A stretch of DNA of 64,000 bases from a bacterium (GCA_965200245.1 CBDATS010000015.1:373209-437208); one strand, 5' to 3'. Positions 1 to 64,000 are shown, counted from the first letter of the stretch. The notes: generated from the letters alone by a model not told the origin. Translations and numbers: made by a program.

Positions 1-1
1 A

Positions 2-2410
2 CTCGGTCAGGCAAAGAAAGCCGCGACACTGGATAGCTTGTACGCGACGCTAACAGCAATTCGAAAACAACAGACGGACGATCAGGAAGAACGGAAAGCC
101 AAGGCAGAGATCCTACCTGAACTGGAGTTCTCTGCCAAGAAACAGGCCGAATCGCTGGAATTGGCTGAGCGGCAGGCCGTTGAAGTCAAAGAGGAACTGA
201 AAACCGCTGCATCGCTCATCCAGAAGGTTCGCTCCCTCGATCAGAAGCTTGCCGACCAAGAAAAGGCTGTTTCGGAAAGTGAAGAAAGCTGCCAAAAAGA
301 TGCGGCAAATATTTTTGCGGATACACAGAACAGACTTGAAGAGCAGATAAAACGTTCCGAGGCTCAAAAAACTCTGGAACTTGTTGACGGCTATCTCAAA
401 AAACATGCAGAGGATGAATGGCTGATCAGCGGTCTGGCCGGTGTTGAAGAGCAACTAAATGGCCTACATTCCAAACAAAATGACATCGCTCAAAAAGAAG
501 CCGATCAAAAAAAGGCCGTGACGGCTCTGGAACGGGCGAAAAAATCACTCGATGACTGGCAGAAGCAATGCAGCACTCGGAAGCGGGAACTGGACGATGC
601 CTCCAACAGTCTTCAACAAGGCAAAGATGAATTAAGCCGGTTGCTGGGAGGCCGACTGTTGCGCGAATACCGCAGCGACAAGGAAGACCTGCTTCGTGAC
701 ACAACCTCCCTAGCGGAAATAGCGGAACTTGAAGAGCACCGACTCAGGCTCGAAGATGGCAAAGCCTGTCCACTCTGTGGTGCGACAGAGCACCCATTTG
801 CGGAAGGTAACATTCCCGTTCCCGATGAAGCTGAGCAGAAGATTGAAACGCTCACCAAACTGATCAGCAAGGCTGAGAATCAGGAAGACGCTATTAATAA
901 ACTCAAAGAATCGGAGGTAGCGGCCCGCAATAATTTAACGGAGGCTGAAAAGCAGGAGACAGCAGCGACCAATGATAAGAAGAATGCCAAGAAAACCCTT
1001 GCCGAGGCGAAAGAAGGCATGGAAAAACTCCAGACCGATTTTATTGAACAGAAACAGGCTGTATCTGTGAAACTTCTGGCGCTTGGCATCACTGAAATCC
1101 CCGATACCGATGTTTCATTACTGCTTGAGTCACTCAGAGAACGGCTGAATGAATGGAAAAGCCGCCTAAAGGAAAAGGATGAAATCAAAAAACAGATCGC
1201 TGACCTCGATAGTGAAATAAAACGTCTAGATGCGGTCATTGAAACCCAAAGTAAATCTTTGGCTGAGCAAAGCGAGCGTCTGGAGTCCCTGAAAAAGGAG
1301 CACACCATCGGGAGTGACAAGCGGAAAGAATTGTACGGCGACAGAAGTCCCGACGATGAGGAGTCTCGACTGAACAAGGCCGTTTCTGATGCTGAGGATA
1401 CCGAAAAGAAAGCCAGAGAACTGCACAATGAATTACAGCAAGAATGGAACACCGCCAAGACGCATGTTGAATTATTGGAAAAGAGCATTACCCAGAGAGA
1501 ACCAGAACTGAGAAAACCGGAAAATGAATTTTCTGCAAAGCTTCGGTCAGTTGGCTTTTCGGATGAAAATCAGTTTCTTAAGGCCAGACTACCGAATTGG
1601 CAGAAAGATGAGTTCTCTGCAAAAGCACAGGAACTGGATGACCGCCAAACAGACCTTAAGGCCAGACAAGGGGATCGAGAAACACGCTTGCATAAGGAAA
1701 TTGCCAGGAAGGTTACCGACAAATCTCTTGAAGACCTAGAGCCGCAATTCAAGGAGTACAAGGATGCACTGAAAAAACTGCGGGACATCATTGCCGGTTT
1801 CAAGCACAGGCTCAGTGAAAATACGGCTGCCAAAGAGCAAATAAAGGCAAAGCAATCGGTTATCGAGACCCAGAAAAGTGAATGCCGCAGATGGGAAAAC
1901 CTGCACGAGTTGATCGGCTCTTCAGACGGCAAGAAGTACCGCAATTTTGCCCAGGGACTGACCTTCAAAACGATGATTGGTCATGTCAACCGGCAACTGG
2001 AGAAAATGACTGACCGCTACTTGCTGATCCGTGATGATGCTCAACCGCTGAAACTCAACGTATTGGACAACTACCAAGCGGGCGAGATACGATCAACGAA
2101 TAACCTTTCCGGTGGCGAAAGCTTTATCGTCAGCCTGTCGCTTGCGTTGGGTCTGGCCCAAATGGCCAGCAGGAATGTCCGGGTGGACTCGCTGTTCCTA
2201 GATGAAGGCTTTGGTACGCTGGACGAGGAAGCCCTCGATACAGCACTGGAAACTCTCGGGGGTTTGCAGCAGGCTGGCAAGCTAATCGGCGTAATTTCGC
2301 ACGTACCAGCCCTGAAGGAGCGTATTGGCACCCAGATACAGGTAACGCCTCAAACCGGAGGCAGGAGCCAGATATCCGGTCCAGGATGCAGCAGGTTGGG
2401 CGCAATATAA
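2..2410 (+). CDS. sbcC: SbcC/Rad50-family ATPase, 5'-truncated by the window edge
   Basis: Frame is open from nt 2. Long coiled coil with zinc hook CPLC, ABC signature LSGGE, Walker B/D-loop LFLDEGFGTLD and H-loop GVISH. Confidence 0.93.
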   Translation, partial: LGQAKKAATLDSLYATLTAIRKQQTDDQEERKAKAEILPELEFSAKKQAESLELAERQAVEVKEELKTAASLIQKVRSLDQKLADQEKAVSESEESCQKDAANIFADTQNRLEEQIKRSEAQKTLELVDGYLKKHAEDEWLISGLAGVEEQLNGLHSKQNDIAQKEADQKKAVTALERAKKSLDDWQKQCSTRKRELDDASNSLQQGKDELSRLLGGRLLREYRSDKEDLLRDTTSLAEIAELEEHRLRLEDGKACPLCGATEHPFAEGNIPVPDEAEQKIETLTKLISKAENQEDAINKLKESEVAARNNLTEAEKQETAATNDKKNAKKTLAEAKEGMEKLQTDFIEQKQAVSVKLLALGITEIPDTDVSLLLESLRERLNEWKSRLKEKDEIKKQIADLDSEIKRLDAVIETQSKSLAEQSERLESLKKEHTIGSDKRKELYGDRSPDDEESRLNKAVSDAEDTEKKARELHNELQQEWNTAKTHVELLEKSITQREPELRKPENEFSAKLRSVGFSDENQFLKARLPNWQKDEFSAKAQELDDRQTDLKARQGDRETRLHKEIARKVTDKSLEDLEPQFKEYKDALKKLRDIIAGFKHRLSENTAAKEQIKAKQSVIETQKSECRRWENLHELIGSSDGKKYRNFAQGLTFKTMIGHVNRQLEKMTDRYLLIRDDAQPLKLNVLDNYQAGEIRSTNNLSGGESFIVSLSLALGLAQMASRNVRVDSLFLDEGFGTLDEEALDTALETLGGLQQAGKLIGVISHVPALKERIGTQIQVTPQTGGRSQISGPGCSRLGAI

Positions 2411-2442
2411 CTGGCTACAAAGGGAGGTTAACTCTGAGAACG

Positions 2443-2757
2443 TTGGGCGATTTCAAAACAGCCAAGACCATTCTCGCCAGATTCCATCAGGACATTGACG
2501 CCATCAACCATGCTACCCAATAGTTGCCCCTAAACGTGTTCGAGCAGATGCATCGTGCTATGAAACCCTTCCGACATCACCAACCGGAAATCAGTCGAGC
2601 CCTGGAAATATCGGGAGCAGCGACCTAGATAAAAGACATCATAGATGCCAACCAACATTGGCAGGACATGCTTGAGCAACCCACCATGACGAGCCGTTTT
2701 GCCGATAGCACCTCAGTTGCACATTACCAAGAGTGCAGAGGTCAACAAACAGAATGA
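2443..2757 (+). pseudogene. Decayed ORF remnant of unknown function
   Basis: AGGGAGG at 2421-2427, TTG at 2443. Protein-like helical reading (DIDAINHATQ*LPLNVFEQMHRAMKPF...ISRALEISGAAT*IKDIIDANQHWQDMLEQ) broken by TAG at 2521 and 2626. Confidence 0.5.
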
Positions 2758-3071
2758 CTGCGAGAGAATGTCTCTCCGCCGGGTGATGTGCACTGAAGAT
2801 TCCGGGCTCATGAAAGTGCTCTGAACACCAGTACCGACCTGGTGACATTAGAACACACAACTCCCCTACCCCTAGAAGGAGAACATCTCGTTCTATACAT
2901 TAATTTCTTCTGCACCGAACCCTGCAGAATCGGCGAATATCCCCATCGCTTCGCTGCCCATTCGCGTAATTTGATTCGAACGAAGCGACAACACAAAGTC
3001 GGAAAGTTTGAATCCAGTGTCCATCCATAATACCCGACTGTTCTACTCGTGAATCGACGATATACGCGTGA

Positions 3072-3800
3072 TTATGACTTTATTGTCGCCGACAACCCGG
3101 GGAGCATGGCCTGCGTCGGATTCATGGGGAAATGCTCCTCCTCCAAATCGGACTGTGAGAGCATTTTCACAAATGCGTCGAAGTCGTCGGCAGCCAGCTC
3201 AAGGGCAGACCGCCTGAGCAAGCTCATATATTCGGCGAAAGCTCTTGCCTGGCAGTTGAACTGTTTCGCCGGATTGAATTCGATATCCGTGAAAGCCCGG
3301 CAGTTCACATTTTCGTTTATCCATTCCGCCTTATCTTTCAGGGTTCGAATATATATCCAATCGTAAAAGGCATTCGTGGGAGATCGCGGGTATCTTTTGC
3401 CCTCCAGTTCAAATCCAACAAGAAGCCCGCAGTCCCGTTCGCGCTCCCGGATCAACCGTTTGGCTTCTCGCGGGGGCAGCTCGAATACATCGTTGAAGGG
3501 CCCCCCTCCCTCAAATACCTTGGAACCCTGGTAAACGCTTTCCAGGGGAAATTTTTCACCACCAAGATCGATTTTAAGGCTGAAAGCGCTCAAACGCCTT
3601 CCGATTTCATCGAAGGATTTTGTCGATATTTCCAGGATGTTCTTGAGGCCGCCTTCGCGCGCGGCGGCATGAAGTGCTCGAATGTTTTTCTTCTTCTGAA
3701 TTTCAGAAAAACCTGAAGCCCAACGGAATTCGAAAAAGCGTTCCTCTATAAGTCGGGTTTCACCGGAATCGGGAACGACGAACACCGGACGCATCGCCAT
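3072..3800 (-). CDS. DarT1-associated NADAR-family antitoxin (DUF6977-like)
   Basis: Motifs RPVF, W.SGFS..QK.KNI.ALH, LEISTKS, LSAF.L, ES.YQGSKVFE.GGP, FYDW.Y, FTDIEFNP.K..NCQAR. ATG at 3800 overlaps the darT stop (TGATG). Confidence 0.8.
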   Translation of the reverse strand: MAMRPVFVVPDSGETRLIEERFFEFRWASGFSEIQKKKNIRALHAAAREGGLKNILEISTKSFDEIGRRLSAFSLKIDLGGEKFPLESVYQGSKVFEGGGPFNDVFELPPREAKRLIRERERDCGLLVGFELEGKRYPRSPTNAFYDWIYIRTLKDKAEWINENVNCRAFTDIEFNPAKQFNCQARAFAEYMSLLRRSALELAADDFDAFVKMLSQSDLEEEHFPMNPTQAMLPGLSATIKS

Positions 3801-4195
3801 CAGCAAGCACCTGTGATGAGTTTTCGCGGCACCGCGCCGGGCACCAGCACCTCAATCTTTTCGGCCGCTTGCAAGCGCCGCTGGAATTCCGGGTCAATCT
3901 TCAGATAGATTGGATTCGACAACCTCCCACCTTCCATTGCCCGAAATTGCATGGGATGGTTATCCGTCATGCAAAGGCTCACGTAGGGATCGAGGCCCCG
4001 GTGGCTATCCAACTGATCGCTGAGTTCGTTCCCGCCTGTGACACGTGGTGGCCACCGTCCTTCCTGCTTCATACGCTTCTTGCAAAGCAGGCCCTTTTCA
4101 TCGATTGACGGGATGTTTGCTGCGTCAGTGAAATGATAGAGGCATTTGTGTTGCTCACTTTGCCTGATCTTCGTGATTAGCCAGTCGACATTCAT
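3800..4195 (-). CDS. darT: DarT-family (DUF4433) ssDNA ADP-ribosyltransferase toxin, short (131 aa), probably internally deleted
   Basis: LYHFTD..N.PSI...GLL, YVSLC....HPM and C-terminal AEK.EVLVP..VP...I. Directly upstream of the NADAR gene. Confidence 0.72.
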   Translation of the reverse strand: MNVDWLITKIRQSEQHKCLYHFTDAANIPSIDEKGLLCKKRMKQEGRWPPRVTGGNELSDQLDSHRGLDPYVSLCMTDNHPMQFRAMEGGRLSNPIYLKIDPEFQRRLQAAEKIEVLVPGAVPRKLITGAC

Positions 4196-4224
4196 GATCT
4201 CAATCTCTCATATTCCCAAATTCC

Positions 4225-5262
4225 CTACATCCACGAGAGCGGCGAGGCAAAGTCCCCCCGGAGTCTTCTGGCGGCGTCTTTGGCGAAGTAAGTGAGGATG
4301 ATGTTCGCCCCTGCGCGTCGGAGGGACGTGAGCACCTCCATGAACGCACGTTCGGGGTCAAGCCAACCGTTCCGGCAAGCCGCCACCAGCATGGCGAATT
4401 CACCCGAGACGTTGTATGCGGCGACGGGCAGGTCCGTGATTTCGCGTGCTCTGGCGATGATGTCGAGATAAGGCAGTGCGGGCTTGACCATCACGATGTC
4501 CGCCCCCTCCTCGATATCGAGTTTTATTTCGCGCATGGCCTCGCGTGCGTTGGCCGGGTCCATCTGGTAGGAACTCCTGTCGCCGAAGGCGGGCGTGCTT
4601 TCCGCCGCCTCACGGAAAGGCCCGTAGAAGGCACTCGCGAATTTCGACGAGTAGGCCATGATGGGCGTCTGGGGGAAGCCGCCTGCGTCCAGGGCCGTTC
4701 GAATCGAGCCGATGCGGCCATCCATCATATCCGACGGAGCGATGATGTCTGCGCCCGCTTCCGCGTGGCTGACCGCCGTCTTGTCGAGCAGGTCAAGCGT
4801 GGGGTCGTTCAGGACTTTCTCGCCCTCAATGATTCCGCAATGGCCGTGATCCATGTATTCGCAAAGGCATACGTCCGTGATGACGCATAATTCGGGATAG
4901 GCTTCCTTGAGAGCGCGCACTGCGTCCTGTACCACACCATCCTTCGCATAGGCCTGGCTTGCAAGGTCGTCCTTGTGATTGGGAATCCCGAACAGGATGA
5001 CGCCAGGGATGTCCAAATCGGCGACTTCCGCGCAATCAGCCACCAATCTGTCAACAGAAAGCTGGTATTGTCCGGGCATGGAAGGAATTTCACTCTTGAT
5101 GTTCTCTCCTTCCACCACGAACATCGGATAGATCAGGTTATCGACCGAAAGATGCGTCTCGCGCACCATCCGCCGCATGGCAGCTGTCTCCCGCGTGCGC
5201 CTCGTGCGGTTTTTCACGTCGCTCCTGAGTGCTGAGAGAGTGACAGCATCGTTGCTTGTCAT
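4225..5262 (-). CDS. hemB: Porphobilinogen synthase
   Basis: DVCLCEYMDHGHCG zinc site, APSDMMDGR, YSSKFASAFYGPFREA, MVKPA. Start moved to ATG 5262, just after the hemD stop. Confidence 0.97.
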   Translation of the reverse strand: MTSNDAVTLSALRSDVKNRTRRTRETAAMRRMVRETHLSVDNLIYPMFVVEGENIKSEIPSMPGQYQLSVDRLVADCAEVADLDIPGVILFGIPNHKDDLASQAYAKDGVVQDAVRALKEAYPELCVITDVCLCEYMDHGHCGIIEGEKVLNDPTLDLLDKTAVSHAEAGADIIAPSDMMDGRIGSIRTALDAGGFPQTPIMAYSSKFASAFYGPFREAAESTPAFGDRSSYQMDPANAREAMREIKLDIEEGADIVMVKPALPYLDIIARAREITDLPVAAYNVSGEFAMLVAACRNGWLDPERAFMEVLTSLRRAGANIILTYFAKDAARRLRGDFASPLSWM

Positions 5263-5266
5263 CGGG

Positions 5267-6118
5267 TCATGCTCCCGTTCGCAAGGCGTGTCCACCCCGA
5301 TTCGGTTTTTCGTAATAGGAACCGATGGCCTGCGCCATGCCTGAAATCGTCGACTCTACCGCCTCCACGTCCGGCTCGACGCCCCATTTACGCGCTGTAT
5401 CCGAGGTAGCAGGGCCAATGGAGGCCATACGCGCACGCTGCATCCATCGCTTCGCGTTTTCCACACCCGCCGCCCAGATGAAACCATTGAGGGCGGATGA
5501 ACTCGTGAAAGTCAACATATCAATTTTTCCTGCCTCAAGCTCCCCCCATACCCCACGCAGCGCATCTCGGCCCAAAGGCATTGTCCGGTAGACGGCCACA
5601 TCGTCAACGAAGGCACCCATTTCCGTTAGTGTTTTCGGGATAATGTCTCTCCCCTCTTTCGCCCGGGCCAACAAAACGCGCTCCTCTGCCAAGTTCTGAT
5701 CTTGAAAAAGTGCAACCACGCCTTCTGCCGCGTATTTTCCGGCTGCCATATCAGGCATTCTGCCCAGATGCTTCTCTACCGAGGAAGCCGTGGCAGGCCC
5801 GATGGCCAGAATCGAAGTATCCGACGGGACCGCTTCGGGACCGACGTCGAGAACGGCAAGTCTCATCGCGAGAAATTTCGGTCCGTTCGCGCTCGTGAAA
5901 ATAATCCTGTGATATTCATCAAGCACACGAATCGCCGCATCCACGGGCGACCAATCTTGAGGCTCCGCAACTCGTATCATGGGCGCGACTCGCACGCAGG
6001 CACCCAGGTCCATTAGCATCTTGCTCATGCGCGACGCCCCCTCCTCGGGGCGCGTGACGAGAATTGTCTTGTCGGCGAGGGGGCGTGTTTCCATTCTCTG
6101 GCCTTGAGGGTCATTCAT
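5267..6118 (-). CDS. hemD: Uroporphyrinogen-III synthase
   Basis: ILVTRP, IFTSANG, AIGPATA, VAVYRT, FTSSS, SIGPATS. Lies between hemC and hemB. Confidence 0.93.
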   Translation of the reverse strand: MNDPQGQRMETRPLADKTILVTRPEEGASRMSKMLMDLGACVRVAPMIRVAEPQDWSPVDAAIRVLDEYHRIIFTSANGPKFLAMRLAVLDVGPEAVPSDTSILAIGPATASSVEKHLGRMPDMAAGKYAAEGVVALFQDQNLAEERVLLARAKEGRDIIPKTLTEMGAFVDDVAVYRTMPLGRDALRGVWGELEAGKIDMLTFTSSSALNGFIWAAGVENAKRWMQRARMASIGPATSDTARKWGVEPDVEAVESTISGMAQAIGSYYEKPNRGGHALRTGA

Positions 6119-7038
6119 CGTATATCTCTCAGTATCTCCGCCCCGCCGCTTGAGAAAACGTCTTCAGCCAGATCTTCCGCCAGGCGCACCGCGTCCTCGG
6201 GTGTGCCCACCCGCTCTTTTTCCACCATCCGCCCGCCGCAGGTGCTCGACAGGCGGGCTTTAATGCGAAAACCGCTTTTTCGAATCTCGGCGAACACGGC
6301 CAGAGGCAACTGACAACCTCCCTCAAGGCGCGCCATCACAACCCGCTCGGCCATGACAGCCCGTTTCGTTTCAGGATGCTCAAGCTCCCCGACGAGGCGG
6401 CGTGTCGCTGCATCATTGGCTCTCGTCTCGATGGCGAGCGCGCCCTGCCCAGCGGCGGGGAGCATGAGTTCTGGTGCGAGCGATTCGCTCGCCCGTTCCT
6501 CAAATCCCAATCGCTTGAGACCCGCCAGCGCGAGAACAGCGGCTTCCACCTCTCCCGACGCCACTTTTGCGAGGCGCGTGTCCACGTTTCCGCGAAGTTC
6601 CACGATATCAAGGTCGCCCCGATAGCGCTTTATCTGCGTGATTCGCCTCAAACTGCTCGTCCCGATTCTGCTACCCGGCGCAAGGCCGCGCACCGATTCC
6701 CCGTTTCGCGAAACCAGGGCGTCCCATGGTTCTTCCCTTTCGGGTATCGAGGCCAAGATGAGGCCTTCGGGCAATTCGCTGGGCAGGTCCTTCAGACTGT
6801 GGACGGCAGCGTCGATTTCGCCTTGCAACAAGGCATCTTCAATTTCTTTGACGAAAAGACCTTTGCCGCCCAATTCGTGAATCGGGGACCCGAGCATGGT
6901 ATCTCCCCTCGTGCGGAGGATCACCTCCTCCACGACGAGGTCCGAATTCAACGCCTTGAGCCGCGTAGCTATTCCCGCCGTCTGCGCGCGCGCCAGCGCG
7001 CTGCCCCGTGTGCCAAGGCGCAGCGTGTAATTCACCAT
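6115..7038 (-). CDS. hemC: Hydroxymethylbilane synthase
   Basis: GTRGSALA, GKGLFVKEIE, AVHSLKD, GTSSLRR, LRGNVDTRL, EGGCQLP. Confidence 0.97.
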   Translation of the reverse strand: MVNYTLRLGTRGSALARAQTAGIATRLKALNSDLVVEEVILRTRGDTMLGSPIHELGGKGLFVKEIEDALLQGEIDAAVHSLKDLPSELPEGLILASIPEREEPWDALVSRNGESVRGLAPGSRIGTSSLRRITQIKRYRGDLDIVELRGNVDTRLAKVASGEVEAAVLALAGLKRLGFEERASESLAPELMLPAAGQGALAIETRANDAATRRLVGELEHPETKRAVMAERVVMARLEGGCQLPLAVFAEIRKSGFRIKARLSSTCGGRMVEKERVGTPEDAVRLAEDLAEDVFSSGGAEILRDIR

Positions 7039-8349
7039 TCAGTCCGGCTCATTCGTCAGCACGTCGGGCGAGCCTTCATCACCCGCGGGCTTCACACCGA
7101 AGAGTTTCTGAACGGATTCAACCGAAATGCCCTCTACGTCCTCTTCCGCCATTTCGCGCAGGACAGCGAAAGGATGATGAAGCAACTTGTTGACAAGCGC
7201 CTTCGTCATGGCGTCGAGTGCTTCGCGGCCATCCGCACCCAGTTCGGGCAGGCGGGAAAAAGTTTTTTCGACTTCCGCCTCGCGCATCGATTCCGCGTAA
7301 AAGCGTATCGCCGCGAAGGTGTGCCTGAGTTCCTCCGCCTTCTGAAGAGCGAGATAGGCCTGCACCTCGCTTTCAAGTATCGCGCGCGCATCACGGGCCA
7401 CCACTTCCCGGTTGCGCAGGTTGTCCGCCGCAACGGACTGGAGGTCGTCCACATCGTAGAGATAGACATCTTCAAGATCGTTCACATCGAGGGCCACGTT
7501 TCTCGGTACCGCGATGTCGATGAGAAAAACTGGCGCGTCGCGGCGGCGCTCCAGAGCGGCGGCCACGGTTGGCTTATCGAGAATAAAGCCTTGCGATGCC
7601 GTCGAAGCGATGACGACATCGGCATTGATGAGAGCTTCTTCCAGATTATCAAAACTTACGGCCTGCCCCCCGAGCTTGGAAGCCAACTCCTGGGCGCGCG
7701 CGAATGTCCTGTTCGCCAAGCGGAGGGTGTCGGCCCCGCTTGCCTTGAGGTGCCGCGCCGCCGCCTCGCCCATTTCTCCCGCACCGAGCAGAAGCACATT
7801 CTTTCCCTCGAGGGAGCCAAATATCCTTTTCGCCAGATCCACAGCTACGGAACTCACCGATACGGGTGATTCTCCTATCTGCGTTTGCTCGCGAATCTTT
7901 TTCGCCACGCGAAACGCGCGGGAAAACAGGTTCGTAAGTACCTTCCCTGCATGACCCGTGGTATGGGCAACCCGGTAGGCTTCTTTTACCTGCCCCAGAA
8001 TCTGCGGCTCACCCACCACCATGGAATCAAGGCTCGACGCCACGGTGAAAAGGTGACGTGTGGCATCGTCTTCCCGGTGAACGTAGAGGTGGGTGCTCAA
8101 CTCTTCCGCACCGATGTCGCGCGATTCCAGGAAAAAGCGGTGAATCGCGTCGAGCCCCACATCGAAATCCTCCGCCGCGCTGTAGACTTCCACACGGTTG
8201 CATGTGGAGAGGATGAGACGCTCCTCCAGGCCGCTGTAGCCTCCGAGCCAGTCAAGCCACTCCGTCATGTGGTCTTCCGGAAAATAGAGGCGTTCGCGAA
8301 TACTGAGCGGCGTGTTGTGATGACTCACGCCAGCAAGAATGATGGACAT
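7039..8349 (-). CDS. hemA: Glutamyl-tRNA reductase
   Basis: LSTCNRVE, SLDSMVVGEPQILGQVK, GAGEMG, DIAVPRN. Confidence 0.97.
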   Translation of the reverse strand: MSIILAGVSHHNTPLSIRERLYFPEDHMTEWLDWLGGYSGLEERLILSTCNRVEVYSAAEDFDVGLDAIHRFFLESRDIGAEELSTHLYVHREDDATRHLFTVASSLDSMVVGEPQILGQVKEAYRVAHTTGHAGKVLTNLFSRAFRVAKKIREQTQIGESPVSVSSVAVDLAKRIFGSLEGKNVLLLGAGEMGEAAARHLKASGADTLRLANRTFARAQELASKLGGQAVSFDNLEEALINADVVIASTASQGFILDKPTVAAALERRRDAPVFLIDIAVPRNVALDVNDLEDVYLYDVDDLQSVAADNLRNREVVARDARAILESEVQAYLALQKAEELRHTFAAIRFYAESMREAEVEKTFSRLPELGADGREALDAMTKALVNKLLHHPFAVLREMAEEDVEGISVESVQKLFGVKPAGDEGSPDVLTNEPD

Positions 8350-8364
8350 CTTCTTCCCCGCTCC

Positions 8365-9132
8365 CTAAAAATGAACCACCAGCGCGAGCAGCGCGGCGAA
8401 GAAGGCCACCATTGAGAAAACGGCAGAACGTTTTCCCTTCCAGCTTCTGGTGAGCCGGCAAACGAGCAGGAGGCCGTAGCCTCCCCAAATGAATATGAGA
8501 GGCCAAGTGCGTACCGGATCTAGGCTCCAGTAGGCGCCGTGGCGCGATTTCGCCCGCATCGATCCGAGCAGGAGGCTCGCCGTCAGGAACGCGAAGCCGA
8601 AATAGAGAATCTTGTGATTCAAATCGTCGAGAATGTCGAGCGAGGGCAATCGATGCAGCCAGGCACTCGGCCTTCTGGATTTCAACTGCTGGGATTGCAC
8701 GAGATACATGAGTGCCGAGGCGAAGAGCAGAAAGAACGCGGCCCAGCTCAGTAGTGCGAGCACTGCATGGCCTTTGAGCAGATAACCCTGCACGGCGCTC
8801 GAACCCGCTCCCCAGACGCCGGGAAAGGCGGATGCGTATCCCTCAAGAATGAATGCCGCGGGCACGGCGAAACCACCCAGGGCAATATCGCGGTAGCGCA
8901 CATAAACGATGAGATACATCAGGATGATGATCCACGCCATGCCGCTCAGCCACTGCCCCCAGCCCTCAGGTGTGTCGGAGGCGAAGCTCACCCCCAGCAT
9001 GAGGGTGTGAAGCGCGAACCCTACGAGCAACGAACCGATGCCGTAGACGACGCCTGACGACCTCCCCGTAAAGAGCAGGTAGAGGTGCGTGATCGTCGCA
9101 ATGAGATAGCAGCCGATCAAGATGGCGACCAC
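8365..9132 (-). CDS. ccsA: CcsA/HemX-like cytochrome c assembly membrane protein
   Basis: Polytopic membrane protein with a His in the H.LALLS helix, YL.Q...LK...RLPSL..LD and W..DP..W. Directly upstream of hemA. Confidence 0.82.
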   Translation of the reverse strand: MVAILIGCYLIATITHLYLLFTGRSSGVVYGIGSLLVGFALHTLMLGVSFASDTPEGWGQWLSGMAWIIILMYLIVYVRYRDIALGGFAVPAAFILEGYASAFPGVWGAGSSAVQGYLLKGHAVLALLSWAAFFLLFASALMYLVQSQQLKSRRPSAWLHRLPSLDILDDLNHKILYFGFAFLTASLLLGSMRAKSRHGAYWSLDPVRTWPLIFIWGGYGLLLVCRLTRSWKGKRSAVFSMVAFFAALLALVVHF

Positions 9133-9382
9133 GGTATATTCCTCTCAGCGCAAGACCATGGTTTGCGCGTGTCTGAAACGGCCTTCTCCCTTCTCCGCCC
9201 CGGGAAAGGACGAAGAAGGCTATTTAGACCACCATTTCGGGCATTTTGCAATAATCCGGCGCGCCGCTTGGTACTTGTGTGCAGATTTCCCCCTTTCAAG
9301 TTGGCGAGCGCGGCCCGTTGCCACTATACTTGGCCGCAGATTCATCCGCCCATATATACCAGTCCGGGAGGGGCTGCACACT

Positions 9383-10318
9383 GTGATACCGCTCCCAAAG
9401 ATCGACCCGCCACTCATCAACGCTAGCGGCATCCTGAGCTACCCGGAAGTTTTCGCCGCCTTCGAGAACGCTGGCGCGTGTCTTGGCGGTTATGTCACGA
9501 AATCGGTCGGCCCCCAGGAGAAGACCGGCAACGACAACCCCGTGGTCGTATACCCCCCCGAAGGCGCGGTGCTCAATTCCCTCGCCCTGCCGACGCAAAG
9601 CTCCGAGGACTGGGAGCGCGACCTCGAAGAAATAAAGCTCAAAAACGCGAAGCTCATCATTTCGGTCTATGGCGGGGATTCCCGTGAGTTCGCAGGCGTT
9701 ACCCGGCGGATGTCGAGATTCGGCGACGCCATCGAGGTGAATCTCGGCTGTCCGAACAAGGAACCGGGCGAGCGGACCATCATGGAGAGCATCGGCCAGA
9801 ACCCCGCCTTCTCCGCCGAAGTCATCGAATGTGTCCGCGGTGAGACAGACAAACCCGTCATCGCCAAACTCTCACCCAATAGCGACTACCTAGCCGTGGC
9901 GGATTCCTGCCTGAGCGCTGGTGCGGACGCATTAGGCTGCGGAAACACCCTGGGGCCAGGTCTGGCGATGGATATTCGAAGCCGGGCGGCGATCCTCGCG
10001 GGCACCACGGGCGGTATCAGTGGATCGGCACTCAAGCCCATCAACCTGCGCATGACGTATGAGGCCTATGCGCGCTTTCATTGCCCCATCGTCGCATATG
10101 GAGGTATCGAAACCTGGGAGGACGCTGTGGAATATATTCTCGCAGGTGCAAGCGTCCTGGGAATCGGCACCGCTTTCATGCGGAAGAACACGTACGAGGC
10201 CGCCGCCCTCACCCGGGATATCTGGGAAGGGATCCAGAACTACCTGGGAGGTGAGCCCCTGTCGGCTCTCACTGGCGCTGCGCATCGCGTGGTGAATGGG
10301 AACAGTTCCCATGCGTAG
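9383..10318 (+). CDS. pyrD: Dihydroorotate dehydrogenase, family 1B catalytic subunit
   Basis: NASG, TKS, GN..P, E.NLGCPN, AKLSPN, NT, GGISG.ALKP, GGI. GTG at 9383 follows GGGAGG; the track's 9122 start is too long. Confidence 0.85.
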   Translation: MIPLPKIDPPLINASGILSYPEVFAAFENAGACLGGYVTKSVGPQEKTGNDNPVVVYPPEGAVLNSLALPTQSSEDWERDLEEIKLKNAKLIISVYGGDSREFAGVTRRMSRFGDAIEVNLGCPNKEPGERTIMESIGQNPAFSAEVIECVRGETDKPVIAKLSPNSDYLAVADSCLSAGADALGCGNTLGPGLAMDIRSRAAILAGTTGGISGSALKPINLRMTYEAYARFHCPIVAYGGIETWEDAVEYILAGASVLGIGTAFMRKNTYEAAALTRDIWEGIQNYLGGEPLSALTGAAHRVVNGNSSHA

Positions 10319-11036
10319 CGTCTTCAGAGTCGTGGAAAACCGCTGCGAAAGTGAATGGACGCACACGATTTTCTTCGATCAGGAAATCGAGTCACAGCCA
10401 GGACAATTCATGATGGTCTGGCTGCCCCGTCTGGGCGAAAAACCCTTTACACTCTCTTACTCCAACGCTATTACCGTGAAAAAGGCGGGCGCGTTCACCG
10501 AAAAGCTGGCCGCTGTCGAGCCGGGAGATGAAATCGGGCTACGCGGCCCGCTCGGGAAGGGCTACCCTCCCTTGAAAAGACCCGCTCTCATCGGTGGCGG
10601 CGTGGGGATTGCGGAATTGAGACTTCTCGCCCTCGCCTCCGAGGCACCCTCATTCGTTCTGGGCGGACGCACGGCGAACGAGATTCTCTTCTATGAGGAA
10701 TTCAGGGAACTCGGTCCCGTTCACGTCGCCACAGAGGACGGCGCCTTGGGACACAGAGGGCTGGTGACGGAACTCCTGCCGATTGAGGCGGAGAGTTACG
10801 CCGTTTGCGGGCCAGAGCGCATGATGGCCGCGTGTCTGCCGAAACTCCCTGCCGATCGGACGTATTTCGCCATCGAACGATACATGAAATGTGCCGTTGG
10901 TCTGTGCGGACAATGCACCTGCTCGGGCTGGCGCGTATGTACGGACGGCCCCATATTCCCCGCCTCCACTGTCGCGCAGATGGAGGATTTCGGGAAGCGA
11001 AAACGCTCGAAGAGCGGAAGGTGGGAAGCGGTTTAG
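10311..11036 (+). CDS. pyrK: Dihydroorotate dehydrogenase electron-transfer subunit
   Basis: PGQFMM, RGPLGKG, GGGVGIA, TEDG, CGPE.MM and the 2Fe-2S motif ERYMKCAVGLCGQC...C.DGP. Overlaps the pyrD stop. Confidence 0.9.
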   Translation: MRSVFRVVENRCESEWTHTIFFDQEIESQPGQFMMVWLPRLGEKPFTLSYSNAITVKKAGAFTEKLAAVEPGDEIGLRGPLGKGYPPLKRPALIGGGVGIAELRLLALASEAPSFVLGGRTANEILFYEEFRELGPVHVATEDGALGHRGLVTELLPIEAESYAVCGPERMMAACLPKLPADRTYFAIERYMKCAVGLCGQCTCSGWRVCTDGPIFPASTVAQMEDFGKRKRSKSGRWEAV

Positions 11037-11075
11037 TCGGCATATCTTCCAAAGGCGATTCGCCTGTGCCTATAA

Positions 11076-11894
11076 TTGGGCGAGGAGCGGAAGAACCTTC
11101 ACCATCACGAGGCTCCAAGCGGAGGACAGGCCATCCAATTCCGTGTGTTGGGCTGCGCGGGCGGCAAAGCGCCCGGATACCATTTGACGTCTTTTCTCAT
11201 CAACGATGAGTTGTTGCTGGAGAGCGGATCGGCCGCTTCGGGCCTCACCATCAGGGAACAGGCTCGACTCACCGGCGTCGTGGTATCGCATGCACATCTG
11301 GATCATATCGCGGAACTCCCCTACCTCGCCGACAACATCTTCGGTCTCCGGGAGGATTCACTCCAAATCATCGGAGCGCGCGACGTTCTGGAACAGATAC
11401 AGAAATCCATCTTCAACAACGCCGTCTGGCCGGATTTTTGCGAGATATGTCACGAGGAAACGCCTGTACTCGATTTCTCTGCCATCAAGGAGATGGAAAC
11501 CCGTTCCTGCAACGGAATCCGAATAACCCCCTATGCGGTCGACCACAAGGGCACGACTTTTGGTTTCATCATTCAGGATGCAGAATGTGCTCTGCTCTAT
11601 ACCAGCGATACGGGGCCAACCGAAGCCATCTGGCGAGGCTCCGCCGAAGTGGACAATCTGCGTGCCATCATCACCGAGGTGTCGTTCCCGAACAGGATGG
11701 AGGAACTGGCGCGCATTTCCAGGCACCTGACCCCCGCCATGCTCCATACGGAGATGCGAAAAATGCCGCCCGACATTCCCGTATACATCTTTCACATCAA
11801 GGCTCAGTTCAGCGATGAGATCAGGACGGAAATCAAGGCGCTGGAGGATCCGAGAATCGAGGTGCTCGAAGAGGGAAAGACGTATACCCTTTAG
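11076..11894 (+). CDS. Class II 3',5'-cyclic nucleotide phosphodiesterase-like MBL-fold hydrolase
   Basis: VLGC.GG, SHAHLDHI, IFNN..WPDF, DTGPT, EVSFPN, HLTP, HIK. Confidence 0.82.
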   Translation: MGEERKNLHHHEAPSGGQAIQFRVLGCAGGKAPGYHLTSFLINDELLLESGSAASGLTIREQARLTGVVVSHAHLDHIAELPYLADNIFGLREDSLQIIGARDVLEQIQKSIFNNAVWPDFCEICHEETPVLDFSAIKEMETRSCNGIRITPYAVDHKGTTFGFIIQDAECALLYTSDTGPTEAIWRGSAEVDNLRAIITEVSFPNRMEELARISRHLTPAMLHTEMRKMPPDIPVYIFHIKAQFSDEIRTEIKALEDPRIEVLEEGKTYTL

Positions 11895-11918
11895 CCATTC
11901 ATCACCACAGGGTATCAC

Positions 11919-11944
11919 CTCCTGCGAATGGCAGGAGAGCTTTT
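11919..11944 (+). terminator. Possible intrinsic terminator
   Basis: CTCCTGC-GAATG-GCAGGAG hairpin followed by AGCTTTT, just downstream of the PDE gene. Confidence 0.4.
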
Positions 11945-12038
11945 GAAAGAAGAGCAAACGGCGGCCCGGCGGAAGAAAAAGGATCATCGGCCGAATCGCC
12001 CACGAAAAAAACACCGACAAGGATGAGGAGACGCTTTC

Positions 12039-12284
12039 GTGGAAGACATCGAAGCGCAGAGAAAACACAGCCGTATCATGGCGGAACGAATCAGCCGGAT
12101 TCTGGCCGGAGAGATCGAAGGCGTCGAAGCGGACATCCGCTATAGCTACCAAGACAAGAGTTTCCGGCTCTGGTGGGGAGACCGGGGCGACCCGGACACC
12201 ACCGCTCTCATCACCTTCGAGCAGATCGCCGCGTTAAACGACGACGAGTTGCGTCAGGTCATACGCTCATCCGTCAGAGGCTAG
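12039..12284 (+). CDS. Hypothetical protein, 81 aa
   Basis: GAGGAG before GTG, protein-like composition, fills the gap; its stop overlaps the convergent gene's stop in CTAG. Confidence 0.7.
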   Translation: MEDIEAQRKHSRIMAERISRILAGEIEGVEADIRYSYQDKSFRLWWGDRGDPDTTALITFEQIAALNDDELRQVIRSSVRG

Positions 12285-13165
12285 GCGATGTCGGCCAACT
12301 CCTGGTAAATCCGGAAGATCGAACTTCCGTCTTCATTCTGCCTGCCCTTGCTGCGCTGGGCCATATAGAAGTGTTCCAGCAGTCCGCCAAGCGGCACGGG
12401 CACGTCCAGATCCTTGGCAGAGTCGATAGCACACTCCAAATCCTTGAGAACGATCCAAATCGGACCCGATTCGGGGAAATTGCCAGCCAGCATGTCCTTG
12501 CCGCGAACCTCAAGCACGTTCGAGCCCGCGGCACCGGAGCAAAGCGTATCGAGCATGACGTCTTCGGGAATTCCTGCCTTGAGGCCAAGCGTAAGACCCT
12601 CGCACGCCCCTGCCATATTGATAAACAACACGAGATTTACGACCAGCTTGAGCTGGGCGGCGAGCCCGTTTTGCTCGCTCACGAAAATCGTCTTCTTGCC
12701 AATGGCGTCGAAGGCGGGCTTCGCCTTCTCGTATGCGTCCCTGGGGCCCGCTGCCATCACCACCAGGTCCTTCACCGCGGCCTGCTTGCCCACACCGCTG
12801 ACCGGGCAATCGAGCCAGCGTACGCCCCGCTCAGCTACTTTCTCCGCCATCGCCCTTGAAAACTTCGGTGGAACCGTGCTCATGTCCGCGATGATACCGC
12901 CTTCAGGAATCCCCTCCAGAACGCCTCCCTCGCCAGTTATAGCCTCTTCCACGACCTTATAGTTGGGCAGTGAACTCATCACCAAGTCGGCTCCGCTGGC
13001 TGCGTCCGCAGGTGAACTGGCGCGGCGCAGGTTCTTGCCCTCGAATTTTTCGTACATCGCATCGAGCGGGTCGTAGCCCGCCACTTCCATGCCGGAGTCC
13101 AGCAGATGGCCAGAAAACGCGCCTCCCATGACGCCCAAACCCACGACTCCCACTTCCATGCTCAC
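12281..13165 (-). CDS. NAD(P)-dependent beta-hydroxyacid dehydrogenase (HIBADH/GarR family)
   Basis: GLGVMG, DMSTVPP, LDCPVSG, LKLVVN, KDL. Confidence 0.9.
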   Translation of the reverse strand: MSMEVGVVGLGVMGGAFSGHLLDSGMEVAGYDPLDAMYEKFEGKNLRRASSPADAASGADLVMSSLPNYKVVEEAITGEGGVLEGIPEGGIIADMSTVPPKFSRAMAEKVAERGVRWLDCPVSGVGKQAAVKDLVVMAAGPRDAYEKAKPAFDAIGKKTIFVSEQNGLAAQLKLVVNLVLFINMAGACEGLTLGLKAGIPEDVMLDTLCSGAAGSNVLEVRGKDMLAGNFPESGPIWIVLKDLECAIDSAKDLDVPVPLGGLLEHFYMAQRSKGRQNEDGSSIFRIYQELADIA

Positions 13166-13254
13166 GGTTTCTCATCTCCTATTGAATGCGGCGGCGAGAG
13201 GAATGATTTCTGACCACCGGCAGGAACTGTAATAACGACCAGGATTTCACATTT

Positions 13255-14013
13255 TCAATGAATAATATATCCGCCGTCCACCACGAGGTTATGCCCATGC
13301 ACAAATGAAGCATCCTCAGAAGCGAGAAACAGCACCACGCTCGCGATCTCTTGCGGTTCGCCGAAACGCCCCATCGGTACAGTCGCCAGACGCTTGGCGC
13401 GTTCTTCGGGCGTTTTGTAGGCGTGTTTCTTGAGATATTCGGTCGCCGTAGGCCCCGGGCTCACTGCGTTCACCAAAATGTTCTCGCCTGCGAGTTCGAG
13501 CGCCATCGAGCGTGTGAGCTGAATCAGTGCCGCCTTGGTCGCGCTGTAAAGAGCAGTCTCGCGTGCTGCTACCGACCCCAACTGGCTCGCAACATGCACA
13601 ATTCTTCCGCCACCCGCCTCGCGCATCAGTGGCAATACTGCCTGGCTCGCAAAAAAAGGAGCGCGCAAGTTCACGGCGACCACGCGGTCAAAATCCTGAT
13701 ACGAGAAAGTCCCGAACGGATGGCTTGCGCGAATGCCTGCGTTGTTCACCAGAATGTCTACGCCGTCAAGGGCTTGAGCCGCAGCTTCCACCATACGCTC
13801 GGCAGTGCCCACTTCCGCCAGATCGAAAACACCGAAAGCGGCAGATCCACCGGCGGCCTCGCACTCCTGTGCAACGCTTTTGAGTTCACCCTGCGTTCCG
13901 TCTGCCGCCAGAAAGAGGCGCGCCCCCTTCGCCGCGAAACGAAGTGCCACACATTCACCGATACCGCGCGATGCGCCCGTTACGAGCACCCTTTTCCCAT
14001 CCAGACAGTTCAA
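13255..14013 (-). CDS. Short-chain dehydrogenase/reductase
   Basis: TGASRGIG, NNAG, YSATK, NAVSPG, VDGG. Confidence 0.93.
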   Translation of the reverse strand: MNCLDGKRVLVTGASRGIGECVALRFAAKGARLFLAADGTQGELKSVAQECEAAGGSAAFGVFDLAEVGTAERMVEAAAQALDGVDILVNNAGIRASHPFGTFSYQDFDRVVAVNLRAPFFASQAVLPLMREAGGGRIVHVASQLGSVAARETALYSATKAALIQLTRSMALELAGENILVNAVSPGPTATEYLKKHAYKTPEERAKRLATVPMGRFGEPQEIASVVLFLASEDASFVHGHNLVVDGGYIIH

Positions 14014-14103
14014 CTGCGTTTCTCCTGTGTGAAAGTTGCGCTATATTCATCTCCGGCGGACATAGCGCGAACCAGGACAAAGGAAAATCAAGGAGAACAG
14101 ACG

Positions 14104-14706
14104 ATGCCCCGACCCGGCACCTCTTTCGTAGAACTTCAACATGTCGCCATCAAGGTATCCGATATCGAGGAATCACTGAAATTCTACACAGAGATTCTCG
14201 GTTTCAACCTGTCGGAATGCCATGACCCCGGAGAACTTCCGGGTCTGGACGTTGGCCTCTGCTTCCTTCGCTGTGGCGCATTTCATCACGATTTGAACCT
14301 AGTATACCACACCGGCGAGCAACCCGATCTCAAAGAAATGAGAACCAACGACCAAGGGCCAATAAAAGATCTGGGCTTGCATCATTTTGCGTTTCGGGTA
14401 AAAGACCGGGCGGAGTTCTTCGCCTGGAGAGACTGGCTTGAAGAATGCGGGATCGAGATCGTACGCGGACCACTGGTACACAGTCCCACCCATCCCGAAG
14501 GTGACGGCTCGTGGGGGGAGAACAGGGCCATGTATTTCTGTGACCCCGATGGCCACCGTATCGAGATCTTCTGCGATCTGGCCCCGATGGACAAGGCGAA
14601 TGGCATCAAGAAGGAATGGTACGAAGATAGGCTCCGCCGGGATGGAATCGATCCCGCCCCGCATCCCCCTGTTGGCCCGCACCCAACGGGAGCCTTCACA
14701 CACTGA
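14104..14706 (+). CDS. VOC/glyoxalase superfamily protein (catechol-2,3-dioxygenase-like)
   Basis: AGGAG before ATG 14104. LQHVAI, FY...LGF, FLRC...HHDL, LHHFAF, YFCDPDG.RIE. Confidence 0.87.
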   Translation: MPRPGTSFVELQHVAIKVSDIEESLKFYTEILGFNLSECHDPGELPGLDVGLCFLRCGAFHHDLNLVYHTGEQPDLKEMRTNDQGPIKDLGLHHFAFRVKDRAEFFAWRDWLEECGIEIVRGPLVHSPTHPEGDGSWGENRAMYFCDPDGHRIEIFCDLAPMDKANGIKKEWYEDRLRRDGIDPAPHPPVGPHPTGAFTH

Positions 14707-14736
14707 GCCGCCCAGAAGAAACGTTTTCAATAGGTA

Positions 14737-16514
14737 ATGGTTGTGGGTTGGAAAAATTTTCGGATACGGCTTCTTGGCTGGCTGCGTCACTACGAGTTCT
14801 CAGACGATGGCATTTTCTTCCTCACTACCATCATCGTGGGAGCGTTGACCGGATTTGTTGCCGTGTGCTTTCACGTCGCGCTGGGTTGGGCGCATTATGT
14901 TTTTTTTCGGTTCCCACGATCTTTCCCTTATCGAACGTGCCTGGTACTGGGTGGCCATTATACCTGCCGGGGGCGCGTTTCTCTCCGCACTCTTCCTCCA
15001 TTACTTCGTGCCCGAGGCCCGGGGCAGCGGTATCCCCCAGACGAAAATCGCATACGTCGCCCACAACGGCCACATCGACAAGCGCGTGTGGATATCCAAG
15101 TTTCTCATCGGAGTTCTCAACATCGGATCGGGTTCCAGTCTGGGTCGTGAAGGCCCCACAGTTCAGATTTGCTCGGGCATGGCGAGTTGGATCGGCGAGA
15201 CCTTTTCGCTGAGAAGACACCGCGTGCAGGCGCTCGTTCCGGTGGGATGCGCCGCCGCTCTGGCCGCCGCGTTCAACACACCTATCGCCGCCGTCACTTT
15301 CACGCTCGAAGAGTTGGTGGGTGATCTGAATGCGAGGGTGCTCGGATCCATCGTTTTCGCGGCGGTCGCCGCATCGGTTGTCTCGCGCGCCATGCTTGGG
15401 AACGAGCCTGTCTTCTCCGTGCCGGCATACTCGCTGGACAGTTCCCTGGAACTCCTTTTGTATGCCTTCGTGGGTGTCATCTGCGCCATCGTCGGCGTCG
15501 CATTCACCAAGGGCTTGCTCTTCGCTCGCTCGCAGTGGAAGCGTCTCCGGGGATTCCGGGGGGTTGCCGCCACCGGTATCGGCGGCCTGTTCGTGGGCGT
15601 CATCGGTATCTGGTTTCCCGAAGTTTTCGCCGTCGGCTATCCCGCCGTGAGCAAGGCTCTCACGCACAGCTACACGCTGCCTTTTCTCCTGTGCCTCGTT
15701 GTTCTGAAGCTCATCACGACTGTGGTTTCCTACGGAACCGGCTCTTTGGGCGGCATCTTCGCACCGACGCTCTTCATGGGAGCGATGACGGGAGGGGCTG
15801 TGGCAACTCTCGCCGAGATAGTCCTCCCCGGCTTCGTGGCTCATCCGGGCGGATACGCGCTCGTCGGTATGGGCGCGGCCTTCGCGGCCATCATTCGTGC
15901 GCCCATGACTTCAGTGCTCATCATCTTCGAACTCACGCAAGACTACAACATCATTCTCGCGCTCATGGTCGCCAACGCCATCTCGCTTACCCTGGCACGG
16001 CATTGGCATCCTGAGCCGATCTACAGCGCACTCTCCTCACAGGACGGCGTCGCGCTGCCCGATCATGAGACCGAGCACCTTCTGCACGAAATCCATGTAT
16101 CTGACGCCATGGTGTCCGATGTCGTCACCCTGTCCGAGGACATCACGATACAAGAGGCGATAGAAAGAACGAGGGGAAGCACCATTTCCGGCTATCCCGT
16201 CCTGAACGCGAACGGGAGACTTTCCGGAATGGCCAGCAACTACGACTTCAGCCAGGCGCAGGCTGCAGGCTGCAGGCATTCTGCACAGGCCCTTGAGCGA
16301 GATTGCGAAGAAGAAATACATCATGCACGCCCATCTGGATCAGTCGCTTGATTCGGTAATGGCGAAGCTGGGCGACAGGAGCATATCACGACGGCCCGTC
16401 GTGAGCAGGGAGGACCCAACGGAACTTCTGGGGATCATCACTGCCGAGGACGTTATTCACGCCCTCGGCAAAGTGTGGCACGAACAGCAACACCATCAAC
16501 ACGATTTCGACTGA
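14737..16514 (+). pseudogene. ClC chloride channel/antiporter with CBS domains, two frameshifts
   Basis: GSGIP, GREGP, GGIFAP and CBS motifs spread over three ORFs. Breaks at a T8 run (14900-14907) and a 7-bp duplication (16258-16277). Confidence 0.85.
16258..16277 (+). repeat. Tandem repeat GCAGGCT x2 + GCAGGC
   Basis: Read directly. Removing one 7-bp unit restores the ClC frame (QAQAAGILHRPLSEIAK). Confidence 0.85.
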
Positions 16515-16606
16515 GTCCCCTGCCGAATTTTGGGGAATCACATACTGAAATCCCGCAAGACCTGATATCCTGATTCCCCGGTTTTTGCGTTGCCGGGTGT
16601 ATCATT

Positions 16607-16864
16607 CTAGTCAAATATCCTATTGTAATATCCGCCCTGGACGGACGCCAGCTGTTCCTCGGTGAGCCGGGGCGAAGGCGGAAGCACCAGATAGCCGTTT
16701 TCCGCGTCATCCGACACGACATGGAGGTTGCAGTCATCCGGAAGAGTGATTCCGGTCTCCTCGGATATCACGGCCTTCGGGTCAGAGATCAGGCGGGCGC
16801 GGAACTCCTCGCTGACCTCCGCCTTCTCGAGCAGGTGATTGCGCATCTCGGTAATGGATTTCAT
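16607..16864 (-). CDS. NHLP (nitrile-hydratase-like leader) RiPP precursor, double-glycine site, core YYNRIFD
   Basis: KA..SEEFRARL.SDPKA.I..E.G..LP......V......YLVLP......LTEEQLASVQGG. AGGAG ribosome-binding site. Confidence 0.88.
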   Translation of the reverse strand: MKSITEMRNHLLEKAEVSEEFRARLISDPKAVISEETGITLPDDCNLHVVSDDAENGYLVLPPSPRLTEEQLASVQGGYYNRIFD

Positions 16865-17260
16865 GTCGGTCTCCTGTCCTCAGGAAATGAGTATGGGTTG
16901 ATACCCGCGATGCTTTCGTTTTTTTTTGCATCGCTGTCATGAGCAGGATATGGGATATTCCGATGAAAAGGCAAGAAATTTGTTGACGTTTTTCTCGTTT
17001 TTTATTTGGAGCAAGCTTTTTCCCGGAAACCCGTCCATATGTCCCCTCCTCTCCCGGGAAACCGGCGGCCGAAGTATCCGTCTTTCCCGAATCAAGGTAT
17101 GAAGACCTGTGGATTCAAGTATGTAATTCCCAATTGTTTTGTACATAGTGCGGAAATTTTCTATTATCATCATGGGCCAGATTGGAACGTGAAATTTGCG
17201 TCCCGTATAATCGAATCACGTCCAGGGGAGGATTGGAACCTGTACGCCGGAACTACGAAA

Positions 17261-17920
17261 ATGACCGCCAAACGTCTCACCACCCTGCCCTCGAGCGGGC
17301 AGCCCCTGTGGCTGAAAAAGATTTTCCAGGCGGGGCTCCGGCTAGCTTTTGGCGGAGTTGACGTCAAGGGTATGCACAATGTACCACCCGACGGTCCGCT
17401 CATCGTCGCCTCGAATCACCGCAGTTATCTCGACCCCATGATCCTCGCCTCCTTCGTGCCGAGACGGCTGTATCACATGGCCAAGCGGGAGTTGTTCCGC
17501 AATTTCCTGTTCGCCAGGCTCATCACTTACTTTGGTGCCTTCCCGGTGGACAGGGCGGGAGTCGCGCGCGCCAGCACGTTCAGGATGGCCCTCAATCTCC
17601 TCGACCTGAACGGTGCGGTGGTAATTTTCCCTGAAGGAGGCATCGTGGCCAAAGTGGCCGAGATGGGCGTGAAAGAGGGCGTCGCCACCCTCGCCACCAA
17701 AAGCCGTGCACCGGTTCTTCCGGTCTATATCGCGGGGTCGAACACGCTCATCAGTCCGAGGGGTATTCTGGACCCCTGGCTCGTCATCCGGGTGGGAGAA
17801 CCCATCCCGCCAGCGAGGGAAGGAACCGGTCGGAAGTACCGGCGGAAATTCGCCCAAAGCATTGTCGACGCGATCCTGAAACTCGAAGCGGATTTTCTTG
17901 CAGCGAGACGACAGAAATGA
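17261..17920 (+). CDS. plsC: 1-acyl-sn-glycerol-3-phosphate acyltransferase family
   Basis: SNHRSYLDP, MAKRELF, GAFPVDR, IFPEG. Start placed at ATG 17261. Confidence 0.88.
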   Translation: MTAKRLTTLPSSGQPLWLKKIFQAGLRLAFGGVDVKGMHNVPPDGPLIVASNHRSYLDPMILASFVPRRLYHMAKRELFRNFLFARLITYFGAFPVDRAGVARASTFRMALNLLDLNGAVVIFPEGGIVAKVAEMGVKEGVATLATKSRAPVLPVYIAGSNTLISPRGILDPWLVIRVGEPIPPAREGTGRKYRRKFAQSIVDAILKLEADFLAARRQK

Positions 17921-17956
17921 GACACCGGGCGCAATGCGAAGGCTACGCCCGGTGTC
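17921..17956. terminator. Stem-loop between convergent plsC and porin genes
   Basis: GACACCGGGCG / CGCCCGGTGTC perfect 11-bp inverted repeat. No clear U-tract. Confidence 0.5.
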
Positions 17957-18060
17957 CCGAAAATCTCACTCAAAAGGCTTCATGGCATCGCATACAAATA
18001 GCTTTTCCGCCATTCTCTCTTGATTTCGACAAATCCCCCCAAGGTCTCTTTCTCAAACCT

Positions 18061-19374
18061 CTAGAAGCTGTATTGCAGTCCGATTTGCAGGCGCGACGCG
18101 TCACCCTCTCTGCCGTCGTTCGTTTCGCGCCAGCCATGCATGTATTCAAAGCCTGCCCGCATCTTGGGTGCAAGCGACCACCAGACGTTGGCGTGCACCG
18201 ATTCGAGCGACTGGCTGAGTTCCGGGAACACTGCCTTTGCCGGGTCTTCGAAGTCGTTCTCCACCCAGCCATAATAGAAACCCGAACTCACGGAACTGTT
18301 CCAGTTTTGCGTGAGACCGATGAAACCGCCCATCGAATCCAGTGCTTCCAATGCACCCCCCGCTCCCAGGATAGCGGCTGCTGAAGCCCCGAGCATGGAT
18401 TTATCCAACCCGCCCTGACCGACATTGAGCGTCCCCCACAGTCGGGTGTCCTTGCCCAAACCGACGTTCGCGCCGAGGTGAAATGCGGAGATGGTCAGAC
18501 TCTCTTCAACTGCGCCATCTTCGTAGATAACCTGTCCGATGAGGCCCGACGCATTAATGGCACCCCAAGCCGTCGTCAGGCGCAGGGCCGCCGTCAGATT
18601 CGGCATTCGCTCCTGTGAGGATGCTGTCCCGCCAGCCTTCAGAATAGTCGGAGAATCGGGATCTTCGAGTGCGACCTGCATCGTGAGGTTCTTTCCCATC
18701 GCCTGGGAGTAGCGAACCTGTGGCCGACGCACGGCAACTATGCCTACCGGCCCTTCGAAATCCACAGTATCGGCATAGGTGTTCTCATCCATGAATGTGG
18801 TCCAGTTCTGTCCCGCAAGTACCGGACCCAGAGACGCGTACGCATGGCGCAGTCGCAAGGCGTTACGACTGCCATAGAAATCGGTTTCGATTCTGGTCTT
18901 GAGTTGGCCGACACCCGTAGGCGTCAGGCTGTCGAAACGAAGGCGCGTCTGCCTTGCATGCAGGGAAGTTTTCTGCTGTCGGGTTCCACCATCGAGAGCA
19001 ATCGCGCTGGGCTCGCCTCCCCAGTCATAGATGGAGAAGGCATCACCCAGATCCTGGTCGATATCGTAGATCGCATCAAGCTTCACGTAGCCACTGAAAG
19101 AGAGCGACGTTTTGCTCCCCGGCATCTTCCAGGAACCCGGAAAATCACCGGTAGCCACTGCCTTTTTCCGGGTGGCTTCCGTCGCGGCCTTCATATCGGC
19201 CTTCATTTTCTTCTCGCGGGCCTCGAGAGCTTCGAGCCGCTTCATGAGCGCCTTTATCTGCGCCTTGAGATCGTCTATCTCTCCTCCTGCGACTGGCACG
19301 ACGAACATCGCCAAAGTCATAACGAACCCGATTATTCCTATTCCAAACCGATTTCTCCAGCTGATCTTCATCAT
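18061..19374 (-). CDS. DcaP-family trimeric outer-membrane porin
   Basis: Signal peptide, N-terminal coiled coil, SGYVKLDAIYD, ARQTRL, IETDFYG, RLRHAY, LAGQ.WTTFMD, terminal QYSF. Confidence 0.87.
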   Translation of the reverse strand: MMKISWRNRFGIGIIGFVMTLAMFVVPVAGGEIDDLKAQIKALMKRLEALEAREKKMKADMKAATEATRKKAVATGDFPGSWKMPGSKTSLSFSGYVKLDAIYDIDQDLGDAFSIYDWGGEPSAIALDGGTRQQKTSLHARQTRLRFDSLTPTGVGQLKTRIETDFYGSRNALRLRHAYASLGPVLAGQNWTTFMDENTYADTVDFEGPVGIVAVRRPQVRYSQAMGKNLTMQVALEDPDSPTILKAGGTASSQERMPNLTAALRLTTAWGAINASGLIGQVIYEDGAVEESLTISAFHLGANVGLGKDTRLWGTLNVGQGGLDKSMLGASAAAILGAGGALEALDSMGGFIGLTQNWNSSVSSGFYYGWVENDFEDPAKAVFPELSQSLESVHANVWWSLAPKMRAGFEYMHGWRETNDGREGDASRLQIGLQYSF

Positions 19375-19541
19375 CCCTCTCCTCGCGTTAGCCTGGATGG
19401 ACACTATTTCCAATGAGGATGCAGGAAACATAGTCACGAATGGGACAATATGATTCCTGCACCGTTCCCGACGCATATTTTCTCGATTCCACTCTGGATT
19501 CAGTCTGACAGCAACCCGGTTCGACAAAACCTGCAGGTGGC

Positions 19542-20408
19542 TCAGTATCCGTCCAGCACTTTCAGGATGGTTCGCCGAACCAGAATGGGCGTCACTTGCC
19601 GTCTGTAATTGTCGCTAGCGCGGATATCGGTCAAGGGTTCGATATCTCCGAGCGTATCCGCCAACACGGTGTCGATGTTCTCCTGGTTGATCTCTTTGCC
19701 CTCAAGACCTTCTTCCGCCGCCTTGAGGCGTCTGAAAACAGCCTCCACACCGCCCAAGCCGATTCTCACCTCCTTGGCAGTCTTGCCATCCTCTTCGGTG
19801 AGCACCGCGGTGGAAACGGATACGCAGGGCTTGTCTTCCTTCGAACGCGTGGTGAAGCGCGTGCACGCCGTACGGAAACCATCGGGCAGCGGATCAACCT
19901 CTATGGAACAGAGCAATTCATCCTCATCCAGGGCGCACTCGTAATACCCCGTCCAGAACTCCGTCGCCGGAATCACGCGCGCGGATCCATCTGCCTTTTT
20001 GGTATTCATACGCGCTTCCAGGACAAGAAACGCACCGGGAGGATCGGACGCCGGTTCCGCAAAACACAGGTTGCCGCCTACAGTCCCCTGGCTTCGAATT
20101 CGAATCGTGGCCACGTTGTGAAAAATTTCCGCGAGGAGCGGGAAGCGTTCCTGGACGATCGGGGATAGTTCGATCTTGCGGTGCACCGTCCTCGCCCCGA
20201 TGCGGATGCCGCCGGTTTCGGTTCCTTCAATGAAGTCCAGATCGCCTGCACCTGCGATGTCAATCAATACCTCGGGTTCGTACACCCCCGATTTCATGAG
20301 AATCGAGAGAGCCACGCCGCCAGCAAAAACTTTCCCGTCATCGCCATGCTCCTTCAGGGCGGCGAGCGTTTCCTCCGCGCTGTTCGCGGGTAGGTGTCGA
20401 AAAACCAT
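19542..20408 (-). CDS. Xanthine dehydrogenase/CoxM-family FAD-binding subunit
   Basis: FAGG, IRIGA, IRSQGTVGGN, PASD, DIRASDNYR. Confidence 0.92.
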   Translation of the reverse strand: MVFRHLPANSAEETLAALKEHGDDGKVFAGGVALSILMKSGVYEPEVLIDIAGAGDLDFIEGTETGGIRIGARTVHRKIELSPIVQERFPLLAEIFHNVATIRIRSQGTVGGNLCFAEPASDPPGAFLVLEARMNTKKADGSARVIPATEFWTGYYECALDEDELLCSIEVDPLPDGFRTACTRFTTRSKEDKPCVSVSTAVLTEEDGKTAKEVRIGLGGVEAVFRRLKAAEEGLEGKEINQENIDTVLADTLGDIEPLTDIRASDNYRRQVTPILVRRTILKVLDGY

Positions 20409-20427
20409 TTTCTCTCCCCTTTCCTCG

Positions 20428-22713
20428 TTATTCGCCGTTTTTCTCGTTCAACGCGGCCAGAACCTTTTCCGGCGTTATCGGCAGTGACGTAATACGCACA
20501 CCCACGGCGTCATAGATCGCGTTGCCGATTGCCGCCGAGGTGCCCAGTTGCGCCATCTCGCCCAACCCTTTCGCTCCATAAGGCCCCGAGGGGTTTTCCG
20601 TCTCGATCAACACGGCTTCGAGTTCGGGCAAATCCTGGGTCGTGGGCAGTTTGTAGTCGAGCCAGTTCGCGTTCACCGGCTGGCCGTCTTCGCACTCGAA
20701 ATCTTCCATCATGGCGTAGCCCACGCCCATCAGTGCGCCGCCGTCCAACTGCCCCTGCGCGCCGGCGGGGTTCACGATTGTTCCGCAGTCATTCGTGCTG
20801 ATGACCCGCAAGACCTCGAACGCGCCGGTTTCAGTATCCACTTCCACTTCCGCCACCTTGGCGCCGTAAGCATATGCGGCGGACCAGTTTCCATAGCCCG
20901 TTACGGGGTCCGGGGTTTCGCTCGGGGAGTCGTACGAAGACGCCGTGTAGACGGCCTCGCTACCCTCTTTTTCATATAACTTCATGTAAGCATCGCTGTG
21001 GGTCACCTGCCGTTCGGGAGAACTGGTGACGAAAATCTTGCCCTCACGCGCGTCGAGATCCTTCGGGTCACATTCAAGCAGTTCCGACGCGCCCTTGAAC
21101 AGCATGTTCCTCGCCTGTACCGAAGCCAGGCGAGTGGCCTCGCCGTCGATGGTCGTCGTGCGGCTTCCGCGCACGCCCCATCCGTAGGGGTTCACTGCGG
21201 TATCGCCGTTGATGATCCGCACATCCTCTACACGTATGCCTATCGCTTCGGCGCAAATCTGTGCGAGCGTGGTGTCCGAGCCGTTGCCCATCTCGATGGT
21301 GCCCGAAAGCAACTGCACGGTGCCGTCCTTGTTCATCTTGATGAACGCGCCCGCCGTTTCCGGACCCATCGCTCGTGCGCCGGTAAAATGAACCGCCGCG
21401 GCAACTCCGTAGCCACGCCTTTTCCCGTTGCTGCCGGGTTGTTTCTCACGCCAGGGCACGCGTTTGACCGCTTCTTCCACACACTCGGAAACGCCGCAGC
21501 TTGTAATTTTGGCCCCGATGATGGTGGTATCGCCCCTTTTGACGAAGTTCTTGATGCGAAACTCCGCCGGATCCATGCCGATTTCCTCGGCGTGCTTGTC
21601 CATGGCGAGTTCCGACCCGAACGCATAGCCTGCATTGCCGATTCCGCGCATCGCGCCGCCGGGTGGCACGTTCGTGCAGACAACATCGGCGTGATGGCGA
21701 TAGGCCTTGTAGTTATAGATGCTCCCCCCCATGTGCGCCGTAATGGAGCCGACTGCCGGGCTGTAATCGGAATAGCCGCCGTTTTCCACCACCATCTGCG
21801 TGTCTCGCGCAAGCAGCATGCCGTCCCTGTCAGTGGCGATGCGCCAGACATGGCACTGCTTCGTCCGGTGCGTGCCGAGAAGGAATTCCTCTTCGCGCGT
21901 GTAATAGAACTTCACGGGAAGGTCCAGCTTTTTCGCCGCGATGATGGAGAGGAAATCGATGTTGAACTTGCTCGTCGCCTTTCCGCCGAAACCGCCACCC
22001 ACGTAATTCGTGATCACGCGAATCTGGGCTTCGGGAATCTTGAGAAGTTTCGAGAAATACTGGCTCGACAGACTCGGGCATTGCGAGGAATTGTAGACCG
22101 TTACGTCGCCCTTCTGCGACCACTCGGCGATAGATACGTGCGCCTCCAGGGAACCGTGCATCTGGCGGGAGGAGGAAGTAGCCAGTTCGCTCACATGATG
22201 GGCTTCGTCGAACATGCGGTCCACATCGCCGAATTCCATGTGCTTTGTGAATGCGATGTTGTTCGGGTACCTGTCATGAATAACGGGGGCACCCTCTTCC
22301 ATCGCCTCTCTCGGATCGAAAACGGCGGGAAGTTCCTCGTAGTCGACATCGATCAAACCGAGTGCTTCTACCGCGATGTCTTCTGAAATCGCCACGACGG
22401 CCGCCACCGAATCCCCCACGTGGCGAACCTTGTCAGAGGCAAGAGGACGCTGGTCGTAGCAAACTGGCACGACACCCCACTCCACTCCCTCGGGAATGTC
22501 CCTAGCCGTCAAGACAAGCTTGACGCCGGGGAGCTTCTCGGCGCGGCTGGTGTCGATGTTCTTGATCCGTGCATGTGGCAGGGGACTTCCGAGCAGCCTC
22601 CCGTGAAGCATTTTGGGCAACTGCAGATCCAAGGTGAACATGGCCCTGCCTGTCACCTTTTCCGGTCCGTCGACGCGAGGTACGCTTTTCCCGATGTATG
22701 AGAGTTCAGCCAT
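20428..22713 (-). CDS. Xanthine oxidase-family molybdopterin-binding large subunit
   Basis: IGKSVPRVDG.EKVTG.A, GGGFGGK, GAMRG.G, GSR.T, GQ..GG..MG.G.A, DYKLPT..D.P, GAKGLGE. Confidence 0.93.
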   Translation of the reverse strand: MAELSYIGKSVPRVDGPEKVTGRAMFTLDLQLPKMLHGRLLGSPLPHARIKNIDTSRAEKLPGVKLVLTARDIPEGVEWGVVPVCYDQRPLASDKVRHVGDSVAAVVAISEDIAVEALGLIDVDYEELPAVFDPREAMEEGAPVIHDRYPNNIAFTKHMEFGDVDRMFDEAHHVSELATSSSRQMHGSLEAHVSIAEWSQKGDVTVYNSSQCPSLSSQYFSKLLKIPEAQIRVITNYVGGGFGGKATSKFNIDFLSIIAAKKLDLPVKFYYTREEEFLLGTHRTKQCHVWRIATDRDGMLLARDTQMVVENGGYSDYSPAVGSITAHMGGSIYNYKAYRHHADVVCTNVPPGGAMRGIGNAGYAFGSELAMDKHAEEIGMDPAEFRIKNFVKRGDTTIIGAKITSCGVSECVEEAVKRVPWREKQPGSNGKRRGYGVAAAVHFTGARAMGPETAGAFIKMNKDGTVQLLSGTIEMGNGSDTTLAQICAEAIGIRVEDVRIINGDTAVNPYGWGVRGSRTTTIDGEATRLASVQARNMLFKGASELLECDPKDLDAREGKIFVTSSPERQVTHSDAYMKLYEKEGSEAVYTASSYDSPSETPDPVTGYGNWSAAYAYGAKVAEVEVDTETGAFEVLRVISTNDCGTIVNPAGAQGQLDGGALMGVGYAMMEDFECEDGQPVNANWLDYKLPTTQDLPELEAVLIETENPSGPYGAKGLGEMAQLGTSAAIGNAIYDAVGVRITSLPITPEKVLAALNEKNGE

Positions 22714-23114
22714 CACAACCTCCACTCGTTTGCGGCACCAAACCGCATGCCGTTTTTTTAGTTCTTATTCTCTTGATAGAATTTGATTTTCGGATGTATA
22801 CGTTCTTTCTTACCCACCATAATATCCATCGCACTAGCCCGGGACCCGGCAGAGCGCGATGGCGTTTCATTTCGGTTCGATACGCAAATTATAGCAACTA
22901 GACGGGCAAAACAAAAGGGAATTATATATCAGGGACTACAGGCGACCTGAGCATCGGTGAAACATGGGCAAAAGCCAAAAACACCGATCATGACCCGGTG
23001 CTTTTTCTACGGCATCCCGGAAGGAGGCAATCTCGAGTCCTGCGTCTTTGCGCTGACATTCCGTCGAATACAATACGGGAGCAAGCCGCAGGCATCATCG
23101 GAAATAACACGGGA

Positions 23115-23315
23115 TTCCACCCAAAAGCGCAGGTGATCGACGTGCTCGGGGAGTCGTTCTGCCCCGGTCTGGGCGTCACGCTGAAGGGCCCCTCGGATAC
23201 CCGACACCTGCGCCTCGACTACCGGGGCGAATGGACCGGCCGAGAGGACAGGCACTCCGTGAAGGCGGGTTTCTCGATACAGTTCAAGGACCACCTGCCG
23301 GGCTCACCTAGGTGA
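23115..23315 (+). pseudogene. Remnant of an autotransporter/outer-membrane beta-barrel C-terminus
   Basis: Alternating beta-strand pattern GLGVTL...LRLDYRGEW...HSVKAGFSIQF. The Phe codon is followed by AAG, one base from TAG. Confidence 0.5.
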
Positions 23316-23578
23316 GATGGAGCCGGCCGGACCTAAGGCGGACCACAGACCGGGAAACGTCTTTCGGGCTGACCGCAACCGCCCCGAAACAGGTCAACCT
23401 GAAAATACAATTCCTGAGGCAAAACCCCAAAATCAGCATACAAGGTGGCTCCCGGCATGATGAAGAAATTCTCGCGCCAGCTTTTTCCCCTGCGGTTTGT
23501 AGTGTATTATCCGCGAAAATATGAAGCGAATTGCCTGTTTTTCATTCGTGCTGAAACTGCGAGAATTGGAGTGAAGCA

Positions 23579-24325
23579 ATGCCCATTCGTTTTGATTTTC
23601 AGGGTCGAAAGGTCATCCTCACGGGCGCGGCGGGAGCGATGGGAAAACGCATTTTGCAGGGCTATATCGAGGCTGGCGCCAAGGTATTCGCAACGGACAG
23701 GGGAGGCCCCGCCTTCGACGCGATAGAGGGCCCCTCCGATCAACTCTTCAAGCTGCCCTGCGATCTGGCTGACGTGGAAGCCATCCGCACTACCATGCGT
23801 GCGGCACTCGAGTGGCTTGGCGGGTGCGATGTGCTCGCGAACGTGGCCGGCTACATGCCGATTCGCCCGCCGCTCGAACTCGAAGAGAAAGACTGGAACG
23901 TCGTTCTGAACGTGAACCTGCTCGCGCCCTATTTCTGCATTCAGGAGACCATCGAGGCGCTCAAGGCTTCGGGCACGGGGCGCATCATCAGTTTCGCGTC
24001 CATCGCGGGCAAAATGGGTGGCATCGGACCGAACCTCACATACTCCGCCGCCAAAGCGGGCCTGCTCGCTATGACGTTCAACCTGGCGCGAGAACTCGCC
24101 AAGACGGGCGTGACGATCAACACCATCCAGCCCGGCCCGGCCGATACGGGCCTTCATTTCCAGTCCCCACCCGATATGCTCGTGAACGCAGAGAAGGCAC
24201 ATCCCATGGGCCAACTCACTACGCCAGAGGATGTGTGGCACACCGTCTTGTTCCTCACGAGCGAGGAGACCGCGCACATCAACGGAGAGGCCGTGGACGT
24301 GAACGGCGGCTTCTGGACGGACTAG
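23579..24325 (+). CDS. Short-chain dehydrogenase/reductase
   Basis: TGAAGAMG, NVAG, YSAAK, NTIQPG, VNGG. Confidence 0.92.
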   Translation: MPIRFDFQGRKVILTGAAGAMGKRILQGYIEAGAKVFATDRGGPAFDAIEGPSDQLFKLPCDLADVEAIRTTMRAALEWLGGCDVLANVAGYMPIRPPLELEEKDWNVVLNVNLLAPYFCIQETIEALKASGTGRIISFASIAGKMGGIGPNLTYSAAKAGLLAMTFNLARELAKTGVTINTIQPGPADTGLHFQSPPDMLVNAEKAHPMGQLTTPEDVWHTVLFLTSEETAHINGEAVDVNGGFWTD

Positions 24326-24340
24326 CGCGAGGAAATCACC

Positions 24341-25177
24341 ATGACGAACGGCAACCCGAAAGGTTATGCGAATCCCGACTTGCTCTGGTCGCCTGCACAG
24401 CTCAAGGAGCGCATGGGCGACTCGAACCTGAGGATTATCGACACGCGCCCGGGCGAGCGCTACACGATGGGTCACATCCCCGGCGCGCGGCACTTCGACG
24501 TCTACGGCGTGAACAGCGACGATTCGGACGAGGCACCCTTGAGAAATTTCTTCTCCATGTGGGCGTTCCTGCTGGGTAACCGGGGTGTGTCGTTCGGGAA
24601 CACCATCGTTTTCTACGATGATTTCGTCGGCAACACGAGCGTGCGTGGTTTCTGGGTGCTCGAGCTTTTCGGCCATAAGGACGTGCATGTGCTCGACGGC
24701 GGGTATCGAGGGTGGGAACGTGCGGGGTACGGGACGACGCGCGACGCCGAGGTACCCCGCGCCGCTTCTTTCCAGATGGCGTTCGAGCCGGATCGACTCG
24801 CCACGCGAGAGGACGTGCTGGCGGCTATCGAGGACGACAACCACATGCTGCTCGATACCCGCTCAGCAGAGGAATGGGAGGGGCGGAGCATGCGCGCGAA
24901 GCGGAGCGGCATCATCCCCGGTGCGGTATGGCAGGAATGGCTCCAGCATCTGACGCCCGAGGGCGAAATGAAGCCTGCCGACGAGCTTCGCGCACAGTTC
25001 GAGGCCATCGGGATTACGCCAGAAAAAGAGGTGACCGCCTACTGACAGACGGGCTACCGTGCGGCGCACGGTTACTTCGCCCTGCGGCTTCTCGATTACC
25101 CGAAAGTAAGGAACTACATGAGTTCCTGGAAGGAATGGGGCAACCGCGAAGATACGCCCATCGTGCAAGCGCAATAA
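24341..25177 (+). CDS. Two-domain rhodanese/sulfurtransferase (SseA-type), probable selenoprotein (UGA at 25043-25045), 278 aa
   Basis: GHIPGA, VLDGG...W, LLD.RS..E..G, G.IPGA. The frame continues through TGA as [11 protein letters not shown]...V.NY.SSW.EW, the canonical rhodanese C-terminus, to TAA at 25175-25177. Confidence 0.9.
25051..25082 (+). promoter_or_regulatory. Putative bacterial SECIS element
   Basis: ACCGTGC-GGC-GCACGGT perfect stem (25056-25072), starting at the 11th nt after UGA, G-first apical loop; lower pairing GGGC/GCCC. Confidence 0.72.
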
Positions 25178-25341
25178 CGCACATGCCATGCGGCTCGGGG
25201 AGGCGGAGCGCACTTGCCTTAGGGATGCTCTTCCCAAACAATACGCCGAATTGATATGGAACTTTGTAATCAACATTCACGGCCACTACATCTTCTGGAT
25301 GGGGGCACTTTCATTCATTCTCGCATTCCTGGAGGTTTACA

Positions 25342-26358
25342 ATGAAGAGTCATTTCACCCGTATTACCCTGGCCGTCACGTTCGCCCTGGCGCTCTCGGC
25401 GGCCAGCATCGCCTCGGCGGCACCCACACTCAAACTGGGGGCTGCCAGCAACAACGGCGGCATGGTCGTCTTCGTCGGCGTCGACAAGGGCTTTTTTGCA
25501 AAAAACGGGCTGGACGCGAAGGTCGTCGTGCGCAACACGGGCGCGCAGCTTACCAAGTCCCTGAAAGCCGGTCAGATCGACTTCGCTCCCGCGGCGTTTA
25601 CCAACCTTCCCGCGGCACTTGAGCGCGGCATCAAGGTGCGCGGCGTCGTGGGTTACGTTGGCGGTTCCTACAAGAAATCCACAACGGATGAGATGGTGGG
25701 CATCGCCGCACGCCCCGGCACCGGCATCAAGGGCATCAAGGACCTGAAGGACAAGAAAATCGGCGCGACCTTCGGCTCCACCGGCGACCTATACCTCCGT
25801 ACCCTCCTCGAGAGAAACGGCATCGGTGTGGGAGGCGTGCGCCGCATCAACGTGCGTCCGCCGAGCCTTGTCTCGTTGTTCGACTCTGGCGGCGTGGACG
25901 CCATGGTCGCCTGGGAACCCTACCTCACCCGCATGACCGACAAGGTGAAGGGTTCTGCCATCGTGTCGCGCGGCGGCGACTACGTGTGCTTCTGCGCGGG
26001 TATGCACGGCGTTCCCGAACGCGTCTACAAGGACAAGAAGGCGACCCAGGCGTTCGTGAACGGCATGTCCGAGGCGGCCGCCTACGTGCGTGACCCGAAG
26101 AATCTGGATGAAATCTCGAAAATCGGTGCTCGCTACGTCCGCGGCATGGACGCCGCCCTCATCAAGCGCACCTTCAAGTGGTGGACCTATGACCCGCGTC
26201 TGGGCGAGAACACGCTCAAGGCCTTCAATTTCTCGGTGAAACAGCTCATTGCGCAAAAGAAGATGAAGCGTCCCTACGACCCCAAGAAATACTTCGACTT
26301 CCAGTTCATCAACCGGACCATGAAGGAACATCCCGAGTGGTTCAAGGACCTCAACTAG
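25342..26358 (+). CDS. ABC transporter substrate-binding protein, NitT/TauT/SsuA family
   Basis: Signal peptide, KGFFAKNGLD, L.AG.ID, DLK.KKIG..FGST, G.VDA..AWEP. Confidence 0.9.
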   Translation: MKSHFTRITLAVTFALALSAASIASAAPTLKLGAASNNGGMVVFVGVDKGFFAKNGLDAKVVVRNTGAQLTKSLKAGQIDFAPAAFTNLPAALERGIKVRGVVGYVGGSYKKSTTDEMVGIAARPGTGIKGIKDLKDKKIGATFGSTGDLYLRTLLERNGIGVGGVRRINVRPPSLVSLFDSGGVDAMVAWEPYLTRMTDKVKGSAIVSRGGDYVCFCAGMHGVPERVYKDKKATQAFVNGMSEAAAYVRDPKNLDEISKIGARYVRGMDAALIKRTFKWWTYDPRLGENTLKAFNFSVKQLIAQKKMKRPYDPKKYFDFQFINRTMKEHPEWFKDLN

Positions 26359-26380
26359 CCGCAATCGAAGCTGCCTCCCG

Positions 26381-26412
26381 TCCGCGCCCCGTGCCACTTG
26401 CCGGGGCGCGGA
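26381..26412 (+). other. Intercistronic stem-loop after the substrate-binding gene
   Basis: TCCGCGCCCCG / CGGGGCGCGGA perfect 11-bp inverted repeat. Confidence 0.65.
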
Positions 26413-26438
26413 TTGCGCCTGAAAGGAAACGATGAAAC

Positions 26439-27227
26439 ATGCCGGCGAAACTCGTAGTCGAGAGACTATCGCATCACTATCCGGACGAATATACGGGGGA
26501 GGATGTCCACGCACTCGATCAGGTGAGCCTCTCGGTGGAGGACGGCGAGTTTTCCGCCGTCGTAGGTCCCAGCGGCTGCGGAAAGACCACGTTGCTCAAC
26601 ATCCTCGCCGGGCTTCTCCCTCATGGCGAGGGCAGCGTAAAGGTGGACGGCAAGGAGGTGCAGGGACCGGGGCCGGACCGTGGAGTCGTGTTTCAGGAGC
26701 ACGCGATTCTTCCCTGGCGCACCGTAGCGAGAAACATCGGCCACGGCCTGGAGATCCAGGGCGTCGCCAAAAACGAACGGGAACAAAGGGTACAGGAGTT
26801 TGTCGATCTGGTCGGCCTCTCGGGTTTTGAGGACCGCTACCCGCACGAACTCTCCGGCGGCATGAAACAGCGCTGCGCTCTCGCACGGACACTGTGCGCA
26901 AATCCGGTGGTGATGCTGATGGACGAACCCTTCGCCGCCGTGGACGCGCAGACGAGAATCACCCTGCAGGAAGAGTTGAACCGTATCGCCATCGCAACGA
27001 AAAAGACGATTCTCTTCATTACGCACAACGTGGATGAGGCAGCGTTCCTGGGCGACAGGTGCTTCATATTCTCGCGTCGTCCGGGGAAGCTCAAGGCCAC
27101 CGTCAAAATCGACGTTCCGCGAGAAAAACGCATCTGGAAGGACCTGCTCTCCGAGAGGGCCTACACCGACCCGCGCGATGAAATTCTCCGCCTCGTGCGC
27201 GAGGAGGTGTTCGATGACGAGGAGTAA
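26439..27227 (+). CDS. ABC transporter ATP-binding protein, NitT/TauT family
   Basis: GPSGCGKTT, VFQE..ILPW, LSGGMKQR, LMDEPF, ITHNVDEA. Confidence 0.95.
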   Translation: MPAKLVVERLSHHYPDEYTGEDVHALDQVSLSVEDGEFSAVVGPSGCGKTTLLNILAGLLPHGEGSVKVDGKEVQGPGPDRGVVFQEHAILPWRTVARNIGHGLEIQGVAKNEREQRVQEFVDLVGLSGFEDRYPHELSGGMKQRCALARTLCANPVVMLMDEPFAAVDAQTRITLQEELNRIAIATKKTILFITHNVDEAAFLGDRCFIFSRRPGKLKATVKIDVPREKRIWKDLLSERAYTDPRDEILRLVREEVFDDEE

Positions 27228-28038
27228 CGGGACGGCATCGAGAGCGAAACCGCAGTCGAGACAGTGGAGAAGGTTCGTCAGAGGGGGCGGGGTCGAACTC
27301 GTGCTCCTCATCCTGTTCGTTCTGCTGTTGTGGAGCTTTATCTCGCAGAGCATCCCCAACCCGAGCCGCTACCTGCCCTCACCCGTCTCGGTCGTTCTCT
27401 CCTCCTACGACGTCATCTGGAAGGGTTTGTTGCCCAACTTCATCGGGCAGACACTGTGGCGGCTCGTCATCGGCAGCGCCATCGGCCTGTTGCTCGGTAT
27501 CCCCTTCGGCATCGCCTTGGGGCTGAACCGCACCGTATCCGACATGTTCTACCCCATCATGAACTTCTTTCAATCCATATCGGGTATCGCGATTCTTCCC
27601 ATCATTGTCGTCTGGTGGGGCAACAGCGAGAAGACAGTGTTCGCCGTCATCCTTTACACATGTTTTTTCCCCATCGCCTTTAATGTGTTAACGGGAGTGC
27701 GCAGCACTCCCATGATACTGGTGAACGCCCTGCGAACGTTGGGCGCATCGCGCATTCGAATCGTGAAGGACGTACTGATTCCGAGTGCCATGCCCCATAT
27801 TGCTACCGGGGCACGGCTTGGCATCGGCTACGCCTGGCGGGCCGTCATCGCCGGGGAGATGCTCGCCGGCAGACGCGGTCTCGGGTGGATGATCTTCACT
27901 TCCCAGGACGCGGACCTCACCGCGCAGGTTATCCTTGGGATGGTGATGATCGGCGTTATCTGGATCATGATCGACCGCTTCGCCCTTCGTCCCATCGAGG
28001 CGGACACCATCCAAAGGTGGGGGCTCGTGCAAAGATGA
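27214..28038 (+). CDS. ABC transporter permease, NitT/TauT family
   Basis: GAGGAGG before ATG 27214. LPSP, EAA-like loop LRTLGAS, GEML....GLG. Confidence 0.92.
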   Translation: MTRSNGTASRAKPQSRQWRRFVRGGGVELVLLILFVLLLWSFISQSIPNPSRYLPSPVSVVLSSYDVIWKGLLPNFIGQTLWRLVIGSAIGLLLGIPFGIALGLNRTVSDMFYPIMNFFQSISGIAILPIIVVWWGNSEKTVFAVILYTCFFPIAFNVLTGVRSTPMILVNALRTLGASRIRIVKDVLIPSAMPHIATGARLGIGYAWRAVIAGEMLAGRRGLGWMIFTSQDADLTAQVILGMVMIGVIWIMIDRFALRPIEADTIQRWGLVQR

Positions 28039-28895
28039 GCGTACTCCAGGCGGCGTCCATCAGCCTCCAGAAACGATTCGGCCGCCAAAGGCTGCGGAAG
28101 ATTCTGCTGGGGAGCATCCCATTCGTCGTTCTGCTCGCCTTGTGGCAGATGAACACCGAAATGAAATGGCTCCCGCCGGTGTACATTCCGCCCATCGCTT
28201 CCATCTGGGAGGCGATCTACACGCTTTCAGAAGGCTGTGCGGGTGCGGGCGCTGTGCTCTCGATGCAGTACGAGTGCCTGTTCACGAACCATATACTGTC
28301 GAGCCTAGGCCGCGTGGGCCTTAGCCTCGTCATCGGTATCCCTTCGGGCATCGCCCTGGGCGTGCTGGCGGGCATGAGCCGTCGCTTCGCCCACGCGCTC
28401 GAGCCCATTGGCGTGTTCGCCAACGCCATATCAGGCATCGCCTGGGTGCCTCTCGCCATCGTGTGGTTCGGAACCGGCTGGCTCACGACGCTCTTCATTC
28501 TGCTGAACACCGTGTTCTGGCTCATTTTCTTCAACACGCTCCTGGGCGTGCGGGGAGTCCCGAGGGTATATGAAAACTCCGTCATGACAATGGGCGGCGG
28601 GCGATGGGCCATCATCACCCAGGTCTACATCCCAGGCGCACTGCCCAGCATCGTCACGGGCGTGCGCATGAGCATGGGCTTCGGCTGGCGCGCACTCATC
28701 GCTGCGGAGATGATAGGCGGCGACAGCGGCCTCGGATTCATGATCTTTGTCTCCGCCGCCGAATACAAGATTGAGGAAGTGTTCCTGGGCGTGCTCGTCA
28801 TCGCCATCATATGGATGATTACGGACAGGCTGCTTTTGATCCCCCTGGAGAAATGGACCATCCAGAGGTGGGGCATGGTCTGGAGGCCATCGTAA
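28035..28895 (+). CDS. ABC transporter permease, NitT/TauT family
   Basis: ATGA overlap with the previous gene. IAWVPL, PGALPSI.TG.R, WRALIAAEM..G.SGLG. Confidence 0.92.
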   Translation: MSVLQAASISLQKRFGRQRLRKILLGSIPFVVLLALWQMNTEMKWLPPVYIPPIASIWEAIYTLSEGCAGAGAVLSMQYECLFTNHILSSLGRVGLSLVIGIPSGIALGVLAGMSRRFAHALEPIGVFANAISGIAWVPLAIVWFGTGWLTTLFILLNTVFWLIFFNTLLGVRGVPRVYENSVMTMGGGRWAIITQVYIPGALPSIVTGVRMSMGFGWRALIAAEMIGGDSGLGFMIFVSAAEYKIEEVFLGVLVIAIIWMITDRLLLIPLEKWTIQRWGMVWRPS

Positions 28896-28897
28896 TA

Positions 28898-29263
28898 ATG
28901 GACGATTCCCAAAAAACGTCCAAAGGTACCGCCCCCGAACGACGCTGGACACAGCACCCCACCGTGCGTTTCCTAGCCGTCGCGGCGCTACTGTTTGGTC
29001 TGTATTACGGATACGGCTACGCGACCGCTCCTTCGCGTCTCACACCCGCGCTCAAGGAACACCTGGCGACGAATCCCCAGAAACTCGCCCTGCTCGTCAC
29101 GGCAAAGTTTCCCCCCGAGGAATTTCACATCCGCATTTATCAGCAACTCGGCAGCATGCGCGGTGTCAAGGGTTCCACGGCCGAACTCGTCTCCGTAACA
29201 CCCTCGGGCCTGAGCACACTCTCGCAGTATTACTGGATCGAGAAAATTGACCTGAAGAGGTGA
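28898..29263 (+). CDS. Hypothetical single-pass membrane protein, 121 aa
   Basis: Starts 2 nt after the permease stop. One hydrophobic helix followed by a small soluble domain. Confidence 0.72.
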   Translation: MDDSQKTSKGTAPERRWTQHPTVRFLAVAALLFGLYYGYGYATAPSRLTPALKEHLATNPQKLALLVTAKFPPEEFHIRIYQQLGSMRGVKGSTAELVSVTPSGLSTLSQYYWIEKIDLKR

Positions 29264-29318
29264 CGATAGCTAAGACGCACTCTTCACACGCATGAAAACC
29301 ATGCCATGCCTGGTCGGC

Positions 29319-29744
29319 CTACAATTCCCTCGGATGAAGCTCTTCGTATTTGCCGTGGTCGGTGTCGATGGCCGACATGTGGCGGAAAATTTCTTCATAC
29401 CCCGGCGGTGAGAATATCCACAGGAGTTTCAGGGGAACGTCACCGGTATTTCTCAAACCGTGCTTTACACCCACGGGCAAAAAGGCGGTCATCCCAGCCT
29501 TGACCTGGTAGAGTTCACCGTCCACCTCCACCTCGGCTTCACCTTCATGGAAGAAGAGAATTTCTTCTTCTTTTTCATGCAGATGGACGGGAATTCCGCC
29601 TCCGACGGGAATGTCCTGGTTTCCCATGCTGAGCATCCGGGAGTTCGTATTCCGGGGATCGATGAGGATACGCCAGCCCCGGGGCAGTTCTATATCCACC
29701 ATCTCGATCTTTTCGCCTTCGTCCCAATCGAACACGTATGACAT
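29319..29744 (-). CDS. Cupin-domain protein
   Basis: P.H.H...EE..F...G and P.GVKH...N.G cupin motifs. Confidence 0.9.
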   Translation of the reverse strand: MSYVFDWDEGEKIEMVDIELPRGWRILIDPRNTNSRMLSMGNQDIPVGGGIPVHLHEKEEEILFFHEGEAEVEVDGELYQVKAGMTAFLPVGVKHGLRNTGDVPLKLLWIFSPPGYEEIFRHMSAIDTDHGKYEELHPREL

Positions 29745-29804
29745 GCCAATACCCCTCCCCGCCTTGCGCGCGCGTGGCGTGGAGTGCGCCTCGGGAAAGG
29801 CGCG

Positions 29805-30842
29805 TCAGGCCACCGCGGGCGCGACCTCGTTGGCGAATCTCTCAAGAAACTTGAGAGATTCCTCGTGTTTCATACCGTCTCCGTACACGCCGAGAATCAC
29901 GTGATTCAGCCCAAAATCGTCTCTCAGGCGGTAAAGCTCCTGAATGTTTTCTTCCACGGAGCCGATGACGCCGCCGCCCCTCAAGAACTCGCGCACATCA
30001 AGCTTGTAACTCCAGTTGCGCTGGAGGTGCATACCCTCCTCCTCGGTGAACTCCACCTCGTTCACCCTTGCGCGGTATTCGAGGTAGGAGGAAAGGCCCC
30101 GTTCAAAGGTGCTGAGGTAATCGGCCTGCTCGTTGTCCTCACAGACGTAGAAGCGATGCGTCATGGTATAGTCGATGTCGGAAGTGTCGCCCCCCGCCGC
30201 CGCAACGGCTTCCTCATAGAGCTTCATCTTCTCACGGTATACACGGGGGCCTTTGAAGCCGGCCGAGGCCATGATCCTGAAACCGTGCGCGCCTGCGTAG
30301 GTGTAGGTTTCGGGACTCGTGCCGGCCAGCCAGATCGGAGGTCTCGGCTTCTGAAGGGGCTTGGGAAAGATTTCAACATCCTTGCACTGATAGTATTCTC
30401 CCTCGAAGGTCACCTGCTCACCTTCCAGGAGCCTCGATACGATCTCCATACCCTCGATGAGCCGCCTTCTGCTCTCTGACGGCTTTGCGCCAAACGTCTT
30501 GAACTCCCTGGGCTGGGAACCCCGCCCAACGCCGAGTTCCAGCCTTCCTCCGCTCAGGAGATCCACCACCGCCGCCTGCTCGGCGAGGCGCACCGGGTTG
30601 TGAAAGGGCATGATGGAAATAGCCGTGCCCAGACGGATGTTCCTCGTCTTTTGCGAGAGTGCCGCGCACCAGAGCAAGGGGTCCGGACACATGCCGACTT
30701 TGGAGAAATGGTGCTCTGCAAACCAAGCGCAATGATAGCCAAGTTCGTCCGCCGCCTGGCATTGTTCCATCACCTTCTGATAGGCGTCGGCTTCGGTTTC
30801 ATCCCCTTCGGGACAAATCACGTAAAAAATCGAGAATTTCAC
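29805..30842 (-). CDS. LLM-class (luciferase-like) flavin-dependent oxidoreductase
   Basis: ADELGY..AWFAEHHF, T.NIRLGT, P.RLAEQ.A..DLLS.GRLELGVGRG, PKPLQKP.PPIW, FA.EV.P. Confidence 0.93.
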   Translation of the reverse strand: MKFSIFYVICPEGDETEADAYQKVMEQCQAADELGYHCAWFAEHHFSKVGMCPDPLLWCAALSQKTRNIRLGTAISIMPFHNPVRLAEQAAVVDLLSGGRLELGVGRGSQPREFKTFGAKPSESRRRLIEGMEIVSRLLEGEQVTFEGEYYQCKDVEIFPKPLQKPRPPIWLAGTSPETYTYAGAHGFRIMASAGFKGPRVYREKMKLYEEAVAAAGGDTSDIDYTMTHRFYVCEDNEQADYLSTFERGLSSYLEYRARVNEVEFTEEEGMHLQRNWSYKLDVREFLRGGGVIGSVEENIQELYRLRDDFGLNHVILGVYGDGMKHEESLKFLERFANEVAPAVA

Positions 30843-31033
30843 CTCGCATCAACCTTTGTCTTCTATCCGCAAAGAAGAACGCGCCATCACTCACTCCCCT
30901 TCTCCGGCAATATTGTTATTGACTGGAGACCTTAAGCTACCATCTAATTCCCTGCCTGAGAAGCGCTCCCGAACCGGACGACATTTTTTTCCGACCTGGG
31001 CTAGTATGCGACATCATCCAAAGGAGGGAACAC

Positions 31034-31783
31034 ATGCGTTTCGAGAACAAGACCATCATCATCACGGGCGCAGGCGGGGGTATCGGACGGGCGAGCGCGA
31101 TCAGACTCGCGCGCGAGGGCGCATACGTCGTCTGCATGGACATCGCCGAAGCGCGCGAGGAAACCACCCGGCTCATCAAGGAAAGCGGCACCGGCGATGC
31201 AACCGCCATGGCCTATGACGCACTGAATCCGGAAGATGTGAAAAAAGTCTTCCAGGAAACCATTTCCGTGTACGGCCCCATCGACGGCCTCGTCAACTGC
31301 GTTGGCGCGGGACTTCCCCGCTCGGCGCTGGAAATCGACGAAGAGGCATTCGAGAAGATGTTCGACATGAACGTGAAGACCACTTATCGCGCCTGCTGGG
31401 CGATACTCCCCCATATGCAGGAACGAAGCAGCGGCAAAATCGTCAACTTCTCCTCGGTCGCGGGGCGCTCGGCCAGTGTGCTCCAGGGACCGCACTACTC
31501 AAGTGCGAAGGCCGCTGTCATCGGTCTGACGCGTCACCTTGCGCGTGAGTTCGGTCCCCATAACATCAACGTGAACGCGATAGCGCCAGGCGTCATCGGC
31601 ACTGAGCGCATTCTCGCCCAAATGAACGACGCGCAAAGGCAAAGAGCAGAAACCGCCACGCCTCTGGGGCGCATCGGCAGCCCTGAAGACATCGCGGGCG
31701 TCGTCGCGTTTCTTGCATCCGAGGATGCGCGCCACGTCACCGGCGTCACCATCGACGTGAACGGGGGATATTTTCTCGCTTAG
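31034..31783 (+). CDS. Short-chain dehydrogenase/reductase
   Basis: TGAGGGIG, YSSAK, NAIAPG, PLGR.G.PED, VNGG. Confidence 0.93.
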   Translation: MRFENKTIIITGAGGGIGRASAIRLAREGAYVVCMDIAEAREETTRLIKESGTGDATAMAYDALNPEDVKKVFQETISVYGPIDGLVNCVGAGLPRSALEIDEEAFEKMFDMNVKTTYRACWAILPHMQERSSGKIVNFSSVAGRSASVLQGPHYSSAKAAVIGLTRHLAREFGPHNINVNAIAPGVIGTERILAQMNDAQRQRAETATPLGRIGSPEDIAGVVAFLASEDARHVTGVTIDVNGGYFLA

Positions 31784-31816
31784 TCAGGAAAGAGATTTCT
31801 CCGGCGAACTGAAATC

Positions 31817-33961
31817 CTAGCCCTCGGGAGATTCCGCCTCCACGGGCACCGGCGCAGCAAAATCCTTAGGGCGCATCAACTGCATGGCAATCGAGACGAT
31901 CATCAAGGCCAGCCCTGTCGTCTTGTACCACATTCCGTTCCAGAACAGGGCGGCGCCTGCCGCCCCCATGAGAATGCGGTCGAATGTCGTCAGGATGCGC
32001 AGGAAATAACCTTCCAGAGCCGCCGAGGTGCAGATAAAGCCCAGGGCCGCACTCACCCATACAAGGATGACCTGGTCCCAAGGTCCGTTGATCAGAATCG
32101 GCGTGTAAGCCATCAGGAGCGGCACGACGTAGAGCGGCTTCGCCAGCTTGAGAGATATGAAGCCCGTGCGCATGGGATCACACTGCGCGACGCCCGCGGC
32201 CACAAACGCACCGAGAGCGAAGGGAGGCGTAAGAGCGGCATCCTGACTCAGCCACAGGATGATCATGTGCGCGGTGAACATCGAGAGACCAAAGTCCATG
32301 AGTGCGGGACCGGCCAGGATGGCGATGAGAATGTAGCTCGCCGTAATCGTCATCCCCATACCCAGGATGTAACTGGCCAGTGCCACCAGAGCCACCGCCA
32401 GCCAGAGCATGTTGTTCGAATAGGAAAGAATGATGGCCGTCATCTTTTGCGCCAGATCGGGATGCGTGACGCCGGTCAGCACGAGTCCCATGACGCCTGC
32501 CGTCGCACCGATGACGAGCGAATTGACCGAACCCGTAACGAAGGCTTCGCCGATTTCGGAAACGATGCGACGTGCCTCCTGGTGCCGCCAGGCCAGGAAG
32601 CAACCGATCAAAACATAGAGATACACCGCGTCGCCGCCATAGAGGATGCTGGCAACGAAAACGGCCGCCTGCAACCCTACCAGATACCAGCACTTCTGTT
32701 TGATGGTACTCACTACGATGGAAGCGACGATGGCCCAGAAGCCCGCGAAAAAAGGCGAGAACTGCAAAATCAGGAGCATGATGAGCAAGGCGATGGGGAG
32801 AAGCAATATCCCGTCTTTTCTCAGCACACCCCAGAAATCAGGCAACTCGTCCTTGGTGAGGCCTTGCAAGTTGTTCTTGCTAGCGTAGTAGTGAACCGAC
32901 ATGAAGACCGAAAGATAATAGAGCATGGCGGGCACGAGGCTCACGAGCGCGACCTTGTAGTAGGGCGTTTCGGTCATCGCAGCGAGGATGAAAGCGGCCG
33001 ACGCCATGATGGGAGGCATCAGGTGGCCGCCGATGCTGGCCACCGCCTCGGTCGCTGCGGCGTAGGTGGCCCGGAAACCCGCTCGCTTCATGAGGGGGAT
33101 CGTGAAAGTTCCGGTGATGACGATGTTCGCCGCCCCGCTGCCCACGATGGACCCGACGAGACCGCTCGACACCACAGCCGCCTTCGCCGCTCCGCCCTTG
33201 AATCGTCCCACGAGCGCGAAGGCGAGATCGACGAACACGTCCCCCACCCTCGTGGCCTGAAGGAGCGCACCGAAAATCAGGAAGATGAACACCACCTGCG
33301 CATAAACGCGGGTGATGACACCATAAATGCCCGACTGGCTGTAGAGATAGCCCATCACGTAGCCGAACTCGGCACCCTTGTGCGAGAGCAATCCGGGGAA
33401 TATCGGCCCCGCCCAGTCGTAGAACAGAAATACGACGGCGACAATCGGCAGCACCAGGCCGAGCACGCGACGGCACGTCTCCCATACGAGGCATGCGGCC
33501 ATGAAGCCGAACACCACGTCGTTCCACTCCACGATGCCCGCCCGGGCACCCCTGTCGTCATAGAAATACATGAACTCGCACATGATGACGAAACTCAGAA
33601 CGCACCAGAGCACGTCGAACCCCGACGGCCTGTCTTTCGGCGAACTGTCCCTGCAGGGATAGAGCATGAAAGTGAGAACGGAAGTAAGGCATATGAATAT
33701 AGGCAGGGAGAACTGCTCCCCGTAATACGGGATGTAGGGAAATTCAAGTTGCACCAGTTTCAGGCTTCTGGGGCCGAAGACCGTGAAGCTTCCGTTAACC
33801 GCGCCGAAAAGAAAATACGCCGCGAATATGAAGCCCACCACGCGAAGCGCCCAGAGCGAATTCCCGCTCAATGTCCTCGTCGTGGCGAGGCCAGCCCCGA
33901 GGAAACTACCGATTTTTTCCAAGACGCTGCGAAAACTCAATGCACGATCCTCCAGGGACAA
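31817..33961 (-). CDS. TAXI-TRAP transporter fused 4TM/12TM permease
   Basis: GGAAKAAVVSS...GS..GS..AN...TG.FTIPLMK, EA.AS.GG..MPPIM, LGMG, TPP.AL.AF.AA. Confidence 0.92.
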   Translation of the reverse strand: MSLEDRALSFRSVLEKIGSFLGAGLATTRTLSGNSLWALRVVGFIFAAYFLFGAVNGSFTVFGPRSLKLVQLEFPYIPYYGEQFSLPIFICLTSVLTFMLYPCRDSSPKDRPSGFDVLWCVLSFVIMCEFMYFYDDRGARAGIVEWNDVVFGFMAACLVWETCRRVLGLVLPIVAVVFLFYDWAGPIFPGLLSHKGAEFGYVMGYLYSQSGIYGVITRVYAQVVFIFLIFGALLQATRVGDVFVDLAFALVGRFKGGAAKAAVVSSGLVGSIVGSGAANIVITGTFTIPLMKRAGFRATYAAATEAVASIGGHLMPPIMASAAFILAAMTETPYYKVALVSLVPAMLYYLSVFMSVHYYASKNNLQGLTKDELPDFWGVLRKDGILLLPIALLIMLLILQFSPFFAGFWAIVASIVVSTIKQKCWYLVGLQAAVFVASILYGGDAVYLYVLIGCFLAWRHQEARRIVSEIGEAFVTGSVNSLVIGATAGVMGLVLTGVTHPDLAQKMTAIILSYSNNMLWLAVALVALASYILGMGMTITASYILIAILAGPALMDFGLSMFTAHMIILWLSQDAALTPPFALGAFVAAGVAQCDPMRTGFISLKLAKPLYVVPLLMAYTPILINGPWDQVILVWVSAALGFICTSAALEGYFLRILTTFDRILMGAAGAALFWNGMWYKTTGLALMIVSIAMQLMRPKDFAAPVPVEAESPEG

Positions 33962-34009
33962 TACTGTGCCCCCACCAAGGTGCTTTCGGCAAAAACGAGC
34001 TGCTCGTCA

Positions 34010-34051
34010 CATCCACTGGCCGGAGAGAGAAAATCCCTCGGCCAGTGGATG
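34010..34051 (-). other. Intercistronic stem-loop after the TAXI binding-protein gene
   Basis: CATCCACTGGCCG / CGGCCAGTGGATG perfect 13-bp inverted repeat. Confidence 0.65.
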
Positions 34052-34062
34052 ATCAGGACTTC

Positions 34063-35043
34063 TTACTTGTTCGGCAATTTGTAGCCGACTTCCTTCCAAT
34101 AACGCTCGGCACCCGGATGCACCTTCAGGTTAATAGCGGCCATTCCTTTCAGATCCGGAGCCGTTACGAAACCCGAAGCCCAGCCCTTGTGGACTTTCAG
34201 CAGGAACTCGCGACCCTTTTTCGAGAAATTGATGCGCGCCACCTCATAAACGACATCGTTGGGCACGTTGCAGCCCACGATGGTCCACGCGGCATAGCCG
34301 ATTGTGGGCACCGGCTTGTCGACCCCGTTGTAGGCATTCTTGACGATGGTAGTCTTGAAATAAGCCGCGTTCGACTTGAGAAGTCCGTCACCTACTTTTC
34401 CGTCAACGGGAACGAGGGTGATGGGCAGCGAGGTCGCCAGCTTCAGGACAGCCGGCGAGGGCACGGGGTTCGGGATGGTGAAGGCGTCCAGACGTCCGTC
34501 CTTGATGGCGTCCGCCGCCACGTTCCAGTTCAGGTTCTCCTCGCGCACCTTGATTCCGGCGAGCGCCACGACGGTTCGCGTCATGAAGTGTGTGCTGCTG
34601 CCCCGGCGCGCGAAGCTCACGCGCTTGCCGTTCAGGTCGGCGACCGTCTTGATGCCCGAATCCTTTCTCACGGCGATGTGAAACTGCGAGACCGTGCCGG
34701 GTCCAAAGCCACACACATTCTTGTAGGGCTTTTTGAACATCTTCTTGCCCTTCAGCGCCAAGTCCACGAGCGTGGCCACACCCAGGGCGAACTCGGCCTT
34801 GCCGTTTTCAACCAGACGAATATCTTCCACCGCGCCGCGCGTGGTGAGGTTGTTCATCTCGACGGTCTTTGATTCCTTGGATACCAAAGCCGCGAGACCT
34901 CCCCAGATAACGTAGGCGGCAGCACCGGGCGCAGCGCCTGCGACCGAGGTCTTGATGCGGGCGGCCTCGGCGCCCGAGAACGACAGGCCGACCGCCAACG
35001 TGAACGCGACTGCTGCAATTGCAGCGTTTCTGAGATACTTCAT
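34063..35043 (-). CDS. TAXI-family TRAP solute-binding protein
   Basis: AGGAGGAG before ATG 35043. Signal peptide, T.GAVE..RL, SGIKTVADL.GKRV, G.LDA, HPGA.RY.KE.G. Confidence 0.92.
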   Translation of the reverse strand: MKYLRNAAIAAVAFTLAVGLSFSGAEAARIKTSVAGAAPGAAAYVIWGGLAALVSKESKTVEMNNLTTRGAVEDIRLVENGKAEFALGVATLVDLALKGKKMFKKPYKNVCGFGPGTVSQFHIAVRKDSGIKTVADLNGKRVSFARRGSSTHFMTRTVVALAGIKVREENLNWNVAADAIKDGRLDAFTIPNPVPSPAVLKLATSLPITLVPVDGKVGDGLLKSNAAYFKTTIVKNAYNGVDKPVPTIGYAAWTIVGCNVPNDVVYEVARINFSKKGREFLLKVHKGWASGFVTAPDLKGMAAINLKVHPGAERYWKEVGYKLPNK

Positions 35044-35119
35044 CTGTTTCTCCTCCTTGGTGAATAGTGTAATGCCACGAAATAAAACGATTCCCGGAAC
35101 GCCTGCAACAATGCGAGAA

Positions 35120-35608
35120 TCAGGAACCCTCCCCTTCCTCGCGAAACATATCAATATCGCAATAGAGTTCGATGTAGTTTCCATCCGGATCGCAGAAATA
35201 AAAGGCGCGGTTCCCGCTGCCCTGTGCGAACCCGTCTCCTTCGGGACCGTGGACCAAAGGGCCGTATTCGATCCTGACCCCGCACTCCTTCACGTGGAGA
35301 AGTGCCTTGAGCCACTCTCCCCTGTTCGGAAGTTCGAAAGCCACGTGCTGAAAACCCGCCCTGGTCTCCGACATGGAATTGCCTGATTCGGGATACAGCC
35401 CCGCGGCCTCCTCCGGGGCCTAGAAGAAGACGACTTCATGATGGGTGACATCGCATCTCAAAAATACGGAAGCGCCTCCCGGCACCTTTGCACCAGGACC
35501 GCTCCTGCTCGTTACCTTGAAACCCAGCACGCGAGTATAGAAATCTTCCATCCTGGCCAGATCTTTCGTCCAGAAGCCGACGTGCCCGATTTTCGTGATC
35601 TTGAACAT
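35120..35608 (-). pseudogene. VOC-family protein interrupted by one in-frame TAG (35420-35422)
   Basis: IGHVG, FY..VLGF, FLRC...HHE, then TAG, then in frame FQHVAF...GPLVHGP...YFCDPDGN.IE. Confidence 0.8.
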
Positions 35609-35807
35609 ATAAAGCCGGTTCACGATGGCAGAGACGCCGGACGGAAAACATATGGAATAGACCCGCCTTCTCGGCCCCGCAAACACCCTCTGAATAAAAA
35701 TACCGATGAGGGAGAACCTTAAACCACACAGGAGCACAAAAGCAAGAAAGCCCATAGTCATGCGATGAAAAGCCGGCCCGGATGCGGGAATGTTCGGGCA
35801 AGTACGT

Positions 35808-37172
35808 TCAACTCCCCTCATTGATTTCCGGAAATTCAGAGACCCAGCCCAGTTCCGCCTCGCACCAGCGGGCAGAGGAGAGAAGAGCGGCTTCACTGAA
35901 GCGGCGTCCGCCAAGTTGAATCCCGATCGGCAGGTTCTCATCTCCCCGGCCGACGGGAAGCGTGATGGCCGGAAATCCGATTTGCGTGAAAGGTTCGTTG
36001 AACAGGGCGTTTCCGGTGGATTCCTCAGCGATGGGGGGACGTTCCACATGGGAGGGCAAAACGACGAGATCGTAGTCCTGGATGAAATTCTCCATCCGCT
36101 CAATAAAGCGCGCGCGAAAGCGCAGGGCGTTCACGTAATGAACTGCAGGCGTCATCAGACCCGTGGAAATGTTTTTTCGAATATGGGGAGAATAAGCGTC
36201 CTGATTCTCCAGGAACATCCTGTCGTGATAGGCGGCCGCCTCAACGCGCATTATGATGCGGTGCGCCGCGTGCATCTCCTCCACGTCCACGGGCAGCCTC
36301 CCTTCTTCCACGTCGACGCCTTTGGCCTTCATGCTCGCCACGCATTCCTTGATGCGACCAGCCACCTCCTCGCTCGCGTGCGGGAGAAGGCCCTCTTTCC
36401 AGAAACAAACCCGTTCCGGCCTCATGGGTGCAGACGCTTCGGCGTAATCGGGCACGTCGACTTCCGGCGACTGGGTGTCTCGCCCGTCCGCTCCCGAAAT
36501 GGCTGTAAGTACCCGCGCCGCATCCACAGCGCATCTCGTGATGATGCCGACATGGTCCAGGTTCCACGATACTGAAATCAGCCCGCTCCTCGGTATCCGG
36601 CCATACGTGGGTTTCAAGCCCACCACGCCGCAAAACGCAGAAGGCCGCAGGGTCGATCCGCCAGTCTGGCTGCCAAGCGCCGCCGGGACCATTCCTGCGG
36701 CGACAGCGGCCGCAGAACCACTGCTCGATCCGCCCGGGCTTCGCTTCAGATTCCATGGATTTCGTGTTTGCGAGGGATCAGAGGTGGCAAACTGCGTTGT
36801 GACCGTCTTGCCGAGACAAATCGCACCCGCATCCTTGAGACGTGTCGTGACGGTGGCGTCTTCATCCGGAATATCACCCTTGAGCAGCGGAGAGTTCGCC
36901 TCGCGCGGCAGGCCGACGACATCCACGATATCCTTATAGCCAATGGCGGCACCCCCGAGTGAGCCGCTCTCCTGACCTGCGGCAAGACGCTCATCAATCG
37001 CCTTTGCGCCCGCGAGTGCGCCTCCCCTGTCCACGTGTGCCCACGCCAGAATCTTTTCCTCCAGCATATCGATCCGATCCAGCAAGGAACGCGTCCATGC
37101 AGTAGCGGACAAACCGCCATCGTTGATGCTCATGAGCCCATCAGAAAGGCTCAAACGCCAATATTCACTCAT
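35808..37172 (-). CDS. Amidase-signature family enzyme (GatA/AtzE-like)
   Basis: Catalytic Lys in G.KDI, GKT.T..FA, PGGSSSGSAAAVA, GSQTGGS.LRPS..CG..GLKPT.GR. Confidence 0.93.
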   Translation of the reverse strand: MSEYWRLSLSDGLMSINDGGLSATAWTRSLLDRIDMLEEKILAWAHVDRGGALAGAKAIDERLAAGQESGSLGGAAIGYKDIVDVVGLPREANSPLLKGDIPDEDATVTTRLKDAGAICLGKTVTTQFATSDPSQTRNPWNLKRSPGGSSSGSAAAVAAGMVPAALGSQTGGSTLRPSAFCGVVGLKPTYGRIPRSGLISVSWNLDHVGIITRCAVDAARVLTAISGADGRDTQSPEVDVPDYAEASAPMRPERVCFWKEGLLPHASEEVAGRIKECVASMKAKGVDVEEGRLPVDVEEMHAAHRIIMRVEAAAYHDRMFLENQDAYSPHIRKNISTGLMTPAVHYVNALRFRARFIERMENFIQDYDLVVLPSHVERPPIAEESTGNALFNEPFTQIGFPAITLPVGRGDENLPIGIQLGGRRFSEAALLSSARWCEAELGWVSEFPEINEGS

Positions 37173-37201
37173 TTGTCACTCCCCTGCTTTTGTATTGCTC
37201 G

Positions 37202-37381
37202 TCATGGTCGCCTGTCGAGTTCTTCCAGTTTCTCCAGTATCCTCACCAGATGAGATTTTCCCCCTGCCGGTGGCCGCCAACGCACATGCGTGACGGGCAC
37301 ATTCTGGTCCTTCAACTCATCCGCAAATGTCTCCAGGCCCAGATTCACGGCCCGAAGCGTCGTATTGCCCAAATCCTTCAT
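37202..37381 (-). CDS. Small FdrA C-terminal-domain protein, 59 aa (not in the ORF track)
   Basis: Manual translation MKDLGNTTLRAVNLGLETFADELKDQNVPVTHVRWRPPAGGKSHLVRILEKL... fits the VINIGL..F..L...V....W.P.AGG tail of full-length FdrA. Starts 3 nt after the fdrA stop. Confidence 0.8.
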   Translation of the reverse strand: MKDLGNTTLRAVNLGLETFADELKDQNVPVTHVRWRPPAGGKSHLVRILEKLEELDRRP

Positions 37382-37384
37382 GAC

Positions 37385-38884
37385 TTACTCAACCCCGAGC
37401 AATTCCGGCTTTGCCAGTGCAGCGGCGAAACGCGTCGCCTGTGCGTTTGACGGAAGAACCGTTACGCCTGCACCCTGCAAAATTTTGACCTGCTCTTCGA
37501 ACCCTTGCGGATCCTCCGCCGTGCCCACCACTGAAGCGACGAAGAGCGGACCTCTCTCCTGCCCATTGGCCTTACGTATCACCTCTGCCAGAGGACCCGC
37601 CGGTTCCTGTGCGCTCGCCCTGCCCAATATCAGATCGAACAAGACGATACTGACACCATCGTCTCCCGCGCATTGCGCAATCATCTCCGATCGGGGTTCG
37701 GGGTCGATCATGGGATGTGGTTTCCCCACCGTATAGCGATCGTCACCCAGGTCGAGAATTCTGTGGCGACCCGCATCCCCGTTCCAGGACACTTCCCCGA
37801 GCAACCTCTTCAGAATCAGATGGCTCTCGTGGGCAAGCGTACCTCCCGAGAAAAGTCCAAGAATACCCCCCCTCGCAGGTTCCCCTTTCGGATTCAGGGC
37901 ATTGATTTTCTCTTTCACTTCTGCCTGAGTGAAAAAATTCTCCGGCCTGCAGGTTTCGCCTCTCAACATTGCCGCCACGGCGTTGCCGGCATCTTCCAAC
38001 GTTTCGGCCCACCCGGGATTCTCCGTACCGAGAAAACAGACGACATGCGGCTTGCCAAAGGTTTCGAGCGCCTCTTCGATCCTGGGCAGAACTTCCGCAC
38101 CGGGCGGCTTGGATATGAGTACGACTATTTCCGTACAGGCATCTTTCGACAGGAAATCAAGCGCGTGGAGTGTCATCAGCCCCCCCACTTTGGCGGACAA
38201 ATCACGTCCGCCCACTCCGATTCCGTGGGATATCCCCTCGCCCAGAGCATCGAGTTGCGAAGCCACGGCCTGCAACCCCGTACCCGAGGCGGCGATGCAG
38301 CCCACGCGTCCCGGCTTCACCACGTTGGCGAAGCCCAGGCCCACGCCACCGATATACGCCGTTCCGCAGTCGGGACCCATCAGGAGCAAACCGCGCTCTA
38401 TCGCTTCTTGCTTGAGCGTCACCTCGTCATCCACAGGCACGTTATCGCTGAACAGGAACACATGAAGCCCGTTTCGAATGGCACGCATCGTTTCTTTCGC
38501 AGCATAGTCACCGGGTATGGAGATCATCGCCAGATTGGCACCAGGCACTGCGGCGATTGCTCCCTCCAGACTTGATGGCAAAAAATCGCTTCCACCATTG
38601 CGTATTTCACCCGCTTGCGTGAGAAATGCCCTGGCCTCCTCAATTGCCATATGCGCGAGTGCTTGCGAATCCGCCTCCACGGCGAGAATCAAATCGTTCG
38701 GCCCGGCATCGATCTCGTCATCTGCGGTCAATCCCGCCTGCAGCAGAATCTCCAGATTCGCAGGCGTGCCCATGAGCGCTGCTACCTCGCTGACACCCGG
38801 CTTTTTGCCGATCTCGCGCGCGAGGCACATGAGTTTCACGGAATCCTGATAGGAAGAATGCAGGACAATCCTTGCGACCGGCAA
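37385..38884 (-). CDS. fdrA: FdrA (AllF)-family acyl-CoA-synthetase-like protein
   Basis: YQDSV.LM, MGTPAN, IS.PG.YAA, FLFSDNV, MGPDCGT, ASGTG.Q, G.GGRDL, GLFSGGTL, DLGDD.YT.G.PHPMIDP. Confidence 0.9.
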   Translation of the reverse strand: MPVARIVLHSSYQDSVKLMCLAREIGKKPGVSEVAALMGTPANLEILLQAGLTADDEIDAGPNDLILAVEADSQALAHMAIEEARAFLTQAGEIRNGGSDFLPSSLEGAIAAVPGANLAMISIPGDYAAKETMRAIRNGLHVFLFSDNVPVDDEVTLKQEAIERGLLLMGPDCGTAYIGGVGLGFANVVKPGRVGCIAASGTGLQAVASQLDALGEGISHGIGVGGRDLSAKVGGLMTLHALDFLSKDACTEIVVLISKPPGAEVLPRIEEALETFGKPHVVCFLGTENPGWAETLEDAGNAVAAMLRGETCRPENFFTQAEVKEKINALNPKGEPARGGILGLFSGGTLAHESHLILKRLLGEVSWNGDAGRHRILDLGDDRYTVGKPHPMIDPEPRSEMIAQCAGDDGVSIVLFDLILGRASAQEPAGPLAEVIRKANGQERGPLFVASVVGTAEDPQGFEEQVKILQGAGVTVLPSNAQATRFAAALAKPELLGVE

Positions 38885-38888
38885 TTTC

Positions 38889-39071
38889 TTATTCTGCTTG
38901 TGCGGGTGCGACGAAAGGCTCTTGCATTTTTTCGATGGAAGCAGCCGAGAGCGTGTGTATCATCTCCGCCACTTCTTCGGCATACGCCGCAACACGCTCC
39001 TCATCTTCGAGGCCGAAGACCTCCCGCCCCATGTCAGCGAGTTGTACGGCGATCCCGGATTTCTCGTTCAT
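38889..39071 (-). CDS. Small helical protein, 60 aa, possibly a GatC/AtzG-like amidase partner
   Basis: GAGAGGA ribosome-binding site; ATG overlaps the ubiX stop. Pattern GL...R...........L.......EP near the C-terminus. Confidence 0.55.
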   Translation of the reverse strand: MNEKSGIAVQLADMGREVFGLEDEERVAAYAEEVAEMIHTLSAASIEKMQEPFVAPAQAE

Positions 39072-39688
39072 CAGTTCCTCTCCCCGTCCTGGTTTTGGCG
39101 TAAAGCGAGGCTCCTGCGCTCGGGGTGCTGGCCACGCCAGCGCTCGAAGAGTTTCTGTTCGAGTCCAAGGCATGTGAGCGTCTTGCCCACCACGTGATCA
39201 ATCAGATCCTCCATCGTCTGAGGATTGAAATAGAATCCAGGCGACGCTGGCAGTATAAAGACACCCATCAAGGCAAGTTTATGCATGTTTTCCAGGTGAA
39301 TCGCCGAAAGAGGCATCTCGCGCGGCAGGAGGATGAGTCTTTTCTGTTCCTTGAGCATCACGTCCGCCGCGCGACATATGAGGTTCTCCCCTGTACCCGT
39401 CGCTATCTGGCCCAACGTCTTCATGGAACAAGGCGCCACTACCATCGCATCGAAACCCGCACTCCCGCTTGCAGGTCGCGCACCGATGTCACTTTCGGGA
39501 TGGACGACGCTCGCCCATGACTGCAGTGTGGCAAGATCCACTGCCGTCTCATAAGTCAACACGCGGATGCCCGCCCTGGAAAGGACGAGATGCGTCTCCA
39601 CTTCGGGATACGCATCGTGCAACACCTTCATCAGGCGAACGCCGTAAATCGATCCGGAAGCGCCCGTCACGCCCACCACCACTTTCAT
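39071..39688 (-). CDS. ubiX: Flavin prenyltransferase
   Basis: VGVTGASG, ASGS, APCSMKTL, RAADV.LKE, PRE.PL..IHLENM, P.SPGFY..P. Confidence 0.95.
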   Translation of the reverse strand: MKVVVGVTGASGSIYGVRLMKVLHDAYPEVETHLVLSRAGIRVLTYETAVDLATLQSWASVVHPESDIGARPASGSAGFDAMVVAPCSMKTLGQIATGTGENLICRAADVMLKEQKRLILLPREMPLSAIHLENMHKLALMGVFILPASPGFYFNPQTMEDLIDHVVGKTLTCLGLEQKLFERWRGQHPERRSLALRQNQDGERN

Positions 39689-39713
39689 CGGAAAACTCCC
39701 GTTGGGTCAGAGC

Positions 39714-40604
39714 CTACAAACGCGCTTTCGCTATCTTGTCGTAATCACGATACAACAACGTGAAGTCATTTTCGATCATTCCGCGCTTGACGGCCTTTTC
39801 CAGAAATTCAAGCGTGGCTTCGCCATGTTCGGTATGCGCCCGGTGTTTCTTTCCCATCTTCACAGCCATGCCGACATCCTTGATCATGTTGTAGATACGC
39901 GATTTGCCGTCCCATTTCTCGGACAATATGTGGTTCGGAAAACGGAACTGGCTCGCATAGCTCCGCGCATTCGACACATTGAACACCTCGATCATGTCCT
40001 CGACCTTGAGGCCCACTCGTTCTGCCAGTTTCCCTCCCTCACACGTCGCCATGAAAATGGAGTGGCAGACCATGTTGTGGATGAGCTTCATGGCATGACC
40101 CGCACCGCTTTCACCGAGATAGAAGAGGTTGTCGGCAATGGGAACAAGGAACCGTTTCGTCCGGCGATAAGCCTTCTCGTCCCCGCCGATCATGAGCGTC
40201 AGCGTGCCCGCGGCGGCACCTGTAGCACCGCCGCTCATGCCGGCGTCGAGGTAGGCCACGCCCTTTGACTTTGCGCGACGGGCGATCCTGCGGCTTACGG
40301 CAGGATCTGAACTCGTGAAGTCGTAGATCACGAGATTCTTCCTCGCATTTGCCAGAACGCCCGCCCGCCCCTTGAGAGCCTCTTGAATTTCAGGAGAACC
40401 CGGAACCACGAAGATAATAATGCGCGCCTGCCCCGCCATTTCGCCAGGCTCAATGACCTCAACGCCCCGTTTTTTCTCCCAAGGCTTTCTCGCCTCAGGC
40501 ACTACGTCCCAGACCATCAGAGGAATCTTGGCTTTGTGGAGATTGGCGGCGACACCGCGCCCCATGTTCCCCAAACCGACTACACCTATTTTCGCTTGTG
40601 CCAT
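39714..40604 (-). CDS. NAD(P)-dependent beta-hydroxyacid dehydrogenase (HIBADH family)
   Basis: GLGNMG, D.TSSDP, LDAGMSGG..GA..GTLT.MIGG, GAGH.MKL.HN. Confidence 0.9.
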   Translation of the reverse strand: MAQAKIGVVGLGNMGRGVAANLHKAKIPLMVWDVVPEARKPWEKKRGVEVIEPGEMAGQARIIIFVVPGSPEIQEALKGRAGVLANARKNLVIYDFTSSDPAVSRRIARRAKSKGVAYLDAGMSGGATGAAAGTLTLMIGGDEKAYRRTKRFLVPIADNLFYLGESGAGHAMKLIHNMVCHSIFMATCEGGKLAERVGLKVEDMIEVFNVSNARSYASQFRFPNHILSEKWDGKSRIYNMIKDVGMAVKMGKKHRAHTEHGEATLEFLEKAVKRGMIENDFTLLYRDYDKIAKARL

Positions 40605-40639
40605 TTCCGGTTTCTCTATCTCCTGTGCCTGCCCGACGA

Positions 40640-42364
40640 CTAGTCCCGGGCCGTAGCGGACGAATATGTCTTGAGCGGATCTGTATCGAACAGAATCTCG
40701 CCGTCTTCTCCGAGTGTAAGGCGCGTTACGAAACTGCAATCCGCCTCGTTCGTCTCGGGGTAATCCAACCGGAAATGTGCCCCCCGGCTCTCATTTCTGT
40801 TGAGGGCGGCGGTAGCAAGGAGTTTCCCCAACAGCGCAAGGTTCCGTACCGAGAGCGCGCTTTCGAGTTCCTGCCCTTTCGTTTTCTCGGAGGTGCGCGC
40901 GCCGTCATCCAGCCTCATATTCGGAATCTCCTCGTTCTCGATGCGTGCATATTCTTCCAGTGCGTGCCGGCAGCCATCGGCATCCCGTATGGGCCCCAGT
41001 TTCTCGTGCGCGAGCATCCGGCAACGCATGCGGACATCTTTCTGGAGTGGTCCGTCTTCACGCCCGATGAGTGCTTCCAGCCAGGCACGATCGGCCTCGG
41101 GAATATCGCCGAAAACCGGAGGTGCGTCCTGTTCGCTTTCTTTCACTTTTCCGGAGACCGCCCGGCCAGTCCGTCTCCCGTACACCAGAGAAGCCGAAAG
41201 AGCGGAGCCGCCGATACGGTTACCACCATGAATGCCGCCCCCTGTCTCACCTGCAGCCCAAAGGCCCGGCACGCTCGTTCTGCCGTCGACATCTATCTCA
41301 AGCCCGCCAAGCCATGTATGGCTTCCCGGGGCCACCTCCAGAGGCGTTTTCGCAATATCGATGCCGCGTGAGAGGCAGGTCTTGTACACGTGGGGGATCT
41401 GTTTCTGGATCGTCTCCATGGGAACCTTCGTCGCATCCATGTAGATGCCGCCCGTCAGGCCCGCGCGGCCTGCGTGAATCTCTTTCGCCATGGCGAGTAT
41501 TACCTCGCTGCGCGTGCTTTTTTCCGCTGTATCGGGAAAATATCGCTTCAGGAACGCCTCTCCCTCCTGATTCAGGAAAATGGCGCCCGCGTTGATGAAA
41601 CCCGTCGGATGCGGAGCGAAACCGAAAAGTTCCTCGGGTGCGCAGCACATGGCCTGAAAATCGATCATCTCGATACCGAGAAGAGAAGCACCTGCCCGGA
41701 ATCCCAGCACGTAGCCGTCGCCCGTCACTTGGGGCGGATTGTCGTTCACGTAGAAAAGACCGCTTCCTCCGCCGGTGGCCAGAATTACCTCGCGCGCGGC
41801 GTAGGCCATGAGGCAGCCGCGCGAGTAGTCGACTCCCCACGCGCCGATGACGTGGCCATTTTCCGTAATGAGGTCCACGATGGCCGTATGCGGGTGCTGG
41901 CCGATACGGGCGTCGCTCCTCAACCTCTTCGAGAGCACCTTGGTGGCCATGTTGCCCGTGGTGTCGTGGTGATGCAGGGCGCGGGGATAGGTGTGGCTCG
42001 GGAACATCTTGAGGTCGAGGTCCCCATTATCGTCCGTGATGAATTCCGCTCCCCATTCGCGCAGGTCGTGTACCACGTCGATGATGTCGTGGACCCAGGT
42101 TTTCGCCAGCTCGGGATCGATGAGTTCGCCGCCGTATCTGAGAATTTCCTGCAGGTGAAGTTCGGGGCTGTCGCCCGGCGCCATCGCCGCTGCGAAACCA
42201 CCTCTCGCCACGGTCGTCGTGCCGCTCGTGGCGCGGCCCTTGGTTGCCTGTATCACGCGTACACCCGCCTGCGCACACTCGAAAGCGGCCATCGTGCCCG
42301 CCGCGCCTCCGCCCACGATCAACACGTCGGTCTCGTGGCGTTCTGTCGCGATGTTCCCTGCCAT
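40640..42364 (-). CDS. SdhA/FrdA/NadB-family FAD-dependent oxidoreductase, standalone
   Basis: DVLIVGGGAAG, LATGG, TGDG, H..LGG, PGLWAAGE...G.HG.NR.GG..L, ESRGAHFR.DYP. Confidence 0.9.
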   Translation of the reverse strand: MAGNIATERHETDVLIVGGGAAGTMAAFECAQAGVRVIQATKGRATSGTTTVARGGFAAAMAPGDSPELHLQEILRYGGELIDPELAKTWVHDIIDVVHDLREWGAEFITDDNGDLDLKMFPSHTYPRALHHHDTTGNMATKVLSKRLRSDARIGQHPHTAIVDLITENGHVIGAWGVDYSRGCLMAYAAREVILATGGGSGLFYVNDNPPQVTGDGYVLGFRAGASLLGIEMIDFQAMCCAPEELFGFAPHPTGFINAGAIFLNQEGEAFLKRYFPDTAEKSTRSEVILAMAKEIHAGRAGLTGGIYMDATKVPMETIQKQIPHVYKTCLSRGIDIAKTPLEVAPGSHTWLGGLEIDVDGRTSVPGLWAAGETGGGIHGGNRIGGSALSASLVYGRRTGRAVSGKVKESEQDAPPVFGDIPEADRAWLEALIGREDGPLQKDVRMRCRMLAHEKLGPIRDADGCRHALEEYARIENEEIPNMRLDDGARTSEKTKGQELESALSVRNLALLGKLLATAALNRNESRGAHFRLDYPETNEADCSFVTRLTLGEDGEILFDTDPLKTYSSATARD

Positions 42365-42467
42365 CCGAATCGTCCTCTCGTACCGATGATTTGTGAATAT
42401 GAAAAACCGGAGGGCATCTTAAAACATTTCAGGAAAAAAGACTCCCTGCGATAGATGGCATGCTGAT

Positions 42468-43715
42468 TTATCCGCCCCGCGCAAGCATTTCGATCATCTT
42501 GTCGGCACACGCATCTGCGAAGGTCGAATCGTTGATGTGCATATCGAGCGATACGATCTCACCCGCCTTCAGGTGCTCCCGAAGCGATGCAACAAAAGCG
42601 GCGTCTACCTCCGGTTGACGCCAATAGCCCGCATCGCGCCCTTCCAGATCGTGTGCCTTCCGCTTGGTGTGTTCGCTGTAGCCCCTGTCAGGAATCAGCA
42701 CCGAGAAGGGCCCCATGGCCCGGTTCAGCTTTTCCGCCATCAGGACGCCGAGCGCCTCGAATTCCTCCCTGTTGGTGCGCATGAGGAGATTCTGGGCGTT
42801 GTACTGGAAAAATGCCCTGCTCCGGTATTTCTCGGGCACCTGACCCGTCCAGAAATTCGCGTGATCGAGCGCGCCCGGAACAACGACCTGGGGAATGCCC
42901 GCGGCCCCCGCCGCCTCAAGCCTGCCCTCGCCCGCGCTGTATACGCCGTCCACGAGCAGGTCGGTGAGTTCGTGCGTGGTAACGTCTACCACGCCCGCTA
43001 ACTCACCCAACCCGGCCAGGGATTCGAGAGCGCGCCCGCCGGGTCCTGAGGCGTGAAAGAACATGACCTCATAACCCGCCTCGGTGAGCCTCTTCTCCAC
43101 ACGTTCGACACACGCCGCCGTCCCGCCAAAAGAAGACACACCGATCAAGGGCGGCGCGGGGTGTTCGATCTCTTCCGCTGTGTTCCTTCCCTTCACCATC
43201 CCTGTGAGAGCCAGGGCCGCATTCGTGAGCACCCCACGCGTGATGCGGTTAAGGGATATGTCGCCAATGGAGGGAAACATGATGATGTCGCTTTCGGCCA
43301 CGTACCATTGCACGGCCGCCGTAGCGGCGACAACGCTCACCATCACCTTGGGGGTGAGGGGCGGCAGCGCGCGCATGATGGAGCAGGCCATCGAGGTGCC
43401 GTTCGCACCGCCGAGGCCGGCTGCCCCGTGTATCTCGCCCTTTTGAAACTTTTCGGACACAATCCGCTTGCCGCCTGCCATCATTATCTCGGAAGCCGCG
43501 TTTCTCTCCATACCGGCCAGATCGTCCCAACCCTTCCCCGCGGCACTGGCCACCTCGGCTCCACTCACGTCAGCGCCCCCTGCTCCGTGCGGTTTGCAGG
43601 AGATATCCACCAGGAGGGGTTTCACGCCCGATTCCGCGAGCGCATCCGCCAGAAAACGCGCCTCTGCCCCCTTGCTGTCCATCGTCACCAAAACCGCCAC
43701 AGCCGGAATCGACAT
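42468..43715 (-). CDS. Tm-1-like ATP-binding domain protein (UPF0261)
   Basis: T.D.KG.E, GG..GT, MR.LP...PK.MVS, LNRI, FHA.G.GGRA.E, D.TT.E..D, RL.AA...GIPQV..PGALD, LMRT, HIND..FA. Confidence 0.88.
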   Translation of the reverse strand: MSIPAVAVLVTMDSKGAEARFLADALAESGVKPLLVDISCKPHGAGGADVSGAEVASAAGKGWDDLAGMERNAASEIMMAGGKRIVSEKFQKGEIHGAAGLGGANGTSMACSIMRALPPLTPKVMVSVVAATAAVQWYVAESDIIMFPSIGDISLNRITRGVLTNAALALTGMVKGRNTAEEIEHPAPPLIGVSSFGGTAACVERVEKRLTEAGYEVMFFHASGPGGRALESLAGLGELAGVVDVTTHELTDLLVDGVYSAGEGRLEAAGAAGIPQVVVPGALDHANFWTGQVPEKYRSRAFFQYNAQNLLMRTNREEFEALGVLMAEKLNRAMGPFSVLIPDRGYSEHTKRKAHDLEGRDAGYWRQPEVDAAFVASLREHLKAGEIVSLDMHINDSTFADACADKMIEMLARGG

Positions 43716-43769
43716 TTTCCCCTTATCCCACAATACACATCAGAAAAGTTATGCTGAAAGGACGCGATA

Positions 43770-44606
43770 TTATTTGCGCAGCCGCACCGACTTGAAGCCC
43801 TGCGCCGCTTTCGGCACCGCATCCTCCACCGGAAAGCGTTCGGCGGATGAACCGCCCACATAGCCGTCGAAGCGGGTCTCCAAGTCGAGAAGCTTCTCGA
43901 AGTCGGCGGGTGTTTCTATTGCGCCCCCGTGACAAGTGAATATTCTCTTTTCATATTTCGGCAACAGGGCGTCGAAGACAGCCGCCGCCCGTTGCGCGGC
44001 TTCTTCAAGCGGCATTACGGTTTTGGAGCCAATGGAACCGCCAGAACTGTTCCCGAAGTGAATGATAATATTGTCTACGCCAGCCTCGGCCATGGCGAGG
44101 GCCTCATCCGGTGTTGTGGTAAAGGCTTTTGTGAACAGGCCCTTGTTCCCGGCGTATTCCAGTAAATCCACCTCTTTTGAAAAACCCATGCCGGTTTCTT
44201 CCAGGTCTTTTCTGAAGTTTCCGTCGATAAGGGCGACGGTGGGACAGTTCATCACCCCCTGAAAGCCGGCCGTCCCGATTCTGTCCACGAAGGAGAACAT
44301 GTTCCTCGTCGGGTCGGTCCCCAGAAGGCCCGCGATGACAGGACATTCCTTCACCACGTTCAGTATGGATCGCTCGCCCAATTCGAGAGTAATGGCGTTC
44401 GCGTCTCCGATGGGCAGATAGCCCGCCATTGAACTTAAACCCTGCATCCGGTAATAGGCGAGATTGAAGGTGGTGACGAGGTCTGCTCCGCCACGTGCGG
44501 CGAATTTTGCCGTGATCCCACTTCCGCAAAGCGCGTCGTAGACGGCGCGTCCGGCGTCCCTCTCGGCCCACAGACGATCCACGATGTCATTCCTGGACAG
44601 GCTCAT
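43770..44606 (-). CDS. Phosphoenolpyruvate-hydrolase-like TIM-barrel protein
   Basis: G.G.TAK....GGADL, RM.G..S.AG.LP.GDAN, PV.AG..GTDP, GF.GV.N.PTV.LIDG.FR..LEETGMG, HGG.I..P.D, G..G.SS.ER.P.E. Confidence 0.88.
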   Translation of the reverse strand: MSLSRNDIVDRLWAERDAGRAVYDALCGSGITAKFAARGGADLVTTFNLAYYRMQGLSSMAGYLPIGDANAITLELGERSILNVVKECPVIAGLLGTDPTRNMFSFVDRIGTAGFQGVMNCPTVALIDGNFRKDLEETGMGFSKEVDLLEYAGNKGLFTKAFTTTPDEALAMAEAGVDNIIIHFGNSSGGSIGSKTVMPLEEAAQRAAAVFDALLPKYEKRIFTCHGGAIETPADFEKLLDLETRFDGYVGGSSAERFPVEDAVPKAAQGFKSVRLRK

Positions 44607-44642
44607 AAATATATTACCTCCTGAATATCAACCACTTACATA

Positions 44643-44659
44643 TAATTTTCGAGAAATTA
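44643..44659. promoter_or_regulatory. Palindromic candidate operator upstream of the catabolic cluster
   Basis: TAATTT-N5-AAATTA in the AT-rich region ~40 nt upstream of the 44606 start. Confidence 0.35.
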
Positions 44660-44836
44660 CACAACATGCCAGCATATAAGTATTTATCGGAAATTAGCAT
44701 GTGGTGAGCCCAAAAATTTTTCACTTGCTACCATTGCCGTCTTTGTGTGACAATAGGCCATCGAAAGGGTAGGCGATATATTGCCTTCAAAATCATAGTG
44801 TTCTAGGGGAAAGTTCGAGTGGTCCCGTTCGCCCGG

Positions 44837-44866
44837 GCCGCTCCGCCCCGAACTGGGTGGAGCGGC
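44837..44866. terminator. GC-rich stem-loop downstream of the vWA operon
   Basis: GCCGCTCCGCCC / GGGTGGAGCGGC, 12 bp with one imperfect pair. Confidence 0.4.
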
Positions 44867-44918
44867 ACGGGGCCATATAGTTCCGTGGAACGGTCCGATA
44901 GAAAATCTCCAATCTGGT

Positions 44919-47051
44919 TCAAGTCCTGTCCGCCAAGAAGGCTTCGCCCACGAGCATTCCTCCAAGTACAAGAAAAAGAAGAGCGCCCAGATCGATGAGC
45001 CTCAGGATGGAACGCAGCGGATCCGAGTCGTCCGCAGGCAAGTCGCGCACGTCGAGTTTATCCAGCTTTTGCCTGAATGTGCCCATCTCCATAGGAGAGA
45101 TATTCGCTTCCGATGCGGGCGTGTTGACGGCCACAAAATGTTTTTCATCAGGTGTAAGCACACGATAAAAACCGGCGCGCCAAGCATCGCGGTAATAGGC
45201 CACCGCACCTCCGCTTCCAGATTTCCCTAACCTCAGCCTGTTTGCGGATTCGGTTTCAGAAGTCACTCTATTCTCCTCAAACTGAATCGCGCGCTCCTCT
45301 CGGTCGGGGCCTTGTACCTGTACGGCCTCCCCGACCCGTCTTGTAGACGCCCTGATCTCGAACATGTCACCTGCGTCTGTGGATGATGACACTCCTTTTC
45401 GGGCACCTCCCAAAAAATCGGAAACCCCTCTAATAAAAGGAACAAAAACGGGCCGCACGGCAAGGTCGGTCCAGTCCCGATCACAAGTAGAACCCCAAAC
45501 AATCACCTGCCCCGCACCCATCGATCCGGCCACCAAGATGGGGGTTCCGTCGGGAAGCTCCAGCAAGGCGCGCCCGCCCCTCGATGACTCAAGAGGCGTA
45601 ATACGAGCGAGACGCAAGGCGGAGAAAAACCGTCCACCGTTCGCCCCCAGCAAAGAGAAGACCGGGTGTGTTTCTTCCCCCGAGGTGATCTTGAGACTCC
45701 GGGAGGGTCGTAACGTCACGGGTCCTCTTCTCGTGGCAGGAAGCCAGTCAAGCGCTGGCCTCTTCCCACTCGACAGTTCGCCTGCAGCCCAGAGAAGGCC
45801 GCCGCCTTTCTCGACGAAACTTCTCAGCCTCTGCCTCCCCGGCTCGGGCCAGTTCCCCACGTTGCAGGCGATGACGTAGTCGTACTCATCCCACGCGACA
45901 TTGTTCAGTTCATAAGACGCCACCACTCGCGTCAGGACCGGGGATTCTCCGCCCGGAGGGGCCGCACTCAAGGAGTTCACTATGAAAAAGGTTTCGCTGT
46001 CCTGGAGCCCACGTTTCGGATCTCCGTCAATGATCAGGGCACGCAGACGCTTTCCGATGCCGGCAGCAAAATAGAAGCGGTTTGTCGCCGAAAGATTGTC
46101 TTTCGGTAATTCGAGGCGTCCGAAGAGCACGCCCGTTTTCGGTGCGTTCACCCGGAAACTTACCGGGGTCGATGCGTTCGGCTCAACATCCAGTTCAACC
46201 GTTTCCTGCAGTTCTTCTCCCACGTACAACTGAACGGGCACTTTGGACTTCGGAACTTCTCCCCGGTTGAAGACGCGCGCCCCGATCGTGAAGGAAAAAC
46301 CCGCCTTTGGCGGCCAGGGTTTCATCTTCACGTCCTGAAAACTCATATCCTCCACACCGGCTTCGGGAGCCACGCGCACGAACTGCAGATGAACGTGCGG
46401 GTTCCATTCCTTGAGATTTCGAATCTGGAAAGATTCCCAATCGCCCCGGGCGAAATCACTGAAAACGACGATGTCTCTCCTCCCCGCCCTGTTCGATGCG
46501 CCCTCCAGCGCCTGCTGAACGACACGGGCAGGATCCCCCTTGCCGTCCGTCAGGCGCACTCTCTCCAGCGCAGCGAATGCCTCCTTGCGGTTCAACTCCT
46601 TCAGCGGAAAGTCAGTCGATTCACCGGCCGTCACAAGGATACTCATGCGATCGGAACTGTACATATCCTCGATCATCCGCCTGACGGCACGCCTGGACGC
46701 TTCAAAGCGGCTGCCTTTTTCCGTTTCGAACGCCATGCTCGCAGAGTTGTCGATCACTGCGACGGTGTGGACCGGGAACCATCCGATGCCGGCCACACCG
46801 CCTTCGGTTTCAAGAAGGGGGCGCGACGCCAGGAAGATGATTATTCCCACGGCGCATATGCGAAGGAGCAGGAGTATCCAGTTTCTGAGCCTGCTTCGAT
46901 TCGTGATGCGGCGCTGCGTTCTGAGCAGAAACTCGAAGGTGGGAAGCCTGTACCTTCGGACGAGGCGCCTCCTGAGCAGGTGGATCAGAATGGGCAACAA
47001 TACAAGTCCCATCCCCCAAAGCAGCGCGCCGTGCAAGAATTGAAAACCCAA
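44919..47051 (-). CDS. BatA-N-terminal / vWA domain membrane protein
   Basis: LPILIHLL.R, F..FL, LL.LLR......LASRP (BatA), MIDAS DNSASM, VFSDF, C-terminal TM helix. Confidence 0.88.
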   Translation of the reverse strand: MGFQFLHGALLWGMGLVLLPILIHLLRRRLVRRYRLPTFEFLLRTQRRITNRSRLRNWILLLLRICAVGIIIFLASRPLLETEGGVAGIGWFPVHTVAVIDNSASMAFETEKGSRFEASRRAVRRMIEDMYSSDRMSILVTAGESTDFPLKELNRKEAFAALERVRLTDGKGDPARVVQQALEGASNRAGRRDIVVFSDFARGDWESFQIRNLKEWNPHVHLQFVRVAPEAGVEDMSFQDVKMKPWPPKAGFSFTIGARVFNRGEVPKSKVPVQLYVGEELQETVELDVEPNASTPVSFRVNAPKTGVLFGRLELPKDNLSATNRFYFAAGIGKRLRALIIDGDPKRGLQDSETFFIVNSLSAAPPGGESPVLTRVVASYELNNVAWDEYDYVIACNVGNWPEPGRQRLRSFVEKGGGLLWAAGELSSGKRPALDWLPATRRGPVTLRPSRSLKITSGEETHPVFSLLGANGGRFFSALRLARITPLESSRGGRALLELPDGTPILVAGSMGAGQVIVWGSTCDRDWTDLAVRPVFVPFIRGVSDFLGGARKGVSSSTDAGDMFEIRASTRRVGEAVQVQGPDREERAIQFEENRVTSETESANRLRLGKSGSGGAVAYYRDAWRAGFYRVLTPDEKHFVAVNTPASEANISPMEMGTFRQKLDKLDVRDLPADDSDPLRSILRLIDLGALLFLVLGGMLVGEAFLADRT

Positions 47052-47075
47052 GTTCCCTTCTCCCCGAACGCCTCG

Positions 47076-47969
47076 TTACACTCTCGACCGGCTGCGCCAT
47101 GCCAGAAACCGGACGAGTCCTCTGTCGAGCGGCTCGGCAGTGGAGACGAGGTGATAGTCCACCCCCAGATCCGCGCAACGTTCACGCGTCTGTTCGAGAA
47201 ATTCCTCCAGAAGACCGAGGTAGGGTCTTTTTACCACCTCGCATTCCACCGTGATGTTCCTGTCCGTCTCGACGTCATCCATCCTGGCGAGACCCTCAAA
47301 GGGAAATTCAAGCTCCATACTGTCGAGAATCTGGAAAACGATGACGTCGTTTCCCTTGAGGCACAGCAGCTTGAGCGCCTGTTCCACGATTTCGGGATCA
47401 TCAAGCAGATCGGAAATGATGACGACAAGTCCCCTGCGCTTCAGGCGTTCTGCCAGCGCAAGCATGGAACGGGCGATTCCCGTTCCGCCTTCCGGCCTGG
47501 CCGCCTGAAGACCTGCCAGCAACGTCAGAAGATGTTTCCTTATGGACTTCGTTGGAATCTGTGCGTCTTCCGTCTCACTGGAAACCACAAGGCCCACCGA
47601 ATCGGACTGGCCCAACAGCAAATGGGCCACCGCCGAGGACAGCGTGGCTGCATATTCCCACTTGCTCAGGGCGCCGTCGCCGAAATCCATCGAGGCACTT
47701 GCATCGACGACGAGATACGCATGGAGATTCGTCTCATCCTCGAATTGCTTTACCAGGTAGCGGTCGAATTTTCCGTAGGCTTTCCAGTCGATGTGCCGCA
47801 GTTCGTCGCCGGGCGAATAAGCCCTGTGTTCTTCGAAATCGACGCTGAATCCCCGCGAACGGCTCCTGTGCACGCCACTCATCAAACCCTCGACCACGTG
47901 ACGGGCCCGTAACTGAAGGTTGGAGAGTCGTGAAATAACGACAGGGTCGAAATACTGAGCCGAATTCAA
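47076..47969 (-). CDS. DUF58-domain (vWA-like) protein
   Basis: G.H.S..RGFSVDF.EHR.Y.PGD..R.IDWK, VKQFEDETN, DASASM, IISDLLD. Confidence 0.92.
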   Translation of the reverse strand: MNSAQYFDPVVISRLSNLQLRARHVVEGLMSGVHRSRSRGFSVDFEEHRAYSPGDELRHIDWKAYGKFDRYLVKQFEDETNLHAYLVVDASASMDFGDGALSKWEYAATLSSAVAHLLLGQSDSVGLVVSSETEDAQIPTKSIRKHLLTLLAGLQAARPEGGTGIARSMLALAERLKRRGLVVIISDLLDDPEIVEQALKLLCLKGNDVIVFQILDSMELEFPFEGLARMDDVETDRNITVECEVVKRPYLGLLEEFLEQTRERCADLGVDYHLVSTAEPLDRGLVRFLAWRSRSRV

Positions 47970-47992
47970 GGCAATTCCCTTTGAGCAGATGC

Positions 47993-49051
47993 CTACGCGG
48001 CTTCCGTGCTCTCCGCCGGGGGTGCAATGGTCTCGAGCAGTTGCCGTATCAAAGAGACGGCGTCATGGCCCTCTGCCTGGCCCCGGAAGTTCACCAGAAT
48101 CCTGTGCCTCAGCACGGGTTCGGCCAGTGCCCTTACATCCTCTATGGTGGCGGCGTAACGCCCCCGCAGGAGGGCCCGTGCACGCGCGCCCAAAATCAGA
48201 TACTGGCTCGCTCTCGGACCCGCACCCCACTCCACGAAACGGCGAACGAAGTCGGGCGCCGTTTCATCGTCGGGACGCGATGCACGAGCGAGCGACACGG
48301 CGTACTCCACCAGGTAGGGAGCCGCAGGCACACGGCGCACCAGTTCCTGAAACGCCAGAATCTCCTCGCTGTCCATAATCTCTTCGAGTTTCGGGTCGTA
48401 GTTCGAAGTTGTTTGCGCGACGATTTCCTTTTCTTCTGCGAGGCTGGGATACGACACCCCGATCTCGAACATGAACCTGTCCAGTTGCGCCTCGGGAAGC
48501 GGATAGGTACCTTCCTGTTCTACTGGATTCTGGGTCGCCAGGACAAAAAACGGCGGCGTCAGGTAATGCGCCTGCCCGCCAGCCGTTATATGCAGTTCCT
48601 GCATGGCCTGCAGGAGAGCTGCCTGCGTTTTGGGCGATGTGCGGTTGATCTCGTCCGCCAGTAGTATCTGCGTGAAAATGGGCCCACGAATGAAGCGGAA
48701 TGAGCGCCTCCCCTCCATGGTGTCGTCCAGAATGTCCGTGCCCGTAATGTCCGACGGCATAAGATCGGGCGTGAACTGTATCCGATTGAAATCGAGTTGC
48801 AGTACTCGCGCCAGAGTACGTATCAGCAATGTTTTCGCCAGTCCCGGAACGCCGACCAGAAGGCTGTGACCCTTTGAGAGCAGAGCTATCAAAACCAGAT
48901 CGATGACCTCTGCCTGACCGACGATGATCTTGTGCACCTGCTCGAGAATGGCGTCGCGCTTCACGCCTATCTCGCGCGCCACTTCCACATCCGCCTCGCT
49001 CATGTTCGAAGCTTCGTTTTCCACATTGCCTGTCACATCGTTCATTCTCAT
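47993..49051 (-). CDS. moxR: MoxR-family AAA+ ATPase
   Basis: [62 protein letters not shown]. Confidence 0.95.
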
Positions 49052-49066
49052 CGCCTCTCTGTGGAT

Positions 49067-50791
49067 TCAGCGCGACGCCAGGGCACGCAGCGCATCACGC
49101 GCCCGCTTCGCCTGTTCCGTCTTGCCGGTTCTTTCGTAATACGCCAACAGGCGCTCATGCGCTAACCGAATAAAGGGATTGATCTGCAAAACCTCTTCCC
49201 ATGCCCTGATGGCGCGCTCCGTTTTCCCGCCCATTTCGCTCGCCAGCGCGCTGTGCACATGTGTCATCGCGTAATCCGGATCTATCTCCAGAGCTTTCTG
49301 AATGTGCCGCTCAGCCTCGGGAATCATTCCCAGTTGTATCTCTATCTGGGCCGCGCGGTTGAGCAGGGGTTGCGAATGCGGCTCATCGCGCAGGGCGCGG
49401 CGATATTCTATGAGAGCCGCCCTCATTCTTCCCCGAAATGAAAGCCTGTCACCCAGTCTCATGCGCCTTCTGGCCGTGGCGCTCTTGAGTGCGGCCAGAT
49501 CGATCGAGCGCTCACCCATCGGGCCCTTGGGCTTGAGCTTCGGCATGGTGACCTCCGAACCTCCCTGTTCCCGGAGGGGAAGTGTCTTGAGGTCTTCAAT
49601 CCAGAGTTTTTCAAACCCTCCCAAATCCACACCGGCGAGCAGCCGAAGACCAGGCTCTGCACTCTGGGGCGGACCGGTGGCCTCGAGTTCCACGAGGCTC
49701 GCCCGACTTTGGTGGATCATCCCGGGGTTCGCCTCCCCGTGCATTGGCGGTCCCTGCGTTTTTGGTGCAGGCGCGGCGTCCCTTATGCCCGCCAGCAAGC
49801 GGACGATCGCGTCATCGCCCATTGTGCGCCGGATGAAATCAACGGCCGAAGCCGCTTCCGCGTAGGCAAGATGTATCTGTTGAGGTGTGTCCAGATAGAT
49901 GAGGCTCGGTTCCATTTTCCTGAACGGAACGTAGTCGTTCGTCTTCCTCGCGTTGTACAGCAAAGCTTCCTCACCCGGGTGAAGGAAACCGGATTCCTGG
50001 CCCCGCCATTTTTTCTCCATATACTTGGCGATTCCCTCGTGCAACCAGATGGGAGCACGGTTCTTCGTGGCCAGCACGACAAGATAGTGGATGTACTCGT
50101 GCGCCGCGGTATCGAGCCAGCGGTAGCCACGCAGGAGCGCACCGGGGGAGAGAAACATCACCTTGTTGAACTTGCAGACCCCGACCGCGCCCTTGTCCTC
50201 GATGTCACGCCTCGAAAGAGTGGATGAGCGATGGAAGCGGACAGTATCCGAAAAAAGCTCTACGCGAATCCGGGCCCTGGGCCGGACACCCAATTCCTCA
50301 CCGTATCGATCGTAAGCCTTCTCCAGTGCATCACCCAGATACGGGAGCAACGCACCGTCTTCCCCGGGATCGTACCAAATGTCGAAATGCTGCGTTTCGT
50401 AGACCTTGAATCCCTTGAGCGCCGATTGTGTCTGGCGCACATGCAGTCGCAACTCGAGCCATTCGCTGTCACCCGGCCGTTTTTTGAGCGCCGCGTTGAG
50501 ATTCGTGATCGATTCTGAAAATCGTCCTTCCAGGTAATCCGCGGCTCCTGAAAGCGCTCGCCATGACGCCAGGCCGGGAAATCTGGCCTCAAGTTCCGCA
50601 ATTTTCTTTCGCGCAGCCTCCAGGTTCCATGCCCTGAGTTCATCGACCACTGCGTCATAGCCCAAGGGCCGCGCCGTAAGTTGTGAAAGCGGTACCGGAC
50701 GATTAACGGTATGCGCCCGGGCAGGAGAAATGGACGCCGCCGTCAGGAGAATTGCGCAAATAAATCGTGTGAAAATTCTTTTCGGTATCAT
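49067..50791 (-). CDS. Exported peptidase-MA-like zinc metallopeptidase with TPR repeats
   Basis: Signal peptide (PARA-H), HEYIH followed by P.WL.EG.A (gluzincin-type), TPR-like helices at both ends. Confidence 0.82.
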   Translation of the reverse strand: MIPKRIFTRFICAILLTAASISPARAHTVNRPVPLSQLTARPLGYDAVVDELRAWNLEAARKKIAELEARFPGLASWRALSGAADYLEGRFSESITNLNAALKKRPGDSEWLELRLHVRQTQSALKGFKVYETQHFDIWYDPGEDGALLPYLGDALEKAYDRYGEELGVRPRARIRVELFSDTVRFHRSSTLSRRDIEDKGAVGVCKFNKVMFLSPGALLRGYRWLDTAAHEYIHYLVVLATKNRAPIWLHEGIAKYMEKKWRGQESGFLHPGEEALLYNARKTNDYVPFRKMEPSLIYLDTPQQIHLAYAEAASAVDFIRRTMGDDAIVRLLAGIRDAAPAPKTQGPPMHGEANPGMIHQSRASLVELEATGPPQSAEPGLRLLAGVDLGGFEKLWIEDLKTLPLREQGGSEVTMPKLKPKGPMGERSIDLAALKSATARRRMRLGDRLSFRGRMRAALIEYRRALRDEPHSQPLLNRAAQIEIQLGMIPEAERHIQKALEIDPDYAMTHVHSALASEMGGKTERAIRAWEEVLQINPFIRLAHERLLAYYERTGKTEQAKRARDALRALASR

Positions 50792-53700
50792 TTTGTCAAC
50801 CTGTCGAAATAGTCTTCGATTTCGCCGCGCATCCCGCCCGGCAGGCCCTCCTTCATCGCCTCCATAATCTCTTCCCTGTATTTGGCGGGCACCTTGTACC
50901 GTTCCCTGTCGGGAATCAGCACCTCGCTGAACTGGGTGCCGAGATTACCCTCCTCCTCCCTGCCCCGGTCGTTCGAGGCACGCGGCTGGGGAAAATTCGG
51001 GTTCCTGGACCACCAAGGCCTTTGCCCTCCCATGCCCGGCCCCAAAGCGCCGAATCCCCTGGGCGTGCCCATACCCATGCTGCCCCTCTGGGCCATCTGC
51101 TGCATGGCCTGCTGCATGGAATTCTGGCCCTCGGTGAGCTTGCGTATGGCTTCTTCCTCTGGGGGGACAGCGCGGAAGGAACTGCGCTTCGCCAAAGAAG
51201 CCGTGGCTTGCTCCATCGCCTTTCCTGCCTCGGAGATCCTGCGCAGAATGCTCGGGTTGATGAAAGGGTATACCTGCATCATCTGACGCAAGCGCCGCTC
51301 GAAAACTCCCAGACGCCGTCGCAAGTCCTCCTGCCGGCCATGCAGGCCGTCGAGTTTGGCAATTTCCGTGCCCGCGGCGTCTTTTTCGGATTTCCCCAGG
51401 AGCATTTCCAGGCTTTTCGTCACATCCTTCCAGGATACCGCACGAGAACGCCGGGGAGGTGCAAAAATGGGGGAATCATTCGCATCCAGGGCCACATGCG
51501 GCGCTGTACCCGGCACAAATGCTTGAGGCTCAGGCCCTGTCAAATCATCGGCAGATCCAGTCCTGTCCCGAGAATTTTCCTCCGCTTTCAACACTCCTCC
51601 CGCCAGTGACGCATGGCCGTTGTCTTCGCGGTCTTCGGCCGATTTCGGCGCACCTTTCCCCTTCTCAGCCATCACCTGTGGCCGGACGCAGGGAGATTCA
51701 TCAAGCTTAGCCGCCCACTCCGGCAACCTCTGGAAAACAATCCCCCACTCTTCCCTCTTGAGCATCGAGTCAAATTCAGAGAGTACCTGTATCTTCTCGC
51801 GCTGGATTTTTTCGGCGCGTTCCTCTGGAGAGAGATTTTTCTCGCGTTCGGGCCGGCCCTGCATCGAAATGCCGGGATCCGCCGGCTCGTCCTTCTTCTC
51901 CGTTTCGTGTTTCACGAAACAATCGGATGGAAGCGGTTTGGCGGCTGTCTCGTTTTCAGTCTTCCAATACGCCCGCGCGTTTTTCGATATGGCTGCGGCC
52001 TCCTGCGTCCATTTTTTCTTGATGCGATCCACCACGTTCTCGAGCACTCCGACCGTCTCGCCCAGGATGGCCTGCTGCTGTTCCACGATTTTGGCCAATT
52101 CACTCTGCTGGCGCTGGATGGGCCGGCCTCCGCGCTGGCTCATCATCTGACGGCGCTGCATGCCGCGCAGCGCCATGCGCATTCTCTGCAACTGGCTCAT
52201 CAGACGCCGGAGTTCCTCCAGCGCGCCCTGGAAATTATTACGGCGCATCATCTCCCGAACACGATCAAAGGCGCGCATCATGTCCTGCATGGGCATCTCG
52301 CGCATGCTGCGCTGGTTCATGAACTCCCTCGGCATGCGCTGGGCCAGCGAAGCCATCTGTTGCATCAGATTTCCCAACTGTTCCCTGAGTTTCGCCAGTT
52401 CCTTTTCCACCCGCTGGACCGCCTCTTCGTCTGCGCCCATACTGCGCATTTTCTCAAGCGCCTGCTCGATGGCTCTCTGTCTCTGGATCATCGATTCCGT
52501 GGTGCGGCCCGCCCTGTCGACGCGGACGTTGCGCTGCATCTCCTCACCCATCGTGGCGAGGCGTTCGAGCGTTTCAGTCGCCTCTTCCTGATGCGCGGCT
52601 ATCTCTCGTTCCAGCCTCTCCCTTTGCGCTTTGTCGTTCTTGCCCAACTTCGATAATTTCGACAGGGGTTCGAGATATTGCGAAATCGCTTCGCGCAGCT
52701 GTCGTTCGAGGGTGGATAAATCCATATTCGAGAGTGACTCGCGCGGATTCTTTGGTTTCAACATGGACCGGGTGCGCTTGATGCGGTCGAGAACCCGGGT
52801 GGCCTTCGCCATGATCGACTCGCTCCCTCGATCGTTCCTGTCCGTTTCTTTTGTTCCCTTCGCCCTATCATCCGGCGGGAGGTCCTTCTCCAGATAGTCG
52901 CCCAGCAGGTCGAGCAGTTCGTTTGAAATTTCGCCCAGGTTCCTGTCCAACCCAGCCATTACGGCTTCTCTGTCGCGTATTTTTATGCGATAGATCTTGC
53001 TCGTCCCGAATTTGGGTCCGCCCACCGTGTCCGTGTCCGACGCAATGAAGCGATAGGAAAGAACGCCTCCCGGCCGTATGCCCATGGTCCCGAGATCAAA
53101 TTCATAGCGGCCTAGCACATCCAGTTTGGGAGTTTCGCCGCTCCACACCTTGATTTTCCTCGGTTTGCCACTCCCGAGCCTGACTTCGAGATGTACAGCC
53201 TTGAGTCCGAAATCATCGGACGCCCGGTATTTCACTGTCACACGCTCGTCGGATTCCAGTGTGAGGTCCTTGTCCGGATCCGTCACCATGACATCAGGAT
53301 AAGTGTCGGGAATGATGTCGATCTGGTAACGCTGGGGCGCGAGATTCGAAAATCCGTGCGCGTCCTTGAGGCGCACCTGGTAGGAACCCGCACCGCCCAG
53401 GATCATCTTCCCGCTCAGCAAATTGTCGTTCTCGGCAGAATTGAGCGGTAATCGCCAACCGTCGGCGAGGGAGATGAGTGCTTCCTGAACCGGCTTGTTC
53501 GTCTTGACGGCCAAATGAACTTCAGAACCCATGTAGGCTCTGATATGGCCGCCGTTTTTCCCCTTTGCCGGCTTGAGTTTCGTATATTCGGGCGGAAACT
53601 GGACTACCTCGATAGATTCCACCCTCGGCGGAGCGATCACACGAAAATCGAGAGTCCGGGAACGGAACCTACCCGTACGCGCCGTAATCTGGGCATTGTC

Positions 53701-54477
53701 TCCTGCCGCCAGCCAGTTGGCCCGGAATTCGTGCGGGGCCGCTTTCTCCATACCGATGGTTGCCACGGAATCCGGACCCTGGCGCACTTCCAACTCCACA
53801 GAACCCACTTCCCGTCCCCTCGTCCTGACTTCGAGTGACACGGGCATTCCGGGCAGAAGCGTCGTGCGTTCCACCCAAATCTCCAGATGAGTGATTCGCG
53901 AGGGCATAAGGTCCGCTGCGTTCGCCAGAAGGTAGCCCGCGCGCGGATAGAGTCCCGGCCAGACAAACGCAATGAGTAACACTGCGATCCCAAGACAGCC
54001 TGCGAGTCGCCAAAGAGTTTGGAAACCGGCCCAGGATACGTATGTCCCCGGATCAAGCGTTTCCACCTCCCGCCTGGTGTCGCTCACCATGGCGTCGATG
54101 AGTGCGGGTGAAGTGGGGTCGTCGTCGCCGAGTTCTTCTTTGCGCGGGAAAAGTTGCAGCGAACTGATGAGATTGCTGCCCAGATCCGGGTGGGTCTCTT
54201 CAATGTCGAGCGCGATCCTTTCGCGTCTCGGTCGGCGGGTCGCCTTCCACCAGAAGTGCATGAGCAATGCGCCAAGAAGCGCAACCGCCAGACCGGCGTA
54301 GATAATGGCGGAATAACCAAAACGGGGCTGGGCAACGACCGCCGCTGGCGCGAGCAGCAAGACGACCAAAACGCCGATCAGAAGCACGATCCCCGCCTCG
54401 AGTCGCCGGACTTTGAGGCGGGCCCTGATTACAGAATCGAGAAACTCGGTTATCTTTTTGAATGAGTGGTCGGCCAA
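50788..54477 (-). CDS. DUF4175-family membrane-anchored coiled-coil protein
   Basis: Three N-terminal TM helices, beta-rich region (PPEYT, D..P.V, A.DDFGL), Gln/Met-rich coiled coils, terminal P..YRE.I.EAMK...P......I..YF..L. Confidence 0.8.
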   Translation of the reverse strand: MADHSFKKITEFLDSVIRARLKVRRLEAGIVLLIGVLVVLLLAPAAVVAQPRFGYSAIIYAGLAVALLGALLMHFWWKATRRPRRERIALDIEETHPDLGSNLISSLQLFPRKEELGDDDPTSPALIDAMVSDTRREVETLDPGTYVSWAGFQTLWRLAGCLGIAVLLIAFVWPGLYPRAGYLLANAADLMPSRITHLEIWVERTTLLPGMPVSLEVRTRGREVGSVELEVRQGPDSVATIGMEKAAPHEFRANWLAAGDNAQITARTGRFRSRTLDFRVIAPPRVESIEVVQFPPEYTKLKPAKGKNGGHIRAYMGSEVHLAVKTNKPVQEALISLADGWRLPLNSAENDNLLSGKMILGGAGSYQVRLKDAHGFSNLAPQRYQIDIIPDTYPDVMVTDPDKDLTLESDERVTVKYRASDDFGLKAVHLEVRLGSGKPRKIKVWSGETPKLDVLGRYEFDLGTMGIRPGGVLSYRFIASDTDTVGGPKFGTSKIYRIKIRDREAVMAGLDRNLGEISNELLDLLGDYLEKDLPPDDRAKGTKETDRNDRGSESIMAKATRVLDRIKRTRSMLKPKNPRESLSNMDLSTLERQLREAISQYLEPLSKLSKLGKNDKAQRERLEREIAAHQEEATETLERLATMGEEMQRNVRVDRAGRTTESMIQRQRAIEQALEKMRSMGADEEAVQRVEKELAKLREQLGNLMQQMASLAQRMPREFMNQRSMREMPMQDMMRAFDRVREMMRRNNFQGALEELRRLMSQLQRMRMALRGMQRRQMMSQRGGRPIQRQQSELAKIVEQQQAILGETVGVLENVVDRIKKKWTQEAAAISKNARAYWKTENETAAKPLPSDCFVKHETEKKDEPADPGISMQGRPEREKNLSPEERAEKIQREKIQVLSEFDSMLKREEWGIVFQRLPEWAAKLDESPCVRPQVMAEKGKGAPKSAEDREDNGHASLAGGVLKAEENSRDRTGSADDLTGPEPQAFVPGTAPHVALDANDSPIFAPPRRSRAVSWKDVTKSLEMLLGKSEKDAAGTEIAKLDGLHGRQEDLRRRLGVFERRLRQMMQVYPFINPSILRRISEAGKAMEQATASLAKRSSFRAVPPEEEAIRKLTEGQNSMQQAMQQMAQRGSMGMGTPRGFGALGPGMGGQRPWWSRNPNFPQPRASNDRGREEEGNLGTQFSEVLIPDRERYKVPAKYREEIMEAMKEGLPGGMRGEIEDYFDRLTK

Positions 54478-54585
54478 GTCTCGTTTCCCTCATATGAATT
54501 GAGCGTCGAGAAGCATGTGTGAAATATTGTTATATCCCTTGAATTATTCCACCCTTTCTATCACAACCACGCCGATTCCGGGCGT

Positions 54586-56925
54586 TCAGGCAAGCCCCCA
54601 TAGTCTCCGGATGGTCCACTCCAGACCCGGCAAAAGAATGAGAATCATGCCGATCCAGGGGATACTCCAAAGCCGCACATCGCGCACTTCCATCACCTTG
54701 TGCGGCACCTTGCCCTCCAGGGCTTCAAGGACACGGGAAGTCAGATTTTCACTCCCCACCGTGTCAGCCCGGAAAAACAGTCCACCCGTGTGCTTCGCCA
54801 GGAACTGCAGATTCTCCCAGCGCGGACTCACGTCGGCCCATTCCGCCCTGCCCGCTTCCCGGCCGATGCCAATCGTGCGCACCGCTTCACCAATGACGCT
54901 GCCATCCTGGACGGCCGTCATTTTCGCACGGTAACTCCCGTTCCCCCGGGGACGAAAACGGACTTCGAATTCCCGCGAGTCAGGGCGATAGCGCGCCGGG
55001 TAGCGATTGGTGACACCGTAAGGATCGCGAAGTTCAACGCGTACCTGCGCCGCACGGGCGGGTTCGTAGGATTCGTCCCGCACCTGCATCCTGAGGATGT
55101 AGTTTCCGTCCTTGGCCTGTTCCGCCTCCGGGAGAATCTGGACCTGAGAGCTTCCCGGATCGCCCGACAGCCACCGAGTCATTTGCGCAATCAGGCGGAT
55201 GTAGAGGCGGTTCGTCTTCTCTGCCGCCACCATGCCGAAATTCCATCGCCATATGTCGCTCGAGAAGACCGTGACCACCCTGCCCTCGCCGACTCGCTTC
55301 GTCGCGAGAAGGGGAACCCTCGCCTCTTTCGTTGAAACGAGGATCTGTCCTTTTCCGAACGGCGTCGTCGTATTGATTCGCCTTAAAACCGGAAGGGAAG
55401 CCCACAGGTTCTTGTTCTCCTCGAGATCCGAGGAGAGTTGTGTGATGGGATGCCTGCCGCCGACGGGCGTTAGCCGAAGAAGCAGGCGCCTTTGATCCTG
55501 ATAGTCACCCCCTTGCTGCAAGCGCACGGGAAGAAGGTCTTCGATCGGGCTTCGGTAGTAGCCTCCTGCACTGAAAGAATGCCTGCCGCCGAGTATGAGC
55601 AGCCCACCACCTTTCCGAACGAATTCTCCCACACGTTTGAGGTAGTAGTTGCTGAAATACTCCTGGGCAGAGAAATTATCGAAAACCACGATCTCGAAAT
55701 TCTTGAGTTCCTCCAGAAACAGCTTGTCCACCGGGAACGGGACGAGACTCAAATCTCTGGTCGGAACGCCCGGATCGTCTTCCGAGGTCCGGAGAAAGAC
55801 GAACGACACCAGGTCGATGGCGGGGTCACGCTTGAGCGCCATTCGCAAGAAACGATAGTTCCAGGTGGGAGAACCTGTAATGGTCAATACCCGAATCTTG
55901 TCGCGTCTCACTTCCAGGGGAATCTCGACTCTGTTGTTCGATTCCACTATCTCGCCGCGCTGAACAGGCGTGACCACGCTGAGTACCTGGCTTCCCACCT
56001 CGTTCGGTGTGAAGCTGAATTTCACCAACCTGCGCAACGGGCTGCGCGTCACGTCTATCGATTGCGTCCTGATGATTCGGCCCTCGCGCGTCAAGGCGAC
56101 CGGCAGCTTGCGGCCCGAATAACCCTTGACCGAGAGCGAAACCTCGAGATTCACATCTTTGCCCTGAAAGGCGATACGAGGGGCCTGTATGTCCTGAATG
56201 GCGATGTCGCGGAAAGAGTCCTGCGCCCCGAAACCCACCCCGATAAGGGGAGGAAAGGATTTCACATCTGCAGGCCGAAGATCCGTCTCTGTGGTGTCAC
56301 CTCCATCCGTGAGCATGAGGATGCCGAGGGGTCCGTCCTGTTTCAGCGGTTTCCCCGCTGCCGCCGTGCGCTTTTCCCTGACGCTTCGCATGGCGCTCCG
56401 CACGGCGCCCAGCGGGTCACTGGCTATGCCATTGGCCTGCAGGTCTTTTAGCTCTACCGTGCCCATGGGCGTCCTGTGCGCACCGAAGTGGGCGAGTTGC
56501 ACGTCGTAGAATTTCTTTAGCTCCGCGATGAGACTTGCGGGTCCCTCTTTCTCCACGTTCTCACCGGGAGTCTCCGATTTCCCGGGCCTGGGGGGTGTCA
56601 GGAGAAAATCCTTCGCCAGATCGATGCGTGTTTTCTCAATGCTCACGTCCCGAACGCTCATGCTCGCCGAACTGTCGACGAGAACCAGCAGCTTGGGGGG
56701 CAGGGAACGATCACGCCTGTCGATGATCGTGGGTCCGGAGAGGAAAAAGATGATCACCGCATAGAGCAGGCCTCTCAGCAGTTGAAGGAGCCAGACCCGC
56801 CTCGACGGGAGTTTTTCGCTCAGGTCCCGATGCCTGCGGACCAGCGTCCAGCCCAGCACGAACGCTACCAGCAGAACCACCCACCAAGGTGCGCCGCCGG
56901 GAAAATGAAGCGTTGACCAGTCCAT
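54586..56925 (-). CDS. vWA / class-I glutamine-amidotransferase-like domain membrane protein
   Basis: N-terminal TMs, DSSASM, LTDG, RVL...G.P.W.YRFL...L.RD, PFP, GGG..ILGG..SF..GGY, C-terminal EW..RR..GL. Confidence 0.8.
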   Translation of the reverse strand: MDWSTLHFPGGAPWWVVLLVAFVLGWTLVRRHRDLSEKLPSRRVWLLQLLRGLLYAVIIFFLSGPTIIDRRDRSLPPKLLVLVDSSASMSVRDVSIEKTRIDLAKDFLLTPPRPGKSETPGENVEKEGPASLIAELKKFYDVQLAHFGAHRTPMGTVELKDLQANGIASDPLGAVRSAMRSVREKRTAAAGKPLKQDGPLGILMLTDGGDTTETDLRPADVKSFPPLIGVGFGAQDSFRDIAIQDIQAPRIAFQGKDVNLEVSLSVKGYSGRKLPVALTREGRIIRTQSIDVTRSPLRRLVKFSFTPNEVGSQVLSVVTPVQRGEIVESNNRVEIPLEVRRDKIRVLTITGSPTWNYRFLRMALKRDPAIDLVSFVFLRTSEDDPGVPTRDLSLVPFPVDKLFLEELKNFEIVVFDNFSAQEYFSNYYLKRVGEFVRKGGGLLILGGRHSFSAGGYYRSPIEDLLPVRLQQGGDYQDQRRLLLRLTPVGGRHPITQLSSDLEENKNLWASLPVLRRINTTTPFGKGQILVSTKEARVPLLATKRVGEGRVVTVFSSDIWRWNFGMVAAEKTNRLYIRLIAQMTRWLSGDPGSSQVQILPEAEQAKDGNYILRMQVRDESYEPARAAQVRVELRDPYGVTNRYPARYRPDSREFEVRFRPRGNGSYRAKMTAVQDGSVIGEAVRTIGIGREAGRAEWADVSPRWENLQFLAKHTGGLFFRADTVGSENLTSRVLEALEGKVPHKVMEVRDVRLWSIPWIGMILILLPGLEWTIRRLWGLA

Positions 56926-56928
56926 CGC

Positions 56929-57780
56929 CTATCCCTGGTTCAGTCTGCGCTGAATGAAGGGGTGATGGATGAGGTCTTGCTTGTAGTTTCCGGTCATTGC
57001 ATACAGCGCGACGTTCACAGCCAGTTGGAAAGCCGCGAGACGCTGTGGCTCGCCGCCGGGTACACACTCCTCAAGCCACGCTCCACCGGGGGCCTTCGCC
57101 CAGGCACCGCCCAAGTCGTTTCGACAGAAAATGACAGGCGTGAACATTCCTATGTTGATTCCCAGCAGATACTGGCTGACGGCCTGACGCCCACCGATGG
57201 TGCGGATCAGATAATAGCTCTTGAAAACAGCGTGCTCGCGCTGAAGCGCCTCGAAGGAATTTCTGGGAAAGACCAGACGCATGAGTTTCCTGACCGCGCC
57301 GCCGAAGGCCTCCTCCTCGAGACCCAGACCATCGTCGATGAGCAGAAACCCCCCGTAAGTGAGGTGGCGCCTCAGATTCTCTATCGCCCTTGCGTCGGGC
57401 ATTTCGAATTCGTAGCGTCCCGACAGATAAAGAAAAGGATGCTCGAAAATTTCCGGCGAAGAAATATCCACGACCTTCGCATCATTTGCGGTTTCGATAC
57501 TCGTGCGGGTTCTCACCTCATCGAGGAAAGAAACCATCGCCGTGGGATATTCGCGCCAGCGACCGCCGGAATAGCGCAGTTGCGCAGGCGTGAAATCGGG
57601 CAGAAATGTCTCTCCCTCCGGGGTGCGCGACGAAAGGTTCTGTTGCCATTCCTGTATCTCTTCCAAAGTGCGCGATTGCGCACCTGCCCACGCAGGGAAA
57701 CCCAGCAGCGCGGACGCAGCAATCGCCGCACGCCCAATGAACGCGCGGCGGCTCAAGGGCGATTCATGGAACATTGACAT
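56929..57780 (-). CDS. DUF4159-domain protein with Tat signal peptide
   Basis: SRRAFIG twin-arginine motif, PFLYL.G, LRR.L..GGFL.IDD, H.VF.SYY, NDLG.AW, N...YA.T.NYK.D..H. Confidence 0.85.
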   Translation of the reverse strand: MSMFHESPLSRRAFIGRAAIAASALLGFPAWAGAQSRTLEEIQEWQQNLSSRTPEGETFLPDFTPAQLRYSGGRWREYPTAMVSFLDEVRTRTSIETANDAKVVDISSPEIFEHPFLYLSGRYEFEMPDARAIENLRRHLTYGGFLLIDDGLGLEEEAFGGAVRKLMRLVFPRNSFEALQREHAVFKSYYLIRTIGGRQAVSQYLLGINIGMFTPVIFCRNDLGGAWAKAPGGAWLEECVPGGEPQRLAAFQLAVNVALYAMTGNYKQDLIHHPFIQRRLNQG

Positions 57781-58645
57781 CGGGCAATACCACGTAGGTC
57801 GTGGGCGGTGGCAAGCTTTTGCGCGTGAGCACAAGTTCGGTTTCCTTCGGACGAATGACCCTGTTGATTCCCTCTGCCCTCAAGGCCTTTTCAAATTCTC
57901 CGGTCAGTTCGGGGCCAAAATAATGCATGGGGATCACGATGTTGGGGCCGATACGCTTGATGATCTTCGCCGCCACGTCGTGAGGCACCGTGAACGAGCC
58001 ATCTGTCGGCAACAAGAGCACGTGGATTTTTCCCAACGCCCGAATCTGCCCGGGCGAGGGACCGAAACGTGCATTCCCGAAGTGCGCGACGCAAAGTCCG
58101 CCCGCCTGAAAGACGTGAATGGTATTCAATACAAAGGGACGATTCTCGTCCCCGTCCACCTGGGGGAAAGACGCGATTCTCAGGTTCCCGAATTTTTCGT
58201 CTATCGCGTTGGGCTTTCCTTCTTTCGTCACACCGAAGAAAATTTCTGACTTGCCCACGTAGGGAGCCGTCATGGAGTGGGTTTCGTGGAAATTGCTGAC
58301 GGTGACGGCATCCGGCGGCGGATCCAGAATGGGGATAACATATGGGTCCATGACCGCCCGCCCGCTGCCCGGGGCTTCGATAAGGAAACTGGAATGACCC
58401 AGGAATTTGAGTCGAACCTCACGACTTCTCGGAGCACGCGCCCATTCGCTCCTCGTCGAGACGGGGATGAAGCGTCCATCCAGACGAACCACTCCCGGCT
58501 TGCAGATGCCTTCTGCAGCCCACGCAAGAGTGGGTGACAGGACAAGAGATGACAAAACGAACAGAGCAGCAGAAATGAACTTTCTCGCCGGAATTCGTTT
58601 TTGCCCACGCAGCAAAAACCGATGCTTCCCATAGGTATGGTTCAA
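57764..58645 (-). CDS. Exported MBL-fold metallohydrolase (beta-lactamase-B3-like)
   Basis: FLGHSSFLIE, DP, D.VTVS..H..H, AH.G, IPMHY; N-terminal signal-like segment. Confidence 0.8.
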   Translation of the reverse strand: MNHTYGKHRFLLRGQKRIPARKFISAALFVLSSLVLSPTLAWAAEGICKPGVVRLDGRFIPVSTRSEWARAPRSREVRLKFLGHSSFLIEAPGSGRAVMDPYVIPILDPPPDAVTVSNFHETHSMTAPYVGKSEIFFGVTKEGKPNAIDEKFGNLRIASFPQVDGDENRPFVLNTIHVFQAGGLCVAHFGNARFGPSPGQIRALGKIHVLLLPTDGSFTVPHDVAAKIIKRIGPNIVIPMHYFGPELTGEFEKALRAEGINRVIRPKETELVLTRKSLPPPTTYVVLPDVNVP

Positions 58646-58648
58646 TAT

Positions 58649-58710
58649 GATGTCCCCTATGGCGACATCGCTACGACATCACCACAAAATTTCCCGACAT
58701 CATAGCGACT
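58649..58710. repeat. Phased CGACATC direct repeats plus one inverted GATGTC copy
   Basis: CGACATC at 58663, 58674 and 58695; partial CGACT at 58706; inverted GATGTC at 58649. Confidence 0.6.
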
Positions 58711-58808
58711 ACAAGGCGGCAAAGATAAACTATTCTAGCGCATTTCCCTGCCCCGTGAATAGTCCCGTACCGACTGTGCAGAAAAGCCGCATTCCTGCGG
58801 CAAGTCCC

Positions 58809-59339
58809 TCACCTGCGAGGGACCCCGTTCACCAGGGCCTCTCGACCGGGGGAAACCCAGATCGCAACGAGAAGGATACATGCCTTGAACATGTCCGAGA
58901 CGACATAAGCGCCATGGTAGCGTCCGAATTCGCTTTTCACGGAAGGCGCACTCCCCGAAGCCTCGGCTTCCGTCAATATGCGGCCGAGCGTTTCTATTTT
59001 CGGCGAGAACCAGAAGACGTGTACGCACACGATGAGAAACAGACAGACGCCCAGTGCGAGCGGTACGCCTCTCATCCGCCCCGCCCCCCAGATCAGGAAA
59101 AACAACAGGAGGCAAATGGTGAGTTGCAGACGGTTCCACGCACTGAATATGCGAGAGTTGACCTCTCTGGCAGCGACCCGGCCCTTCAGCTTAGCCGTTT
59201 GAGCGGGTTCGAACAGCTTCGACGCCACAGGATTCTTCCGGGAGTCGAACGTATCAAAAGAATTTGTCGCCACCCACCAGACCCCCAGAGTGAGTGCGAG
59301 CCATGAAACCAGCAGAACGAAATGAGCCGAGCGAATCAT
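58809..59339 (-). CDS. DUF4149/TMEM205-like membrane protein
   Basis: Four hydrophobic segments, 'F.R.H.....' motif before the last helix. Alternative start at 59387. Confidence 0.65.
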   Translation of the reverse strand: MIRSAHFVLLVSWLALTLGVWWVATNSFDTFDSRKNPVASKLFEPAQTAKLKGRVAAREVNSRIFSAWNRLQLTICLLLFFLIWGAGRMRGVPLALGVCLFLIVCVHVFWFSPKIETLGRILTEAEASGSAPSVKSEFGRYHGAYVVSDMFKACILLVAIWVSPGREALVNGVPRR

Positions 59340-59541
59340 TGCGGCCAAACCGGACTCCCCATCCTGGATAGAGACGTTCCCGAGCAAGGCCCTGCAATGT
59401 ACTTGACAAGCGCTTCACCTCACAAGCCACAGGCGAAAGAACGCCACCTGCCGGAACCGCGCGCAAAAGGAATACTGGACACTGCACAGCACCAGCACTT
59501 AGAATGAATGGCGAGACAGCGCGGCTTGCGAGGAAATCGTT

Positions 59542-61191
59542 ATGACAGAGATCAGTTCGACGACATACCGCCCTCCCGCCAAAATCGGGGCCCTGCTGAC
59601 ACGCCAACGCGAAAAGGGCTATCTCACGAAAGAGGCAATCACGCAGATTTCCAGAGGCTTGGGCGTGCCCATCTACGAGTCATACGGCATCGCCAGTTTC
59701 TTCCCGCATTTTCATCTCGAAAAACCCGCCAGACCGAAAGTACAGGTCTGCCGGGATATGAGTTGCCTGCTCTCAGGCGGCGACACTCTGTTCGATAACG
59801 CGAAAAAGATCGCCCGCCGCGTCGGCGTGAGGAACCTCCGGCCCGAGAGATGCGCCTGTCTGGGCCAGTGCGACAAGGGTCCCGCCGCCGAGATCGAAGG
59901 CCGCATCTATTCCGCCCTCACAGAGGAAAAACTTCAGGATATCCTCGACTCCTGGAAAAACGAAAAAACAAGGCCCGCCTCAAGGGTGCAAAAACTGAAA
60001 GATGCACCGCGCATCAATCCCTACCGGAAGAACGAGGCGTTCGGTGTGCTGCGCGCCCTCATGCGAAGTGATGCACCCGAAAGCGTTATCGACGTCCTGA
60101 AGGAAAGTGGCCTGCGCGGAATGGGCGGGGCCGGTTTTCCTGTCGGTCTCAAGTGGAGTTTTGTCTTCGACGCGCCCGGGGCGGAGAAATTCGTCATCTG
60201 CAATGCCGACGAGAGTGAGCCGGGCACGTTCAAGGATCGCGCCATCATGGACACGCATCCCGAACTCGTGGTGGAGGGTATCCTCATCGCCTGTCGGGCC
60301 GTGGGTGCCCGGCGCGCGATCATCTACATACGCCATGAATACGGCGCACAGGCGAGGAAACTGGAACGTGCCATTGATCGCGCACGCAAGACACGCCTCA
60401 TCGAAACAGGGAACACCCCGCACCTTGAAATCTTTACCAGCCCCGGGGGCTACATCTGCGGGGAGGAAACGGCACTCCTCGAAGTGCTGGAGGACAAGCG
60501 CGCCCAACCCCGTGACAAACCCCCCTTCCCTGGAACGGCGGGCCTCTTCGGCAAGCCGACTCTCATCAACAACGTCGAAACATTCGCGCTGATCCCTGCG
60601 GTGCTCAGGAAAGGTGCCGGGTGGTTTTCTTCTTTCGGTCGAAACGGAGGAAACGGCTTCAAGGTGGTGGGCGTGAGCGGTGCGGTGCGAAGACCAGGGG
60701 TCTACGAGGTGGAGTTCGGAACGCCCATACGGGAGATCATCAAGGGTCCGGCCGGTGGATTGACACGGGGTGCCCGACTGAAGGCCTTCTCTCCCGGTGG
60801 AGCCAGCAGCGGTTTCCTGCCTGCCAGCCTCGTGGACATACCCTACGACTTCACCCCCTTGCAACAGGCGGGCAGCATGCTGGGCAGCGGAGCGCTCGTC
60901 GTCATACCGGACGGGGTGGACATGGTAACGCTGGCCCACAACGTGATGCGCTTTTTCAGGGACGAGTCCTGCGGCAAGTGCGTACCCTGCCGCCTGGGAA
61001 CGGAAAAGCTCACCGCCTTCCTGGAACGGGTCCTTGACGGAGAAGCGAGGACATCGGAACTCCCCGCCATGCGCGATATATGCGAGGCGATGAAGGACAC
61101 TTCCATTTGCGGCCTCGGGCAGGCCGCACCAATTCCCTATCTCTCACTCTTCGAATACTTCGCGGCGGACATCGAAGCGAGACTCAGATGA
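59542..61191 (+). CDS. Fused NuoE/NuoF-like (FdsG-FdsB-like) NAD(H)-binding diaphorase subunit of formate dehydrogenase
   Basis: 2Fe-2S C.D.SC...CLG.C; SGLRG.GGAGFP, NADESEPG, YICGEETAL; 4Fe-4S ESCGKC.PCR.G...SICGLG. Confidence 0.92.
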   Translation: MTEISSTTYRPPAKIGALLTRQREKGYLTKEAITQISRGLGVPIYESYGIASFFPHFHLEKPARPKVQVCRDMSCLLSGGDTLFDNAKKIARRVGVRNLRPERCACLGQCDKGPAAEIEGRIYSALTEEKLQDILDSWKNEKTRPASRVQKLKDAPRINPYRKNEAFGVLRALMRSDAPESVIDVLKESGLRGMGGAGFPVGLKWSFVFDAPGAEKFVICNADESEPGTFKDRAIMDTHPELVVEGILIACRAVGARRAIIYIRHEYGAQARKLERAIDRARKTRLIETGNTPHLEIFTSPGGYICGEETALLEVLEDKRAQPRDKPPFPGTAGLFGKPTLINNVETFALIPAVLRKGAGWFSSFGRNGGNGFKVVGVSGAVRRPGVYEVEFGTPIREIIKGPAGGLTRGARLKAFSPGGASSGFLPASLVDIPYDFTPLQQAGSMLGSGALVVIPDGVDMVTLAHNVMRFFRDESCGKCVPCRLGTEKLTAFLERVLDGEARTSELPAMRDICEAMKDTSICGLGQAAPIPYLSLFEYFAADIEARLR

Positions 61192-61206
61192 CGGCGAGAC
61201 CGAGAA

Positions 61207-63949
61207 ATGTCCAAAGATAAAAGGATCGCCATCACTATCGATGAGCGGGAGATTGAGGCAGAAGCCGGCGCGCGTATCTGGGACGCAGCGCAGTCGGTGG
61301 GGATCGATATTCCGAGACTCTGTCATCAGCCCGGCATGGAACCCGTGGGCGTGTGCCGCGTGTGCGCCGTGGAAGTCGGAGGTGCCCGGACGCTCGTTCC
61401 CTCCTGCCACCGCATGGTCGAGCCCGGCATGATGATTCGCACAAATACGGAGCGCGTCTCGCGCGCCCAGAAAACACTCGTGTCCCTGTTGATGGCGGAC
61501 CACGGCCTCGAGTCCGAGCCCGCCAATTGCGAACTTACCGCACTCGCCGGACAAATGGGAATTGGAAACGGCGTGAGCGTCCTGCCTCCGAAGAGGATCG
61601 GGCGCGGGCGGGATTCCTCATCCGCCGTCATCGCAGTCGATCACAGCGCATGTATCCTGTGCGACCGCTGCATCCGTGCCTGCACGGATATTCAGGGCAA
61701 CAACGTCATCGGGCGAGGCGGCAAGGGCGCGAGTGCCGGAATCATGTTCGATGCCGATATGCCTATGGGAGAATCCACCTGCGTCTCCTGCGGCGAGTGC
61801 ATGGCCGCCTGCCCCACGGATGCACTTACGAACAAATCCCTCACGCTGCAAATCGTTCCCGGAGATACGAAAGAGGTGGATTCCGTCTGCCCCTACTGCG
61901 GCGTAGGATGTTCCATCACCTACCAGGTGGCCGGCAACACCCTCCTCGGCGTGCGCGGGGATGAGGCGAGTCCCGTAAACCAGGGCAGGCTTTGCGTGAA
62001 GGGACGCTACGGGTTCGACTACGCACATCACCCGGAGAGACTGACGACTCCCCTCATCCGAAAGGAGGGCGCACCCAAGACGAGGGAACTTCCGGAAAAT
62101 CCCCTCTCCCTGTTCCGGGAAGCGAGTTGGGAAGAGGCCATGGATCTCGCGGCCGGTTCCCTCAAGAAAATCCACGAGGCCCACGGGCCGTCGAGTCTGG
62201 CCGGATTCGGTTCTGCCAAATGCTCGAACGAGGACAACTATCTCTTTCAGAAACTCATCCGCGCCGTGTTCAGCACGAACAACGTGGACCACTGTACCAG
62301 GCTTTGCCACGCGAGTTCGGTCGCCGCCCTCATCCAGACCATCGGCTCGGGTGCCGTGAGCAACCCGTTCTCGGATGCGCTTCACGCGGATTTCATATTG
62401 GTAGCGGGCGCGAACGCCACCGAAAACCACCCGGTGGCCGCCACCTTCATCAAGGAGGCCTCCCACGCGGGTGCCACACTGGCCGTCATCGACCCCAGGA
62501 GAATCGATCTGGTCAATCACGCGGATATGTTCCTGCAGTTCCGCCCCGGAACGGACGTGGCACTCTTCAACGGGCTGCTGCACGTCGTGATCAGGGAAAA
62601 ACTCTACGATGCGGAATTCGTCGCCAAACGCACCGATGGCTTTGCAGAACTTGCGGAAAACGTAAAACCCTACACACCCCAGAACGTCTCGAAACTCACT
62701 GGAATTCCTGCGGAAACGATCCAGAAACTGGCGAGGCTCTATGCGACTTCCGAGCGCAGCATTATCTTCTGGGGAATGGGCCTCTCACAGCATACCCACG
62801 GCACGGACAACTGCCGCGCGCTCATTGCACTTTGCCTGATATGCGGACAGATCGGGCGCAAGGGAACGGGCCTCCACCCCCTGCGGGGTCAGAACAACGT
62901 ACAGGGCGCATCGGACGTGGGTCTCATGCCGACGGTGTATACGGGCTATCAGGAAGTCGCGTCATCCAGCAACCACAGGAAATTCGAAAAGGCATGGGGT
63001 CGCAAACTCGATCCGGAACCCGGTCTGACCGTGATGGAAATCGCCGACGCAGCCCTCAAGGGCGAGATCAAGGGTATGTACATCATGGGCGAGAACCCGG
63101 CCATGAGCGACCCGAACCTGAACCATTCGCGCGGAGCACTGGCGAATCTCGAGTTTCTTGTCGTTCAGGACATTTTCCTCACGGAAACCGCCTATTTCGC
63201 GGATGTCGTCCTGCCATCCACGGCCTTTCCCGAAAAAACGGGCACCTACACGAACACGGACAGGAGAGTCCAGCTCGGCAGGCGCGCCATTGCCCCGCCC
63301 GGCGAGGCGCGGGAAGACTGGAGGATAGTGGCCGAGATGTCCACTCGGCTGGGCTACCCGATGGAATATGAATCAGAAAGCGAGATTTTTGATGAAATCG
63401 CGTCCCTGACACCGCTCATGGCGGGCATATCCTACGACCGCCTGGGGACGTACGGACTCGTCTGGCCATGCATGAGCCCCTCCCACAAGGGCAAGGCAGT
63501 CCTCTTCGACAAATCGTTTCCCTCGGGCCGGGGAAAACTCATACCCGTCGAATACGCACCCGCCAGGGAACTTCCGGATGAGGATTATCCCTTCGTGCTC
63601 AACACGGGGCGCAACATCTACCACTGGCACACCGGGGCCATCACCAGAAGGGCGCAGGCGCTCGATGCTGCGGAACCAGGCCCCTACGTCGAAATGGCGA
63701 AAGAGGATTTGATGCGCCTGAAAATCAAGAACGGCTCGGATGTGCGGGTCGAATCGAGACGCGGGGAAATCACCCTCCCCGCACGGGCTTCTACGCGCGT
63801 ACAGCCAGGCCAGGTGTTCATTCCCTTCCACTACTGTCGAAGCCGCCGCGAACCTGCTCACCGTAGACGACCTCGACCTTTACGGAAAAATCCCCGAGTT
63901 CAAGTTCTGCGCCGTGCGTGTCCGAAAAACCAGGAAACGGCGGGGATAA
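61207..63949 (+). CDS. fdhF: Formate dehydrogenase alpha subunit (FdsA/FdhF-type, Cys ligand), +1 frameshift near 63835
   Basis: Manual translation from ATG 61207: IPRLCH, CRVC, CILCDRCIRAC, CVSCGECMAACP, CPYCGVGC, LCVKG, NVDHCTRLCH, LRGQNNVQG. The C-terminus EAAANLLT...KIPEFKFCAV lies in the next frame, ending at TAA 63949. Confidence 0.9.
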
Positions 63950-64000
63950 GTGCAAATCCGTCAGGGATGAAAACTTCAATTATCCTCAAATTATACTTTA

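Follow-up and report, generated by a model that had tools for sequence, protein, structure and literature searches.

The interval 24341-25177 of the analysed DNA very probably encodes a 278-residue, RhdA-like selenocysteine (Sec) rhodanese, in which the UGA codon at 25043-25045 is predicted from its sequence and genomic context to be decoded as Sec. The source DNA is a stretch of 64,000 nt (the window; GCA_965200245.1 CBDATS010000015.1:373209-437208), within which positions are counted, on contig C15 of a metagenome-assembled genome (MAG) of 3.68 Mb in 15 contigs with an estimated completeness of 95.8% and an estimated contamination of 8.1%. The reading frame opens with ATG at 24341, runs to the in-frame TGA, continues for 43 further codons and closes with TAA at 25175-25177; the ORF as conventionally called, 24341-25045, closes on the TGA. 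A first-pass annotation of the window had described this TGA, the 43-codon extension and a perfect stem with a G-first loop starting at the 11th nt past the TGA, and all of these are present exactly as described. The Sec decoding that it proposed is supported by the Sec machinery of the genome, by the presence of TGA in every orthologue fetched, by selection on the region past the TGA and by constraint at the hairpin site. Each of the three conditions that it had named as refuting this reading turned out in favour of Sec. The features discussed below are listed in Table 1.

Table 1 Coordinates of the predicted Sec-rhodanese gene, its parts, its neighbours and other predicted selenoprotein genes of the genome (positions are those of the window unless a contig, C4, C5 or C8, is named)
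Feature	Location	Strand	Remarks
Full selenoprotein CDS (predicted)	24341..25177	+	278 codons + TAA; Sec at residue 235
Shine-Dalgarno-like GAGGA	24329..24333	+	7 nt before ATG; read from sequence
N-terminal rhodanese domain	24389..24721 (residues ~17-127)	+	Pfam stretch 17-127; non-catalytic repeat
C-terminal catalytic rhodanese domain	24806..25150 (residues ~156-270)	+	Pfam, 1E0C alignment, AF2 model
UGA codon, predicted Sec (U235), motif Y-U-Q-T-G-Y-R	25043..25045	+	Aligned to catalytic Cys; 28/28 orthologues
SECIS-like hairpin	25056..25072	+	7-bp stem, arms ACCGUGC (25056-25062) and GCACGGU (25066-25072), perfect pairing; GGC triloop (25063-25065); 10-nt spacer after UGA
SDR-family oxidoreductase (FabG-like)	23579..24325	+	Pfam adh_short_C2, 154 bits
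Substrate-binding protein, SsuA/TauA-type ABC transporter	25342..26358	+	Pfam NMT1
ABC transporter ATPase; permeases in ORFs	26439..27227; 27034..28038, 27885..28895		Pfam ABC_tran, BPD_transp_1
Xanthine dehydrogenase/CO dehydrogenase-family subunits	19542..20408 (FAD-binding); 20428..22725 (large molybdopterin)	-
Second two-domain rhodanese	C4:567007-567828	-	TGA C4:567127-567129 (L078 1621-1623)
UGSC-family paralogues	C4:1134017, C4:1247837, C4:1227229, C4:430674, C4:1365493, C5:157317, C8:272010

The read-through protein contains two Pfam Rhodanese (PF00581) stretches (E = 1.5e-34), in agreement with the two-domain sulfurtransferase initially proposed. In a phmmer search against the PDB the best matches were A. 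vinelandii RhdA (1E0C, E = 2e-41) and T. thermophilus rhodanese (1UAR, 5e-41), and in the alignment to 1E0C the TGA column coincides with the catalytic Cys of the RhdA loop CQTHHRS, confirming that the TGA sits exactly at the catalytic Cys position. This column is invariably Cys in the 49 of 49 Cys homologues aligned. In the N-terminal repeat the catalytic-Cys position is occupied by Asp (FYDDFVGNT aligned to VYDDEGGGW of RhdA), and the protein has two repeats, a six-residue catalytic loop in the C-terminal repeat and an inactive N-terminal repeat, as expected of a two-domain rhodanese. RhdA and 1UAR share the two-domain fold, the inactive Asp-containing repeat and the six-residue loop (beginning C-Q-T in RhdA), but unlike the query they are Cys enzymes, at 30-34% identity, and the RhdA loop C-Q-T-H-H-R-S differs from the query loop U-Q-T-G-Y-R-A. 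Two curated models place the protein outside their families: the SseA equivalog model NF008557 gave 136.4 bits against a cut-off of 250, making it related to SseA rather than an SseA equivalog, and NF041203 (rhodanese_LYCAU, "rhodanese-related (seleno)protein") gave 36 bits against a cut-off of 115. The latter family has the rhodanese fold and Sec/Cys alternation in common with the query but, unlike the two-domain query, has a CxU motif and a single domain spanning 126 positions.

An AF2 model built on the alignment with the 49 Cys homologues had a pLDDT of 94.9, and Foldseek comparison of the model gave TM scores of 0.88 to 1UAR and 0.84 to 1E0C. In the model a strand at residues 230-234, Tyr234 being the end of this core strand, is followed by the active-site loop (235-240), a helix (239-250), a further strand (256-259) and a last helix (263-268). 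The TGA splits the C-terminal rhodanese domain in standard gene calls, and a 234-residue product would, on this model, be without the active-site loop, helix, core strand and terminal helix, residues 235-270 being needed for the fold.

Orthologues were searched for in 61 genomes (the genome itself and relatives) at E <= 1e-20, and a match was obtained in 48. The best orthologue contains exactly one TGA in 28 genomes, comprising 22 of the 23 genomes of the same genus and six from three other genera of the family; in the 23rd genome of the genus (G005) the orthologue is incomplete, its contig ending at residue 198. The TGA occupies the same codon in every one of the 28 orthologues fetched (75-100% identity, four genera). 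Both of the more distant orthologues inspected (G025 and G029; 66-68% identity) have TGC at this codon, and a further orthologue (G024, 66% identity) is without an internal stop. An in-frame UGA is therefore found opposite the Cys of homologues, with conserved flanks on both sides. One genome (G004) carries, besides its main copy, a second, split copy of the Sec-rhodanese gene with 93% identity (G004:C3:37089-37920); this bin is 9% contaminated, and the split copy is probably strain heterogeneity in the bin.

The genome was searched for the Sec machinery, as the first-pass annotation had suggested, and encodes tRNA-Sec, SelA, SelB and SelD. The tRNA-Sec reached 75.9 bits (gathering score 47), and ARAGORN assigned it the anticodon tca (UCA); selA (572.7 bits), selB (391.9 bits) and selD (338.6 bits) all scored above their curated cut-offs. 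SelB exceeded its cut-off in 47 of the 61 genomes, including 26 of the 28 TGA-bearing genomes and three genomes with Cys-form orthologues; it was not detected at the threshold applied in the remaining two TGA-bearing genomes, G017 (79% complete) and G034 (91%), which are fragmented MAGs.

Other selenoprotein genes of the same genome were used as internal positive controls, and their common layout is a spacer of 10-12 nt, a GC-rich stem of 6-9 bp and a G-first triloop. The selD gene is itself Sec-containing, with an in-frame TGA in KAGG-U-GSKLGP followed by a hairpin with the stem GGGTCC, the loop GGA and the stem GGACCT. A GrdB-type selenoprotein B (G000:C5:578383; L083) matched TIGR01918 with 417.7 bits against a cut-off of 65.45; such a protein, belonging to glycine/sarcosine/betaine reductase, is unexpected for a presumed aerobic nitrite oxidiser. 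At least seven UGSC-family paralogues with the motif GD-U-GSCTSWS..HD were found, each with a hairpin of 7-9 bp, whose loop is a GTG or GTA triloop in six and TGTAT in the C8:272010 copy; the only paralogue checked against NF041046 (UGSC_fam), L081, passed it with 136.5 bits against a cut-off of 125. An OsmC-like Sec candidate (G000:C4:424833; L082) with the motif AGHAG-U-GLYT reached 60.8 bits, below the NCBIfam cut-off of 95.

A second two-domain rhodanese in the genome, 30% identical to the first, also has a TGA at the catalytic Cys position (LVLY-U-RLSHRAS), followed from the 11th nt by a hairpin with a 9-bp stem and a GTC loop. Eight related genomes gave single-TGA matches to a distant rhodanese resembling this second one (32-34% identity to the query). 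One genome thus appears to hold two independently converted Sec-rhodaneses. The UGSC paralogues point to a large selenoproteome, in line with BSepDB, which in the passage concerned tables MAGs labelled Nitrospinota, Nitrospinaceae or Nitrospinae, with 48-54 selenoprotein genes, under UBA8248 (PMC13326102).

A relaxed genome-wide scan for TGA followed by a hairpin was used solely for choosing these positive controls and was rejected as a description of the selenoproteome, as many of its 190 candidates fell in CRISPR repeats or in frames that do not code. Palindromic units with the sequence TCCCCGCGTGTGTGGGGA, or a variant of it with GTGG, recur on G000 contigs C9 (~19.6-26.2 kb), C11 (~13.6-23.5 kb) and C13 (~17.4-19.9 kb) and look like CRISPR arrays; some identical flanking translations on C9 and C11 suggest a double assembly of one array or a duplication within the MAG.

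The hairpin of the rhodanese gene lies directly 3′ of the UGA and has a small apical loop containing G. Of the 116,280 TGA trinucleotides on the two strands of the genome, only 10 have, after a spacer of 10-11 nt, a 7-bp stem of perfect Watson-Crick pairs closed by a triloop that begins with G. Folding of the region past the TGA, which the first-pass annotation had recommended, gave a divided result: the hairpin makes up the centroid fold of the 58-nt stretch past the TGA, but it is absent from the minimum free energy (MFE) structure, and the MFE is no better than that of shuffled sequences (z = 0.17). An Rfam scan of 24900-25300 with E up to 10 returned a spurious snoRNA match only and no SECIS family. 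A longer structure with a lower stem of GGGC (25051-25054) and GCCC (25079-25082) was rejected, the 3′ side of this stem falling in synonymously varying codons (such as GCC/GCT/GCA and CTG/CTC/TTA). The minimal SECIS element of E. coli has a spacing of 11 nt. Like the E. coli fdhF-type SECIS minihelix, the query hairpin is in the CDS shortly past the UGA and has a G in its small apical loop; unlike it, the query hairpin has a 7-bp stem and a 3-nt loop, no bulged U and no match in Rfam. The query hairpin is short, a minihelix of 17 nt. A guanosine in a small apical loop is the bacterial SECIS criterion as worded in the relevant passage of PMC1088965.

Comparison of the orthologues indicates that the nucleotides of the hairpin are constrained beyond the protein that they encode. 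Twenty-three of the 28 orthologues carry the 17-nt hairpin unchanged, and the remaining five each carry one mismatch, namely CGT to CGC in two (C-A in place of a U-A pair) and GGT to GGC in three (A-C in place of the basal A-U pair). Mean synonymous codon entropy is 0.16 at codons +1 to +9 after the TGA versus 0.77 gene-wide (184 conserved degenerate columns); the lowest eight 9-column entropy windows of the gene all overlap the TGA and hairpin, and none of 100,000 random draws of nine columns was as low. Directly past the hairpin, Tyr, Ala, Leu and Arg codons vary freely. The first-pass annotation had proposed a search of homologues for TGA/TGC alternation accompanied by covariation in the hairpin. 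The alternation was seen, with the hairpin missing in both TGC orthologues, which carry TCG (Ser) where the Sec forms have Ala241 and GCC (Ala) where they have Gly244; the covariation was not. In the 16 sequences counted, 96.4% of stem cells pair, none of the seven pairs changes on both sides, five never vary, and the four variant cells (of 112) each break a pair. The test is uninformative because the stem is invariant, and the alignment shows the nucleotides of the hairpin to be constrained without proving that they pair. Ser241 and Ala244 each occur in at least 90% of 50 aligned sequences (all of them Cys forms except the query). The Sec clade has Ala241 and Gly244 instead, and both codons form part of the stem; the clade has therefore given up two conserved residues at this site.

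The alternative that best survives these data is that read-through of the UGA occurs but inserts wholly or mainly a residue other than Sec, either by tRNA-Sec mis-charged with Cys under selenium limitation or by a near-cognate tRNA inserting Trp or Cys, the conserved nucleotides then serving read-through or another RNA function. The hairpin is compatible with this, having neither covariation nor an Rfam SECIS match, and the case for Sec is one of sequence and model. The genome nevertheless contains complete Sec machinery and has this hairpin layout also after the Sec codons of genes in bona fide selenoprotein families. If Cys were the residue needed, its own codon would be the simpler route, and sister lineages that also encode SelB use one; Trp or Gly at the invariant catalytic Cys would inactivate the enzyme. 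We regard non-Sec read-through as unlikely, and Sec as the very probable residue at position 235.

Pairwise comparison of the 28 TGA-bearing orthologues, which align without indels across 265 codons, gave a pN/pS of 0.225 before the TGA; past it, the ratio was 0.168 across codons +1 to +40 and 0.167 when only +10 to +40 were taken. As judged from these ratios the 3′ tail is under protein-level purifying selection at least as strong as that upstream, because pN/pS past the TGA (0.167) is no higher than before it (0.225). These data bear on the reading in which the TGA is a genuine stop and the gene a decaying or truncated rhodanese with only a 234-residue product lacking the catalytic loop. Public gene calls do agree with such a stop: all 25 close relatives among the 120 proteins listed are 234-aa calls ending in ...TAY, and NCBI entries such as MCY3824267.1 and MYA98022.1 (Nitrospinota) are 234-aa proteins named "sulfurtransferase" or "rhodanese-like domain-containing protein". 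That standard gene callers would truncate the protein had been anticipated in the first-pass annotation. An open frame beyond the TGA, taken alone, is not unusual, since at least 40 open codons follow the stop in 40% of the TGA-ending long frames of this 57% GC genome. TGA is also the commonest stop of the genome, terminating 1,252 of 2,510 frames of at least 300 codons, on which ground a global reassignment of TGA was rejected. Bacterial Sec insertion is generally inefficient, and some truncated product is therefore to be expected in any case. Against a genuine stop are its occurrence at the same codon in 28 species, the low pN/pS and absence of indels in the tail, and the fact that the tail completes the fold, which a pseudogene would not retain across four genera. 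Termination as the sole fate of this codon is accordingly very unlikely, and translation through the UGA into a full-length rhodanese is the favoured reading.

That the codon is really TGA, a point that the first-pass annotation had left to be verified against reads, was borne out by contigs from four of four public runs of two studies (region 23900-25700), all with TGA and no alternative letter. Two of the four runs are metatranscriptomic libraries, with contigs spanning 24545-25361 and 24633-25084; contigs from RNA libraries do not establish that the locus is transcribed, and the window itself may derive from one of the DNA runs. A sequencing or assembly error or a MAG chimera concealing a TGC or TGT codon, for which the 8.1% estimated contamination of the MAG might speak, is hardly credible given TGA in 28 independently assembled genomes, in the contigs of all four runs and in seven metagenome contigs that contain the exact 33-nt string of TGA and hairpin.

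The direction of change was examined in a tree of 150 rows inferred with IQ-TREE in quick mode under LG+G4. The rows comprised the 28 TGA loci, two TGC loci, 119 database proteins and, as the outgroup, a Cys paralogue from the same genome (48% identity); the query itself and one 209-aa fragment were left out. The 53 Sec rows (the 28 loci and 25 database calls of 234 aa) form one clade with an SH-aLRT of 100, placed ten nodes from the root among Cys forms. The tree has no bootstrap, several of the intervening nodes are weak (38-81) and the columns of the Sec site were kept in. Because the Sec rows form one clade nested among Cys forms and one Cys/Sec change is required, the tree favours one conversion of a Cys ancestor to the Sec form within Nitrospinaceae.

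The SDR gene upstream is likely to be an operon partner of the Sec-rhodanese gene because its stop lies 15 nt ahead of the rhodanese start, and an SDR gene is immediately upstream in all 27 other TGA-bearing loci. NCBIfam FabG-type models applied to the SDR protein all scored under their cut-offs. Downstream of the rhodanese gene, the substrate-binding protein of the ABC transporter scored 106.7 bits with the NCBIfam SsuA_fam model, below its cut-off of 163.5, and only some of the orthologous loci have the transporter on their 3′ side within the available flanks. The Sec-rhodanese may play a role in organosulfur or sulfane-sulfur handling. Genes for a DcaP-like porin and a molybdopterin enzyme occupy 18061-22725 on the other strand (-), upstream of the SDR-rhodanese pair.

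A Sec-containing rhodanese has been predicted before from metagenomic data. "Rhodanese-related sulfurtransferase" (COG2897) was among 15 new selenoprotein families reported from the Sargasso Sea in 2005, with three sequences, and its SECIS was drawn for AACY01016424, in the passages concerned (PMC1088965). The corresponding part of the Global Ocean Sampling (GOS) selenoproteome lists eight cd01449 sequences and one COG2897 sequence (PMC2398784). Reviews of 2022 and 2026 name rhodanese-related sulfurtransferase as a predicted selenoprotein with the motif UxxG in the passages on it (PMC9312934, PMC13188914), the later one as "form 4" (PMC13188914). As far as the accessible parts of these sources go, the present protein resembles the COG2897 SseA/cd01449 family in its two-domain SseA/TST-type architecture, Sec in place of the catalytic Cys, UxxG motif (here U-Q-T-G), marine origin and small post-UGA hairpin with a G-containing apical loop. 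The link to the representatives of that family (AACY01016424, MQG53192.1 and MCY3690685.1) is one of motif and architecture and not of sequence comparison, and the accessions of the present clade (MCY3824267.1, MYA98022.1) differ from them. In the passages available from PMC1088965, PMC2398784, PMC9312934 and PMC13188914, Nitrospinota is not linked to rhodanese-related sulfurtransferase, and the word "Nitrospin" is absent from the available text of the 2026 review (PMC13188914). Among the literature titles listed, none pointed to an experimentally characterised Sec-rhodanese or to a report of this Nitrospinaceae clade; the supplements of the selenoproteome papers and of BSepDB may list these genes. 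The Sec-rhodanese is a member of a family already predicted from ocean metagenomes, to which the present analysis adds a Nitrospinaceae clade with a single inferred switch.

In the mechanism that we propose, the GC-rich hairpin with its 7-bp stem and G-first triloop, 10 nt past the UGA, would act as a bacterial SECIS, bringing SelB-GTP-Sec-tRNA(Sec) to a ribosome paused at the UGA, with tRNA-Sec, SelA, SelB and SelD supplied by the organism's own genome. The selenolate, held in the six-residue cradle U-Q-T-G-Y-R, would take up a sulfane sulfur to form Sec-Se-S(H), by analogy with the Cys persulfide of rhodanese, and this putative intermediate would then hand the sulfur on to an acceptor. The Sec form would have originated once from a Cys ancestor in Nitrospinaceae, and it is accompanied by the upstream SDR gene.

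Nitrospinaceae are nitrite oxidisers, both marine and sponge-associated. A broader interpretation, which we offer tentatively and hold to be possible rather than probable, joins a single, datable Cys-to-Sec switch in Nitrospinaceae, the sacrifice of Ser241 and Ala244 for a SECIS stem in the active-site helix, the second Sec-rhodanese (U-R-L-S-H-R) and the SDR and often sulfonate-type ABC transporter neighbours into a lineage-specific, selenium-boosted pathway for sulfane sulfur or organosulfur, as opposed to one more redox selenoprotein. If this is true, the gene would be a clean natural example of the birth of a SECIS inside a coding sequence. The general picture of bacterial selenoproteomes is unchanged by the present clade, which would show a SECIS embedded in an active-site helix at the price of two conserved residues. 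That a single bacterial family contains orthologues of both forms, Sec and Cys, at 66-72% identity provides a natural pair that would be a good system for studying the benefit of selenium to a sulfurtransferase. With the 234-aa records being without the active site, metabolic reconstructions of Nitrospinaceae would either overlook a working sulfurtransferase or include an inactive one.
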